Assembly (NCBI GenBank): GCA_963662405.2
Contig: CAXXKT010000003.1
Coordinates: forward strand, 288,001-352,000
DNA from: Syntrophales bacterium
Lineage (GTDB): Bacteria; Desulfobacterota; Syntrophia; Syntrophales; UBA2210
Length of the DNA stretch: 64,000 nucleotides
Reading direction: 5' to 3'
The notes beneath the pieces are model-generated. The model did not search any database. It was not told where the DNA came from and worked only from the letters and a program-made list of their open reading frames with translations. The position numbers and the translations under genes were made by a program. Below are positions 1 through 64,000 of this stretch, one piece after another; the stretch's first letter is position 1; every line of letters begins with the position of its first letter.

Positions 1-366
1 ACCGCCGCCGATGGTGTATATTCGCGGGATAAGATCAAGAATATCCCTCCCCTTCTTTTGAGGAAATATTTTCAGGTCGGCCAGAATCAATGGAAGGGAT
101 ACTATCGGGTGAAACGGGAGCTCCGTGATACGATCCAGTTCAGACGATTCAATCTCATGGAGACCTTATCCGCGGAAGGTCTCTTCGACATTATTTTCTG
201 CAGGAACGTAATGATATATTTCGATAAAGAGACACAGGGAGCCCTCATCGACCGATTCTACGGATGCCTGAAAAAGGGAGGATATTTCTTTGTCGGGCAC
301 TCTGAAAGTCTGACGGGGCTGAGACAACAGTTTCAATACATCGAGCCCAGCGTGTATCGCAAATAA
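1..366 (+). CDS. cheR: Chemotaxis methyltransferase CheR, 3' part (runs in from the left edge)
   Basis: Frame open from base 1; FDIIFCRNVMIYFD and FVGHSESL motifs of CheR; first gene of a che cluster. Confidence 0.93.
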   Translation, partial: TAADGVYSRDKIKNIPPLLLRKYFQVGQNQWKGYYRVKRELRDTIQFRRFNLMETLSAEGLFDIIFCRNVMIYFDKETQGALIDRFYGCLKKGGYFFVGHSESLTGLRQQFQYIEPSVYRK

Positions 367-382
367 GGTCGGGTGGAGTAGT

Positions 383-865
383 ATGGGGAAGATAGTGGTT
401 GGAATTTCGGACCTGAAGGTGAGCGCAGGCGTCGATGATGTGCTGATTACGTATGCCCTTGGATCATGCCTCGGCGTCGTCGTGTATGATCCGTCGGTGA
501 AGGTGGGGGGGCTTTTGCACTTTATGCTCCCGGATTCATCGCTCGATCCGAACAAGGCTAAGGGAAGCCCGGCCATGTTTGCCGATACCGGGATACCGCT
601 CCTCTTTAAATCATGCTACCGCCTGGGAGCCGAGAAGAAACGTATGATCGTGAAGGTCGCCGGCGGGGCCAATATCCTGGACAGTGCGAATCGTTTCCGG
701 ATCGGCCAGAAGAATATCACCGCATTGAGAAAGATATTTTGGAAAAATAATGTTCTGATCGACGGTGAAGATGTCGGTGAAGGGAATCACCGTACCATTC
801 AAATAGGTATTGCAAACGGCGCGGTGATGGTGAAAAGCGCTGATGGAATTTTCAAGGAATTGTGA
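383..865 (+). CDS. cheD: Chemoreceptor glutamine deamidase CheD
   Basis: ALGSCLGV, GLLHFMLP, KVAGGA and EDVGE motifs. Confidence 0.93.
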   Translation: MGKIVVGISDLKVSAGVDDVLITYALGSCLGVVVYDPSVKVGGLLHFMLPDSSLDPNKAKGSPAMFADTGIPLLFKSCYRLGAEKKRMIVKVAGGANILDSANRFRIGQKNITALRKIFWKNNVLIDGEDVGEGNHRTIQIGIANGAVMVKSADGIFKEL

Positions 866-874
866 GGGGTAATC

Positions 875-1306
875 ATGTCTTTCAATGTACTGATCGTGGA
901 TGATTCCAATTCGATGCGTGCCGTCGTAAAAAAAATTATTACCATCTCAGGATTCAAGATGGATCAATGCATCGAGGCGGGGAACGGGAAAGAGGCATTG
1001 GAGGCACTGTCGGATCGGTGGGTAGACGTCATATTATCCGATATCAATATGCCCGAGATGAACGGTTTCGAACTGCTGAAGCGGCTCAAGGGGGATGAGT
1101 TCCTGAGAGATATTCCCGTTGTTTTTATCAGCACGGAAGGGAGCGAACAACATATCCGGAGCGCCTTTGAGATGGGGGTGAGGGGGTTTATCAAGAAACC
1201 GTTTCTTCCCGAAGAGGTCAGGAAGATGCTTTATGAAGTCATAGGGGTGAGCGATGAAGGAGAATATGAAGAAGATACCGGAGACGATGACGATTTCGAT
1301 TTCTGA
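875..1306 (+). CDS. Single-domain response regulator (CheY-like) with acidic tail
   Basis: IVDD, SDINMP, STE and KPF receiver motifs. Confidence 0.9.
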   Translation: MSFNVLIVDDSNSMRAVVKKIITISGFKMDQCIEAGNGKEALEALSDRWVDVILSDINMPEMNGFELLKRLKGDEFLRDIPVVFISTEGSEQHIRSAFEMGVRGFIKKPFLPEEVRKMLYEVIGVSDEGEYEEDTGDDDDFDF

Positions 1307-1697
1307 GGTTTTTGAGAGGATGTTTTTTATCTTTCTCGAACCCCCGGATGAGGAATCTCAGAGACATGATATCGAGGCCGCGATCCGCTTTGAGGGTCCT
1401 CTCAGCGGTGAGGTACGGATTTTGCTATCACGGGATATGGCACGGGACATGATTTGTAATATGTTGGGGATGGGCGAAGCGGACATTACGGATCAGACGG
1501 TTGAAGATTGTTCAAAAGAGGCGGTCAATATGGTCTGCGGAGACTTCCTCAGTAAATTGGACAGTACCCAGGTCTTTTCCTTGTCGGTCCCCACGTTCGA
1601 ACCGTCGCCGCAGGATATTCCCCTCGGGGGGGGTGCCTGCAGGATGGATTTCGTGTCCGATGGAAAGGGCGTAGGCGTAATCGTTGCCGTTGAATGA
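1254..1697 (+). CDS. CheX/CheC-like phosphatase family protein
   Basis: EAVNMVCG (ExxN) motif, LSVP, position in che cluster; start uncertain. Confidence 0.7.
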   Translation: MKENMKKIPETMTISISEVFERMFFIFLEPPDEESQRHDIEAAIRFEGPLSGEVRILLSRDMARDMICNMLGMGEADITDQTVEDCSKEAVNMVCGDFLSKLDSTQVFSLSVPTFEPSPQDIPLGGGACRMDFVSDGKGVGVIVAVE

Positions 1698-1771
1698 ATC
1701 GGTTAGACTGAGGAAATGAACTGGTTGCTTCTGTGCGTGCAGGGGCCCCCTGCAGTGGTAGTACGGTTTTG

Positions 1772-2284
1772 ATGAACGAGGAAGAGCTCAAATTATACGA
1801 ATACTATCTGAAGCCCGGATACATATACCTGAACCGAGAACCTTCCGTCATATCAACGGTCGTCGGGTCCTGTGTCATGGTGTCACTCTGGGACTGCAGT
1901 CAAAAATATGGCGGGGCGGTTCATTATCAATATCCTTTCATCGGCGACAAACAAGAGGCAACCGCCCGGTATGGAAATGTGGCGATTACCCATCTCGTCA
2001 GAATGCTTTTAGACGAAGAGGCGGACAGAGAGAATATGAGGGCCCAGATATTCGGAGGAGCGGCGTTGCCGGGATTGGCTCAGTGTAGGGAAGTGGCACG
2101 GGAGAATATCAGGATCGCCAGAGGCGTGCTGCGGAGATTCAACATCAGGATTGTGTCCGAAGATGTGGGAGGAGATGTAGGCCGAAAGCTGGTTTACAAC
2201 ACCTTCAGTAACGAGGTGATCGTCTTTAAAGCGACACAACTTCGCCGGGAGGACTGGTATCCGTATAGGAACGGTAGGGGATAG
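1772..2284 (+). CDS. cheD: Second CheD-family deamidase
   Basis: YYLKPG, TVVGSCV, GAVH, QIFGGA and EDVGGDVGRK motifs; ATG 1772 preferred over GTG 1733. Confidence 0.88.
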   Translation: MNEEELKLYEYYLKPGYIYLNREPSVISTVVGSCVMVSLWDCSQKYGGAVHYQYPFIGDKQEATARYGNVAITHLVRMLLDEEADRENMRAQIFGGAALPGLAQCREVARENIRIARGVLRRFNIRIVSEDVGGDVGRKLVYNTFSNEVIVFKATQLRREDWYPYRNGRG

Positions 2285-2323
2285 ATGAAATCACGAGCGA
2301 TGGGTGGAAAGTGATCGAATTGA

Positions 2324-3406
<1,083 letters not shown>

Positions 3407-3409
3407 CGT

Positions 3410-5605
3410 ATGAAAGGATATGATTCTTTAACAGATTTGATTAACAACTTGGCGTCCGATTTCTTGATGATAGACGGAAGAGAGATTGATGTGCCCGCCG
3501 CAGGAAAATTCCTGAATATCTTGGATGGGTTGATAAAAAAAGCGGACCATCACAAGGCCATTCCCCTGAAGTCCGTCGCCGGGTGCCTGTCTTCCCTTTT
3601 GGAGAAGATTGTCCTGAACGGCGTCGAGGACAAGGAGGCGGGTTTCGACGCCCTGGAAAAGGGGATTACCCTGATGCAGGAGATTGGGGAGAGCTTCAAA
3701 AATACCGGAGCGTATGACGGTGACATTGAGCCCTTTACGGATCTGGTCGTTACCCTGACGGGCGAGCATGTCCCGGAGGAGGTGCCCGCGGAGCCGACCG
3801 CGGAAAACCAGGTCCCCAAAGTGGCGGAGATGGGTGACGAGTCACTGCTCAGGGACTTCATTGTCGAGGGCCTCGAATATATCGATGAGATCGAAGTAAA
3901 TATCCTGAACCTGGAACAGGATCCCGAAAACAAAGAGTATATCAATGTCATCTTCCGACCGTTTCACTCCATGAAGGGGGTGGCAAGTTTCCTGAACCTG
4001 GACGAGATTCGTGAGCTTGCCCACAGCCTGGAAACCATTCTGGACAAAGCACGGAATGATCAATTGTCGGTGACACCCGGTCTGATCGATGTGATCCTTG
4101 ACGGGGCTGACGTCCTCAAAGAGATGATAATTCAATTGCGTGCTTCCCTCGAGGACCCTCCCCCGAAACCCCTGGAGGTTGACCTGCCCGCTTTGAAGGC
4201 GCGCATAACGGATATCGAGGAAGGGAAGGCCGAGACCGTCGATGCCGACCGGGAAAGAAAAAAGGTGGGGGAGATCCTCCTCGAAGACGGATCGGTTACG
4301 GATGAGGTCCTGGAAGAAGGTCTGAAGATTGCCGAACAGGGAACCCCGCCGAAAAAGATCGGTGAGACCCTGATAGCCGAAGGGAAGGTGACCCCCCGGC
4401 AGGTATCACAGGCCCTGAGAAAGCAGGCAACCCAGAACGTTGATGCCGGTGCCATTCGGGTCGACATCAGGAAACTGGACGATCTGATCGATATGGTCGG
4501 CGAACTGGTGATCGCACAGTCTATCATCCGGCAGCACCAGATCGTTCAGTCGAACGGAGACAGCAAGCTGGCCAAGAACATCGTTCAACTGTCCAGTATT
4601 ACCTCGGAAATACAGAAGACATCAACCAGCCTGAGGATGATTCCGATCAAACAGACCTTCCAGAGGATGGCCCGCCTGGTGAGGGATCTATCTAAAAATG
4701 CCGGAAAATCCATTGGTGTGGTGATGGAGGGGGAAGACACGGAGATCGATCGGAACATGGTGGATGAGATATATAATCCCCTCGTTCACATGATACGCAA
4801 CGCCGTCGACCACGGCATCGGGCTTCCCCAGGAACGAATCAAGCAGGGAAAACCCGAAAGGGGGATGATCCGGCTCCGGGCCTATCATCGGGGTGGAAAC
4901 ATCGTCATTGAGATCGCCGACGACGGCAAGGGCCTCGATAAGGATCGGATCCTGAAAAAGGCCATCGAAAACGGGGTAGTCGACAAATCACACACCCTTT
5001 CAGACGCGGATATATATCGACTCATCTTTCATCCCGGTCTCTCAACCGCCAAGGAAGTGACGGATGTTTCTGGCAGGGGGGTCGGCATGGATGTGGTCAA
5101 ACAGTCCGTGGAAAAACTGCGGGGAAAGATAGAGATCGACAGTACCCCCGACGAGGGCTCCACCTTCATTACCCGCTTTCCTCTGACCATGGCCATTATT
5201 AACGGGATGATCGTGCGGGTGGGGAGCGAGAAGTACATCGTTCCCACGGTGGCGATCAGGCAGCTCTTGCGTCCCGAGCAAAAGACGTGCAACAAGATCG
5301 CCGGGAAGGGAGAGACGATCAATGTGATGGGAAACCTGATGCCGCTGGTGAGGCTCTATGAACTCTTACAGATAGAGCCTGAGCATGTCAACCCCTGGGA
5401 GGCGGTCACCGTGGTGATTGAAGGCGAGAATGGGGCAAAGTGCGTTCTTGTTGATGAGATTATCGGTGAAGAAGAAGTCGTGATCAAAAGCCTGGGCGAA
5501 GGACTCAAAGGTGTCCGCGGATTGTCGGGCGGTGCTATCATGGGAGACGGTACCGTCGGATTGATCCTGGATCCCGAGGGTTTGTTTGAGTTGAGTGAGG
5601 CATAG
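3410..5605 (+). CDS. cheA: Chemotaxis histidine kinase CheA with a MshEN-like segment
   Basis: HPt FRPFHSMKG, dimerisation LDDLIDMVGELVI, HATPase RNAVDHG and SGRGVGMDVV, C-terminal CheW-like domain. Confidence 0.96.
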   Translation: MKGYDSLTDLINNLASDFLMIDGREIDVPAAGKFLNILDGLIKKADHHKAIPLKSVAGCLSSLLEKIVLNGVEDKEAGFDALEKGITLMQEIGESFKNTGAYDGDIEPFTDLVVTLTGEHVPEEVPAEPTAENQVPKVAEMGDESLLRDFIVEGLEYIDEIEVNILNLEQDPENKEYINVIFRPFHSMKGVASFLNLDEIRELAHSLETILDKARNDQLSVTPGLIDVILDGADVLKEMIIQLRASLEDPPPKPLEVDLPALKARITDIEEGKAETVDADRERKKVGEILLEDGSVTDEVLEEGLKIAEQGTPPKKIGETLIAEGKVTPRQVSQALRKQATQNVDAGAIRVDIRKLDDLIDMVGELVIAQSIIRQHQIVQSNGDSKLAKNIVQLSSITSEIQKTSTSLRMIPIKQTFQRMARLVRDLSKNAGKSIGVVMEGEDTEIDRNMVDEIYNPLVHMIRNAVDHGIGLPQERIKQGKPERGMIRLRAYHRGGNIVIEIADDGKGLDKDRILKKAIENGVVDKSHTLSDADIYRLIFHPGLSTAKEVTDVSGRGVGMDVVKQSVEKLRGKIEIDSTPDEGSTFITRFPLTMAIINGMIVRVGSEKYIVPTVAIRQLLRPEQKTCNKIAGKGETINVMGNLMPLVRLYELLQIEPEHVNPWEAVTVVIEGENGAKCVLVDEIIGEEEVVIKSLGEGLKGVRGLSGGAIMGDGTVGLILDPEGLFELSEA

Positions 5606-5633
5606 AGAGAGATAGAAAGAACGTATAAGGAGT

Positions 5634-6020
5634 ATGGGAATGAGTCTTGATAAGAACATGAAGATACTAGTGGTCGATGATTTTGCCACGATGCGGAAAG
5701 TCATCAAAAATCTCTTAAAGCAAGCGGGATACAATAATATCGTCGAGGCCGAAGATGGCGCGGAAGCATTAAAAACCCTGAAATCGGTGAATGTGGATTT
5801 TGTCATTTCCGACTGGAATATGCCCAACATGAACGGACTCGAATTCCTGAAGGCCGTCAGAGCGGATGGTGAAATCTCCGGTAAACCGTTCTTGATGGTA
5901 ACGGCGGAAGCCCTCCAGGAAAATGTTGTCCTTGCGGTGAAGGCCGGTGTGAACGATTATATCGTAAAACCATTTACAGCCGAGGTCTTGAACGAAAAGA
6001 TCGAAAAGATTTTAAAATAG
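5634..6020 (+). CDS. cheY: Chemotaxis response regulator CheY
   Basis: ILVVDDFATMR, SDWNMP, MVTAEA and YIVKPFT closely follow canonical CheY. Confidence 0.95.
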   Translation: MGMSLDKNMKILVVDDFATMRKVIKNLLKQAGYNNIVEAEDGAEALKTLKSVNVDFVISDWNMPNMNGLEFLKAVRADGEISGKPFLMVTAEALQENVVLAVKAGVNDYIVKPFTAEVLNEKIEKILK

Positions 6021-6036
6021 TCCCTAGGAGGAAGAC

Positions 6037-6510
6037 ATGGATGTCAGGTATATCAACCCCTTTTTAATGGGGACAGTGAGTGTACTGAAAATGATGGCCT
6101 CTGTCGAACCGAAGCCGGGCAAGCCCTATCTCAAGAAGAACAGTTTGGCAGTCGGCGATGTCTCGGGAATTATCGGTTTGACCGGATCGGTTGCGGGATC
6201 GATGGCCCTGAGCTTTTCCGAGAAGGCGATATTGAAGATTGTGTCAAATATGCTGGGAGAAAACCTGACAGAACTCAATGACGATATTTCGGATGCCGTC
6301 GGGGAGATCACCAATATGGTTTCGGGGGCATCCCGGAAAGAACTCGAGGCGATCGGTCTGACGATCACGGCCGCAATCCCGACGGTCATTGCGGGGAAGA
6401 ACCATTCGATCAAACATATCCTGGGGGGGCCCAGTCTGATTATCCCCTTTGAGACGGAAAACGGACCTTTTGTCGTCGATGTGTGTGTCAGTGATAATCA
6501 GAGCTCGTGA
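6037..6510 (+). CDS. cheX: CheY-P phosphatase CheX
   Basis: YINPF, VSGIIGLTG, DAVGEITNMVSG and IPTV motifs. Confidence 0.92.
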   Translation: MDVRYINPFLMGTVSVLKMMASVEPKPGKPYLKKNSLAVGDVSGIIGLTGSVAGSMALSFSEKAILKIVSNMLGENLTELNDDISDAVGEITNMVSGASRKELEAIGLTITAAIPTVIAGKNHSIKHILGGPSLIIPFETENGPFVVDVCVSDNQSS

Positions 6511-6603
6511 CGGAAATATGTCCGAATATCCAATCGGTGGATAGTCGAGCATGCCGCGGAAAACCAAGGTAAGCCACCTTGTTGGAGGGGGAACGGGGAA
6601 ACG

Positions 6604-8145
6604 GTGGAACGGAGACTCCAGGCTACAAGCTACTTGAACGATGTGTTCCGGCACATTCCCATTCCCATTATTGGGTGGGACAAGGACCGGAGGGTCACGA
6701 TCATCAATGAGGCCTTCACCGGAATGAACGGCTATGCCGAAGCGGATATCGCCGGCCAGTCCCTGGAGATCCTGTTCCCCGATGAAATCCGCTTCGATTC
6801 TCTTCGAAAGATGGAGCAGGCAGCGTCGGACGGCAACCGATTGGTGGAGATTCCGATTCTTCACAAGGGTGGCGGGATCCGGGTGGGGTTGTGGAGCGCT
6901 TCGACCGTGTACGGGACGGACGGTGGAGCGCCTGTCGTTACGATCGCTTCCGGGCAGGATATTACCGAACACAAACGGCTTGATACGCAATTCATCCATG
7001 AGCAGAAGATGGAGGCAATCGGTACACTGACGGGAGGGATAGCCCATGATTTCAATAATGTCCTTCAGGGCATTTCCGGGTATACCCAACTCCTCCTGAT
7101 GAAGAAACCGGCGAATGACCCCGATCGCGATTACCTCGGCCATGTTGAGGAATTGATCCAGGTAGCGAGCAGACTGATCAGACAACTCTTGATCTTCAGC
7201 AGAAAAGGGGAGAAAAAGATCGGGCCCCTTGACCTGAATCGGGAAGTCACCCGGGTCATGAGGCCCCTGGTCAGGATGATTCCCCGGATGATATCCGTCG
7301 AGACGCATCTCTCCGACGATCTCCACCAGATCAGGGCGGATCGGAGACAGCTTGAATCGGTTATCATGAACCTCGTGTCCAATGCGAGAGACGCCATGCC
7401 GGACGGCGGCAGGCTGGTGATCGAGACAAAGAATACGACCCTCGACGAGTGGTTCTGCCGTGATCATATCGGTTCCGTCCCCGGGGACTATGTCATGCTG
7501 GCCGTTTCAGACAACGGTTGCGGCATGGATCGAAAGACGGTGTCGCATATCTTTGAACCCTTTTACACAACAAGAGAGATCGGCAGGGGAACAGGCCTCG
7601 GTCTTGCCACCGTATACGGTATTGTCAAAGACTCTGACGGGTATATCACCTGTTCCAGCGACCCGGGTCAGGGGACCCTTTTCAGCGTCTATTTTCCGGC
7701 GCTGGGGGTGGTGGGAGACGAAAAGGACCTCCCGGTGGTCGAAGAACCGGAAATCATCGTTCCGGTCCGGAAACAGACGGGGACCATCCTGGTTGTTGAT
7801 GACGAATCCCCCATTCTTGATATAGCCTGCGATATCCTGGGCCAATACGGGTATACGACCATGACGGCGGAAAACGGGGAGAGAGCGATTGAAATCTACG
7901 AGAAGGAGCAAGACCGGATTGCCCTTGTCCTCTTGGATATCGGGATGCCCGGCATGGGGGGATACCGGTGTTTCCAGGAACTGGTGCGGATGAATCCTGC
8001 CGTGAAAGTTATAATCACCACGGGGTATGCCGCCAGCGACAAGGTAGAGGCGATGCTTCAGGCCGGCGCCACCGGTTTCATCGGGAAACCGTATCGGTTG
8101 GTTGATATGATCAAGAAGGTAGAAGAGGTCCTGAATAAACAGTAG
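6604..8145 (+). CDS. PAS-domain hybrid sensor histidine kinase (CckA-like, C-terminal receiver)
   Basis: GIAHDFNN H-box, NARDAM, GTGLGL, C-terminal LLDIGMP receiver; start uncertain. Confidence 0.9.
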   Translation: MERRLQATSYLNDVFRHIPIPIIGWDKDRRVTIINEAFTGMNGYAEADIAGQSLEILFPDEIRFDSLRKMEQAASDGNRLVEIPILHKGGGIRVGLWSASTVYGTDGGAPVVTIASGQDITEHKRLDTQFIHEQKMEAIGTLTGGIAHDFNNVLQGISGYTQLLLMKKPANDPDRDYLGHVEELIQVASRLIRQLLIFSRKGEKKIGPLDLNREVTRVMRPLVRMIPRMISVETHLSDDLHQIRADRRQLESVIMNLVSNARDAMPDGGRLVIETKNTTLDEWFCRDHIGSVPGDYVMLAVSDNGCGMDRKTVSHIFEPFYTTREIGRGTGLGLATVYGIVKDSDGYITCSSDPGQGTLFSVYFPALGVVGDEKDLPVVEEPEIIVPVRKQTGTILVVDDESPILDIACDILGQYGYTTMTAENGERAIEIYEKEQDRIALVLLDIGMPGMGGYRCFQELVRMNPAVKVIITTGYAASDKVEAMLQAGATGFIGKPYRLVDMIKKVEEVLNKQ

Positions 8146-8149
8146 GGTC

Positions 8150-9532
8150 TTATCCGAGCTGGTATCGCTTTAATTTCTCTACGAGCGTTGTCCTGTTCAG
8201 CTTCAACAACTTCGCCGCCCTGTTTTTGACCCCGCCTGATTCATCCAGGGCCTTGCGGAGGAGATCTTTCTCGAATTGGCAAATGGTCTCATTCAGATCG
8301 AGGCCGCTTTCAGGGATCTCTATCTCATGGGAAGCACCCACGGTGTCCCCGACATTGTGCCGCATTTTATCGGGCAGGTCCGCCATCTCGATCGTTCCGT
8401 ACTCCTTCATAACGACGAGCATCTCCATCAGATTCTGGAGCTCCCGGACATTGCCCGGCCACTGATACTTCATCAGGCAATCCATGGCCTCGGGCATCAG
8501 CTTCTCGACATTTTTCTTTTTCAGCCTATTGAATTCCCGCAGGAAATGGTTTGTCAGGACCGGGATATCCACCTTGCGTTCCCTGAGGGAAGGGAGGTGG
8601 ATCGGGATCACGTTGATACGGTAGAAGAGATCCTCCCTGAATGTCTTTTCCATGACGGCCTTTTCCAGGTCCTGGTTCGTTGCGGTGATGATCCTGACAT
8701 CCACGTCGATGGTCTTCATTCCGCCGATACGTTCGAACTGTTTCTCCTGTATCACCCGCAGCACCTTGACCTGCAGCGTGGGACTCATGTCGCCGATTTC
8801 GTCGAGAAAAATGGTTCCGCCGTGGGCCAATTCGAAACGACCCATCCTGCTCCGCACCGCACCGGTAAAGGCCCCCTTTTCGTGGCCGAACAGTTCGCTT
8901 TCAAGGAGTTCCTCGGGGATTGCCCCGCAGTTGACGGTGACAAGGGGGCCGTTCTTGCGATCGCTGTTGAAATGCAGGGCCTGAGCGACTAATTCCTTGC
9001 CGGTCCCGCTTTCACCGTATATTGCAACCGTACTGTCGGACGAGGCCACCTTCTTGACCCTCTCGACGACGGCCTTCATCCTCTCGCTGTACGACACGAT
9101 CTTTCCGAAGTTATATCTCTTCTCGAGGTGGCTCCTGAGCGCGATGTTTTCATCCCGCAACCGTGCATGTGACAGTGCGCGTTTCACCGTCAGGACGACC
9201 AGGTCATGCTTGACGGGCTTGGTGATATAATCAAAGGCCCCCATCCTCATGGCATTGACGGCATTATCCACCGTCGCATGACCGGTGATCATGATAACGA
9301 TATTTTCGGGATTAATCTCTTTTATGAATTTGAGGAGTTGCAGTCCATCGACATGCGGCATCTTCAGATCGGTGATGACCAGATCATACTTGGCGCAGGG
9401 AAAGGCGTCCATTGCCTCCCTGCCGTCCTTGACCGCCGTGACCTCATACCCCTCTTCGGTCAGGAGTTCCGCCAGATTTTCTCTGCTGAGATCGTTATCT
9501 TCCGCGAGCAGTATCTTATAGGCCTTTTTCAT
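8150..9532 (-). CDS. Sigma54-dependent response regulator (REC-AAA+-HTH), FleQ/FlrA-like
   Basis: GESGTGKE, ESELFGH, GAFTGA, WPGNVREL; HTH ends in RTTLVEK as in FleQ/FlrA. Confidence 0.92.
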   Translation of the reverse strand: MKKAYKILLAEDNDLSRENLAELLTEEGYEVTAVKDGREAMDAFPCAKYDLVITDLKMPHVDGLQLLKFIKEINPENIVIMITGHATVDNAVNAMRMGAFDYITKPVKHDLVVLTVKRALSHARLRDENIALRSHLEKRYNFGKIVSYSERMKAVVERVKKVASSDSTVAIYGESGTGKELVAQALHFNSDRKNGPLVTVNCGAIPEELLESELFGHEKGAFTGAVRSRMGRFELAHGGTIFLDEIGDMSPTLQVKVLRVIQEKQFERIGGMKTIDVDVRIITATNQDLEKAVMEKTFREDLFYRINVIPIHLPSLRERKVDIPVLTNHFLREFNRLKKKNVEKLMPEAMDCLMKYQWPGNVRELQNLMEMLVVMKEYGTIEMADLPDKMRHNVGDTVGASHEIEIPESGLDLNETICQFEKDLLRKALDESGGVKNRAAKLLKLNRTTLVEKLKRYQLG

Positions 9533-9700
9533 TATAACCTTCAGACAGTGGAACAGGAACGAATTATTTCCACCTGAGCAGCGACAGTTTTTTGACGCGC
9601 CCGATTCTATGAAATGAAATGTATTATAGCAAGGATTTTTTCATTTCGGCACGGAATCTTTCCTGCCGTGCTCAAAACCCGCGGTGATGAAGGATCTGTT

Positions 9701-9994
9701 TCACCGCTCCGTTTTGAAAAGCGACTCCAGTTTCTGTCGCGGGTCTTCCCCCGGTTTTGTCCCGGTCCCGGCCGATGGCGAATCGGCGAATTGGAAATAG
9801 TCGCAGAAGTTGCTCCGATCTTTCTCCACGACCCTTTCCGCCTGGGGCTCACGACAGTCGTTATACGATCCGTGATCATAAAACCGGCAGTTGCGGCAGA
9901 CGTGCAGATCGTTTCCGCAGAAGGGACAGCTATCCCTCCTTCCCACCGTCGTATCGCTCTCTATCTCTTTTTGACAGGCATGACACACGCGCAT
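9701..9994 (-). CDS. Small Cys-rich (zinc-ribbon-like) hypothetical protein
   Basis: CHAC, CPFC and CRNC pairs plus further Cys; ATG at 9994. Confidence 0.75.
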   Translation of the reverse strand: MRVCHACQKEIESDTTVGRRDSCPFCGNDLHVCRNCRFYDHGSYNDCREPQAERVVEKDRSNFCDYFQFADSPSAGTGTKPGEDPRQKLESLFKTER

Positions 9995-10282
9995 AATAGG
10001 GTCCTTTCGGGGAGAAACGCCGGCGTGAGAATTCCCCATGGGAAACAATATGAAAGAAAAACGTTTCCTGACGCCGTTTTTCTTAAAGCCTTTGGCATCG
10101 CCTCCGAAATATAAGACAATACATGCCCCCTGCATTTTGTCAATTCATTTTGTGGGTAGCGTTATGCAAGGGGGGAAGACCCTAATTATGTAAATTATGA
10201 AGTTATTCCATTGACACAATACCATGCCCGTCGTATGGTTTTCTGCACGGGTATGGGGTGTCTACTACATACAGAGGAGTGG

Positions 10283-11392
10283 ATGATGAAGAGACGGAGC
10301 TTTTTTTCTTTCGTTAGGCTGTTTTTCATAGTGGCGACCCTTTTCCTGCTTCTGGTCCTGGCAGGAGGGTGCTCGGATGATGGGGGGTCTTCTTCCAACA
10401 CAAGACATTCGTCACAACGAGCCGCTCCGCCCGCCCCCGTGCTTACCCTGGAACAGTACAACGGAGGATTCTTCTCGATCGAAAAGCCGCGCGGGTGGGA
10501 GATCATCCCGGCGGGTCAGTGCAGCTCCTTTGCCTTCCTGATCCGCGATCCGCAGGAACACCGGCGCCAGATCTTTCACTTCGGCGAAGTCGGTCCCGTC
10601 TATATGGACCACCGGCAGAAACAGCTCGACATGCAGTACACGCAGATGGGCGGGTACCCTATCCAGTGGATCGAGATGCCCGTTGTCAATCCCTTGACGC
10701 CGGCCAACTTCCTTGCCCGATTCCACCTCATCGCGCGGACCCGGATCGCCCAGTCCTTCATGCCCCAGTGCCCGCGGCTGGAAGGTTTCTCGGTCATATC
10801 CACCACTCCGCAGCAGTGTCCGATCAACGGCGGAAGGACCGAACTGATCCGCGCGCTCTTTACCCGGAACGGGAAGGTGGCCGAAGGGCTCTTTATCGCC
10901 ACGGTGGCCCCCGTGATGCCCATGACCGGAAGCCCCGGCGGGGGAACCGCCTACGGTTTCCTCGTGTCCGGGATCACTGCTCCGCGCGGGGAATTCCCCC
11001 ATCTTCAGGAGGCGCTCACCCGGTCGATCGGCAGCTACACAATCAGCCAGGACTACGCCAACCGCTGTCTCCAGCAACAACGGTCGGCGTACCAGGCGAT
11101 CGCGCGCGCGGGCCAGACCCTGCGGGAGACCTCGGACATCATCACCAAGGGGTGGGAGAACCGCAACAAGACCCATGATATCCTCGCCGAGAGACGGAGC
11201 GATACGATACTCGGCAAGGAACGCCTCTACGACCCGGAAACGGACGAGGTCTATGAATTCGAAAACGGTTTCTACGACACCTACGACCTGAACCGGCAGC
11301 AGTACGAGATGAACAACCTCCAGCAACTGCCGAACGACAGCCATAATCTATGGATGCAGGCGCCCCTGGACGGTCCCCGGAACCTGCGGTAG
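10283..11392 (+). CDS. Hypothetical exported protein, possible lipoprotein
   Basis: GAGGAG RBS before ATG 10283; basic N-terminus, hydrophobic stretch, imperfect lipobox LAGGC. Confidence 0.7.
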   Translation: MMKRRSFFSFVRLFFIVATLFLLLVLAGGCSDDGGSSSNTRHSSQRAAPPAPVLTLEQYNGGFFSIEKPRGWEIIPAGQCSSFAFLIRDPQEHRRQIFHFGEVGPVYMDHRQKQLDMQYTQMGGYPIQWIEMPVVNPLTPANFLARFHLIARTRIAQSFMPQCPRLEGFSVISTTPQQCPINGGRTELIRALFTRNGKVAEGLFIATVAPVMPMTGSPGGGTAYGFLVSGITAPRGEFPHLQEALTRSIGSYTISQDYANRCLQQQRSAYQAIARAGQTLRETSDIITKGWENRNKTHDILAERRSDTILGKERLYDPETDEVYEFENGFYDTYDLNRQQYEMNNLQQLPNDSHNLWMQAPLDGPRNLR

Positions 11393-11501
11393 TCAGACCC
11401 ATTTGGTGTGATCGTATTGTGTGGCCCGTCGCCCTTATCATGCGCGGAAGTAATCTGATAGGGGAGGGTCGTGATATGTTCAGATGCGTCGAGAAAATAA
11501 T

Positions 11502-12029
11502 ATGTTCAGAGTACCCCGCCATATCGCCGTCGATATCGAAACAACCGGTCTCTCCCCGCGCCGGGGCCACCGGATCATCGAGATCGGGGCGGTTGCCATA
11601 GAGGACGGATGCCCTGCGGAATCATTCTGCAGTCTTATCAGGATCGACCGGGAGATCCCCCGCGAGGTCCAGCGGATCCATGGGATCACCGACGAGATGC
11701 TTGTAGGCCAGCCGAGGGCCGATGAGGTCCTGCCGCAACTGCTCGATTTCCTAGGGGACGGCGTTATCGTTGCCCACAACGCCCGCTTCGATATGGGATT
11801 CCTCCGGCACGAATTCGAGCGTCTGTCCCTCCCCCTGCGAAACAGGTCCGCCTGTACCCTCCAGATGAGCAGGCGGCTCTATCCCCACCTCCCCAACCAC
11901 CGGCTCGATACCGTCTACCGCCACCTCTTTGGAGAAATCAGGGAAGATATCCAAAGGCACCGCGCCCTCGACGACGCCCGGATGGCGGCACGGATCTGGA
12001 TTGCGATGCGGCAACACAGCAGTCGATGA
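11502..12029 (+). CDS. DEDDh 3'-5' exonuclease (DnaQ/epsilon-like)
   Basis: VDIETTG, AHNARFD and HRALDDA motifs; alternative start 11484. Confidence 0.92.
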   Translation: MFRVPRHIAVDIETTGLSPRRGHRIIEIGAVAIEDGCPAESFCSLIRIDREIPREVQRIHGITDEMLVGQPRADEVLPQLLDFLGDGVIVAHNARFDMGFLRHEFERLSLPLRNRSACTLQMSRRLYPHLPNHRLDTVYRHLFGEIREDIQRHRALDDARMAARIWIAMRQHSSR

Positions 12030-12523
12030 ATCCATCCAACGGTCAAGCCCCTGGCTCAGGTGACAAGCGTTCGTCTCCGAACACGCCGGTGTGCCGTTGC
12101 AGGAAGAAAAAAACCACAATGGAGAAATCAATCATTGTCTTTTTGATACGTCTATGTTACGGAAAATGCCAGATTTCAAGGGGATGCACAGGTGCAATCT
12201 GCACGGCATGAAGGGCCGTTTCTGAGTCGCCGAGAGCGTCAACCCGAGATTCTTATCGCCTTGCTCAAATGCGCTTCATTTGAGCATCGCAGCCGCACCC
12301 TCCCCATCAACATCGTCGCCTGACGCGGCAACAGCCATATCCACGATTCAAGACAGTTTGTTGTAAGTAATTAACAATCAAAACAATAAGAGCTGAGAAG
12401 TGCAGAGTGAGAAATATTTTTCTCCGCATGTTTTTTGATGCCGGGCCGGGGAAAAAATGCTTTTCCTGTTCGATCGATCGTTAATTTACCACATCACACT
12501 GCAAAAGGATTTATCTGAAGACA

Positions 12524-14707
12524 ATGACCAAGAAATATTACGCACACAGCCTGGATGGAAGGCCCCTCGACGAATGGCAAACCCTTGAGGATCACCTAAG
12601 AAATGTTGCAGAGATGGCAGCGGATTTTGCCAGCTATTTTGGTTCACAAGCGTGGGGTGACATATTAGGGGCAAACCATGACCTTGGTAAAGGGATTCTT
12701 CCGTGGCAGGCATATTTAAGACAAGCAAATGGCATTATTGATGAGTTCTCTTCGTTTTATGAAGGTCATCCAACTCATGCTTTTAGTGGTGCCCAGTGGC
12801 TCGCTCGGAATTCAAAAGAATCTGGGAAATTGATGGCCTACTGTATCGCCGGACACCATGGAGGATTGCCGAACTGGAGCGACGTATCTGATGCAGCATT
12901 GGAAACAAGACTTGAGAAAGACTATCCTAAAGTCGAGATACCTTGCCCTGTTCCTGATTATCCTCGAGAACTACCTTTTTCATTTGATCCTGAACGGTTT
13001 GGGTTCCAATTGCAATTTTTTATCCGAATGCTATTTTCTTGCCTAGTAGATGCAGATTTCCTTGATACAGAAAACTCTCTGGATAGAACAAGAGCGGAAT
13101 GGCGTTCTTGCTATCCAAGGATTGATGAGCTCCATGAGAAATTCTGGATAAACTTTACAGCACTTCGTGGCGGATCTGACCAAACGACAAAAGTCAATCA
13201 ACAACGTGAGCATGTTCTCGAAGCGTGTTTACAGGCAGCTGAATCAGATCCAGGGGTGTTTTCGTTAACCGTTCCAACCGGTGGGGGTAAGACTTTGGCA
13301 TCGTTGGCCTTTGCGCTCAACCATGCGAAAAAGCATGAAATGAAGAGAAGAGTTATCTATGTCATTCCTTTTACCAGTATTATCGAGCAAAGTGCCAAAG
13401 TCTTTCGAGATATGCTTGGGGACGACGCTGTTTTGGAACATCACTGTAATTTTCTTCCTCATGACGCGGATTGGAAAACCAAGCTGGCTTCGGAAAATTG
13501 GGATGCCCCGGTCGTTGTTACAACAAATGTTCAGTTTTTCAATTCATTCCACTCGAACAGGCCAGCGAAGTGCCGTAAGCTTCACAATGTAACTAACAGT
13601 ATAATTATCTTCGATGAAGTTCAGGCTATTCCTGTTGAAAAACTGCAACCCTGCCTTGAGGTTATCAAAGAACTGTCGCTGAATTATGGTGTCACATCGG
13701 TCTTGTGTACGGCAACACAACCTGCAATTAAGTTTTCGGAAAATTTCAAATCAGGACTTAAAGATGTCCGAGAGATAATTCATGATGTTCCTGCGCTCTT
13801 TTCAGCATTGAAACGAACTGAAGAAAAATTTGTCGGAACGCTCAGCGTGCAGGAGGTCGCAGACAGACTTTTGGCACATGAACAAGTGTTATGTATTGTA
13901 AATACCCGTCAGCAAGCCATTGACATATTTAATGCTTTACCTGAGTCTGACTCGAACATTCATCTAAGTGCTTTGATGCACCCGGCGCACCGGACTGAAA
14001 AACTAGCTGAAATAAGAGCCAGATTGTCATGCCCGCAAAAGATGTCATGTCGAGTTGTCAGTACACAATTGATAGAAGCCGGAGTAGATGTCGATTTTCC
14101 CTGTGTCTTTCGTGCGGTAGCTGGAATTGACAGTATTGCTCAGGCTGCAGGTCGATGTAATCGCAATGGATTGAGCAAAACCCCGTGCGAGGTGTATGTC
14201 TTTAAACTTCCGGAGGAGTCTGCATGTTCCTTTTTTCGTCATGCTGCCGAGTCGGCTGCTAAGCTATTTGAGCCATTTACGGGAAGACTTACATCGCCTG
14301 AGTGCGTCCGGGAATATTTTAGTGATTTCTTCTGGAAGAATGAAGGTCGAATGGATGCGGATGGCATTATCGAAAATATGTGTCGCTCAGCTCAGTCGGG
14401 TGAGATTCAGTTCAAAGATATCGCACGCTTTCAGATGATTGTATCTGCAACGATTCCCATCATAGTGGCCTTACAAGAAGATGCCCTTGAATTGGTAAGA
14501 GCATTGGAATTTACGGAACACAAAGGGGGCATTTTAAGAAAACTACAAAAGTTTACGGTTCAGATATACCCCTATCAGTTTGAAGAGATAAAGGACTGGC
14601 TGGAGGACCCTGTGCCGGGAATTTGGGTGTTACGCTCGGAAGAACTTTATTCAAAGGCAACGGGTCTTAAATGTAAGCCGCCGGAAGGATATGCGTTTTT
14701 TGGATAA
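12524..14707 (+). CDS. cas3: CRISPR-associated nuclease/helicase Cas3
   Basis: YAHS, HDLGK HD domain, VPTGGGKT, DEVQ, QAAGRCNR. Confidence 0.96.
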   Translation: MTKKYYAHSLDGRPLDEWQTLEDHLRNVAEMAADFASYFGSQAWGDILGANHDLGKGILPWQAYLRQANGIIDEFSSFYEGHPTHAFSGAQWLARNSKESGKLMAYCIAGHHGGLPNWSDVSDAALETRLEKDYPKVEIPCPVPDYPRELPFSFDPERFGFQLQFFIRMLFSCLVDADFLDTENSLDRTRAEWRSCYPRIDELHEKFWINFTALRGGSDQTTKVNQQREHVLEACLQAAESDPGVFSLTVPTGGGKTLASLAFALNHAKKHEMKRRVIYVIPFTSIIEQSAKVFRDMLGDDAVLEHHCNFLPHDADWKTKLASENWDAPVVVTTNVQFFNSFHSNRPAKCRKLHNVTNSIIIFDEVQAIPVEKLQPCLEVIKELSLNYGVTSVLCTATQPAIKFSENFKSGLKDVREIIHDVPALFSALKRTEEKFVGTLSVQEVADRLLAHEQVLCIVNTRQQAIDIFNALPESDSNIHLSALMHPAHRTEKLAEIRARLSCPQKMSCRVVSTQLIEAGVDVDFPCVFRAVAGIDSIAQAAGRCNRNGLSKTPCEVYVFKLPEESACSFFRHAAESAAKLFEPFTGRLTSPECVREYFSDFFWKNEGRMDADGIIENMCRSAQSGEIQFKDIARFQMIVSATIPIIVALQEDALELVRALEFTEHKGGILRKLQKFTVQIYPYQFEEIKDWLEDPVPGIWVLRSEELYSKATGLKCKPPEGYAFFG

Positions 14708-17084
<2,377 letters not shown>

Positions 17085-17085
<1 letters not shown>

Positions 17086-17951
17086 TGAACGAGCCTATCA
17101 AAAACCGCTATGAGTTTGTTCTGCTCTTTGATGTGAAAAATGGAAACCCCAATGGTGATCCGGACGGTGGAAATATGCCCCGTATTGACCCGGAAACCGG
17201 GCATGGGATTACGACCGATGTCTGTTTAAAACGCAAGGTTCGAAACTATGTTGACTTGGTCCGGAACGGTGAAAAAGAATACAATATTTATATCAAGGAA
17301 AAAGCTGTTCTAACTGAAGCCAGAAAACCTGCCTACGAAGCGGTGGCAGATGAAAAAGAAAAATCGGCTAAAATCAGTAAGGCACGTGTGTGGATGTGTG
17401 AAAATTTCTTTGATGTTCGAACATTTGGAGCGGTTATGTCTACCAAAGAAAACAACTGTGGCCAGGTTCGGGGACCTGTGCAGTTCTCTTTTGCGCAGAG
17501 TATTGACCCTATTGTTCCTTTGGAGGCGAGTATTACCCGTATGGCAGTAGAAACTAGGAAAGAGGCCGACTCTCAGGATGGCGATAATAGAACAATGGGG
17601 CGTAAAGCATATATCCCTTATGGCCTGTATCGTGTTCACGGTTTCATTTCCGCTCCGTTGGCACGGCAGACTGGATTTTCCGAAGATGACCTTGAGGTTT
17701 TTTGGGATGCTCTCCGTAACATGTTTGACCATGATCGTTCTGCGGCTCGGGGGGAGATGGCTGCTCAGAAGCTTATTGTATTCAAACACGAAAGAGATCT
17801 TGGAAACGCTCCGGCCCACAAATTGTTTGATCTCGTTTCAATCAGACGTTCAACCGATGCCGATATCCCGGCCCGTGGATTTTCTGACTACGTTGTCGAG
17901 ATCGACAGAAACAGTGTTCCTCACGGTGTAACTATCGAAGAAAAGATTTAG
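17085..17951 (+). CDS. cas7c: Type I-C Cas7c/Csd2
   Basis: NPNGDPD, FFDVRTFGAVM, RTMGRK, HDRSAARG. Confidence 0.96.
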
Positions 17952-18010
17952 AGGAGCCCATAATAGTAGAACAAGGAATAACTTCCGTTTGAGGTTTTGG
18001 CGGTTCTCTC

Positions 18011-18661
18011 ATGAAGCGCTCCGGTCGATATGACATCTCAGGTCTTGCCGAAGCCCAGTTTGAGCCGGGTTCGCGAGGCCGTGTTCTGCGAAACCTTATC
18101 GGAGTAAAGAGCATCAGGGAAATGGATCGCATAGAAGGAGAGGCGCTTGTACGGACCTTTGGTGATCTTGTAACTATCTACGATGAGTCATACAGCTTCA
18201 GCGCCTCCGATCTATGTAAGATGCACAGGAGATGGCTCTCCGGAATCTACGAGTGGGCCGGTCAATACCGGCAGGTAAATCTCTCAAAGGGGGATTTTAC
18301 CTTCGCAGGCGCTCATTTGATCCCCGGACTGATGGCCGATTTTGAAAGCCGTTATCTTGCAGTTTATACGCCCTGTCGGTTTTCGAAAAGAAAAGACCTG
18401 GCGCAGGCCCTTGCCGTAGTACATGTGGAATTGCTTCTGGTTCACCCTTTCAGGGAAGGCAACGGTCGAATTGCACGCACTCTGGCATCACTCATGGCGC
18501 TTCAGGCAAAATTGCCTCCGCTGGATTTTGGTACACTGAGAGGCAAAAATAAACAGAGGTATTTTGAAGCCGTTCAACTTGGACTGGATAGGGATTATGT
18601 ACCGATGGAGAAGATTTTTGACGAGATAATAGATAATACTCTGCAGTTACCGGGCGGCTGA
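18011..18661 (+). CDS. Fic-domain protein (putative AMPylating toxin)
   Basis: Complete canonical motif HPFREGNGRIAR; YEWAGQYR flap region. Confidence 0.93.
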   Translation: MKRSGRYDISGLAEAQFEPGSRGRVLRNLIGVKSIREMDRIEGEALVRTFGDLVTIYDESYSFSASDLCKMHRRWLSGIYEWAGQYRQVNLSKGDFTFAGAHLIPGLMADFESRYLAVYTPCRFSKRKDLAQALAVVHVELLLVHPFREGNGRIARTLASLMALQAKLPPLDFGTLRGKNKQRYFEAVQLGLDRDYVPMEKIFDEIIDNTLQLPGG

Positions 18662-18823
18662 TTTTTTCCTTGTCTCTTTGTTCGTCTGGAGCAGATCACT
18701 AAAGGCAGAGAGGGGCACACCTTCGATTGCTGACGAAGACGCCACGTTCATGACGATTGCGGCTTTTCGCTCAGCGGGGTTTTTAAGATAGGGATTTGTC
18801 TGCGTGAGGTTTTTCTTTTTCAT
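18647..18823 (-). CDS. Putative Fic antitoxin (58 aa), convergent with fic
   Basis: MKKKNL...VASSSAIEGV contains (S/T)xxxE(G/N); well-formed promoter directly upstream; 15-nt 3' overlap with fic. Confidence 0.72.
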   Translation of the reverse strand: MKKKNLTQTNPYLKNPAERKAAIVMNVASSSAIEGVPLSAFSDLLQTNKETRKKSAAR

Positions 18824-18829
18824 GATGCT

Positions 18830-18858
18830 ACTGTACCAGAACACGGCTGTTTTATCAA
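18830..18858 (-). promoter_or_regulatory. Sigma70-type promoter for a leaderless antitoxin mRNA
   Basis: Minus strand TTGATA-N17-TACAGT with TGn extension; the A of ATG is the 7th base after the -10 hexamer. Confidence 0.65.
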
Positions 18859-18910
18859 AGGGAAATAATTGGATTAACATTTTGAAATAACTATCTAAAA
18901 TGGTAAGAAT

Positions 18911-19543
18911 ATGTATACTGAAGACGATCTTCTCCCCCTGTCCGCCCTGCAGCACCTTATCTTCTGCGAGCGGCAGTGCGCCCTGATTCACATCGAGCAG
19001 GCGTGGGCCGAGAATCTCTTCACCGCCGAAGGGAGGGTCATGCACGAGCGTGTCCACGAAGAGGGGAGGGAATCGAGAGGCGATATCCGCGTTGAACATG
19101 GGCTCTCTCTCCGATCACTGCGGCTGGGGCTGATCGGGAAAGCGGACGTCGTAGAATTCCACCGATGGAAAGGTGGCTCCTGGTTGCCGTTTCCCGTGGA
19201 ATACAAACGAGGCAAGCCGAAGAAGGACAACGGCGACCGGGTGCAGCTCTGTGCACAGGCGCTCTGTCTTGAAGAGATGCTGAACATCGCGGTGCCCGAG
19301 GGTGCTCTTTTTTATGGGAAAAACCGACGCCGTGCGGAGGTTGTTTTTGACATCCCATTGCGGAAAGAAACGGAAGATGCCGCGATACGGCTGCACGAAC
19401 TGATTGCATCCGGGCGGACGCCGAAACCGGTCTATACGAAGAGGTGTGATGCCTGCTCGCTGGCGGCTCTATGCCTGCCGAAGACGGTGGGAAAGAGAAG
19501 GACCGTGCAGCGTTATTTGTCGGGGGTGATGCGAGAGCTATGA
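18911..19543 (+). CDS. cas4: CRISPR-associated exonuclease Cas4
   Basis: FCERQCAL, ADVVEF, VEYKRG, QLCAQ and CDACSL...C Fe-S cysteines. Confidence 0.96.
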   Translation: MYTEDDLLPLSALQHLIFCERQCALIHIEQAWAENLFTAEGRVMHERVHEEGRESRGDIRVEHGLSLRSLRLGLIGKADVVEFHRWKGGSWLPFPVEYKRGKPKKDNGDRVQLCAQALCLEEMLNIAVPEGALFYGKNRRRAEVVFDIPLRKETEDAAIRLHELIASGRTPKPVYTKRCDACSLAALCLPKTVGKRRTVQRYLSGVMREL

Positions 19544-20571
19544 AGCGACACCTCAATACCCTTTTTGTCACGACGCAGGGGGCCTATCTCGCCAAGGAGG
19601 GGGAGACGGCCGTGGTGAAGGTGGAAAAAGAGATTCGCCTTCGCGTTCCGATCCACACGATCGGTGGAATTGTCTGTTTCGGTCAGGTATCCATCAGCCC
19701 GTTCCTCATGGGTTTCTGCGCGGAGCGTGATGTTGCGATCAGTTTCCTGTCGGAGCATGGACGATTCCTGGCGCGGGTACAGGGGCCGGTTTCGGGAAAT
19801 GTCCTGCTCCGCAGAGAGCAGTATCGACGTGCCGATGATCCTGCTTCATCCGCTGAAATAGCGAAGGCCGTCGTGACCGGCAAGATCGCCAACTGCCGAA
19901 CGGTTCTCCAGCGGGCGTTGCGGGACCACGGCGACAAGCCGGGAACGGATGAGATCGAACAGGCCTCGCGGAGGCTTGCCGCGTCCTTGAAATCCCTTGC
20001 CCGTGAGGGATCTTTGGACGCGGTGCGCGGGATCGAAGGGGATGCGGCGAACAGGTACTTCGGTGTCTTCGATCATCTCATCACCTCACAGAAAAAGGAT
20101 TTCTCTTTTCATGAGAGAAGCCGCCGTCCGCCCCTGGACAAGGTGAACTGCCTCCTGTCCTTTTTGTACACCCTCGTCATGCATGATGTCCGCTCCGCCC
20201 TCGAATCGGTAGGCCTGGACCCGGCGGTCGGATTCCTGCACCGGGACCGCCCGGGGAGACCGAGTCTCGCTCTTGACATGATGGAGGAGTTCAGACCGTT
20301 CATGGCCGATCGGATGGCACTCTCTTTGATCAATCTGTCACAGGTCCGAAAGAAGGGGTTTGATACAACCGAATCGGGCGCTGTCCTCATGGACGACGAG
20401 ACACGGAAGTCCCTCCTGATTGCCTATCAGAAACGGAAGCAGGACGAGATCGTACACCCCTTTCTCAATGAAAAGGTGACAGTCGGGCTCCTCTTTCACA
20501 CGCAGGTCCTGCTGCTGGCCCGGTATCTGAGGGGCGATCTGGACGGATATCCGCCCTTTATCTGGAAATAG
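19540..20571 (+). CDS. cas1: Type I-C Cas1
   Basis: LNTLFVTTQGAYL, GNVLLRREQY, RGIEG, GFLHRDRPGR, DMMEE; ATGA overlap with cas4. Confidence 0.97.
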   Translation: MKRHLNTLFVTTQGAYLAKEGETAVVKVEKEIRLRVPIHTIGGIVCFGQVSISPFLMGFCAERDVAISFLSEHGRFLARVQGPVSGNVLLRREQYRRADDPASSAEIAKAVVTGKIANCRTVLQRALRDHGDKPGTDEIEQASRRLAASLKSLAREGSLDAVRGIEGDAANRYFGVFDHLITSQKKDFSFHERSRRPPLDKVNCLLSFLYTLVMHDVRSALESVGLDPAVGFLHRDRPGRPSLALDMMEEFRPFMADRMALSLINLSQVRKKGFDTTESGAVLMDDETRKSLLIAYQKRKQDEIVHPFLNEKVTVGLLFHTQVLLLARYLRGDLDGYPPFIWK

Positions 20572-20582
20572 GAGCGAAGGGT

Positions 20583-20873
20583 ATGTTTGTGCTTGTCAGT
20601 TATGATGTGGCGACAGTCGAAAAAGGGGGGCAGCGTCGCCTGCGCCGGGTGGCGAAGGCGTGTCAGGATTATGGCCAGCGTGTCCAGTACTCCGTTTTTG
20701 AGTGTATCGTCGATCCGGCGCAATGGACGATGCTCCGGCAGCGGCTGATCAGCGAGATCAATCTCGAATCGGACAGTCTGCGGTTCTATTACCTGGGGTC
20801 GAATTGGAAGCGCCGTGTCGAGCATGTGGGCGCCAAAGAAGGCCTTGATCAGGAAGGGCCGCTCATTGCCTGA
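20583..20873 (+). CDS. cas2: Cas2
   Basis: VLVSYDV, GQRVQYSVFEC, DSLRFY. Confidence 0.97.
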   Translation: MFVLVSYDVATVEKGGQRRLRRVAKACQDYGQRVQYSVFECIVDPAQWTMLRQRLISEINLESDSLRFYYLGSNWKRRVEHVGAKEGLDQEGPLIA

Positions 20874-21057
20874 TAGGTGTCCGCGAACCCGAAGCTTGCA
20901 GCAAATCCCTGGGGGATTCGCGGAGCGTATAATGCATTGGAAATAAAGATAAATTTTGAAACGTTCATTGACAATTGAATACGGGATACGTTGAAAAGAT
21001 ACGGTTCGCAGAAAATGGGTATTAACCGTTGTAAGATTGATAAGTTATAATGTTATA
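20874..21057 (+). promoter_or_regulatory. CRISPR leader
   Basis: Non-coding, AT-rich towards the array; CCGCGAA/TTCGCGG inverted repeat (20881-20923) and GGTTCGC at 21003. Confidence 0.8.
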
Positions 21058-21817
21058 GTCGCCCCCCTCGCGGGGGCGTGGATTGAAACATGTCTTCAAG
21101 GGCTTGCCGTAACCCATCCAACCGTCGCCCCCCTCGCGGGGGCGTGGATTGAAACATGATGTTCATGTCAGATTTGCCTTTGACCATAGTCGCCCCCCTC
21201 GCGGGGGCGTGGATTGAAACCTCGACCGATGGCGAAAGGATGGGGACCGACCGATGGTCGCCCCCCTCGCGGGGGCGTGGATTGAAACGACAACTGCGAC
21301 TACTGGCCCGTCCCGAAGGGCAAGTCGCCCCCCTCGCGGGGGCGTGGATTGAAACATGACGGGGTTTCTTACGAACTGCGCGAGACCGAAGTCGCCCCCC
21401 TCGCGGGGGCGTGGATTGAAACACGCCATCGAAGTCGCTTGCGACCTCGAATTCTGTCGCCCCCCTCGCGGGGGCGTGGATTGAAACTCAACCCCTCGTA
21501 CTTGCATTTCGGACACCCAACGTCGCCCCCCTCGCGGGGGCGTGGATTGAAACATCAGTCACCAGTCCCCGTGCCGTTCCGTTGCTGTCGCCCCCCTCGC
21601 GGGGGCGTGGATTGAAACGTACATCAAGCCCTGTGTATGATGGTGGCTTGAGTCGCCCCCCTCGCGGGGGCGTGGATTGAAACCGGGATATCCTGGTCGA
21701 CGGAATGAAGGGCGACTGGGTCGCCCCCCTCGCGGGGGCGTGGATTGAAACCTAAATCAAGGCTTTTTTATGCTCGATAAATCGGGTCGCCCCCCTTGCG
21801 GGGGTGTGGATTGAAAG
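21058..21817 (+). CRISPR. Type I-C CRISPR array: 12 repeats of GTCGCCCCCCTCGCGGGGGCGTGGATTGAAAC, 11 spacers of 33-36 nt
   Basis: Repeats start at 21058, 21124, 21189, 21257, 21324, 21391, 21456, 21522, 21587, 21652, 21720, 21786 (last has 3 substitutions); possible degenerate 13th repeat at 21851. Confidence 0.99.
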
Positions 21818-22032
21818 CAATCTGATTCATTTGCTGGGCGATAAGGATTGGTTACTTCCCGTACGGAGGTGAACGGTACGGTTGACAAGTAGTGCGAATG
21901 GTTTTTCAGGGATGACGAATTTTGGACGAGGGATCGCGTCTACTTGAATGAAGACAAGCGACCTGTGGAAATGACCGATGCGGTGGATGTACCCAAAGAA
22001 TCATTGACAAATGAAGCAGTGTCACCCTATGT

Positions 22033-22419
22033 ATGGAGAAGTTGCTTATCCGGAAAGGGCCTATGGCTACCATGCAGGGGAATGACGCGACGTTATTGTA
22101 TGTGATAGTCGGAACGGTTATTTTTGTTCCCCCGGCGGTGATTGCCTTTCGAAACACGCGGTTTTGCCCGGTGCTGAGGATACTCTTTTCAGTCACGGTG
22201 GTCCCGCTGTTTGCGGCGCTCATGGCGGCGAATTATTTCTTTGTTGCCGATTACCTCCCCGCTCTTATTGATCGGTTTCACTCTCTCACCGAAGGGAACG
22301 AATCGACTACCTCTGAAGTGATCTTTGCCTTTGCGCTGACGTGTCCCCTTGCCGTGGCAGGGTGCTTTTTGTGGTATTATCTTTTCAAGTATGTCGACAG
22401 GTATTGCGCCGGGGACTGA
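22033..22419 (+). CDS. Hypothetical membrane protein
   Basis: Three hydrophobic segments; start uncertain. Confidence 0.55.
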   Translation: MEKLLIRKGPMATMQGNDATLLYVIVGTVIFVPPAVIAFRNTRFCPVLRILFSVTVVPLFAALMAANYFFVADYLPALIDRFHSLTEGNESTTSEVIFAFALTCPLAVAGCFLWYYLFKYVDRYCAGD

Positions 22420-22522
22420 GGAAAGATGGGGTGCCGGGATACCCTGTTTGTGCCGCCTGTTGACCGGTGGTGTTCGATATATGCTTTGAGTTGTCCCGTA
22501 ACCACCAGAAAGGAAAACGATT

Positions 22523-23353
22523 ATGACCGAACTTTCCGAATACCGAGCCGCCGGGCGACGGCTGATCGATGCGCTCCGGCTCTACACCGATCCGGTGGCC
22601 GTCAAGTACATCAAGGATGCAAATGAGATCCCCCCTCAGGCGGTCCGTCCCTCGGCGCGCGGCCAGAAGTGGTCCCTTTGTCAGGCCTTTACGTATAGCC
22701 GGAGGTGGCGGATGCATGTGGCGATGACCGCGGAGGATAATTTCTGTGTCCCCGCGACGGTCGCCCATCGATGGGAGTATGTCCCCGAGGAAGAACTGAT
22801 CGAAAGCCAGGTGCGCCAGGGGTGGCACAGCGACAGGGAGGCGGAGGAAAAACGCTTCCGGTTCTTCCGCGAGTTTGTGGGAGAAAAACAGTATGAGAGA
22901 ATGGCCGCGTTCAAGGGGTTCGTCTGCTCGCCTCTCCCGGAGACAATCGTTCCCCCTGATTCGGTCTTGCTGTACGGCGACGGTGTTCAGATCACCCATA
23001 TCATCCAGGCGCTCAGCTACGATTTCAAGCATCCGGTCACCTCTTCATTCGAGGGTTTCGGAGAGTCATGCCAGAAGGGTACCCTGGTCCCGTTTCTGAC
23101 GGGGAAGCCGCAGGTCGTCATCCCGGGGATGGGGGATCGGGCCTTTTCGGGGACCACCGAGAGTGAGATCGCCATCGGCATCCCCGGTACGCTCCTCCCA
23201 TACGTGGTGGAGAATCTCTTCAAGTCCGGCGGAAAGCTCAATATGGGTCAGCCGGTCCGGACGATCCTTCCCAACAATATCACGGAACGAATCACCCCGG
23301 GATTTGCCTTCATGCACGACAAGGTTCAGGAATATAAGAATACAAAGGGATGA
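22523..23353 (+). CDS. DUF169-family protein
   Basis: LRLYTDPVAVKY, SLCQAF, PGMGDRAFSG...EIAIGIP; AAGGA RBS. Confidence 0.75.
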   Translation: MTELSEYRAAGRRLIDALRLYTDPVAVKYIKDANEIPPQAVRPSARGQKWSLCQAFTYSRRWRMHVAMTAEDNFCVPATVAHRWEYVPEEELIESQVRQGWHSDREAEEKRFRFFREFVGEKQYERMAAFKGFVCSPLPETIVPPDSVLLYGDGVQITHIIQALSYDFKHPVTSSFEGFGESCQKGTLVPFLTGKPQVVIPGMGDRAFSGTTESEIAIGIPGTLLPYVVENLFKSGGKLNMGQPVRTILPNNITERITPGFAFMHDKVQEYKNTKG

Positions 23354-23441
23354 CAGGGACTATAAGAGGATTGGTCCTCCCCGAGCGGCAACGTACCGTT
23401 GGTAAATGGTTCCACTCTTCAGTGGAAAATCGAATACCACA

Positions 23442-24608
23442 TTACTCGCTCATGATCAGGAGCAGCAATATGGCGGGGAGTGCAGAGCGGAGGGCCTCAT
23501 AGGCTCCCATGGCCCGCAGACCCCCTGATGCCCTGGCAAGACTCCGCTGGTCCGTGTCCGGGGCGTTGTTCCACGCTTCGGTTCCCGCATCCTTGGGGAT
23601 GGCGTAGGCAGGGCTGTTGACCGGAATGGCGCAGGTCCGGGTCGCGCCGCCGTTGTCGGCCAGGGTTTCGAGGAGGGGGTCTTCATCGATGTTTCCGTCC
23701 CCCGGCCATCCCCCTTCAATGAGGCTGTAGGAGACGTTCGCGGCCGCACCCTCCGCATCGTACAGATTTCCCGCTGCGTTGCCGTAAATGATGCAATTCC
23801 GGATAACCGGCCCCAGGTATGCGTTGTATATCCCCCCACCAGAGGTGGCTGCGGAGTTCTGGAAAAAGGTACAGTTGACGATGGTTGCCTGACTGTAGGC
23901 GTTTCGCATCCCGGCGCCGTCGACGGCGGCATTGTCATGAAAGGTGCAGTTCACGACATCAGGGCTGCCCTCTTCGTTGTAGATTCCACCGCCCATTTCC
24001 TCGGCGCTGTTTCCCGAAAAGGTGCAATTACGGACGGTGGGATGGCAGTTGCCATTAAACATGCCACCACCCCTGCGATGCTGCCAGCCCACATCTTTGT
24101 CGGCGTCGCCGCCGGAGATGGTGCATCCGTCAATCACCGCCGTTTCGTCCAAACCGGTGCCGTCGGGATGGTAAAAGACGTGATATATTTTATACGGTGG
24201 GGTAAGGGGCGGATTACCCGGATACAATCCTGAGAGGATTGTATCGTTATTCGCGAAATCGCGGTCGGCCAGGTCGAAGGTGGCCGGGTCCTCGGTACCG
24301 CTGAATCCTCCGTATATGGCCACGTTGTTTTTCAGGGAAAAATGTCTTTCCAGGGGCTCCGTACCGCCGTTGGGATGGCCGGTGGGCAGGTAGGTTCCCC
24401 GGGCCACCCATATGACGTTTCCTGCCGTGGTCTGATTGATAGCCTCGCTTAAATCGGTGTAGGCATCATTCCAACTGGTGCCTGTCGATGAGCCGGCAGC
24501 GTCGTGCTTGACATAGATCACCGCGGCATCGACGTGCGGAGTGGCAAAACCCAGGAAGAAAAACAGCAAAACGAGTGTTTTGATCGGAAAGAAAAAAGGA
24601 CGGAACAT
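23442..24608 (-). CDS. Secreted parallel beta-helix protein with choice-of-anchor-Q-like C-terminal region
   Basis: Signal peptide, SWNDAY, GGG(M/I)(F/Y)N and NCTF repeats, LADNGG...TDQR...MGAYE. Confidence 0.82.
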   Translation of the reverse strand: MFRPFFFPIKTLVLLFFFLGFATPHVDAAVIYVKHDAAGSSTGTSWNDAYTDLSEAINQTTAGNVIWVARGTYLPTGHPNGGTEPLERHFSLKNNVAIYGGFSGTEDPATFDLADRDFANNDTILSGLYPGNPPLTPPYKIYHVFYHPDGTGLDETAVIDGCTISGGDADKDVGWQHRRGGGMFNGNCHPTVRNCTFSGNSAEEMGGGIYNEEGSPDVVNCTFHDNAAVDGAGMRNAYSQATIVNCTFFQNSAATSGGGIYNAYLGPVIRNCIIYGNAAGNLYDAEGAAANVSYSLIEGGWPGDGNIDEDPLLETLADNGGATRTCAIPVNSPAYAIPKDAGTEAWNNAPDTDQRSLARASGGLRAMGAYEALRSALPAILLLLIMSE

Positions 24609-24733
24609 GAGATTACCCTCCTTTTTGTTATTTGTTTATAGCTTTAGGACAGAAAACATCTGGTGTCAAGGACATAGAAAAAGGGACGACATAAAAAGCA
24701 TGGTGCACGTCCAAGGAGAATGCACCCCTTTTC

Positions 24734-25696
24734 TCAGTCCCCGGTGAGAAGGTGGATGATCGGGGGGAGGGAGACGGGCCCGTTCCACCCGGCGATCCGG
24801 GCCCACAGCCACCAGGCGGCGAAGGCCTTCTGGTTCGCGTTGAGTGGCTCACTGTGTGCTGATCCGCACGAATACCAGTCGACGCCCACCGTATGAGACC
24901 CCTGCCACGCGGTGGCCCAGTTGCCCAGAGGGGTCGTGCTTTCCGCCGAGGCGTAGTAATCGCAGTTGTCATGGGGGAACTCGTAGAACGTCCCGTTCGG
25001 ATCATAGCACTCTATGTCGGCGAAATCGTACAGGACCTTTCCGTTGGCCCGGCAGTAGTCTCTGACCATCTGATTCGCCGCCTTGTTGGCGGCGTCGTCG
25101 AAGTGATCCACGTGGCCGGTCATGTAGACGAAGGTGACGCCGAAATAGTCGGACTCAAGCTGGTTCATCGGATCCAGATACTCGGATTGGAGGGTGCCCG
25201 CTTTGTATTTGTCGTCGACCTGGCCGCACCAGGACCAGATGATGACGTTGCAGTCGGGGTGGGTTTTCCCCCGGCCGGTTGTCTGGTTCGGGTCGCCGAG
25301 ATAGGCAATAGTCTCGTTGCGCCACCCGGGCCAGTACCCGCAATCATGGTCCAGATCGCCGCTTCCATACTCGTCGCCTTCGTACAGATGCAGTTTGTCG
25401 GGTGTTTGGTCATTATGACTCCAGGCAAAGATGTTCTCCGGCAGAGACAGTCCTTTCCCCCCGCCGTTGGCGAACGCCACCAGACCGGTCATGCCGTCGG
25501 TCACCTGGCTGCCGTGTGAGGTGTGGCCGTAGGCGATATGGAGGGTGGACTTTGCCCGTGTGATGGCCGATTCGGGTATTCGGGTGATGTCGACGCAGCG
25601 GTGGTCGACGATAATCGCCCCCGCCCGGAGAGAGGCCGGGCAGATCAGAAGCGCGATGAAAACGGTCATAACGGACAGAACACGATACCTGCTCAT
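24734..25696 (-). CDS. Secreted hypothetical protein
   Basis: Signal peptide; YGHTSHGSQ, WSWCGQ and LYDFADIE blocks; start overlaps the SRAP stop. Confidence 0.75.
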   Translation of the reverse strand: MSRYRVLSVMTVFIALLICPASLRAGAIIVDHRCVDITRIPESAITRAKSTLHIAYGHTSHGSQVTDGMTGLVAFANGGGKGLSLPENIFAWSHNDQTPDKLHLYEGDEYGSGDLDHDCGYWPGWRNETIAYLGDPNQTTGRGKTHPDCNVIIWSWCGQVDDKYKAGTLQSEYLDPMNQLESDYFGVTFVYMTGHVDHFDDAANKAANQMVRDYCRANGKVLYDFADIECYDPNGTFYEFPHDNCDYYASAESTTPLGNWATAWQGSHTVGVDWYSCGSAHSEPLNANQKAFAAWWLWARIAGWNGPVSLPPIIHLLTGD

Positions 25697-26388
25697 TATT
25701 CTTCCCTTTCAGAAATGGGTGCATTGTATCGATCTGATATCACCGGCTCGATGCAGCGCGGGTCGTTGTTTCGGGGGGAATCGACAAACTTTGAAACGAG
25801 GGAGGTCCTGACCTTTGTCACCCTGCCGTCCGTTATAATGCCGTTCAATTTTTCATAGTCCTTCGTCGCCGGATCGAGCCACTCCTCTGTTGCCTCGGGT
25901 GTGAGGATCACCGGCATGCGGTCGTGGATTGCCCGCATCGATTCGCTCGCCGCTGTGGTGACGATCGTGCAGGAGTGATAGGGGGCTCCATCGGTTCCTT
26001 TCCACGTCTCCCAGAGCCCCGCGAAGCCGAAGAGGGTGTCGGTGTCCGGGGTGCAGTACCACGGCTGCCGGTCCTTCCATTCGTAGAAGCCGTCAGCCGG
26101 TATGATACAGCGCCTCTCCCTGAAGGCCCTCCTGAAACTCGGTTTCTCTCCCAGAGTCTCCGCGCGGGCGTTGATCATCTTTGAGGCCCCTGAGAGGTCC
26201 TGCGCCCAAGGGGGCACCAGTCCCCAGTGCAGTTTCCCCAGACGCGTGTCTTCCCCCCGGATGATCGCGTATACCTCATCACCGGGGGCGATATTGTATC
26301 CGGGCTTCAGCTCGCCGGTGACCGTCCCGATCCCGAAGACCTTTTTGATGTTCCTCAGTGAACTGTAGAGGGTGAACCGTCCGCACAT
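25696..26388 (-). CDS. SOS response-associated peptidase (SRAP/YedK/HMCES family)
   Basis: N-terminal MCGRF, NARAET, GFYEW, IHDRMP. Confidence 0.93.
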   Translation of the reverse strand: MCGRFTLYSSLRNIKKVFGIGTVTGELKPGYNIAPGDEVYAIIRGEDTRLGKLHWGLVPPWAQDLSGASKMINARAETLGEKPSFRRAFRERRCIIPADGFYEWKDRQPWYCTPDTDTLFGFAGLWETWKGTDGAPYHSCTIVTTAASESMRAIHDRMPVILTPEATEEWLDPATKDYEKLNGIITDGRVTKVRTSLVSKFVDSPRNNDPRCIEPVISDRYNAPISEREE

Positions 26389-26392
26389 GGCT

Positions 26393-27661
26393 TTATGACA
26401 CCGTGGGCAATTGATGCCACCTGGTTGTATAGGAAGGTGAGCGCCACGCGGCCACCGTTTTCCATTTTTGATTTGGAGTGGAACCCGTGGCTGCATACCT
26501 GACTGTATTCGGCCCGAATCGCTGGTTGATGCTGTCGAATGCCCGCATGATCTCGCCGGAGTGTTTCTCTCGATCTCCAGCGAAGAGGGTCATCTGGGTA
26601 TGGCTGTCGGGGGTCAGATCTCTGAAGGTGACTCCCGCCTTTTTGTAGCGGTATCCCTCTCGGTAGATCCTGTCGAGGGCCTCGTGCGCATATCGGATCA
26701 GCTCCGCGGTGTCGCTGGTGGCGGCGCGGAGGCGTATGGTCTCCATCTTGAAGTACCGGGACTCCCGGTGGTAGGGATTGGTCATGACGAATACCACGAG
26801 GATATTCGCATTGAGTTGTGCCGCCCGCAGCTTCTCCGCCCCCCGGGATGTGAAGGCGGCGACCGCTTCTCCCATATCGGCCCGGTCCTCCAGGGGGGCT
26901 TTGAACGATCTCGAAACGGTGATCTCTTTCCTGGACGGCGGGGATTCTTCCAGGGGATAGCAGGAAACACCCGCGAGTTCCCGGAGGATACGCAGGCCGT
27001 TTACCCCCATCTTCTTTTGTATGATCGTTTCCGGGGCATCACGGAGGTCGAGGGCGTTGGTGATCCCGATGCTTCTTAAAAATGCGGCATACCTTCTTCC
27101 GATGCCCCATATGTCTCCGACCTCTGTCATGGCCAGGGCGGTTGATAGATAGGGCGAATCGGTCAGATCCAGGACCCCGCCCGCCTTTTTGGATTTCTTG
27201 GCGATACGGTTGGCGATCTTGGCGAGGGTCTTTGTCTCCGCGATGCCCACGGAAACGGGAATGCCGGTCCACCTGCGGACCATGGATCGCATCGACCGGC
27301 CGCAGGCGGTCAGGTCCCGCCTGAATCCGGACAGGTCCAGAAAGGCCTCATCAATAGAGTAGATTTCGATGTCGGGAGTAAACTGGGACAGGGTATCCAT
27401 TACCCGCTGTGACATATCGCCGTACAGGGCGTAGTTGGAGGAATAGACGTGCACCCCGTGCGTCTCGATCAGGCCCCGGACCTTGAACAGGGGGACGCCC
27501 ATCCGGATGCCGAGGGCCTTGGCCTCGTTCGATCGGGCGATAACACACCCGTCGTTGTTGGAAAGGACCACGACGGGTTCTCCGGTGAGCCGGGGGTTGA
27601 ATACCCGCTCGCAGGAGACATAGAAATTGTTGCAATCGACCAGCGCAAAGGTGGGGGGCAT
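26393..27661 (-). CDS. umuC: Y-family DNA polymerase V catalytic subunit UmuC
   Basis: [27 protein letters not shown]-terminal SPSYTTRW. Confidence 0.95.
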
Positions 27662-27678
27662 TGCTTGTACCTCTGGAT

Positions 27679-28104
27679 CTACAGGGGGTGGATCACGGTG
27701 GTGACCACGCCCCATACCTCGAAGTCCATATCCTCCTCGACCGGGAGGGGTTGGTAATCCTTGTTCTCTGAAATGAGGATCACGTTCCCTCCGCTGACCC
27801 TGATCCTCCTCACGGTCAACTCACCGTTCACGACCGCGATGACGACCTTCCGGTTGGCGGGTTTGAGGGAACGGTCGACGATCAGGATGTCACCGTCGTG
27901 TATCCCCGCATCGATCATGGAGTTACCACTCACCTTCACGAAGAAGGTCGCGGCGGGATGCTTGATGAGATACCGGTTCAGGTCGAGGTTGCCCTCGATG
28001 TAGTCCTCCGCGGGGGAGGGGAAGCCCGCCGAGACCGGCACCAGAAAGAGGGGACGCGTACATTTCGTCGACGGGTCCGGTTGGTATATGGCCGTTACCT
28101 TCAT
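27679..28104 (-). CDS. umuD: UmuD-like S24 protein (catalytic Lys appears as Arg)
   Basis: [12 protein letters not shown] cleavage region, GNSM catalytic Ser, TVRR in place of TVK. Confidence 0.92.
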
Positions 28105-28435
28105 GGTTGCCTATCATATGAAATGCGTCGCCATTTCTCAATCGGATAATCCGGCGGAATCGGTATGCGATGGACTTGATGTGCAAATACACTGGCCCGA
28201 TTGTCTCATATGTGTATCGAATGCGGGGAGAAACATGCCGTTGATAACCAGCAATAAGGGCCACACGTACGCCTGACCTCTTGCCCCACCGCTGTGTGGG
28301 GCGGTTGAGCGGCGCGGAAGGCCATCTATCCCCTCATATCCGGATCAAACAAGTATGGGTGCTTCCCCTCAGATGTACCGCTGTGAAGCGTTCCGTACCG
28401 GATCGCTCCACGCCCGATCAACGTGACCGAGATTA

Positions 28436-29314
28436 TTACTCCGGCGTGTGGTTATCACGGATTGTACAGGACGCGGGAGCATTCATGTTCCCCCCGGCAT
28501 TGCTGGTCGCCGTGTTGCGGTCAACAAAGTTGTTCCCGCACAGATATATCCCGTGATCTGTATTACTCCGGCAGGTGTTATCGGTCACCGTTGAACCGGC
28601 GCCGGCCAAAATGCCGTGGTCTCTGTTATCATAACAGGTGTTACCGGTCACCGTTGAACCGGCGCCGGCAAAAATGCCGATCCTATCGTTATTATAGCAA
28701 GTGTTGCCGGTCACCGTTGCGCTCCCGTTGGTAGTAATGCCGACATTATCATTATTATAGCAGGTATTGCCGGTCACCGTTGAGCCAGAGCCGGCATAAA
28801 TGCCGTGATCACCGTTCTCCATCGCTGTGCAGTCTTTAACAAGATGGCTTTTACCGAGAAGATAGATTCCCGGGTCACCATTGTTACGTACCCGGATATT
28901 GATGATCCGGTGACTTGTCCCAAGAGAACTACAATCCCCAATGCCATAGTGTTGAAATTGCCGTACCGTTCCGTTCCTGATCTCGACATTGGTCCTTCCC
29001 CACATGTAAATCCCGTCAAAATATCCGGTACCGCCCGGGCCGACCAGGCTGAACCCCATGAGGTCGACCGTAACGTTGTCGGCGGTAATGGTGATACCGT
29101 GTACGCCTGCCGCACACGACAGATCTTTCGTGATGTAGTAAAACCCGGGTGACGATATGGTGTAGGGCAGGGATTTGATCTCGGTCCCCACTCCTCTGCT
29201 TCCCGCAATGACGTAGAACTCCGCAGACACCTCCGGGACAGCGAAAACGAAAAATGATAATAAGGCGCTGAAAATAAAAAGGATCTTCACTGACTGATTT
29301 TTCCCATGATTCAT
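28436..29314 (-). CDS. Exported right-handed beta-helix repeat protein
   Basis: AGGAGG RBS, signal peptide, about four GI...STVTGNTCY repeats. Confidence 0.82.
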   Translation of the reverse strand: MNHGKNQSVKILFIFSALLSFFVFAVPEVSAEFYVIAGSRGVGTEIKSLPYTISSPGFYYITKDLSCAAGVHGITITADNVTVDLMGFSLVGPGGTGYFDGIYMWGRTNVEIRNGTVRQFQHYGIGDCSSLGTSHRIINIRVRNNGDPGIYLLGKSHLVKDCTAMENGDHGIYAGSGSTVTGNTCYNNDNVGITTNGSATVTGNTCYNNDRIGIFAGAGSTVTGNTCYDNRDHGILAGAGSTVTDNTCRSNTDHGIYLCGNNFVDRNTATSNAGGNMNAPASCTIRDNHTPE

Positions 29315-29369
29315 GTATCCACCTCCTGGTATGTGTTGGAAAAAACATGATAGGCTGAGGGGTGACCAC

Positions 29370-29407
29370 AAAAAAGCCCCGTTTCTCATTTCGAGAAACA
29401 GGGCTTT
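29370..29407 (-). terminator. Intrinsic terminator in the leader of the beta-helix gene
   Basis: AAAGCCCTGTTTCTC-GAAAT-GAGAAACGGGGC-TTTTTT on the minus strand. Confidence 0.75.
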
Positions 29408-29588
29408 GACAGTAAGACCACTATTCCCCTTTGGGTACAGCATTCAAAAACATAACAAACCATCAAAATCAAAGTCTTTGCCCCTTTAAATCTATAATGA
29501 TGTCATGTCAAGATATTTTACGTCGAAATTTTCAAATGGTAATAAGTGATTTTCCTCTGCGATTGTTTTGAGTGTTTGCCGGAATCAT

Positions 29589-30737
29589 TCATTCCTGTTG
29601 CAGGAGCGGGTGGAGGCGGTCGATCCTGAAATGCATGAGCAGGTTGATGAAATCGGGAGAATGGAGAGGGTCCGATTCCATCCCGAAGAAGTGGGTAGGA
29701 CAAGAGCAGTCGCTGGAACCGAAGCCGGGGATCGTCCAGTCCGCAATGACAGACATGGCCTCGGCCATCGGGCATTCCAGGGGGACCGAGGAACGGACCG
29801 GGAGTGCCGTTTCGAACTGGGCCGCCTGCCTCAGATAATCGATGTGCCAGTGGAGGTTTTTCCGGAGCCGCCGGTGCCGTTCCACACGGGCTGTCAGGTT
29901 GGCCATGGCCGACCCCACATAGATATAATAACCGGGCGGAAAAAATATGTTCCCCATCTTTCCGACGGTGATCTGTCTCCCCTCGCTCAATCGCAGTATC
30001 ACGAGGTAGCTTCCGCGGTCTTCGGTCTCCCGCTCGATGAATTCCCAGGGGATGTTCACTATCCCGGTCTTTTCGTCCAGCGTCAGGTCTTCGTTCCATC
30101 GCACCGAGACGGGGAAAAACCGGATCCGGTCCCGGCAGGCCAGCATGGTCCGGGCGAAATGGAGGTCCGTATGGTAATCGGGGAGAAACCATGCCGTCAG
30201 GGGCCAGTGGACCACGAAGAGGACGGCCGTTTCCCGTCCCTTTTCGGACAACGCGGCCAGTTCGCTCAGATGACGGGCCCCCCGCGCGGTGACGGCGTCG
30301 GGAAACATGGCGGTCCGGTTTTCCACGAGTGTGCAGGATTTCACTTCCACCAGCAGTTCCCGCCCCTCATGCTCGATGAGCAGATCGAAACGGGACCGGC
30401 CAACCGGGACCTCTTTCCCGATCACCCGCGCCCCTTCCAGCCCCGGCACCATGCCCTCATCGATCAGATACCGGGCCACGTTGTTGGTCCGGTGGGTGTG
30501 GAGCATGATCGGTATCCCCTCCCGTTCCACGGCCACCACGGTATGGGGATATTTTCGATGGTCGGATGCCCCGTCCCGTGTCAGATACAGGGTTCGCCCC
30601 GGGAGCAGCAGTTCATGCAGCCTGCCCGGGTTGGGAAGGAAGGCCGACATCTCCTCGTCTCCCTTCCGGCACCGCACCACAAACCGGTTCGGCCGGTCTA
30701 TGAATGCAGCCTTTTTGATATCGTGAAAAAATCGCAT
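29589..30737 (-). CDS. sfsA: SfsA nuclease fused to a C-terminal DUF123/GIY-YIG-like domain
   Basis: RPNRF, SRFDLL, VEVKSCTL, FPDAVTARG; then GSYLVIL, GYYIYVGSA, HWHIDYL, GFGSSDCSC. Confidence 0.88.
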   Translation of the reverse strand: MRFFHDIKKAAFIDRPNRFVVRCRKGDEEMSAFLPNPGRLHELLLPGRTLYLTRDGASDHRKYPHTVVAVEREGIPIMLHTHRTNNVARYLIDEGMVPGLEGARVIGKEVPVGRSRFDLLIEHEGRELLVEVKSCTLVENRTAMFPDAVTARGARHLSELAALSEKGRETAVLFVVHWPLTAWFLPDYHTDLHFARTMLACRDRIRFFPVSVRWNEDLTLDEKTGIVNIPWEFIERETEDRGSYLVILRLSEGRQITVGKMGNIFFPPGYYIYVGSAMANLTARVERHRRLRKNLHWHIDYLRQAAQFETALPVRSSVPLECPMAEAMSVIADWTIPGFGSSDCSCPTHFFGMESDPLHSPDFINLLMHFRIDRLHPLLQQE

Positions 30738-30830
30738 GGGGTACTATCCTGCTCCAACCGTCTCGCCGCCGCGCCGGGGAATGCTCATGGCGTCAATAGA
30801 GGTACATGGAGGTCAATGTATTGAACCCTT

Positions 30831-32285
30831 TTATCCTTTCGGTGTTTCCCGCGTCTTACGGAGATCGCATGTTCCCCTGGCGAAGGAGGCGAAGATGCCG
30901 CCCGTACAGAGGATGCCGAATACGGCAAAGGCGATCCTGAAGCTGGTCAGGAAAAGACCGGGGTCCGTGTGACGGAGTTCCGTATCACCGACAAAGAGGG
31001 CAATCAGCAGGGTCACGATGGTCATGCTCGTGGCCATGCCGAGCATGCGCATGGTGGAAACCGCTGACGCGGCAACCCCATAGGATCTTCTGTCGACCGA
31101 TCCCATAATCGCGTTGGTGTTGGGTGAGGAAAACAGGGCGAACCCGAAACCGATGAGCGCCAGGTTCACTATGATCATCCAGACGGGTGTCGCCGTGCCG
31201 AGAAGCGTCAGGAGGAAAAGGCCCAGCGCGTTGAGCCCCATTCCGCATGAAGCAACAATACGGGGCTCGATTCTGTCTGAAAGCGAACCGGCGAATGACG
31301 AGAATAGGGCCATGATAACGGGTTGCGCGAGAAGAATGAAACCGGCCGCCTGGGGACTGTATCCCCGGATGACCTGGAGATACAGAGAGAGGAGGAACCC
31401 GATGGCGAATGTCGCGCTGTAGTTGATCATCGCGGCCAGGTTGGAGAAGGCGAAGACGATGTTGTGGGAGAAGAGCCGCATGTCTATGAGAGGGAAGGGG
31501 ACCCTTGATTCGAGGAGGATGAAACCCGTCAAGAGGATGACGCCGGCGATCAGGATGTACTTGGCCCCCGGCGTGCTGTAGATCGATGACATGCCGTATA
31601 AAAGGGCGGCAAGACCGAACATGTACAGCACGCTGCCGGCGATATCGAACCGTTCCCCCCGCGCTCCGGCCGCTGTGTCCCGCACCTGGAACAGAATGAA
31701 CACGACAGAGGCCGATCCGATACAAGCGGTCAAGAAAAAGATGCTCCTCCATCCCAGATGTTGGCATATGAACCCGCCGAGGACAGGCCCGAGCGAAAGG
31801 CCGGTATAGGTAGCCGTTACGGCCAGCCCCATTGCCTTCCCTCTCTGGCCGGGGGGATAGGCGGCCGAGATTATCGCCATCCCCGTGGCGTATATCATGG
31901 AGGCCGTGATTCCCTGCAGTACCCGGAAGAGAATGAGCGAGGCATTGGACCACGAAACCGCGCACAGAAACGTAAAGAGGGTAAAACCCGCCGTTCCCAG
32001 GAGAAAGATTCGTTTCCGCCCTGTCATGTCGGCAATCCTTCCCATGGGCAGCAGGAATACGGCCGACGCCAGGATATAGCCGGTGACAACCCAGCTCAGG
32101 ACAAGGGCGCTCCCCGCGAATTCCTCCCCGATCAGGGGTAATGCCAGATTTGTCGAACTGCCGATAAAGGTCGTAAAAAACGATGTCATCATAACGGAGA
32201 GGACGATGCCCTTCTCCGGCAATACCGGTTTACGGTTGATATCTCTTGTCTGCTTTTTCATCCGTACCAATTGTCTCCATGGCAT
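30831..32285 (-). CDS. MFS transporter (DHA2-like)
   Basis: GRIADMTGRKR motif A, RVLQG, GPVLGG, many TM segments; start uncertain. Confidence 0.9.
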   Translation of the reverse strand: MPWRQLVRMKKQTRDINRKPVLPEKGIVLSVMMTSFFTTFIGSSTNLALPLIGEEFAGSALVLSWVVTGYILASAVFLLPMGRIADMTGRKRIFLLGTAGFTLFTFLCAVSWSNASLILFRVLQGITASMIYATGMAIISAAYPPGQRGKAMGLAVTATYTGLSLGPVLGGFICQHLGWRSIFFLTACIGSASVVFILFQVRDTAAGARGERFDIAGSVLYMFGLAALLYGMSSIYSTPGAKYILIAGVILLTGFILLESRVPFPLIDMRLFSHNIVFAFSNLAAMINYSATFAIGFLLSLYLQVIRGYSPQAAGFILLAQPVIMALFSSFAGSLSDRIEPRIVASCGMGLNALGLFLLTLLGTATPVWMIIVNLALIGFGFALFSSPNTNAIMGSVDRRSYGVAASAVSTMRMLGMATSMTIVTLLIALFVGDTELRHTDPGLFLTSFRIAFAVFGILCTGGIFASFARGTCDLRKTRETPKG

Positions 32286-32471
32286 CTTTCACAACCGGCG
32301 GCGAGTCAGAGATCGTTCTGAATCGGTATCCCGATCCGGTTCCATACCGTTGCATGCCATCGATGCGTTCCGGAACCAGCACCTATATCTCAATGAGAAA
32401 AGAGGGTCAAACCCTTATCCTTTTTTGAGAGGATACGGCCCGGTCGGGGGATCCGATGGATTGCGAAGGGG

Positions 32472-32617
32472 AACAAGTATCCAGCGCCGGATCATCATAT
32501 TATACAATGTGACGCTGTTTCAGGAAAGGAGCGGGTCCTGGGGGATTTTCACAAAGAATCCGGTACGAGAAATTGGCGCGTTTCTCGGCAGGGAGCAGGA
32601 CTTCGCCAAGCCGCTCA
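32472..32617. repeat. Copy 1 of a ~145-bp direct repeat
   Basis: Near-identical to 34365-34507. Confidence 0.9.
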
Positions 32618-32850
32618 CCCCTGAAGGAATACGCGGGGGGACACACCTCCTGAAGGAGGCGACCATATTCGCCTTCGGCCTGTCGGAGTGAGGTCCCCGG
32701 CACGGGGTTGCCATCTCTGAACCTGTTACTCCACGGGGAGCAACAGATCCTTTTCGCCAGGGATTCGGTTTCACCCGACAATACCCTTGCTAAAGCTCAG
32801 AAGAGATCGGGGCGTTATTTCCTTTCAGTGTGCCCTTGTCCGCAGGCATC

Positions 32851-34059
32851 TTATTCCGCCTGATTAGAGAATAAAAGATGCAGCCACGGTGCCACCACAG
32901 GAGTGGTAGTTCCCTCCTGCGGTGTTTCGTCCCAGCGGGCGATGTTGTTGACGGACACGGCACCGGCCTGGCTGAAACACCCGGAGATCACGATCGATCC
33001 CGAACCGATGAGGGCCATGTCGGTAACGCTGTAGTTTGTTCCGTTATTCGTTTCGTCACCGAGTAGTGACCACTCGGTCCCGTCCCATTTGGCGATATAA
33101 TTGGCATATACACTCCCCGCGGAGAGGAAATATCCCCCGGCGTAGAGGTTCGTCCCATCGAACACCAGGGAGCCCGGTGTCTGATCGATTGTGTACCCGA
33201 CGCCGCTGGCGAGTTTGTTCCAGGTGGAGCTGGTGGTGTCCCACCGGGCGATCCTAATGGCGTTCAGGGGATCGGGCCCGACTGAGCTGAATTTCCCCCC
33301 CACGTACAGGTTCCCTCCGCCGAAAGCCATGGCGTAGCCGTACCCGTTGACTCCTCCACCGACGTCCGACCAGGAAGATCCGTTCCACATGGCGAGACGG
33401 TTCACCGTTACCCCGCCGGCTTCCGTGAAATTACCGCACGCGTAGAGGTTGCCGAAGTTGTCGAAAGCAAGGTCATACACATTACCGTTCATCCCCGTAC
33501 CCAGGGCTGACCAGGAGGTCCCGTCGAATTTGGCTATGTGGTTTACGGTGATTGAATCCTCGTAATTAAGCCGGATAACGGTAAACGTTCCTCCGACATA
33601 GAGGTTCCCTGAGCTGTCCACCGCCATGCATTCAATGTCGCTCCCGAACCGCGGATAATCATCATTTCCCGTACCGACTTTGTGCCAGGCCGATCCGTCC
33701 CAGCGGGCGATACGGCTGAGCTCCACTCCGCCCGCGTCGGAGAAGGGCCCGGTAGCGTAGAGATTGCCCGCGCCGTCGGTAACCAGACCCGTGACGATAC
33801 CGTTGGTCCCAGTGCCCAGGGCTGACCAGGCAAAGCCGTTCCACCGGGCGATGTGATTGGCGGGAACGCCGCCAGCGGTATCAAAGTCCCCCCCGGCATA
33901 AATGACCCCCGATTGACCGACGGCCACCGCCCGGACCCAGTTGTTTGTTCCTGAGCCGAGGGCGGACCATTCACCGGCACCCGACGTGCCGATGGCGAGA
34001 AAGAGGATGAAAAGAGTTACCGTGACAATGACCGTTCGAAAGGATAGAATCTGTTTCAT
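32851..34059 (-). CDS. Secreted beta-propeller-like repeat protein
   Basis: Signal peptide; repeated LYxGGxF..AGGV..N.IA(R/K)WDG..WS.LG units. Confidence 0.85.
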   Translation of the reverse strand: MKQILSFRTVIVTVTLFILFLAIGTSGAGEWSALGSGTNNWVRAVAVGQSGVIYAGGDFDTAGGVPANHIARWNGFAWSALGTGTNGIVTGLVTDGAGNLYATGPFSDAGGVELSRIARWDGSAWHKVGTGNDDYPRFGSDIECMAVDSSGNLYVGGTFTVIRLNYEDSITVNHIAKFDGTSWSALGTGMNGNVYDLAFDNFGNLYACGNFTEAGGVTVNRLAMWNGSSWSDVGGGVNGYGYAMAFGGGNLYVGGKFSSVGPDPLNAIRIARWDTTSSTWNKLASGVGYTIDQTPGSLVFDGTNLYAGGYFLSAGSVYANYIAKWDGTEWSLLGDETNNGTNYSVTDMALIGSGSIVISGCFSQAGAVSVNNIARWDETPQEGTTTPVVAPWLHLLFSNQAE

Positions 34060-34364
34060 AGTGTAGTTCACTCCCAACATTAAATTAGGGACAGCGCCCA
34101 ATTAATTACCATAACCGGTTCTGCTGCAACCAGTGCAACGACTGCATCATGAGTGTGAAAGAGCCTGCGTGTCGCCCCAGCATTTAGGGTGCCAGTTTGT
34201 TAAAAAAGTTGATAGATGTCAAGGAGAATTGCACAGTATGGCACGATCGTGGAGATCTGTTCAAATGTATTGAGGGTCGTGCCCTTTTCACCGCTCCTTT
34301 CATGTGCCAAAGGCACTTCCTCTTGGTCCGTGATAATGTATGTAAAACTCTCATTCATGATGGT

Positions 34365-34507
34365 AACAAGGATCCAGCGCCGGATCACCATATTATACAA
34401 TGTGACGCTGTTTCAGGAAAGGAGCGGGTCCTGGGGGATTTTCACAAAGAATCCGGTACAAGGCGGCGCGTTTCTCGGCAGGGAGCAGGCCTTCGCCAAG
34501 CCGCTCA
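34365..34507. repeat. Copy 2 of the ~145-bp direct repeat
   Basis: Near-identical to 32472-32617. Confidence 0.9.
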
Positions 34508-34808
34508 TTTCCAAACAGTATGCAGGGGGCGATCCGGATACCCGCCGCCGGGACACGGCCCGCAATGACGAGTATTCGGAACTCCCGGTCTTCTGCGGCC
34601 TGGGGTACTGGCTCTGCTTCCAGGTGTCGATCCTCGGCCTGGGCCCCATCTGGATGAGCCTTCATGAAAAGGGGAAGCATATGAGACATGCCGTCCGATC
34701 TTTTCTTCCCCCCCCTCCCGCTATGCCGTGGCTGTCGTTGCCGATCAGATTCGAGTCTCATCAGATCCGGGCTCACCCTTGATTCCCTCAGCTGGAATTA
34801 TTATCATA

Positions 34809-35876
34809 ATGAATCGAAGCCAAGCGGATGCGTTGGAAAAAGGTACGTTGAAGGTGAAAACAGAGATGCACGCACATGACCGGATATCCACGCCAGAGAA
34901 ACCGGAAAGGCCGCTCCATCGCGGACTCTTCAGCGTGAGATGGGGGCGAAGCCGGTTTCTCGTTGGGTTGGTCGTTATCATGACCGGGTTTGCCCTCGCT
35001 TTTTGTTTCCTGACGGGATCAGTGCAGGGACAGGAAGCCGCTGGTTTTCCGTCCCTGTTGGATGGGTATGGATCCCCTGCGCAATGTCGAGAAACCATCG
35101 CGCATATGGCGTATCACGACAGGATTCCTTGGGGGAAGGATGATCGATTTTTCTTTACCCGAAATGAAGCGCTCGCCCCGTGCCGGGGAACCGAAACAGG
35201 GGATTACACGTTCCGGTTCGATGATGACCAAGTGGCACACCGGGCGTTGAAAGGAGTCCCGCCGTTTTTTCTTCCCGGTGAATGGGGAGACTGGCGGCGG
35301 TATCCTCGCGCGTGGATGGCACCGGATCTTGCTCTTGATGTGGAAAAGGAGGTAAAAGAGGAAAAAATGCCGGGGCAATGGGGAGCGGACGGGCGGCAGA
35401 TGGATCTGTTCGAACCGGACCCCCGCATGGAGGATCTTGTCAACTCATTGAAGACAGTGCTTCTAAAAGAGGAGGCCATCGGTTTCTTTCAGGAAACACG
35501 TGCCGAGCGGTTTACCGTTACCCCCGAACCTTTGGAAGAATCCGTCCCGCCGCAACCGTATCCCGCTCCTGCGGGCGACTTGTTCGGTGGCCGGGATGAA
35601 AAATATACCTTGTTGCATGATGGGGACGCGCAGAACGGGGGAAACGTCAGGCTGTCCCTCTCTGTTCCTTGGTCACGAGGGAAAACGGGCCGTGCCGGGA
35701 TCCTCCCGGATGCCGTCTACCTGGGGACCGACGTTGATTATTTCAGTATCGCTGAGGGACTGCAGTCAGGCAACGCAGACTACCGGACCCTGCCATCGGA
35801 GCTGAACCGGCTCGGATCGGATTGGCTCGAAACACCGACCGGGTATATCCATTTTGAATGGCGCCTGGGAAAATAG
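34809..35876 (+). CDS. Hypothetical exported or membrane-anchored protein
   Basis: Long ORF with one hydrophobic segment ending VQG; start uncertain. Confidence 0.55.
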   Translation: MNRSQADALEKGTLKVKTEMHAHDRISTPEKPERPLHRGLFSVRWGRSRFLVGLVVIMTGFALAFCFLTGSVQGQEAAGFPSLLDGYGSPAQCRETIAHMAYHDRIPWGKDDRFFFTRNEALAPCRGTETGDYTFRFDDDQVAHRALKGVPPFFLPGEWGDWRRYPRAWMAPDLALDVEKEVKEEKMPGQWGADGRQMDLFEPDPRMEDLVNSLKTVLLKEEAIGFFQETRAERFTVTPEPLEESVPPQPYPAPAGDLFGGRDEKYTLLHDGDAQNGGNVRLSLSVPWSRGKTGRAGILPDAVYLGTDVDYFSIAEGLQSGNADYRTLPSELNRLGSDWLETPTGYIHFEWRLGK

Positions 35877-35923
35877 AGGGGGACAAACACAATCACGCCG
35901 TGTGAGGGGTGTGTAGACAGCGC

Positions 35924-35960
35924 AAAAAACAAGGGGTCACCTAAGCTGGTAACCCCCTTG
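35924..35960 (-). terminator. Intrinsic terminator just downstream of the tRNA 3' end
   Basis: CAAGGGGGTTACC-AGCTTA-GGTGACCCCTTG-TTTTTT on the minus strand. Confidence 0.75.
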
Positions 35961-35967
35961 ATATTTA

Positions 35968-36011
35968 TGGTAGTCCCACGGGGAATCGAACCCCGGTTTC
36001 CGGCGTGAGAG
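35968..36011 (-). tRNA. 3' half only of tRNA-Glu(CTC): att-site duplication, not a complete tRNA
   Basis: CTCTCAC anticodon loop, GCCGG, T-arm GGGGTTCGATTCCCC, acceptor strand and CCA; no 5' acceptor strand or D-arm upstream. Confidence 0.88.
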
Positions 36012-36953
36012 GGTTTCCATGCCACCCTATTATCATTGATATTATTGAGTATTTCCTTGCAAGAGAGTCACCGAAGGCATCATAATACACCACGTTGTGT
36101 GTCCGCAGGTGTGTCCGTATTGACTACATACATACCCGTGTCAGAGTATCCATGCACGACAGTTCATAATGCAAACAGGACGACCGTGAAAGATTCAGTA
36201 GATCGCACTATCGAGAAATTGAAATCACAGAGTTTCCTGGTTCTATAAGAATATACTTTTCCTCAACGGAACAGACTGAGTTTAACCAAAAGAACCAAGA
36301 ACTGATTTGTCTGAACAATACTCTCGATAATGTACTAAACAATATATCTGATGGTGTTGTGACTGTCGATAGTACTGGTAATTTTGAAACAACTTAACAG
36401 TTCATTTATTTAAGATTCGATTCGTTTCCTAAAATTATACGGCATCCATCGATTTGATATCATACCCCATGGCCCGGTAGCCACGTCGGCGTTTTTCCCA
36501 CATGCGGGAGAGTTGAGGTTGATCAGTTTCGGCGTAATCGTAGATACGTACATCCTGCTTGTCAGCATGCTCGCGGTGCAGGCGTCCCGCGTATTGATGC
36601 AAAGTTCCTTTCCAGGAAATCGGCATGGCCAACACCAGCGTGTCAAGCGGCGGGTGGTCAAAGCCTTCACCGATCAACCGTCCGGTTGCGAGTAATACTC
36701 TTGGCACGGATTCCTCCATTGAATCCAATTCGGCTAAAACCGCTGCTCGTTGTTTCTTCGACAAACGGCCATGCAGCACGAAGCAGTGTTCGACATGATC
36801 TCCCAGTGCCTCCCGCAAAAGTGGTAGGTGGTCCGTCCGTTCGGTGAGCACTAGCAATTTACGTCCTTCCCGATAGGCGGTAAGCACATCCCCGGCGATG
36901 CGCTGGTTGCGGGTCGCATCGTTGGCGATAATGCGGAACACATCCTGAATTAG

Positions 36954-37488
36954 TGTCACTCTCGGGGATGGTTGAAACCCCTCGCCTTTAGGCGAAGAAA
37001 AGTTTATAGATGTCGCTATGCGACGTTATCAAATTGGAGCTCATACCAAGACAGATTTAAAGGTACATCTCATTTGGATACCGAAATACCGGAAGAAGGT
37101 ATTAATCGGTCCAGTAGCAATTCGCGCGCGAGATGTTCTGCGCCAAATTGCTTTTGAGCATGAACTTGACATCATTACGGGGAAAGTAGCGAGCGATCAT
37201 GTACATATGTTCATTTCATATCGTCCCAATCAGGATATCAGCAAGATTGTTCAAAAGTTGAAGGGAGTAAGCTCGCGGATACTGTTATCCGAATTTCCAC
37301 ATCTTAAGAAGCAATTTTGGGGCAGGCATCTTTGGGCGCGCGGATACCTTGCTGTAAGTTCCGGTAATATAACTGACGAGATGATAGAACAATATATTCA
37401 AGAACAAGAAGGGGAGCCGGTAGTTGACGACAGTCGATTTTCAATCGACCCGTCATAACCTCTCGACTTGTAGTCGAGGGTAGTTTAG
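36954..37488 (+). mobile_element. IS200/IS605-family element with tnpA only (535 bp)
   Basis: Subterminal hairpins at both ends; removal rejoins the helicase frame; boundary can slide within TTAGTG. Confidence 0.88.
37018..37458 (+). CDS. tnpA: IS200/IS605 HUH (Y1) transposase
   Basis: HLIWIPKYR, DHVHM HUH motif, LWARGY, YIQEQ catalytic Tyr. Confidence 0.96.
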   Translation: MRRYQIGAHTKTDLKVHLIWIPKYRKKVLIGPVAIRARDVLRQIAFEHELDIITGKVASDHVHMFISYRPNQDISKIVQKLKGVSSRILLSEFPHLKKQFWGRHLWARGYLAVSSGNITDEMIEQYIQEQEGEPVVDDSRFSIDPS

Positions 37489-39530
37489 TGAGTCCGGCGG
37501 GATCTCCGGTGCGGGTAGCACCTTCGGCCAGACTTCCAATTGCGACGGAGCGGATTCCGGTCTAGCGGCGGTGTGGCGGATCGGGCCGCACTGCATGAAG
37601 ATGATCGGCTGATGACCGTCACGGCGTATCGGCGTGGCGGTCAGGCCCACTACAAATTTTGCCTTGGCCTGTTTGAGGATCGCCTCGAAGGAATAGGCTG
37701 ACAGGTGATGACATTCGTCGATAATGATCTGCCCGTACTGGTCAAGGAGTCCGCTCAGGTCCTCCCGACGCGAGAGCGACTGCATAACGGCGATGTCGAT
37801 CATGCCGGATGGTTTCTTCTTGCCCCCGCCGATGACACCCAACTTGCCCTTGGTAATTTCAAGAAATTCCGTCAATCGTTCCTGCCACTGACGCAGCAGA
37901 ACGGTGCGGTGAACCAGCACCAGCGTGCTCACCTTGCGCCGGGCGATCAGAGCGGCGGCGGTAACCGTCTTGCCAAATGCCGTAGGAGCGCAGAGCACGC
38001 CAATCTCATGCTTGAGCATCTCCCGCACAGCTGCCTTCTGATTCTTACGCAAGGTACCGGTGAATTTGGCCGTCACCTTCCGTCCGGCCTGGCGTTCGTC
38101 CTGTAATTCAGGATAGATGCTGTTCTCCTGTAACAGATCCAACACTGCATCGAGGCAGCCTCGCGGCAGGCCGATATGCTGGGGATAGTTCTCGGCGCAG
38201 CCGATGATGCGCGGTTTGTTCCACACCGGCAGACGCATAGCCTGAGCTTTATAGAACTCCGGATTTTGGAAAGCGGCGAGCCGGATCAGACGATTGGCCA
38301 GTGGCTGCGGCAGATCGGCCTTGGTGATGAAAATCTGATTGGCCAGCACCAGAGTCAATGATTCCGGCAGAGGGCCGGTAATTCGTGCGGGCACTGGTGA
38401 GGGACGTTGCCAGGGCTTGCTGTCCTCTTCTTCGGTGGCAAAGGCGACATCCAGGGGATGGCGACCTCCGTTGGCCTGCAGGATGGAGTTTTCCAAATCT
38501 CGTCGGGTCATTGGACGAACGGATGAGAGAAACGCCCACTGATCTGGATAGGGTTGCAGGTGTTCATCGACGAACGCGCTGCACTCCGATTCCCTCGGTT
38601 GTTTCTGCAAGGGCAGTGCAATCAGGTTGCCGAAACCACCCTTGGGCATGCTATCTTGGTTGGGAAACAGACGGTCATAGCTTGCCAGAGACAATTGCCG
38701 GGTGCGGTCGCAGGTGTAACTGATCAGTGCGGCCCCGAGCTGCCGGGCCTCGCGGGCCGGAACCGGCACGGCAAAAAAGATCCAGGCGTGTGCGCCGTTG
38801 CCGGAGCGGGAAATCTCCAATGCTGCCGGTATGCCAAGTTCCCGGCAGGATTGCATGAAAGCCTTGGCATCCTCCCGCCAGTCGGCTTCGTCGTAATCAG
38901 CCGCGAGAAAATAGCAGCTGTCATCGCTCAGAAGTGGATAAATGCCGATAGTCTGTTTCCCGGCCAAGTGGTCGTAGATCACCTGATCGCTCACCGGCAG
39001 CAACTGCCGCTGGTTGCAGTCGCCGCATTTCACCCGGGGTTTGTGACAAATGCCGGGTTTCCACTCATTGCCGCAGGCCGGTGAATAACCCGACGTGCCC
39101 TGGGTAGACTCCCAGCGCTGGGAGTAGACATCCTCGCGCCCCCGGAACAGGCTGCGGAACAGGGCGATCTTGTCGGCTGTGCTGAAATGGATGGTAACTG
39201 GAGTTGGTTCCGCTGGAGCCGAAACGGGTTCAGGGGTGATCGGTTCTTCCCAAGGGATGTCATAACGAATCAGCAATTCCTTGAGACGGGCGTTCTCCTC
39301 GCGCAGTTGCCGCAGTTCATTTTGCTTATTCAATCTTTGGTCACTCTTCGGCAAATCCACACTCCCGTCATCAGATCGTCCATGTTATCGCCAACGTCCC
39401 GACCCCCAAGTCAACCCCCAAGATGTCGCAGCTTTTATTCAAGCTGAACCATGCCTACGATTCCTTTCCAAAATGCGCTAAATACGCTTGGTGACAAGTT
39501 GGCAAAAAAGATGAAATGTAAAATGCCGGT

Positions 39531-39866
39531 TTAGGTGGCATGAACGATATGATCTATCGTTTCAACAATCCATTGATTGAGGCTTTTCCCTTCTGCTGAA
39601 GCTCTCGATGCTATTTCAGCGTGCAGTTCAGGGGAAATGCGCAAATTGAATTTACCCGAATACTCCTTATATGGTTCAATCCCTTTTTCTTTGCAGACAT
39701 CAAGAAATACTTTTAACGACTTTTTAAACTCCCTACGCAGTTCCTCGGGAGTCTTGCCGTAAAAATCAGCGCCTCCGTTAAGTCCGAGTATTTCGCCCCG
39801 AAACATATCAATATCAGAGTCATAATCGATTTTAGCTTTATTTCCTTTATACGTCATTATATTCAT
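39531..39866 (-). CDS. hicB: HicB antitoxin
   Basis: MTYKG, FYG, YSGKFNLRISPELH and SLNQW motifs; ATGA overlap with hicA. Confidence 0.92.
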   Translation of the reverse strand: MNIMTYKGNKAKIDYDSDIDMFRGEILGLNGGADFYGKTPEELRREFKKSLKVFLDVCKEKGIEPYKEYSGKFNLRISPELHAEIASRASAEGKSLNQWIVETIDHIVHAT

Positions 39867-40117
39867 GGTGTAACTCCATGGCTCTCCAACCATTTTCTAA
39901 TGCTTGAAACTGCGCCCTTGTCAGTATCCGGCGTTGGGTGTGGCCTATGAAATATCATAACCTCATCAAACAAAAACACTGCCACCCTGGAACCTTCTCG
40001 CTCGCTGACCTCAGCACCAAGAGCAATAAACATTTTCTCGATGTCGATCCATTTAATACTGCCACTGACAGGTCTGCGAAAAATGAGTTCCAGCGTCTTG
40101 CGATGTTTTTGTTTCAT
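39863..40117 (-). CDS. hicA: HicA toxin
   Basis: EREGSRV and FHRPHP motifs; upstream of hicB. Confidence 0.92.
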   Translation of the reverse strand: MKQKHRKTLELIFRRPVSGSIKWIDIEKMFIALGAEVSEREGSRVAVFLFDEVMIFHRPHPTPDTDKGAVSSIRKWLESHGVTP

Positions 40118-40169
40118 GCTTTCAATAGTACCAAATAATAGTACTCTGTCAAGATTTTTTTAGGAAGAG

Positions 40170-40410
40170 TATACCATGGATTCAATAATCATCGACCTGT
40201 GCCTGTCTTTGTTTCCTTGGGCCATCTCCCGTAAGAACAAAGGAGCCGTCAAGCTTCATACCCTTCGAATCTGCGGGGCAGTATACCGACCGTTGTCATT
40301 GTCACTCACGGCAAGATCCATAACGTGAATATCCCCGATCAGATCACCACGAACCGGCTCTTTCTATATCGTCGATCATGGCATCACAATTTTACAGATT
40401 TTGAGCGTTC
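40170..40410 (+). pseudogene. IS4-family transposase remnant
   Basis: Frameshifted translation DSIIIDLCLSLFPWA..KGAVKLHTL/LRGSIP..HGKIHNVNI. Confidence 0.75.
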
Positions 40411-40690
40411 ACTTTTTCGAAAAAATGTCTATATGACAAATATTTTCAAAGAACGATCATGCGTTTTTAAAACCCAAACCAAGCAACCAACTGCATTTAT
40501 TATATTAATGTTGGAACACTACTGATAATGAATATCATCTTAATATTGGCATCCGGATTGCTGGCCTGTAGCGCCGGTGTCCCCCAAAAGCGCCAAATCG
40601 AAAAAATACATATTAATAATATCGAATACTTATGATGTGAAAATTTGTTGAAAAACAAAAAAAAGACATGAGATGTGTCCACACATAAAT

Positions 40691-40728
40691 AGTGAACTAC
40701 CACCGAGCTTGCTCGGTGGTAGTTCACT
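40691..40728. repeat. Perfect 18-bp inverted repeat
   Basis: AGTGAACTACCACCGAGC-TT-GCTCGGTGGTAGTTCACT. Confidence 0.92.
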
Positions 40729-41436
40729 GAGCTTTTTTGATTTTTCAGAGACATACTTTCTTGTAAATGGCATTTCTTAATGAGCTGCAAGTTTTGTAGT
40801 TATAGACCATTGAGCATAGTTACTCCATACCAACATTTCAGCTTCATATACGAAAACCGTAAAAAATGCCTTGTTAATTATGTGCAAATGTAACAAATTA
40901 ACCAATATGCTAGGGTACGTTTAGTTTCACGAAGTTTCACGAAGAACGAAAACAGAAAATCCCATTATAAAATCAACACCAATGAATTTTCCCCATTGGG
41001 TTATTTGTGATAATAAAGAAGCAAAAACCCAGCGAGTATAAATGCTGGAAAATGGCAACAGCTGATAATGAATACCCTTTGAAATAATGCACACCTTAAA
41101 AAATACCGAACGCTCTCTCTCAGGAAGACTTCAATAGAAATTCTATCTACAGACTTACCAATAGGAACTATCCGATTAATATCGCTATGTACTCCCAATC
41201 AGGATAATATTTCCGTATCTCGTTAAAGTTGGTTTCTAGATACTGCCATACTCCCTTAAGGATTTTTCGCCTAAACCTCGTTATCCACACTGTACAGTAA
41301 TGGGCTCTGACTTCCTCAGTCTCATAGAGCTAATATATCAAAGTTCACCCAGGGAATACAGGATATGCCTCTCACCCCCGCTCTTACGAACGAGAAACTC
41401 TCTGAATTAGACTGTCAACCTCCCTTCAACGCACCC

Positions 41437-41585
41437 CTCAATATGCTGAGGGTTCCACCAAGTGCTGAGGCCAAACGAACCGTTTCATACCCTTCTGCAG
41501 CGCTATCCTGTTAATCTAATCCACTGTTAATAAAGGATGAATCAAAATTTATAATTTTCCTTCGGCTATTGGCAGGCTATTTGCT
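41437..41585 (+). promoter_or_regulatory. Sigma54 promoter with upstream palindromes, copy 1
   Basis: TGGCAGGCTATTTGCT at 41570-41585; CTCAATATGCTGAG upstream; homologous to 59149-59298 and 61108-61256. Confidence 0.78.
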
Positions 41586-41681
41586 CTTATTCTATATACT
41601 CTTGGTTATCTCATTCAGGAGCAGCCCGAATGTTCAAGAGAATAGATAAAGTAAACGAACATCCGAACAGAGAAAGAGGGA

Positions 41682-42074
41682 ATGGATATGAATGAAGATG
41701 TTCTGAAGGGGAAATGGCAGGAGATAACGGGGACGGTTAAAGAAAAGTGGGGGAAACTCACCGATAATGCTCTTGGCGAGATCGAAGGGAAAGGTGAGAA
41801 ACTTCTTGGGCTTTTACGGAAAAAATATGGATATATTAAGGACAAAGCCAATCTGGAGTATGAGGATGGTGTGGGATTGGCAGAAATTATAAGTAGGGTA
41901 CACGAAATAAAGACAAGAAAAAAAGATATCATAGCAATTGCATTTATTGCTCGCTACGGTCAGCCCCTTTTAGCTAACAAACAAGAGAATCTGATTCGGC
42001 AGTTGAGCGGAGCCCGAAGGGCATATATATCAGACTCTTGGTTCTCCCCGCAGCGAAGTGAAGGGGGAGAATGA
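41682..42074 (+). CDS. CsbD-family stress protein with C-terminal extension
   Basis: NEDVLKGKWQEITGTVKEKWGKLTD...KKYGY. Confidence 0.78.
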   Translation: MDMNEDVLKGKWQEITGTVKEKWGKLTDNALGEIEGKGEKLLGLLRKKYGYIKDKANLEYEDGVGLAEIISRVHEIKTRKKDIIAIAFIARYGQPLLANKQENLIRQLSGARRAYISDSWFSPQRSEGGE

Positions 42075-42101
42075 CAGTAAAGAAGGAAAATCGCGTGTAC
42101 A

Positions 42102-42227
42102 ATGCCGATGGGCATTTTGATTCTTGTCTTCATCGGTGCGCCACCCACTTGGCCATACACCAGGAGCCGGAGGTAATATTCCAGCGGTGGACTTGGATTG
42201 ATCTTTCTGATTTTGATCACCTTTTGA
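42102..42227 (+). pseudogene. DUF3309-like small membrane protein with internal stop
   Basis: IGAPPTWPYTRSRR*YSSGGLGLIFLILI; TAA at 42174. Confidence 0.65.
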
Positions 42228-42516
42228 TACAAATGAAGATTTTTTATTAGAAGCGTATGTATTTGTCACAAACAACGGGAATCGAATTTCTTCCTAAGCC
42301 GACAATAACGATAAAATGAGAGGAATGAAAATGGATAAAAACGCGGAAGATCAGGAGTGGGGAAAAATACAGGCACATATTGAACAGCTGTTCGGCAGAT
42401 ATTTCAGGAATAGCCTTGATCCTATTGAGGACAAAACCCGAAATGCACTCTCTCTGCTGTCTAAGTCACAAGATAACCGGAGAGATGATCCGGAGATATT
42501 GTGAGTAGGGGGAAAT

Positions 42517-42957
42517 ATGATGTTTGAATCTAATATGATCTGCATGGCATGCGGATACCAGGGTTCTATCGATGCGCAAGGAGTATCCATAGAAGATTCG
42601 AGGTTAGACGGTTTCAGATACTTGGGACATGACTCGTTGATGGGCACAATGCACTATCGGTGTTCTCGGTGCCATTCCTTCCTTAAAGTCGATCCGATGG
42701 ATATCCTCAAAATGTATTCCACCGGACAGCCGACCGTGGGCCCTCCGGGAAAAGATTCATGTATTATTTCGGAGGACAACAACCTTCTCCGGCTGTTGCC
42801 CGATATAATTAAAGACGGAGTGCTCAGGCTAACAAGATATATCAGAGGGTCACATATTTCGAATTCAGACACTGAAACTCTGTTTACGAACAGCCCGCGG
42901 ACAGGTTTTAGCGGATCCGATGATCTGGATAAATCTGAAATTCAAGCCAGCCAGTGA
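42517..42957 (+). CDS. Hypothetical protein with two CxxC motifs
   Basis: CMAC and CSRC; purine-rich RBS. Confidence 0.55.
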   Translation: MMFESNMICMACGYQGSIDAQGVSIEDSRLDGFRYLGHDSLMGTMHYRCSRCHSFLKVDPMDILKMYSTGQPTVGPPGKDSCIISEDNNLLRLLPDIIKDGVLRLTRYIRGSHISNSDTETLFTNSPRTGFSGSDDLDKSEIQASQ

Positions 42958-42981
42958 CTACACTTTGTTTGCTTCTGCCCC

Positions 42982-43155
42982 GGCCTCGTCTTCATCGAAG
43001 CAACTGTCGTAACACGCGAGGGTTGAACCTATTCCCGCAACTTGGGAATCTGGAACGACCTGGCATATTGAACTGCTGGCTCGGGTCGCCCGCTTTATTC
43101 GCCGCATGGGCGCGAAGTGGCAGGGATTCACCTCGCTGCCACAGGTACGCAGGTA
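42982..43155 (+). pseudogene. NADH:flavin oxidoreductase (old yellow enzyme, YqjM-like) fragment
   Basis: GLVFIEATVVTREG*...LGIWND/HIELLARVARFIRRMG/VAGIHLA across a stop and frameshifts. Confidence 0.6.
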
Positions 43156-43233
43156 GACAGTAAGAGCCCCATGGTGAACAGTAGAATACTGAAGGAAAAC
43201 TAACATATCTTATAAATTTTAAGGGGGATCGTC

Positions 43234-43785
43234 ATGAGCCAATACAAAATCACCGTTGTTACAGGAAGCCTTCGCCAGGAGTCATTCAACCGCAAGCGGG
43301 CAATTGCCATTGTAAAGCTTGCGCCGTCGGATTTCTCGTTCAAGTAGGTTCAAATCGGCGACTTGCCGCTCTACAACCAGGACGATGACGCGAACCCGGC
43401 CGAGTCGGTCAAACTGCTGAAGAACGAAATCAGGTCAGCTCAGGGCCTTCTGTTTATCACGCCGGAATACAACCGCTCAATCCTTGGCGTGCTCAAGAAC
43501 GCCATCGACAATGCCTCCCGTCCCTCCGGACAGAGTGCCTGGGCAGGCAAGCCCGCCGGTGTGCTGGGCGTTTCGCCCGGAGTTATGGGCACGTCCATGG
43601 CACAACAGCATTTGCGTAATGTTCTTGCGTCCCTGGATGTTCCGACGCTTGGTCAACCTGAGGCATTTATCCATGCGAAGGATGGATTGTTTGACAAGGT
43701 CGGCAACATTGGTACAGACAGCAAACAATTTCTAAAAAACTGGATGGACCGGTATATCGCATGAGTGAAAAAGCACGCTGCCTGA
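43234..43785 (+). pseudogene. NAD(P)H-dependent FMN reductase (ChrR/YieF-like) with two premature stops
   Basis: GSLRQESFN, LPLYNQD, TPEYNRS, LKNAID; TAG at 43345 and TGA at 43762. Confidence 0.88.
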
Positions 43786-43940
43786 TGCAAGCAAAATAAA
43801 ATAACAGGCCAAATCACGGTTACAGTTATAGGTAAGAGAATTATAGTGATTAAAGGATCTTAAAGGAGAATGGGTGCCGGCGAGAGACGGAGAAAGAAAA
43901 GATTATGAGCAAACTGCAAAATGACGAAGGGCTGTCATCC

Positions 43941-44219
43941 ATGAAACCGGCTAACCCACGCATCCTGACGATCAATGGTGGATCGTCGAGTATAAAAATT
44001 GCGCTGTTTGAGATCGGTGATCAGTTCCGGTGAATTCTGTCGGGCGGGATTGAGCGGATTGGTCTGCCTGAAGCCACCTTGCAGGTGAAAGGCTTGAACT
44101 TGCGGGATAACTTTTCGCGATTAGTAACAGCACCGGATCACACGCAGGCGGTGGGTACACTGATGGATTGGATCGAGGAACGCATCGGATGTGATGCTTT
44201 GGCCGCGGTGGGGCATCGC
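43941..44219 (+). pseudogene. ackA: Acetate kinase N-terminal fragment
   Basis: ILTINGGSSSIK, IERIG, AVGHR; TGA at 44031; truncated after GHR. Confidence 0.85.
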
Positions 44220-44249
44220 CTGGGACACAAGCATGAGTTTCACCCCGAC

Positions 44250-44894
44250 AGCCGGAGAATTTTCCAGCGGATGAACAGCTACGCGATCTACCGCATCACC
44301 GAGACGATCCGCGTGCTCCTATTCATGACGCTGGCGATCCTGGTCTTCAACTTTTATCCGTTGACGGCGGTGATGATCGTAATGCTGGCCCTGCTTAACG
44401 ACGGTGCCATCCTCTCGATTGCCTATGACAACGTTCATTACAAGGATCAGCCCGAGGCCTGGAACATGCACATGGTGCTGGGGGTCGCCACGGTACTAGG
44501 GGTCATCGGGGTTGTCTCCGCATTCGGCCTGTTCTATCTTGGCGAGCGTGTCTTCCATCTCGACCGCGCGCACATCCAGACGCTTATGTATTTGAAACTG
44601 TCGGTGGCGGGATATCTGACGATCTTCCTCACGCGCACGCGCGGCCCGTTCTGGTCCATACGTCCCGCGCTGATTCTATGGGTGGCCGTACTCGGCACGC
44701 AAATAGTGGCTACGTTGATCTCAGTTTATGGCTTGTTTATGACACCCCTCGGCTGGGGGTGGGCACTGTTCGTCTGGGGCTATGCTCTGGCTTGGTTTCT
44801 TGTGAATGACCGTGTGAAACTGCTCGCGTATCGGATTTTTGATCCCGACAAAGCCGAGACACCGGTCGGTTTGACTCCTCAGATCGCCAAGTAA
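44250..44894 (+). pseudogene. C-terminal membrane part of a plasma-membrane-type H+ P-type ATPase
   Basis: SRRIFQRMNSYAIYRI, LLNDGAILSIAYD, IFLTRT; no DKTGT or nucleotide-binding domain. Confidence 0.85.
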
Positions 44895-44988
44895 TATATG
44901 AGCGGTAGTGCCGCAGGATTTGACGACCCGGGACATGATCATAGCCTCTAACCAAAGTAGCAAAAATCAAGAACGGGGAGACACCTTA

Positions 44989-45777
44989 ATGAAGGACATG
45001 CCGAAAAGAAACTCACGACTGGTAGTCCTCTTGCGACATGGGGAAAGTGAATGGAACAGGGAGAATCTATTTACCGGATGGACTGATGTTGATTTGAGTA
45101 AACACGGCAAGGAAGAGGGGCTGGAGGCAAGCCGCGTCTTAAAAGAGTATGGGTTTTCGTTCGACGTCGCTTTCACATCCGTTTTGAAGCGCGCCATTCG
45201 GACTCTGTGGATCGTGCTTGACAAGATGAATCTTATGTGGATCCCTATCCATCGTGATTGGCGATTGAACGAACGGCATTATGGCGCCCTGCAAGGGCTT
45301 AACAAGTCCGAGACGGCCAGACAGTACGGCGAGGCACAAGTCAAGTCATGGCGTAGGAGCTATGACATCCGTCCGCCCGCCCTCGAAGAAAAAGATCCGC
45401 GACATCCCCGGCATGATGCACGTTACGGGAATCTCGGCAAATGGCAACTCCCGGCTACGGAATCCTTGAAAGACACTGTAGCACGAGTTCTCTCCTGCTG
45501 GCACGATTACATCGCTCCGGAGGTTTGTTCAGGGAAACGTGTACTGCTTGTAGCACACGGAAACAGCCTCCGTGCACTGGTTAAGTATCTCGACGACGTT
45601 TCTGACGCCGACGTCGCAAATCTGAACATCCCCACAGGAATTCCCCTTGTGTACGAACTGGACGAGGAGCTTCATTCCATCCACCATTATTACCTTAATG
45701 GTGCCGAACGCGTGCAAAAGGCGATGCAGGCCGTGGCAAATCAGGCGTCGCTGAAAGACCGGCAGGAGAAATCATGA
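44989..45777 (+). CDS. gpmA: 2,3-BPG-dependent phosphoglycerate mutase
   Basis: [20 protein letters not shown]. Confidence 0.96.
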
Positions 45778-45985
45778 TGCTTGCTTCCAACAAAACGAAG
45801 TTTGTGTGTACGATCGGACCGGCATCCGAATACCCCGATATCCTGCAGCAAATGCTGCATGCCGGGATGAATGTCGCCCGTATCAACTTTTCCCATGGCA
45901 TAAAACGGCGATCCACACCGTGTCTTCTCGCGGTTGGCAAGCCGGTGGGGAACATCCTGTTTATCAACGACGGTGTTATTCAGCC
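45774..45985 (+). pseudogene. pyk: Pyruvate kinase N-terminal remnant
   Basis: [31 protein letters not shown]; similarity then lost. Confidence 0.82.
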
Positions 45986-46243
45986 CCTTCATCACCGGAC
46001 AGGAACGGCGAAAAACCCTTTTCTTCAAAAGGCATATGTGAGTAGATGCGGTATATGGTCGAGAGGATATTGTGTGCTATTATATGTAGGAATGTATGAA
46101 AAGAAACTTTTCGCCTATGTTGTGTATGTCAGGAAAAAGGAGACGAGGGGCAACTGCAATTAACGTCGCACTTCAAACGGAGTAATGATTATAATGCATA
46201 CGTCCCAAGCAAATAATTCATAACGAGTCAAAGGGGAACAGAA

Positions 46244-48139
46244 ATGCCGCCAAGTGAAAAGAAAGCACCTCTGAAAGATTTAAAGGATAAGGTCCATGCA
46301 CTATTTGCTCCTGTGGGCATAGAAAACAAGAAGGGCGCCTTGTCCTCCAAGACGCATTTCAGTATCTGGTATTTCCTGATTACCTTTCTATTAATTGTCT
46401 ATTTGCAGCAGTACTTTTTTTCTCCCAAGGTGGATACAATTCCTTACAGCCAGTTCAAGCAAAACCTTGTATCCGGCAACGTGGCAAAATTGGTTATCAG
46501 CTCGGAGAACATCAAAGGAACATTCGGAAGTGCCGGAGAAACGCCGGAACGGGCGTTCATAACGCTACGGGTAGATGATCCCAATCTGGTCAAGGAACTG
46601 GATGAACATAAGATCGATTACTCCGGACACTACGAAAGCAAATTGCTGGGCACCATTCTTTCCTGGATCCTCCCTCTCGGCATCATGCTTTTGATCTGGC
46701 GGTTTGCCATAAAAAAGATGGGCCCGGGGATGGGCGTGATGTCATTCAGCAAGAGTAAAGCAAGGCTTTTTGCCCAGAATGAGACGATGGTTACCTTTGC
46801 CGATGTGGCGGGCATCGATGACGCCGAAGAAGAGCTTCTGGAAGTAGTGGAATTTTTGAAAAATCCGGACAAGTTCCAGAAGTTGGGAGGGAGAATCCCC
46901 AAAGGGGTACTGCTGGTCGGCCCGCCGGGGACCGGCAAAACCCTGCTTGCCAAAGCGGTAGCTGGCGAGGCAAAAGTGCCGTTCTTCAGCATCAGTGGGT
47001 CCGAGTTCGTGGAGATGTTCGTCGGCGTGGGAGCATCGCGTGTGCGCGACCTTTTCTCTCAAGCCGCCAGTCAGGCTCCCTGCATTATCTTCATCGATGA
47101 ACTGGACGCGCTGGGGAAAGCCCGAGGAATCAACGTCCTGGGTGGAAATGACGAACGGGAGCAGACACTAAACCAGCTCTTGGTCGAGATGGATGGATTC
47201 GAATCGAATAAAGGTGTCATCATCATGTCAGCCACTAACCGTCCGGAAATACTTGATCCTGCCCTTTTGCGTCCGGGAAGGTTTGATCGGCAGGTCCTGC
47301 TGGACCGTCCGGATATAAATGGGAGGGAAGCAATCCTGAAGATCCACTCCCGAAAGGTCCTTTTGGACCCCGAGATAGATCTCCGCAAGATCGCCGGTCT
47401 CGTTCCAGGCTTTGCCGGCGCGGATCTGGCGAACCTCGTCAATGAGGCTGCCCTTCTGGCTGCCCGGAAAGACAAGGAAACGATCGGGGCGGCGGAGTTC
47501 GATGCGGCTATTGATCGGGTGGTGGGTGGGCTAGAGAAAAAGAACCGGGTGATGAATCCTCAGGAAAAGAAAATTGTGGCCTTTCACGAGTCCGGACATG
47601 CCATTGTGGCTGAATCCGTCAAGCATGCAGATCCGGTGCACAAGATATCCATTATACCCCGCGGGATTGCGGCGCTCGGATACACCCAACAACAGCCGAT
47701 GGAGGATCGCTACTTGTTGACGCGCCCCGAGCTGCTGGACCGACTGGCCGTTCTTTTAGGGGGAAGGGTGGCGGAAGAACTGGTATTCGGAGAAATATCA
47801 ACAGGGGCTCAAAATGACTTGCAGCGAGCAACCATCATTGCACGGTCTATGGTTGCGGAATATGGCATGAGCGATCGCCTTGGACTGGTGACCTATGAGT
47901 TCACTCGTCAGCCGATGTTTCTTCCGGAAAACTATACCCCCAATAAAACTTGCAGCGAAACAAAGGCGACCCAGATTGATGAAGAAATCTCTGCTGTGAT
48001 GGAACAAACTCATCAAAGGGTACGCAAAATTCTGTCTGACCGCCGGAAAGTGCTGGATAATCTCGCCCATCTTTTGTCAGAGAAAGAAATTGTGCAGGGA
48101 GACGAACTCCGGCAGATGTTAAACGATTCGACCGCCTGA
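46244..48139 (+). CDS. ftsH: ATP-dependent zinc metalloprotease FtsH (accessory copy)
   Basis: Two TM segments, [27 protein letters not shown]. Confidence 0.96.
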
Positions 48140-48227
48140 GGTATCAATGCGGGAGCGTTTCCTTTGCGCTGCCGCTGTTGCAATGGGGTGATCTATAAGA
48201 TTCTTCACAACTCTTTAACAAAAAGGA

Positions 48228-51200
48228 TTGAAAGTGGATTTAATCAACAAGACTATTCCCTGGATTCTATCCCATTTGCGGGCGAGTCTCCGTGGCAACG
48301 ATTTGACACAAAAGTGTGCATCTTTCGAACCGCCCCTGAGAGCAGAGTTATTCAGCGCTGATCAAATGGAGCAGCATGGTAAGATCCTCGCAGGCTCACA
48401 CGAGGTAACCCCCAGGCACGCCCCGGATCGGCTTCTGCGACGGCTGGATGAAAATGAAGACCTGCTGATTGGAGTACACCATTTAACGACGGAAACGGCT
48501 AAGGCAAACCGTCGGATCACGCCTGCCGGGGAATGGCTGCTGGACAACTTCTATCTGATTGAGGAGCAGATTCGAACTGCCAGGAGGCATTTGCCGAAAG
48601 GGTACAGCCGGGAGCTTCCACACCTGATGAATGGTCCTTTGGCTTCTCTGCCGCGCGTATATGACATTGCGCTGGAGATGATCTCGCATGGCGACGGGCG
48701 AGTCGATCCGGAGATTCTCAGCAGATTTGTAGCCGCGTACCAGACCGTAACCCCTTTGAAATTAGGCGAGTTGTGGGCCATTCCCATCATGCTGCGTCTG
48801 GCGCTGATCGAGAATCTCCGGCGTGTTGCCGCCCGGATCGCTACCGATAGAATCGATCGCAACCTGGCCGATTACTGGGCGGACCAGATGACGGAAAGCG
48901 CCGTGAAGGACCCGAAGAGCCTGATTCTAGTGGTCGCAGATATGGCGCGGTCGGACCCACCGTTGGTGAGTTCTTTTATAGCGGAAATTACGCGGCGTCT
49001 GCAGGGACAAGGCCCTGCCCTGTCGTTGCCGCTGACCTGGCTTGAGCACCGGCTGTCTGAGTTCAACCAGACGATTCAGCAAATGGTCCTGGTGGAAAAC
49101 CAGCAACAAGCTGCAGATCAGGTATCCATGAGCAACAGTATCAGCAGCCTGCGATTTCTGGGTGCAATGGACTGGCGCGAATTCGTCGAGACGATGAGTG
49201 GGGTCGAACGGGTGCTGCGCGAAGACCCCCGCGGTGTTTACGGTACAATGGATTTTTCTACCCGCGACCGTTACCGCCATGTCGTCGAAAAGATTGCAAG
49301 ACACAGCCGGTTTTCAGAAAGCGAGGTGGCGCGAACGGCGATAAGACTGGCGCAGGAGGGCGCGAACGGGAAAGAGGGCAATGATCGCACGGCACATGTC
49401 GGTTTTTACCTGATCGACAAGGGATTGCCGCAACTCGCACGGACGTTGAAGGTACGCCTTTCCCCATCTGAGCGTCTTCGTAAATGGAGCAGCCGGTTCT
49501 CCCTATTCCTCTATCTTGGCGCCATAGCCCTGATAATGGCAATCTTTGCCGGGGGGGGCCTTGCGAAGGCACATGTCGGCGCCTTGCCGGGATGGGCCAT
49601 GGTTCTGATCGCGCTCCTCTTTGGTCTGGGCGCAAGCCAACTGGCCGTTTCCCTGGCAAACTTGCTGGCAACACTGCTTGCGACACCCCACCCACTGCCG
49701 CGCATGGATTTTTCCAAAGGGATACCGCCGGAATTCCGCACGCTGGCCGTGATTCCGACGATGCTCACCAGCACGCAGAATATAGAAAAGCTGATCGAGG
49801 CGCTTGAAGTGCGGTTCCTGGCCAATCGGGATGCGAACCTGCATTTCGGACTGTTAACCGATTTTCAAGACGCACGTCAGGAAAAGCTCCCTGAGGATGA
49901 GCCGCTGTTGCGGCTTGCACGGCAAAGAATCGAAGAATTGAATGCCCGGTACGTTAATTCCCAAGAAGACACCTTCTTTCTTTTTCATCGCCCGCGCCTG
50001 TGGAATCCTGAGGAGCGGATCTGGATGGGTTACGAGCGCAAGCGGGGAAAACTGGCGGCATTGAATGCACTCCTGCGCGGCGAGGACCGCGCGAGCGAGT
50101 GTTTTTCACTCGTTATAGGTGACATAAAAGTCTTGTCGAACGTAAAGTATGTGATCACACTGGACACGGACACGCAACTGCCGCGCGATGCGGCGCAGCA
50201 GTTTGTAGGTGCCATGGCACACCCGCTGAACCGTGCAAGGTACGATGAAAAAAAACAGCGTATTTGTGATGGCTATGGCATCCTTCAGCCGCGTGTGGCT
50301 GTAAGTCTGACCGGCATGAACCGGTCGCGATATGCGATAATGTACGGAGACGAACCCGGGATCGATCCCTATACCCGCGCTGTATCCGATGTCTACCAGG
50401 ACCTGTTTGGCGAAGGTTCGTTCATCGGCAAGGGCATCTACGACATCGAGGCCTTCGAGCGAACGCTCAAAGGACGTTTCCCCGAAAACCGGATCCTCAG
50501 CCACGATCTTCTGGAGGGGTGTTATGCGCGGGCGGGGTTGCTAAGCGATGTCATGCTCTACGAGGAATATCCGCCTCGCTACAATGCAGACGTGAACCGC
50601 CGGCATCGCTGGATTCGCGGTGATTGGCAGCTCCTGCAATGGGTGTTGTCGGGCGTTCCCGGACCAGACGCGCGTCTTCAAATAAATCCACTCTCATGGT
50701 TGTCCCAGTGGAAGATATTCGACAACCTTCGGCGCAGTCTCGTGCCAGCGGCGTTGACACTCCTGCTGTTGCTGGGCTGGACGGTTTTGTCCTCGGGCCA
50801 GGGGGACTGGGGGGCCTGTTTCTGGACCCTGTCGGTGCTCGGCATCATCCTGATTCCCTCTATGATTAGCTCTTTTTTGCAAGCACTGCGTAAGCCGGAC
50901 GATGTGCTTCTGAGTCAGCACCTCAATTCTGTTTTGCACTCCGCCGGCCGGAGTCTCGCTCAGGCGACCTTTACACTTGTCTGTCTTCCATACGAGGCGT
51001 TTTTCAGTCTCGATGCGATTGTGCGCACGGGCTGGCGGATGCTGGTTGCCCACAAGCGGCTTCTCGAATGGAACTCGTCGGATGAACGATTCGGCAGTGA
51101 CCGCGCAGACCTTGGCTCTTTTTGCTGGTCCATGTGGATCGCCCCGGTTCTTGCCGCTGCCGCGGTGATCGATCTGATGTTTTCGAGACCGATGTCCTTA

Positions 51201-54200
51201 GTGGTGGCCGGTCCCATACTGGGACTCTGGTTTGTCTCTCCTGTTGTCGCCTGGTGGATCAGCCGGCCGCTGGTTCCCCTCGAAGCACGGCTGACTGCCG
51301 ACCAGACCGCCTTTCTCCGGATGGTTGCCCGCAAAACCTGGTCTTTTTTTGAAACCTTCGTCGGCCCGGAAGATCATTGGCTGCCCCCTGATAATTTCCA
51401 GGAACATCCCAATGCTGTCATCGCGCATCGCACGTCGCCGACTAACATGGGCCTGGCCCTTCTCGCCAATTTGTCCGCCTACGACTTCGGTTACCTCTCG
51501 GCGGGACAACTCATCGAGCGCACGGCACAGGCATTCCATACAATGGAAGCATTGGAACGATACCGAGGCCACTTCTACAACTGGTATGATACGCAATCCC
51601 TGCAACCGCTGCAACCTGCCTACATCTCGACCGTGGACAGCGGAAACCTTGCCGGTCATCTGCTGACCCTGCGCCAGGGGCTGCTTGCGCTTCCCGACGA
51701 TCCCATCCTGGGACCGCGATGGCTTGAGGGAATCAACGATACGGTCCGTGTCCTCGTGGGCATCGACGGGAAAACTTTTTCGGACCAACTCGCAGACCTG
51801 CAAAAACTGCTGACGTCCGCAATTAATTCCCCGCCCGCCACGCTGGCGGCGGCGAGATTGTGTCTGGAACAATTGGCAACATCCGCCGCAGAAGCGGCTA
51901 CCGGCATCAATGCCCTTGATGCTGACCCCGAGAACCAGGCGCAGTGGTGGACGCGCGCCCTTGCCGGGCAATGCCAAACCGCCCTCGATGATCTGACGTT
52001 TCTCGCGCCAAGGGCATCCTTGTCGTTATCATCGGACAGGGAAAGTCGCTGCGAGATGTCGGGTATCGATAACATCCCGACGCTGCGTCAATTGGCCGAT
52101 CTTGACGGAGAGGCGAATGCAGAGATAAGCCGGCGTGCCAAGGTAAGAATCGGTGCTATCGAAGGACTGGCACGGCAAATCGACGAAATCGCCTATATGG
52201 AATACGACTTTCTGTTCGACAAGGCATGCAATCTCTTGTCTATTGGTTACAACGTCAGTGAACGCCGGCGGGATCTGAGTTACTACGATCTGCTGGCTTC
52301 GGAAGCAAGATTCTGCAATTTCATCGCGATTGCGCAGGGACAACTGCCTCAGGAGAGTTGGTTCGCCCTGGGACGACTTCTGACCACTGCTGGTGGAGAA
52401 CATATTCTCCTTTCGTGGAGCGGTTCGATGTTCGAATATCTCATGCCACTTCTCGTGATGCCGACGTACGAACACACCCTGCTCGACCAGACCTGCAAGG
52501 TGGCAGTGGCTCGGCAGCTCGAGTATGGGAAGAAACGCGGGGTTCCCTGGGGCAGTTCGGAATCCTGCTATAACGCCATCGACGTTGATCTCAACTATCA
52601 GTATCGCGCCTTTGGCGTACCCGACCTTGGTCTCAAACGCGGGCTTGTCGAGGATCTTGTTATTGCGCCCTATGCCTCGGCACTCGCGCTGATGGTGGCA
52701 CCCGAAGAGGCCTGCTTGAACCTTGAACGACTGGCAGTTGAAGGTCTTGCCGGAACGTACGGCTTTTATGAGGCAATCGACTACACGCCGACACGCCTGC
52801 CGCAAGGACAATCAAGCGTTGTGATCCGCTCCTTCATGACACATCATCAGGGCATGAGCTTCCTCTCTCTGGCTTATGTGTTACTGGACCGTCCAATGCA
52901 GAAGCGATTCGAGTCGGAACCCATGTTCCAGGCGACTCTGCTGTTGCTCCAAGAGCGTATCCCCAAGGCAACAGCCTTCTTCGCGCACACCGCCGAGTTT
53001 TCCGACAGTTATGCAGCGCCCATGAATACGGAGGCACCGGTGCGCCTGTTCGGCACCCCGAACACGGCTAAACCGGAAGTGCACTTGTTGTCAAACGGCA
53101 GATACCACGTGATGATCACGAACGCAGGCGGCGGGTACAGTCGCTGGAAAGACCTGGCCGTCACCCGCTGGCGCGAAGACGGCACCTGCGACAATTGGGG
53201 CACATTCTGTTACCTGCGCGACGAGACAAGCGGGGAATTCTGGTCGACGGCCTATCAGCCGGCGCTCAAACAAGCGGATATGTACGAAACGGTCTTTACG
53301 GAGGCAAAAGCAGAGTTCCGTTGCCGCCACCTCGATCTCGATACACGGACAGAAATCGCCGTCTCACCCGAGGACGATATTGAGTTGCGCCGCATCACCA
53401 TCACCAACCGTTCCGGGAAACGCAGAACCATTGATGTCACGAGTTATGCGGAAGTCGTCCTCGCTTCGCCGGCCGCGGATGCGCTGCATCCGGCGTTCAG
53501 CAAACTCTTTGTTCAGACCGAGATCCTCCACCGGCAACGGGCAATTCTCTGCACGCGCCGACCCCGATCTCGGGACGAGCATACGCCCTGGATGTTCCAT
53601 TTGATGGCTGTGCACGGCGCGAATATCGGAGATATCTCTTATGAGACCGACCGCTCACAATTCATCGGACGCGGCAATACGGTTGTCAATCCACAAGCGA
53701 TGGGTGACGCATCGCTGCTCTCCGGCAGTGACGGTTCCGTACTGGATCCCATCGTCTCTATCCGTTATTACGTCACACTTGATGCGGAAGAAACGGCAAC
53801 CGTCAATATTGTCTCCGGCATCGGAGAGACTCGCGATGCGGCCTTAAGCCTGGTCGGAAAATATCAGGACCGACGTCTCGCGGACCGAGTTTTTGACCTG
53901 GCGTGGACACACAGCGATATTTTTTTGCGACAGATCAATGCCACAGAGACCGACGCACAACTCTATGGAAGCCTTGCCGGCTCAATGATCTATGCAAATG
54001 CAGTTCTGCGCGCCGATGCGAGCGTCATCTTCAAGAATCACCGCGGGCAATCCGGTCTCTGGGGCTACGCCATTTCCGGCGATCTGCCGATACTGCTCCT
54101 GCGGGTTGAAGATGCCGTCAACATTGACTTGGTGCGTCAAATTATCCAAGCCCATACCTATTGGCGATTAAAGGGTCTGAAAACGGACCTGGTGATCTGG

Positions 54201-56918
54201 AACGAAGATCACGCCGGATACCGGCAGTTGCTCCACGATCAGATTATGGGGCTCATTGCCGTAGGCGTTGGAACCAACATGACGGATCAACCGGGCGGTA
54301 TTTTTGTCAGGTCCGCAGAGCAGATATCGGACGAGGACAGTATCCTGCTTCGAACTGTTGCCCGCGCGATCATCACCGATGGTCAGGGAATGCTGGCGGA
54401 ACAGATCAACCGCAAGAGCCTCGTGGAATTAAATATGCCTCGCCTTACTCCGAGCCGGACTCACCGTGGCGCTCCTACGGCAATTGCCGCCTTGCCTCGC
54501 CACGATCTACTGTTTTTTAACGGACTCGGCGGATTCACCCCTGATGGCCGCGAGTACATCATTACCACCACGCATGATCAGGCGACTCCGGCACCATGGG
54601 TGAATGTCCTGGCGAACCCACACTTCGGAACCGTCATCTCGGAGAGCGGCTCTGCCTACACCTGGGCCGAGAATGCCCACGAGTTCCGCCTCACTCCCTG
54701 GTATAACGATCCCGTGAGCGATACAAGCGGGGAAGCGTTTTACCTCCGCGATGAAGAGAGCGGCCACTTCTGGTCTCCCATGCCCTTGCCCAGCCGTGGG
54801 GCAATGCCTTACGCCACCCGGCACGGATTCGGCTATAGCGTCTTTGAGCACACAGAGTGCGACATCCGCTCCGAGGTATGGGTCTACGTGGCCATGGATG
54901 AATCAATCAAGTTTACGGTGCTGAAAGTGAAAAACGAGTCCGGGCGGTCACGGCGGCTTTCTGCGACCGGATATGCGGAATGGGTTCTGGGAGATTTACG
55001 GCCCAAAACGACCATGCATGTGATCACCGAGATTGATCCCGTGAGTGGTGCGCTTTTTGCGCGTAACCCTTACAATACAGAATTTCCCGACAGGACTGCC
55101 TTTTTCGATGTGGACGAATCTACCCGAACGGTCAGTGGCGACCGGACGGAATTTCTGGGACGCAACGGCACGCTCGCCAATCCGGCGGCGATGACCCGTG
55201 TGCAGCTCTCCGACAGGGTAGGTGCGGCTCTGGACCCCTGCGCCGCTATTCAGGTTGCCTTCGAACTGGCCGCAGGGCAGGAACGTGAGATCGTCTTCAG
55301 ACTCGGCGTAGGGCAAAACGCCGAGGACGCCGGAAACCTGGTGCGGCGCTTCCGGAAACCTGCCGCCGTGCGCACCGCACTTGAAGAGGTTTCGCGGTAC
55401 TGGCAGCATACACTAAGCGCTGTAAAAGTAGAGACACCCGACCAGTCCCTTAACATACTCGCCAATGGCTGGCTCTTATACCAGACGCTGACATGCCGCC
55501 TGTGGGCGCGAAGCGGCTACTACCAGTCCGGAGGCGCCTATGGCTTTCGCGATCAGTTGCAGGACGTGATGTCGCTCATCCACACCGAGCCGCTCCTTGT
55601 GCGGGAGCACATCCTTCTTGCCGCGAGCCGTCAATTCCCCGAGGGTGATGTGCAGCACTGGTGGCATCCTCCTCAAGGTCGAGGCGTACGCACACGCTGT
55701 TCCGACGATTACCTCTGGCTGCCCTTTGCGGTATGCCACTACGTTCGAAGCACCGGAGATTACGGTGTATGGGACGAGAACATCTCTTTCCTCCAAGGCC
55801 ACGCAATAAGCGAAAACGAGGATTCCCATTACGATCTTCCAGATCGGACCCAGAAGGAAGCGGCCAGTTTGTACGAACACTGCGCAAGAGCCGTCTTGAA
55901 AGGGCTCAACTATGGCAAGCACGGATTGCCGCTCATGGGCTCCGGCGACTGGAACGACGGTATGAATATAGTGGGCGCAAAGGGGAAAGGCGAAAGCATC
56001 TGGCTGGGCTTTTTCCTGTATGACGTGCTGATGCAATTTACCGAGGTTGCCCGCAGGCGCGGCGATCTACCCTTCGCCCAGAGATGCAAGGCCGAAGCGG
56101 CTCAACTGCGCCGGAACATCGACCAGCATGGCTGGGATGGCGGGTGGTACCGCCGTGCTTACTTCGACGACGGTTCGCCGCTGGGGTCGATGGAAAACCC
56201 CGAATGCCGAATTGATTCGATTGCGCAGAGCTGGTCTGTCCTCTCCGGTGCGGGAAATGCCGAACACACGCGCCTCGCTATGGAGGCAGCGGATCAGCGG
56301 CTTGTTCACCGGGACCAGGGACTGATCCAACTTTTGGACCCGCCCTTCGACGCGTCTGATTTGAATCCCGGCTATATCCAGGGATACGTCCCCGGCGTGA
56401 GGGAAAACGGCGGGCAATACACCCACGGGGCAATCTGGCTGGCAATGGCCTTCGTGAAACTGGGCGACAACCGGCGCTCCTGGGAACTGACGGCCATGAT
56501 CAATCCGGTGAACCATACGAGGTCTCCTGAGTCGATTGCGACTTACAAAGTGGAACCCTACGTCATGGCGGCCGACGTCTATGCGTTTTCGCCGCACACC
56601 GGCCGGGGCGGATGGACATGGTACACCGGTTCGGCCGGCTGGATGTACCGGCTGATCGTGGAATTCCTCCTGGGGCTGAAGCTGGAGGCAGATACACTGA
56701 GTTTCGAACCGGTACTCCCGGCAGACTGGGAAGGTTTCAAGGTGCACTACCGGTATCGGGAAACGGTCTATCATATCGAGGTTATGCGCATGCATAAAGG
56801 CGACAGCAGAAAGAGTGTAACCGTCGACGGAGCACTGCAAGGAGATACAGCGATTCCCCTTGTTGACGACCGGCAGGAACACACAGTCGAGGTGAGAATA
56901 CCCGCCGGAGTGGACTGA
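48228..56918 (+). CDS. ndvB: Cyclic beta-1,2-glucan synthase (Cgs/NdvB; glycosyltransferase plus C-terminal GH94 phosphorylase)
   Basis: 2896 aa; EWLLDN, ERKRGK, SHDLLEG, RWIRGDWQ, GFRDQLQD, GDWNDG, ENGGQYTH; GTG 48234 is an alternative start. Confidence 0.93.
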   Translation: MKVDLINKTIPWILSHLRASLRGNDLTQKCASFEPPLRAELFSADQMEQHGKILAGSHEVTPRHAPDRLLRRLDENEDLLIGVHHLTTETAKANRRITPAGEWLLDNFYLIEEQIRTARRHLPKGYSRELPHLMNGPLASLPRVYDIALEMISHGDGRVDPEILSRFVAAYQTVTPLKLGELWAIPIMLRLALIENLRRVAARIATDRIDRNLADYWADQMTESAVKDPKSLILVVADMARSDPPLVSSFIAEITRRLQGQGPALSLPLTWLEHRLSEFNQTIQQMVLVENQQQAADQVSMSNSISSLRFLGAMDWREFVETMSGVERVLREDPRGVYGTMDFSTRDRYRHVVEKIARHSRFSESEVARTAIRLAQEGANGKEGNDRTAHVGFYLIDKGLPQLARTLKVRLSPSERLRKWSSRFSLFLYLGAIALIMAIFAGGGLAKAHVGALPGWAMVLIALLFGLGASQLAVSLANLLATLLATPHPLPRMDFSKGIPPEFRTLAVIPTMLTSTQNIEKLIEALEVRFLANRDANLHFGLLTDFQDARQEKLPEDEPLLRLARQRIEELNARYVNSQEDTFFLFHRPRLWNPEERIWMGYERKRGKLAALNALLRGEDRASECFSLVIGDIKVLSNVKYVITLDTDTQLPRDAAQQFVGAMAHPLNRARYDEKKQRICDGYGILQPRVAVSLTGMNRSRYAIMYGDEPGIDPYTRAVSDVYQDLFGEGSFIGKGIYDIEAFERTLKGRFPENRILSHDLLEGCYARAGLLSDVMLYEEYPPRYNADVNRRHRWIRGDWQLLQWVLSGVPGPDARLQINPLSWLSQWKIFDNLRRSLVPAALTLLLLLGWTVLSSGQGDWGACFWTLSVLGIILIPSMISSFLQALRKPDDVLLSQHLNSVLHSAGRSLAQATFTLVCLPYEAFFSLDAIVRTGWRMLVAHKRLLEWNSSDERFGSDRADLGSFCWSMWIAPVLAAAAVIDLMFSRPMSLVVAGPILGLWFVSPVVAWWISRPLVPLEARLTADQTAFLRMVARKTWSFFETFVGPEDHWLPPDNFQEHPNAVIAHRTSPTNMGLALLANLSAYDFGYLSAGQLIERTAQAFHTMEALERYRGHFYNWYDTQSLQPLQPAYISTVDSGNLAGHLLTLRQGLLALPDDPILGPRWLEGINDTVRVLVGIDGKTFSDQLADLQKLLTSAINSPPATLAAARLCLEQLATSAAEAATGINALDADPENQAQWWTRALAGQCQTALDDLTFLAPRASLSLSSDRESRCEMSGIDNIPTLRQLADLDGEANAEISRRAKVRIGAIEGLARQIDEIAYMEYDFLFDKACNLLSIGYNVSERRRDLSYYDLLASEARFCNFIAIAQGQLPQESWFALGRLLTTAGGEHILLSWSGSMFEYLMPLLVMPTYEHTLLDQTCKVAVARQLEYGKKRGVPWGSSESCYNAIDVDLNYQYRAFGVPDLGLKRGLVEDLVIAPYASALALMVAPEEACLNLERLAVEGLAGTYGFYEAIDYTPTRLPQGQSSVVIRSFMTHHQGMSFLSLAYVLLDRPMQKRFESEPMFQATLLLLQERIPKATAFFAHTAEFSDSYAAPMNTEAPVRLFGTPNTAKPEVHLLSNGRYHVMITNAGGGYSRWKDLAVTRWREDGTCDNWGTFCYLRDETSGEFWSTAYQPALKQADMYETVFTEAKAEFRCRHLDLDTRTEIAVSPEDDIELRRITITNRSGKRRTIDVTSYAEVVLASPAADALHPAFSKLFVQTEILHRQRAILCTRRPRSRDEHTPWMFHLMAVHGANIGDISYETDRSQFIGRGNTVVNPQAMGDASLLSGSDGSVLDPIVSIRYYVTLDAEETATVNIVSGIGETRDAALSLVGKYQDRRLADRVFDLAWTHSDIFLRQINATETDAQLYGSLAGSMIYANAVLRADASVIFKNHRGQSGLWGYAISGDLPILLLRVEDAVNIDLVRQIIQAHTYWRLKGLKTDLVIWNEDHAGYRQLLHDQIMGLIAVGVGTNMTDQPGGIFVRSAEQISDEDSILLRTVARAIITDGQGMLAEQINRKSLVELNMPRLTPSRTHRGAPTAIAALPRHDLLFFNGLGGFTPDGREYIITTTHDQATPAPWVNVLANPHFGTVISESGSAYTWAENAHEFRLTPWYNDPVSDTSGEAFYLRDEESGHFWSPMPLPSRGAMPYATRHGFGYSVFEHTECDIRSEVWVYVAMDESIKFTVLKVKNESGRSRRLSATGYAEWVLGDLRPKTTMHVITEIDPVSGALFARNPYNTEFPDRTAFFDVDESTRTVSGDRTEFLGRNGTLANPAAMTRVQLSDRVGAALDPCAAIQVAFELAAGQEREIVFRLGVGQNAEDAGNLVRRFRKPAAVRTALEEVSRYWQHTLSAVKVETPDQSLNILANGWLLYQTLTCRLWARSGYYQSGGAYGFRDQLQDVMSLIHTEPLLVREHILLAASRQFPEGDVQHWWHPPQGRGVRTRCSDDYLWLPFAVCHYVRSTGDYGVWDENISFLQGHAISENEDSHYDLPDRTQKEAASLYEHCARAVLKGLNYGKHGLPLMGSGDWNDGMNIVGAKGKGESIWLGFFLYDVLMQFTEVARRRGDLPFAQRCKAEAAQLRRNIDQHGWDGGWYRRAYFDDGSPLGSMENPECRIDSIAQSWSVLSGAGNAEHTRLAMEAADQRLVHRDQGLIQLLDPPFDASDLNPGYIQGYVPGVRENGGQYTHGAIWLAMAFVKLGDNRRSWELTAMINPVNHTRSPESIATYKVEPYVMAADVYAFSPHTGRGGWTWYTGSAGWMYRLIVEFLLGLKLEADTLSFEPVLPADWEGFKVHYRYRETVYHIEVMRMHKGDSRKSVTVDGALQGDTAIPLVDDRQEHTVEVRIPAGVD

Positions 56919-57107
56919 GTAGTGCAGATCGGTTTAAGATTTCCCATATATTTACTTCCCCTCTATGGATAATCAAAAACCCGGGAATCTACTTTCAGCC
57001 TGCGAATGACTCACTTTTTGAGCATTTTTTTGAGTTGATTTTTTTCGAAAGTCTGTATAGCATTCAATATGATATGGAGACAAGAAAAAAGCAGAGGAAT
57101 TAGGGAG

Positions 57108-59123
57108 ATGAGCGATATTATGCCTTCCCCCAAGACCATACAAACAAAGCAGCAGCTTCTCCTTGAGGTGGAAAAGCTTCAGGCGAGGCTTGATGCCTCA
57201 GAGAGGCGCTTACAGGAGACCAACGACATATTACAAGCTCAAATCGCCGAGCGCAAGCGAGCAGAGGAAGCCTTTGAGGAAGTTCAGGGATACACTAAAG
57301 ACATCGTGGAGACAATACGTGAACCACTTATCGTGCTTGACTCCGACCTGAAAGTTATCTCGGCAAATCGCTCCTTCTATGAAACCTTCCAAGTATTGCC
57401 TGAAGAGACCGAGGAAAGATTTATCTTTGAGGTGGGCAATCACCAGTGGGATATTCCTGCATTACGAAAGCTGTTAGAAGAAATTGTTCCCCAAAATACC
57501 CACTTCAATGATTTCGAGGTCGACCACACGTTTCCACACATTGGGCGGAAAAGGATGAATCTCAACGCTCGTCGGGTCTTTCGTGAAGGTAAAGGCACGG
57601 ATAAGATACTCCTTGCTTTTAAGGACATTACCGACCAAAAGCGGGCAGAAGAGGCACTCAAATTCTCTGAAAAGCGATACCGCCGCCTTTTTGAAACAGC
57701 CCAGGATGGAATATTAATCCTCGATGCCGAAACAGGGCAAATATCGGATGTGAACCCCTTCCTGACAGAAATGTTGGGTTATTCGCATGAGGACTTTTTA
57801 GGAAAGAAACTCTGGGAAATTGGGCTCTTTAAAGATATTGACGCATCGAAGGCCACCTTTTCGGAATTGCAGGATAACGGGTATGTCCGCTACAAAGATT
57901 TACCACTTGAGACAAAAGACGGACGGGTCATAGCCGTAGAGTTTGTCAGTAACGTCTATCTGGTCAATCATCATAAAGTGATTCAGTGCAACATCCGTGA
58001 TATCACCGAACGGAAACTTATAAGAGCGGCTTTACAAAAATCCCACGACGAACTGGAACAACGCGTTGAGAAACGGACACTCGAACTTCGGACGGCTCTT
58101 TCCGAGATTCAAACAATGAAAGACCGGCTAGAGGCCGAGAATATTTACTTCCGTAAAGAGGTCAAGAGAAGGGGCCAATCCAGCAATATAATAGGGCAAA
58201 GTGACGGGATCAAATATGCTCTCTATCGGGCGGAACAAGTTGCTCCTTCGAACACGACGGTCCTCATCCTTGGTGAGACCGGCACAGGGAAGGAACTGAT
58301 CGCTTTTGCCATCCATGAGATGAGCCCCCGCAAGGAGCGGCCGCTTATCACGGTCAACTGTGCTGCCCTGCCGGGCAATTTAATTGAGAGCGAACTATTC
58401 GGCCGGGAGAAGGGGGCATTTACCGGGGCCGATACCCGGCAGATCGGCCGATTTGAAATTGCCCATGGTTCCACCATTTGCCTGGACGAGATCGGGGAGT
58501 TGCCGCTGGAGTTGCAGGCAAAGCTGCTCCGGGTGATTCAGTATAACGAGTTTGAGCGCCTGGGCTCGTCCCATACCATCAAAGTCGATGTGCGGATTAT
58601 AGCTACGACCAATCGAACCCTTGAGGAAGAGGTCCGCAAAGGCCGGTTTCGGCAGGACCTTTACTATCGGCTCAACGTCTTCCCCATCACTGTTCCACCA
58701 TTGCGGCAGCGGAAAGAAGACATCCCATTATTGGTACAGATCTTCGTAGAGCGATACTCCAAGAAATTGGGCAAACAGATCACGTCGATCCAGAAGGAGA
58801 CGATGAAGGAACTACAGGATTACCCGTGGCCCGGGAACATCCGGGAGTTGGAAAGCATCGTTGAACGGGCAGCGATATTGTGCCCCGGGCCTGTCTTGCA
58901 TCTGGTAGATAAACTGAAGATTTCATCCTCTGCACTTTCATCAACCTTTAGGACATTGGAAGAGTCGGAGCGAAACCAGATTCTTAAAATTCTTTCTGAG
59001 ACAGGGTGGCGCATCGAGGGAAAGGACGGGGCCGCAGCGATCCTTGGCCTCAACCCAAGCACCTTACGAGCGAGAATGCATAAGCTTGGGATAGTCCGGC
59101 CGGAGATAAAAGAGCCCCAATAG
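57108..59123 (+). CDS. PAS-PAS sigma54 enhancer-binding protein
   Basis: Two PAS domains, [29 protein letters not shown]-terminal HTH; start uncertain. Confidence 0.93.
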
Positions 59124-59148
59124 AGCGTCCATCTCCCCTCAAAATATT

Positions 59149-59298
59149 CCTCAAGATATTGAGGGTTCCACCAAACACTGAGGCCAAACGAATGGTTTCA
59201 TACCTTTCTGCTGCTGCCTCCTATCAATCTAATTTACTGTTAATAAAGGATGAATCAAAACTTATAAATTCCCTTCGGCTACTGGCAAGCTATTTGCT
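59149..59298 (+). promoter_or_regulatory. Sigma54 promoter with upstream palindromes, copy 2
   Basis: CCTCAAGATATTGAGG; TGGCAAGCTATTTGCT at 59283-59298. Confidence 0.8.
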
Positions 59299-59309
59299 GT
59301 TATCTTTTT

Positions 59310-59615
59310 ATGATCCTCGTAATTACACAAATGAAGGTTGTTTCTGAAAAACGCATGGAATTGTTACAGACGATTGCTTCACTGTCTGATTTCATAGGGC
59401 TGGAGAAAGGATGCAATCGCTGTAACTTATGCCAGAGCATAGAGGATGAAAATAGACTCTTTCTTCTTGAAGAATGGGATACCAGGAAGAGCCTTATGGT
59501 CCATATGAGGTCGGAGCGATATAAGGTGTTACGGGGAGCAATGAACCTTCTTCAAGAGACCTACGAAATGATGTTCCACACCGGTTTCCATTCGGAGGGA
59601 ATGGAGGATATTTAA
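59310..59615 (+). CDS. Antibiotic biosynthesis monooxygenase (ABM) domain protein, copy 1
   Basis: EKGC, LLEEW..RKSL..H ABM pattern. Confidence 0.8.
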   Translation: MILVITQMKVVSEKRMELLQTIASLSDFIGLEKGCNRCNLCQSIEDENRLFLLEEWDTRKSLMVHMRSERYKVLRGAMNLLQETYEMMFHTGFHSEGMEDI

Positions 59616-59686
59616 TGAGGAGATTTAATGTGAAACAGCTTTTACTGAAATAGATGGAGGGATTTTTCCTCAGAAAGGAGGAGCAT

Positions 59687-59836
59687 ATGTTGTGGACGGT
59701 TGCTGCTGTACTGGTAATTTTGTGGCTGCTGGGTCTGGTGAGCAGCTATACGTTGGGTGGGTTCATTCATGTCCTGCTGGCCGTTGCCATTGTTGTTGTG
59801 TTGATCAGAGTCATTCAGGGGAGAAGAGTGTTGTAG
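59687..59836 (+). CDS. lmo0937-family small membrane protein
   Basis: MLWT...LWLLG...GGFIHVLL...IQGRR; AAGGAGG RBS. Confidence 0.85.
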   Translation: MLWTVAAVLVILWLLGLVSSYTLGGFIHVLLAVAIVVVLIRVIQGRRVL

Positions 59837-59994
59837 CGCGTAAGTTCCTTGCCGGAGAAGGTGAGGTTTTTGAAGAGGAAGGAAGCAAGCACATCTCCGG
59901 AAAGATTTTGCCGAATCGTTTGATATCTTAGGGTAGAAAAGGTTTCGTAATGAGTCATTTACAATCAAAGTCACAGAAGAGAGGAATACTTCCC

Positions 59995-60309
59995 ATGAAG
60001 AAGAGAAATATTGTTATCCATTTTTTAGTGATTCTTATGCTGATCGCCACCTTTGCAGCCTGTGCATCGACACGCACACAGTCAAGTGCAGGTGAATACG
60101 TTGACGATTCGATCATAACGACAAAGGTAAAATCCCTGCTTGCGGAAGATGATTTTCTCAAGTCATTTCAGATCAGTGTCGAGACTTACAAGGGCGCCGT
60201 TCAACTGAGCGGCTTTGTTGATTCTCAAAAGGCTGTCGATAAAGCGGGTGAAATAGTAAGGAGCGTTACAGGGGTCACATCCGTAAAGAATGATCTGATC
60301 GTGAAATAG
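59995..60309 (+). CDS. BON-domain lipoprotein (OsmY-like)
   Basis: FAAC lipobox-like site, DDSIITTKVK, VQLSGFV, GVTSVKNDL. Confidence 0.88.
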   Translation: MKKRNIVIHFLVILMLIATFAACASTRTQSSAGEYVDDSIITTKVKSLLAEDDFLKSFQISVETYKGAVQLSGFVDSQKAVDKAGEIVRSVTGVTSVKNDLIVK

Positions 60310-60325
60310 ATGAAGAAGAAATACC

Positions 60326-60391
60326 TTGAAATCAAGCACGAATGACCGGCTGGAAGGCACGTTTCACCAAATGAAGGGCAAAACTAAATAA
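60326..60391 (+). pseudogene. Truncated CsbD-like gene
   Basis: MKSSTNDRLEGTFHQMKGKTK then stop. Confidence 0.5.
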
Positions 60392-60686
60392 TTGTACGGC
60401 TCAACAAAATCAACCCCATCGTGAGATGAAGGTAATGAGCTGTGTTTCTCCATACTGACGAGGAAAATGAGGGTTAAAAGATGGAAAAGATGCTTAGAAA
60501 AAGTTCTTATTTAGTCGGCGTTCAAGCTATTTATCGCAATGGTGAGCTGATCTATAGCGGACAACAAACCAAGGTCGATATGAAATCCAATCAGGTGCAG
60601 GGGGGAACAGATAAGAAAGACGAGGACAATAATCAAAATAAATCATGAAAAAACAACAGTAACAACAATAAAGGGATAACATATAA

Positions 60687-60986
60687 ATGAAAAAATACAC
60701 AGAATAGTAGTAACAATGACAGCGATGGCATCTAATGATGCTCAGTATGCCTGCGTACGCGTCCAAAGTGGATGACCTCATCGAATCATCAGCCAGAAAT
60801 TCGTATGTGTTCAAGACCTGCCTCAAGGGTGATGATATCAAAGTCGAATCCAAAGACAGTGCTGTTACCTTGACGGGGATCGTCTCCGAGGAATCTCATA
60901 AGTCATTGGCCTAGGAGACCGTAGCAAGTCTCTCAGGTGTCAAGAGTGTGGACAACAAACTGGAAGTTAAAGGGGGACAGCTGTAA
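60687..60986 (+). pseudogene. BON-domain protein pseudogene
   Basis: DDIKVESKDSAVTLTG...SLA*ETVASLSGVKSVDNKL; TAG at 60912; 5' end out of frame. Confidence 0.75.
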
Positions 60987-61107
60987 GGGGCCGCAGTGAT
61001 CCTGGGTCTACACCCAAGCACCTTAAGATCAAGAATGTATAAGCTCGGGATAGTCCGTCCGGAGACAGAAAAACCGGATTAGGCTGTCCGCCTCCCTTTA
61101 AAGTATC

Positions 61108-61256
61108 CCTCAATATATCGAGGTTCCACGAAATATTGAGGCTGTATGAATCATCTTAACCCCTTCCGTCGTTCCCTCCTGATGATCTAATGGACTGTTA
61201 TTATAGGATGAATCAAAGCCCCTGGTCTTTCTTCAGTGATTGGCAAGCTATTTGCT
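61108..61256 (+). promoter_or_regulatory. Sigma54 promoter with upstream palindromes, copy 3
   Basis: CCTCAATATATCGAGG; TGGCAAGCTATTTGCT at 61241-61256. Confidence 0.78.
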
Positions 61257-61267
61257 GTTATCTTTTT

Positions 61268-61573
61268 ATGATCCTCGTAATTACACAAATGAAGGTTGTT
61301 TCTGAAAAACGCATGGAATTGTTACAGACGATTGCTTCACTGTCTGGTCCCATAGGACTGGAGAAAGGATGCAAGCGCTGCAACTTATGCCAGAGCATAG
61401 AGGATGAAAATAGACTCTTTCTTCTTGAAGAATGGGATACCAGGAAGAGCCTTATGGTCCATATGAGGTCGGAGCGATATAAGGTGTTACGGGGAGCAAT
61501 GAACCTTCTTCAAGAACCCTGTGAAAAATCGTTTTACACTGTTTACCATCCGAAGGAAATAAATGATATTTAA
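61268..61573 (+). CDS. ABM-domain protein, copy 2
   Basis: Nearly identical to 59310-59615 except the C-terminus. Confidence 0.8.
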   Translation: MILVITQMKVVSEKRMELLQTIASLSGPIGLEKGCKRCNLCQSIEDENRLFLLEEWDTRKSLMVHMRSERYKVLRGAMNLLQEPCEKSFYTVYHPKEINDI

Positions 61574-61629
61574 GAAAGATACAGAGGAGCTACAGCACAC
61601 ACCACAATTCAGAAGGAAAGGAATGATCG

Positions 61630-61992
61630 ATGAAAGCAGAGATGAAAGTAAAGATGAAATACGGGTGTTGGGGAATGATTTGCGGGGCTGTTATTGCAAT
61701 GATTATCGGATTTTCATGGGGTGGTTGGGTAACCGATAGCACGAGCCAGGCGAAGAGCGGTGAGGCCGTCTTGGCCAACCAGGCGGCGATTTGTGTCGCC
61801 CAATTCATGGAGGAACCGAACAGTCAAGAAAATCTCAAAGTATTTGAAGCGATGGAGAGCTACAAACGATCCGAATTTATTGAAAAGGGTGGGTGGAACA
61901 AAATGCCTGGGCAAACAGAGGCCAACTACGGTGTTTCCTACGCATGTGTCTCGGGACTAGAAGCTCTTATCAAGAAACAGAAGAATCAATAA
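61630..61992 (+). CDS. Hypothetical membrane-anchored protein
   Basis: N-terminal TM segment IIGFSWGGWVT; ICVAQF. Confidence 0.7.
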   Translation: MKAEMKVKMKYGCWGMICGAVIAMIIGFSWGGWVTDSTSQAKSGEAVLANQAAICVAQFMEEPNSQENLKVFEAMESYKRSEFIEKGGWNKMPGQTEANYGVSYACVSGLEALIKKQKNQ

Positions 61993-62004
61993 TGGGGATT
62001 AAAA

Positions 62005-63816
62005 ATGCCGAAAGGAAAAGTAACATTGTTTAATATTTCAGGCACCCAGCCCCGCCATCCGCTTGGAACCAAGGCTCATATCTTGTTGACTAGCGTTTTC
62101 GGCCCCTACGCTCAGGATGATGAATATGGCAGCCGTAAAATCAACCCGATGGAATTGTATCAGAATCAGGTAACGCGCACTCAGGGAGGCTTCTCGCTTC
62201 GTATGTTTCATCGCTCCTTCGGTCTCATGATGATTCAGGCCAACCTCGAAGCTCCCTGTACACTTCTTGATTTTCCTGATCTTGAAAGATTCGTCGAGGA
62301 AATCCGGAACCATGCCTATGATGTCATCGGCATCAGCGGGATTCTTCCCAATGTCGGGAAGGTCGAGAAAATGTGTCAACTCATTCGGCAGCATCAGCCT
62401 GCTGCCACGATTATCATTGGGGGTCATATTACCAGCAAAGAGGGGCTCAAGCAGATGATCGATGCGGATATTATTGTCCGCGGCGAGGGCATCCGATGGT
62501 TTCAGCGATACTTGGGACAGGATGACAAGGCACCAATCAAGCACACCATGACCATATCCGGTTTTGGCGGCAGAATCATGGGCATTGATCTTGGCAGCAG
62601 ACCCGGCGGGACGGCTGCAATCCTGATCCCCTCGGTCGGTTGCCCAGTTGGATGTAATTTCTGTGCAACGTCCGCCTTGTTTGGAGGCAAGGGCAAATTC
62701 GTCCATTTCTACGAAACAGGTGATGAACTCTATGCTGTCATGTGCGAGATCGAAAAGAAGCTCAAGGTAAGATCCTTTTTTACTTTGGACGAAAATTTCC
62801 TCCTTCACAAAAAAAGAGCACTCAGGCTCCTCGAACTGATGGAGGACAACAATAAAAGCTGGGCGATCTTTGTTTTCAGCTCCGCCCGGGTTTTGAAATC
62901 CTACACTATCGATCAACTGGTAAGACTTGGCATCGGTTGGGTCTGGATGGGACTGGAAGGAGAAGAGAGTGCCTATGACAAGTTAAAAGGCGTGGATACC
63001 CGTGATTTGGTAAGAACTCTGCAATCTCAGGGTATCCGTGTCCTGGGGTCTTCTATCATCGGACTCGAAGATCACCGTCCGGAAAACATCAATGCCATTA
63101 TAAATTATGCAATCAGCCACGAAACGGTCTTTCACCAGTTCATGCTCTATTCACCCGTTCCGGGAACGTTCCTCTATGAAAAGCATAAGAAGGAAGGTAC
63201 GCTGCTTTCAGAGTTAGAATTTTCCTATGCCGACGCCCATGGGCAGTATCGCTTCAACTATCGCCATCAGCATATCAGGGACGGGCAGGAAGAACAGTAT
63301 CTGCTGGATGCTTTCCGGAGCGACTTTAAGGTTAATGGCCCTAGCCTGTTGCGCTTGATCAGGGTTCTGCTCAACGGTTGGCAGACCCATAAGGATCAAC
63401 CGCTGCGTATCCGGAATCGTTTCGCCTGGGAGGTATTTCCCGTACGATCAACGTATGCCGGTGCCGTCTGGGCTATGAGAAAGTGGTATCATGACGATCA
63501 GAGAATGGCCGGGATGGCCGATAGACTCCTCAAGGACATATACGACACGTTTGGTTGGTCGACTAGACTAATCACGCCATTTTTTGGCAGGTATGCCTAT
63601 TTTATGCTGAAGAAGGAGGAAGAACGACTTGCCGCAGAATGGACTTATGAACCTCATTGTTTTTGTGAGAAAAATCTTGCTGCCCGTATGCTGAAAAAGA
63701 AAGAACCCGTAAAACGCAAGACCGAAGCGGGAAAGCTTCACCCTGTATGTGCACCACGAAACTACACAAGAGAAGAGGGGGTGTCCCTCGAAATCGGCTC
63801 TCAGGAACCGGCTTAA
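62005..63816 (+). CDS. Cobalamin-binding radical SAM protein
   Basis: IIGGH and IVRGEG B12-binding region; GCPVGCNFC; DENF; GLE. Confidence 0.9.
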   Translation: MPKGKVTLFNISGTQPRHPLGTKAHILLTSVFGPYAQDDEYGSRKINPMELYQNQVTRTQGGFSLRMFHRSFGLMMIQANLEAPCTLLDFPDLERFVEEIRNHAYDVIGISGILPNVGKVEKMCQLIRQHQPAATIIIGGHITSKEGLKQMIDADIIVRGEGIRWFQRYLGQDDKAPIKHTMTISGFGGRIMGIDLGSRPGGTAAILIPSVGCPVGCNFCATSALFGGKGKFVHFYETGDELYAVMCEIEKKLKVRSFFTLDENFLLHKKRALRLLELMEDNNKSWAIFVFSSARVLKSYTIDQLVRLGIGWVWMGLEGEESAYDKLKGVDTRDLVRTLQSQGIRVLGSSIIGLEDHRPENINAIINYAISHETVFHQFMLYSPVPGTFLYEKHKKEGTLLSELEFSYADAHGQYRFNYRHQHIRDGQEEQYLLDAFRSDFKVNGPSLLRLIRVLLNGWQTHKDQPLRIRNRFAWEVFPVRSTYAGAVWAMRKWYHDDQRMAGMADRLLKDIYDTFGWSTRLITPFFGRYAYFMLKKEEERLAAEWTYEPHCFCEKNLAARMLKKKEPVKRKTEAGKLHPVCAPRNYTREEGVSLEIGSQEPA

Positions 63817-63945
63817 AACCTCCATTAGCTGCATTGGCAAAGAAAACAAACATCAATTATCGGGAGAAACCGGTTTGTTCGACTCAAATGGGGCGATTCT
63901 CGAAGGTCGAGGTAAAAGCCCTCGAAAAATGAAAGGAGTGCAGTT

Positions 63946-64000
63946 ATGTTAGCCATGTATCCGCTTATCGTCTTGGTTGTTCTGGTCGTCCTGTTCCTCG
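63946..64000 (+). CDS. 5' end of a membrane protein gene running off the window
   Basis: AAGGAG RBS; MLAMYPLIVLVVLVVLFL. Confidence 0.5.
   Translation, partial: MLAMYPLIVLVVLVVLFL

Follow-up and report, generated by a model that had tools for sequence, protein, structure and literature searches.

The question raised by this locus is why a type I-C CRISPR-Cas operon should enclose the gene for a Fic protein and, on the opposite strand, a small open reading frame (ORF) that converges on it. In the 64,000-nt stretch of DNA analysed here (hereafter the window), cas3-cas5c-cas8c-cas7-cas4-cas1-cas2 and then an array follow one another, which Pfam and NCBIfam matches assign to type I-C (Cas7/Csd2 matches its type I-C NCBIfam model at 2.9e-119, with 397.7 bits against a cut-off of 182), and the two additional genes are inserted between cas7 and cas4, at the junction of the interference and adaptation modules (Table 1). 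Fic starts 59 nt past the end of cas7, on the same strand as the cas genes, and is present in a single copy in the genome. We consider it likely that the two genes together form a type II toxin-antitoxin cassette with a Fic toxin of class I, nested in defence operons, and not a dedicated cas component.

Table 1. Positions of the features discussed in the text, in window coordinates.
Feature	Position	Strand	Basis or remark
Type I-C interference module cas3-cas5c-cas8c-cas7	12524..17951	+	G+C 0.42-0.47
cas3	12524-14707	+	ORF call; Pfam and NCBIfam
cas5c	14720-15358	+	ORF call; Pfam and NCBIfam
cas8c (csd1)	15334-17085	+	ORF call; Pfam and NCBIfam
cas7 (csd2)	17085-17951	+	ORF call; Pfam and NCBIfam
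Fic toxin gene, 216 aa, class I type	18011..18661	+	Pfam Fic 2.9e-18; G+C about 0.50
FIC active-site motif HPFREGNGRIAR, H145-P-F-R-E-G-N-G-R-I-A-R156	18443..18478	+	Sequence; alignment of 52 homologues
Tail-to-tail overlap of Fic and antitoxin genes, 15 nt	18647..18661	.	Stop-inclusive ORFs
Predicted antitoxin gene, 58 aa, MKKKNLTQTNPYLK...SSSAIEG..., basic tail	18647..18823	-	75-sequence alignment; conserved position; complex model
Codons S30-S-A-I-E34-G35, (S/T)xxxE(G/N) inhibitory motif	18719..18736	-	Sequence and alignment
Weak terminator-like hairpin, then T run (tentative)	18765..18779	+	About 100 nt past the Fic stop, antisense within the antitoxin gene
Antitoxin promoter-like site: TTGATA, 17 nt, (TG)G TACAGT	18830..18858	-	Ends 6 nt before ATG
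Promoter-like site TTAACA, 16 nt, TAAAAT	18874..18901	+	10 of 12; before cas4 ATG 18911; consensus match only
Adaptation module cas4-cas1-cas2	18911..20873	+	G+C 0.56-0.60, resembling flanking genome
cas4	18911-19543	+	ORF call; Pfam and NCBIfam
cas1	19471-20571	+	ORF call; Pfam and NCBIfam
cas2	20583-20873	+	ORF call; Pfam and NCBIfam
CRISPR array, 12 repeats, GTCGCCCCCCTCGCGGGGGCGTGGATTGAAAC	about 21058-21817	+	Downstream of cas2

An initial annotation of this DNA had described a Fic gene co-oriented with the cas genes, carrying the complete FIC motif and having no obvious internal inhibitory helix, and this description holds. Residues 145-156 conform to the canonical HxFx(D/E)GNGRxxR motif, of which H145, F147, R148, E149, G150, N151, G152, R153 and R156 are invariant among 52 Fic homologues, and a regular-expression search for [ST]xxxE[GN] finds no occurrence within the 216 aa. 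The closest solved structure is VbhT (4.8e-12), and chain 8wt0 matches over the full length (1e-11). The window Fic stays below the NCBIfam equivalog cut-offs for both EcFic (PRK10347; 55.3 against 181 bits) and VbhT (50.7 against 800). Judged by its sequence, the protein is thus a predicted AMP-transferase with an intact active site and without an inhibitory helix of its own; its target, by analogy with FicT, VbhT and Fic-1, would be GyrB/ParE. The closest metagenomic homologues are 65-73% identical to it, and the metagenome locus scan covered Fic relatives of 64% identity or less. The family is not new to defence catalogues, however: the PADLOC model PDLC04839 (PDC-S04) matches at 7.2e-70, aligning residues 6-208 with positions 3-203 of a 205-position profile, and the suggestion that the locus encodes an undescribed system has to be given up for the toxin.

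The small ORF was originally called at 18647..19099 (150 aa). Since all of its homologues begin at an MKKK start and 6 nt separate the corresponding ATG from the end of a promoter-like site, we delimit the gene to 18823..18647, in agreement with the start, the SSAIEG segment and the 15-nt overlap that had been proposed for it. The protein carries the (S/T)xxxE(G/N) motif expected of an antitoxin of about 50-80 aa in the form S30-S-A-I-E34-G35, and Ser30 and Glu34 are invariant in an alignment of 75 antitoxin sequences. A profile built from these 75 homologues finds the antitoxin ORF as its sole match among the 1,468 six-frame ORFs of the window. Curated resources are silent about the family. 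The window antitoxin matches no family in Pfam or NCBIfam; the 75 members reach at best E 0.014 in Pfam, with an unrelated family (one of the 75 matches Fic_N at 0.033), and nothing better than 0.005 in NCBIfam; and no solved antitoxin chain in the PDB, including VbhA, YhfG and AntF, is found at E<=10. In an hhalign comparison, the S30xxxE34 segment does pair with the helix that a class II-like Fic carries internally (E 0.0012). Many gammaproteobacterial homologues have E-T-G in place of E-G.

Modelling of the complex points in the same direction. The Fic-antitoxin pair obtained an ipSAE of 0.93 in three of three runs, against 0.01 for the best of three controls, a score that may mirror likeness to solved FicT-FicA complexes and is then not an independent prediction; the runs share at least 91% of their contacts, with a partner pLDDT of at least 82. 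Of 157 solved complexes, 116 attain the mark by which such scores are read, as do 2 of 215 mismatched pairs. In the models, residues 29-34 of the antitoxin are in contact with Fic residues 150, 152, 153, 156, 157 and 160, which places SSSAIE on the FIC-motif arginines R153 and R156. A second predicted contact joins the TNPYL block, near the N terminus of the antitoxin, to Fic residues 54-60 and 164. Taken with the conservation of both proteins, this supports the earlier view of Fic as a class I type whose SxxxEG partner acts in trans: the 58-aa protein is predicted to supply the inhibitory helix in trans at the Fic active site, with S30xxxE34 seated on the two motif arginines. As in VbhA/VbhT, the toxin would then be silent because the antitoxin holds ATP in a non-productive pose.

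The pair shares with the class I FicTA modules (VbhT/VbhA, EcFicT/YhfG, YeFicTA, PaFicTA and Fic-1/AntF) a small Fic protein with a canonical motif and without its own helix, a partner of about 55-60 aa with (S/T)xxxE(G/N), and a predicted interface on the motif arginines. It differs from them in gene order. In published class I modules, as far as the accessible text of the sources goes, the antitoxin lies immediately upstream, in one operon (PMC5033356, PMC13327609); in the window it is downstream, convergent and 3′-overlapping, with a predicted promoter of its own. The initial annotation had taken this layout as peculiar to the present locus, but it proves to be standard for the subfamily. 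An antitoxin occupies the same convergent position at 136 of 150 testable homologous loci (130 at E<1e-3), which makes the convergent layout the rule for these Fic proteins, and it is present at all nine class I Fic loci of the relatives. Of 122 homologous pairs, 106 have overlapping 3′ ends, with a median overlap of 29 nt. Elsewhere in 1.5 Mb of homologous loci the antitoxin profile matches a single one of 33,706 ORFs, and just 6 of 139 loci have a motif-bearing ORF upstream of Fic on its own strand. Going by gene order and sequence, we regard the convergent, 3′-overlapping layout as a putative new architecture for class I Fic toxin-antitoxin modules; our literature searches, in so far as the sources were accessible, returned no report of a convergent Fic antitoxin or of a link between Fic and cas genes.

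How the two genes may be transcribed is suggested by the sites around them. The -35 and -10 elements of the antitoxin promoter-like site are preserved in four related loci, and the conserved site keeps a constant distance to the ATG. Among 77 homologues of the TNPYL type, a TGnTAnAAT signal recurs at -14..-7 (G 51%, T 57%, A 65%, A 56%, T 57%). An extended -10 abutting the start codon suggests that the antitoxin mRNA, read convergently from its own promoter, is leaderless. The + strand ahead of Fic (17700-18010) contains no promoter-like site, and because Fic also points the same way as the surrounding genes, its expression probably depends on transcripts reading through from the host operon, which in the window is cas3-cas7; both the leaderless start and the read-through are drawn solely from consensus matches. 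These observations fit the earlier proposal that the toxin follows cas transcription while the antitoxin is separately driven. A further promoter-like block lies before cas4; it is partly conserved in two related genomes (G005 and G016) and could drive cas4-cas1-cas2 separately. The hairpin downstream of Fic may tentatively be read as a terminator, although terminator-like sites (two found, against a mean of 1.4 in shuffled sequences) are not above shuffles.

The order cas7-Fic-antitoxin-cas4 recurs in G005 and G016, where identities to the window are 73% and 65% for Fic, 55% (partial) and 64% for Cas7, and 75% and 76% for Cas4, respectively; the cassette was kept at the I-C junction as the cas genes diverged. 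In G014 the antitoxin alone remains between cas7 and cas4, and in locus L058 the Fic reading frame is broken; the toxin is thus dispensable. The surroundings of the cassette were scanned with PADLOC at 64 loci having at least 3 kb on both sides. At 32 of them at least one of the four nearest ORFs gives a PADLOC match (E<=1e-15), and in 14 of the 16 loci with an adjacent defence gene Fic is co-oriented with it. At seven of the 64 a single defence system supplies the genes to the left and right of the cassette: type I-B CRISPR-Cas, with cas4b and cas8b on either side (L057), type I-E, with cas3 and cas8e (L058), type I restriction-modification (RM) genes (L064 and L100), SspC and SspD (L119), and helicase/methylase systems (L048 and L034). 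DISARM-like operons are among the hosts, and L112 has a fragment of cas7 fused to the upstream side of Fic. What had been claimed about association with cas genes is therefore true in part: it is recurrent, across subtypes I-C, I-B and I-E and with retention in the two related genomes, whereas cas neighbours remain a minority (3 of the 64 scanned loci) and RM, Ssp and DISARM-like operons carry the same pair. As this pair is found inside many other defence operons, it is best described as a roaming two-gene cassette and not as a CRISPR-specific part. A tblastn census with the Cas proteins of the window had counted one of 80 genome loci and one of 80 metagenome loci, and was set aside as it missed the non-I-C cases that PADLOC found.

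Comparison with 13 loci of relatives shows that the insertion site itself is a busy one. At seven of them a Fic-family part lies at one of two junctions, an eighth having the pair beyond the array, and the long Fic genes of four relatives occupy these same junctions; Bro-N, YhcG and MNT/HepT are the other cargo at the interference/adaptation junction. Because the interference modules are 42-81% identical to those of the window and Cas1 and Cas2 70-91%, modules have been shuffled there, and in this bacterial order the junction is a hot spot for cargo.

Two alternatives would tie the cassette more closely to CRISPR-Cas. According to one of them, which takes up the idea of the initial annotation and which we think unlikely, the pair is a back-up coupled to cas expression: strong cas transcription would raise toxin mRNA and lower the antitoxin by collision or antisense pairing, so that cas induction or phage-imposed shut-off leads to Fic dormancy and loss of the locus to cell death. 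The co-orientation of Fic just behind cas7 without a promoter-like site, the prevalence of overlapping 3′ ends, a divergence of the retained insertions resembling that of the cas genes, the independent I-B and I-E insertions, the cas7-Fic fusion and the long Fic genes at the same junctions all agree with it. The rarity of cas neighbours does not, and neither does the identical architecture in RM, Ssp and other operons, from which it follows that any coupling would be to host-operon transcription generally and not to cas; moreover, a search of 17900-18950 for the 14-nt 3′ part of the repeat (up to three mismatches) found no CRISPR-repeat-like element near the cassette. The other alternative holds that Fic is a regulator that AMPylates a Cas or other defence protein, switching interference or adaptation, with the small protein as its off-switch. 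Two classes of Fic are indeed met repeatedly between interference and adaptation genes in this bacterial order, and some Fic-antitoxin complexes act as deAMPylases according to the accessible part of one report (PMC13327609), yet the same Fic family resides in operons without Cas proteins and its nearest characterised relatives poison topoisomerases, and we give this reading very little credence. The reading that the cassette is not cas-specific gives no account of the recurrence of two unrelated classes of Fic at the junction of interference and adaptation genes.

At the opposite extreme, the pair might be a pure hitch-hiker, a mobile unit brought by chance to a site of frequent recombination, where it would contribute neither to defence nor to the stability of the locus. 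The stepwise G+C content across the junction (Table 1), the shuffling of modules, the unrelated cargo at the relatives' junction, the orphan antitoxin and the broken Fic are what one would expect from such a history; the flanks show only short matches of chance size, with no transposition-type duplications or inverted repeats. However, both ORFs and the promoter have been preserved while the proteins diverged by about 30%, defence genes lie near the cassette at half of the scanned loci, and Fic is nearly always co-oriented with the adjacent defence gene, so that we hold chance landing to be improbable. Least credible of all, to the point of being almost negligible, is that the small ORF is non-coding, representing either a chance reading frame or an antisense RNA, and that Fic is regulated in another way. 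It is true that near the sequence of the window it was called as a gene only five times and that it lacks a curated family match, but the amino-acid pattern (S30, E34 and the TNPYL block) is kept despite DNA divergence, RefSeq annotates homologues as genes in many Enterobacterales, and the complex model speaks for a protein.

Returning to the nested toxin-antitoxin cassette as the preferred reading, we propose, by analogy with other nested cassettes, that it would either stabilise its carrier locus or arrest the cell when antitoxin supply fails. A bolder version, rather doubtful in our opinion, is that the cassette follows a hybrid type I/type II toxin-antitoxin logic and senses host-operon transcription. 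If this were so, toxin mRNA would come solely from read-through of the host defence operon (cas, RM or Ssp), and the antitoxin from a leaderless convergent transcript overlapping the 3′ end of the toxin gene. Through polymerase collision and antisense pairing, the toxin:antitoxin ratio would depend on how strongly that operon is transcribed, and hyper-induction of the operon or a phage-imposed block of antitoxin synthesis would bring about Fic dormancy, backing up CRISPR or restriction as a second line of defence.

The nearest parallel within cas loci is CreTA, in which both components are RNAs and a CRISPR-like RNA directs Cascade to repress the toxin. Both are toxin-antitoxin pairs within a type I cas locus, but the pair in the window consists of two predicted proteins and has no repeat-like element nearby. 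A toxin-antitoxin pair in such a position could make loss of the locus costly, as the accessible text of one paper puts it (PMC10910872). Embedded defence cargo is extended by the present cases to CRISPR-Cas operons of three type I subtypes, and the interference/adaptation junction is marked as a hot spot of cargo and recombination.

The same Fic family with the same nesting is found in PDC-S04, from the 'guilt-by-embedding' work (Payne et al., 2024, preprint), where it is catalogued as a single gene, whereas the window Fic and its homologues have a conserved second gene. The accessible main text of Payne et al. (2024) does not name Fic, PDC-S04 or CRISPR-Cas hosts, and the supplementary tables may say more; a published test of a PDC-S04 gene, as far as the available part of the report goes, recorded no phage defence (10.1101/2024.12.20.629700). 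That this widespread single-gene defence candidate would really be a two-gene cassette, its antidote being unannotated or labelled 'hypothetical protein', bears on how it is cloned and tested. To a family described, in the accessible sources, as upstream-antitoxin operons, our analysis adds a convergent, 3′-overlapping and probably leaderless antitoxin, which raises the question of control at the RNA level.

A second system in which a Fic toxin is neutralised by a small protein encoded downstream, as is predicted for the window, is SoFic with its partner AS1, according to the accessible part of the report (PMC12249575). SoFic differs from the window Fic in its length of about 360 aa and in having its own internal helix, and it is the long Fic genes in the cas loci of the relatives that match the SoFic model (3.5e-31).

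A complete type I-C CRISPR-Cas locus lies on the plus strand of the window (see table), and the 960-nt gap between its cas7 and cas4 genes holds two additional genes, a Fic gene and a small ORF on the opposite strand, which together we read as a toxin-antitoxin cassette of the class I Fic type, nested where the modules of the locus meet. The Fic protein carries the full motif HPFREGNGRIAR, and none of its 216 residues form an internal [ST]xxxE[GN] sequence. The antitoxin frame had been called as 18647..19099, opposite to Fic; its true start is the ATG at 18823, because all homologues begin there and a promoter-like site stops just upstream. Its product of 58 aa reads MKKKNLTQTNPYLK...SSSAIEG..., and the 3' ends of the two genes overlap by 15 nt. 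The initial annotation had described the Fic motif, the convergent SSAIEG ORF, the overlap and the start correctly in every detail.

Coordinates of the type I-C locus in the window and of features at cas loci of related genomes (L numbers)
Feature	Position	Strand	Remarks
cas3	12524-14707	+	
cas5c	14720-15358	+	
cas8c/csd1	15334-17085	+	
cas7/csd2	17085-17951	+	
Fic, 216 aa	18011-18661	+	Pfam Fic 2.9e-18
Antitoxin promoter-like site	18858-18830	-	TTGATA, 17 nt, (TG)G TACAGT; stops 6 nt before ATG
Promoter-like site before cas4	18874-18901		10 of 12
cas4	18911-19543	+	
cas1	19471-20571	+	
cas2	20583-20873	+	
CRISPR array	~21058-21817		12 repeats
Orphan antitoxin, 59 aa	L190 (G014) 2559-2738	+	conserved promoter; between cas4 and cas7 (- strand)
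Long Fic (348-372 aa, SSNRIEG)	L179 4968-6014		I-C locus of a relative
Long Fic	L180 7148-8266		I-C locus of a relative
Long Fic	L181 6800-7852		I-C locus of a relative
Long Fic	L182 6265-7311	-	I-C locus of a relative
MNT/HepT pair	L181 8082-8745		
Bro-N protein, 281 aa	L186 2337-3182	-	PADLOC PDC-S13, 5.8e-114
Bro-N protein, 281 aa	L187 2351-3196	-	PADLOC PDC-S13, 5.8e-114
YhcG/DUF1016 nuclease, 406 aa	L183 12359-13579	-	PDC-S02, 2.8e-121

The solved chains closest to the window Fic are two class I toxins, VbhT (4.8e-12) and 8wt0, a 'cell filamentation protein Fic' of 205 aa that matches over the full length (1e-11). Against the NCBIfam equivalogs of E. coli Fic and of VbhT, the window Fic scores far under the cut-offs, which by sequence sets it apart from both as a separate subfamily. 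The protein also falls, over its full length, in the PADLOC phage defence candidate PDC-S04 (model PDLC04839, 7.2e-70); the terms Fic, PDC-S04, cas7 and cas4 are absent from the main text of the 'guilt-by-embedding' preprint (Payne et al., 2024), and in one preprint a PDC-S04 gene is reported to have given its native host no defence that could be measured (10.1101/2024.12.20.629700). According to two papers, FicTA antitoxins are encoded directly upstream of the toxin within the operon (PMC5033356, PMC13327609), whereas the antitoxin of the window is convergent with Fic and overlaps its 3' end. A literature search, whose scope did not extend to Harms et al. (2015), turned up no description of a Fic antitoxin encoded convergently. 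We read the gene arrangement of the pair as new and its antitoxin family as one outside the curated sets.

Only five antitoxin homologues had been called as genes, and the DNA around Fic relatives was therefore examined directly, in 80 loci from one-genome-per-species contigs and 80 from metagenomes (1.5 Mb in total). A profile built from an alignment of 75 small ORFs was run against the 33,706 six-frame ORFs of this DNA. The search for homologous convergent pairs, as proposed in the initial annotation, bore out the conservation of the small ORF: where the DNA continues for 170 nt or more past the Fic stop, an opposite-strand match occurs at that stop in 136 of 150 loci (130 of the 136 at E<1e-3), with a single off-site match among all ORFs, and all but two of the 14 loci lacking one belong to the most remote Fic relatives (29-36% identity). 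Under a stricter filter for motif and ATG, a 38-80-aa ORF is found in 122/160 loci, with overlapping 3' ends in 106 of these pairs (median 29 nt); an upstream same-strand ORF (at least 35 aa, with [ST]xxxE[GN]), the published FicA position, is found in only 6/139. Neither Ser30 nor Glu34 varies across the 75 sequences, the convergent ORF is present at all nine class I Fic loci retrieved from genomes related to that of the window, and within the window the profile matches the antitoxin ORF alone among 1,468 ORFs. RefSeq calls the gene in Yersinia, Salmonella, Proteus, Serratia and others, throughout as 'hypothetical protein'; eight of ten antitoxin sequences looked up were found, and seven of the eight clusters are only 'hypothetical' or 'uncharacterised', cluster 7 additionally bearing the UniRef label 'Flagellar biosynthesis anti-sigma factor FlgM'. 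No family match was obtained in Pfam, NCBIfam or solved structures, and the inhibitory segment can be aligned to the inhibitory helix inside a class II-like Fic protein (hhalign E 0.0012, 22 columns). Past the inhibitory helix of the antitoxins, the C-terminal tails vary in sequence and are basic, with many Ser, Arg and Lys residues; they are encoded within the stretch overlapping the Fic 3' end, and could be disordered degradation tags or merely constrained by the overlap.

The complex, whose modelling had also been suggested, was predicted from a Fic alignment (52 rows supplied, 51 used) and the 75-row antitoxin alignment. The prediction reached an ipSAE of 0.93 in all three runs (best of three controls, 0.01), with at least 91% of contacts shared and a partner pLDDT of at least 82; the score mark is reached by 116/157 solved complexes and 2/215 mismatched pairs. 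In the model, antitoxin residues 29-34 (SSSAIE) contact Fic G150, G152, R153, R156, T157 and S160, with S30 placed on R153 and R156 at the lowest expected error, and the N-terminal TNPYL block contacts Fic 54-60 and 164. Because FicT-FicA complexes have already been solved, the high score indicates likeness to them and may not be an independent prediction, falling short of proof that the window copy binds. The sequences thus show what the pair is, its conservation and position, the invariant motif residues and the nesting, and binding is modelled; we infer the AMPylation target and the toxicity of Fic, as well as any stabilising or abortive role of the cassette.

Four promoter-like sites were found in 17700-19100, none of them on the plus strand before Fic, and the toxin would probably be made by read-through from cas7. 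The -35 and -10 of the antitoxin site are kept in the window and in three related genomes (G005, G016 and G014), and no Shine-Dalgarno sequence precedes the window's ATG. When the 77 homologues of the TNPYL type are aligned on the ATG, an extended -10 keeps a constant place relative to it (G 51% at -14, T 57% at -12, A 65% at -11, A 56% at -9, T 57% at -7), and this fixed distance from the ATG predicts a leaderless antitoxin mRNA. The 43 gammaproteobacterial antitoxin genes of the 'ASSTAIETG' type show a purine-rich Shine-Dalgarno signal instead. The 50 nt upstream of the ATG display two expression styles, either an extended -10 at a distance of six nt or a Shine-Dalgarno-like purine run; the ASSTAIETG type has E-T-G in place of E-G. 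The promoter-like site before cas4 suggests that the cassette may divide the operon in two, cas3-cas7-Fic on one side and cas4-cas2 on the other. The 5' part of Fic is joined with the antitoxin promoter spacer by a perfect inverted repeat of 11 nt (GCCGTGTTCTG at 18078-18088, CAGAACACGGC at 18837-18847), which by a rough estimate is about chance size in 2.1 kb.

A 3.5-kb DNA query matched 17 of the 40 other genomes related to that of the window; the cas loci of 13 were examined (G009, G028, G032 and G035 being left out), and one of these, G040, was left out of the junction assignments. The order cas7-Fic-antitoxin-cas4 recurs in G016 (Fic 65%, Cas4 76%, Cas7 64% identical to the window) and G005 (73%, 75% and, for a partial Cas7, 55%). 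In G014 the toxin is lost and the antitoxin kept: the only gene in the 430-nt cas7/cas4 gap is that of the antitoxin, intact and still preceded by its promoter. The same junction holds a long Fic with its own SSNRIEG helix in G007 and G012 (SoFic PADLOC model 3.5e-31), a Bro-N protein in G023 and G019, and a YhcG/DUF1016 nuclease in G031, where a class I pair lies just past the CRISPR array; it is empty in G027 and G036. G037 and G034 have the long Fic at the cas4/cas1 junction, G034 with an MNT/HepT pair. In G012 (L180) a duplicated cas4 5' fragment (aa 1-85) precedes the long Fic and looks like an insertion scar. The G+C content rises from 0.42-0.47 over cas3-cas7 through about 0.50 (Fic) to 0.56-0.60, similar to the flanks, over cas4-cas2, and the relatives' Cas1/Cas2 are 70-91% identical to those of the window, their Cas8c 27 to 74%; from composition and identities, modules are shuffled at the cas7/cas4 junction. 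The window's interference module is nearest to that of G023 (Cas7 81%, Cas8c 74%), its adaptation module (Cas1, Cas2) being 85-91% identical to those of G007, G016 and G023, which suggests exchange of the interference module at this junction.

The cassette architecture invites the idea, put forward in the initial annotation, of a back-up coupled to cas expression. We consider this unlikely; if true, such coupling would hold for host operons generally. The four nearest ORFs were scanned with PADLOC at the 64 loci (33 + 31) flanked on each side by 3 kb or more, the other 96 being left out, and 32 of the 64 gave a match at E<=1e-15. Since these neighbours are of many kinds, defence operons in general serve as nesting places for the cassette: type I RM systems (L001, L007, L021, L033, L064, L073, L089, L100), SspC/SspD (L119) and helicase/methylase systems (L034, L048). 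Both flanks come from one defence system at 7/64 loci, and among the 16 loci having RM, cas, Ssp or Drm-like neighbours, Fic points the same way as the defence gene next to it in 14. As for the proposed cas association, linked cases do recur, independent insertions having made hosts of cas operons from three subtypes of type I, but cas neighbours occur at only 3/64 loci and other defence operons host the pair too. In a Bacteroidota locus (L057) the order is cas1b-cas2-cas4b-Fic-antitoxin-cas8b-cas7b-cas5-cas3 on a single strand; in a gammaproteobacterium (L058) it is cas3e-Fic-antitoxin-cas8e, with the Fic frame broken in two, which may be assembly error or decay; in L026 a Cas3g-like fragment adjoins the pair. 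A 1.4-kb metagenome contig (L112) begins (1-165) with type I-E-like CRISPR repeat sequence and a cas7 fragment truncated into the Fic start; the ORF after its pair (1073-1407) we take to be RhuM-like.
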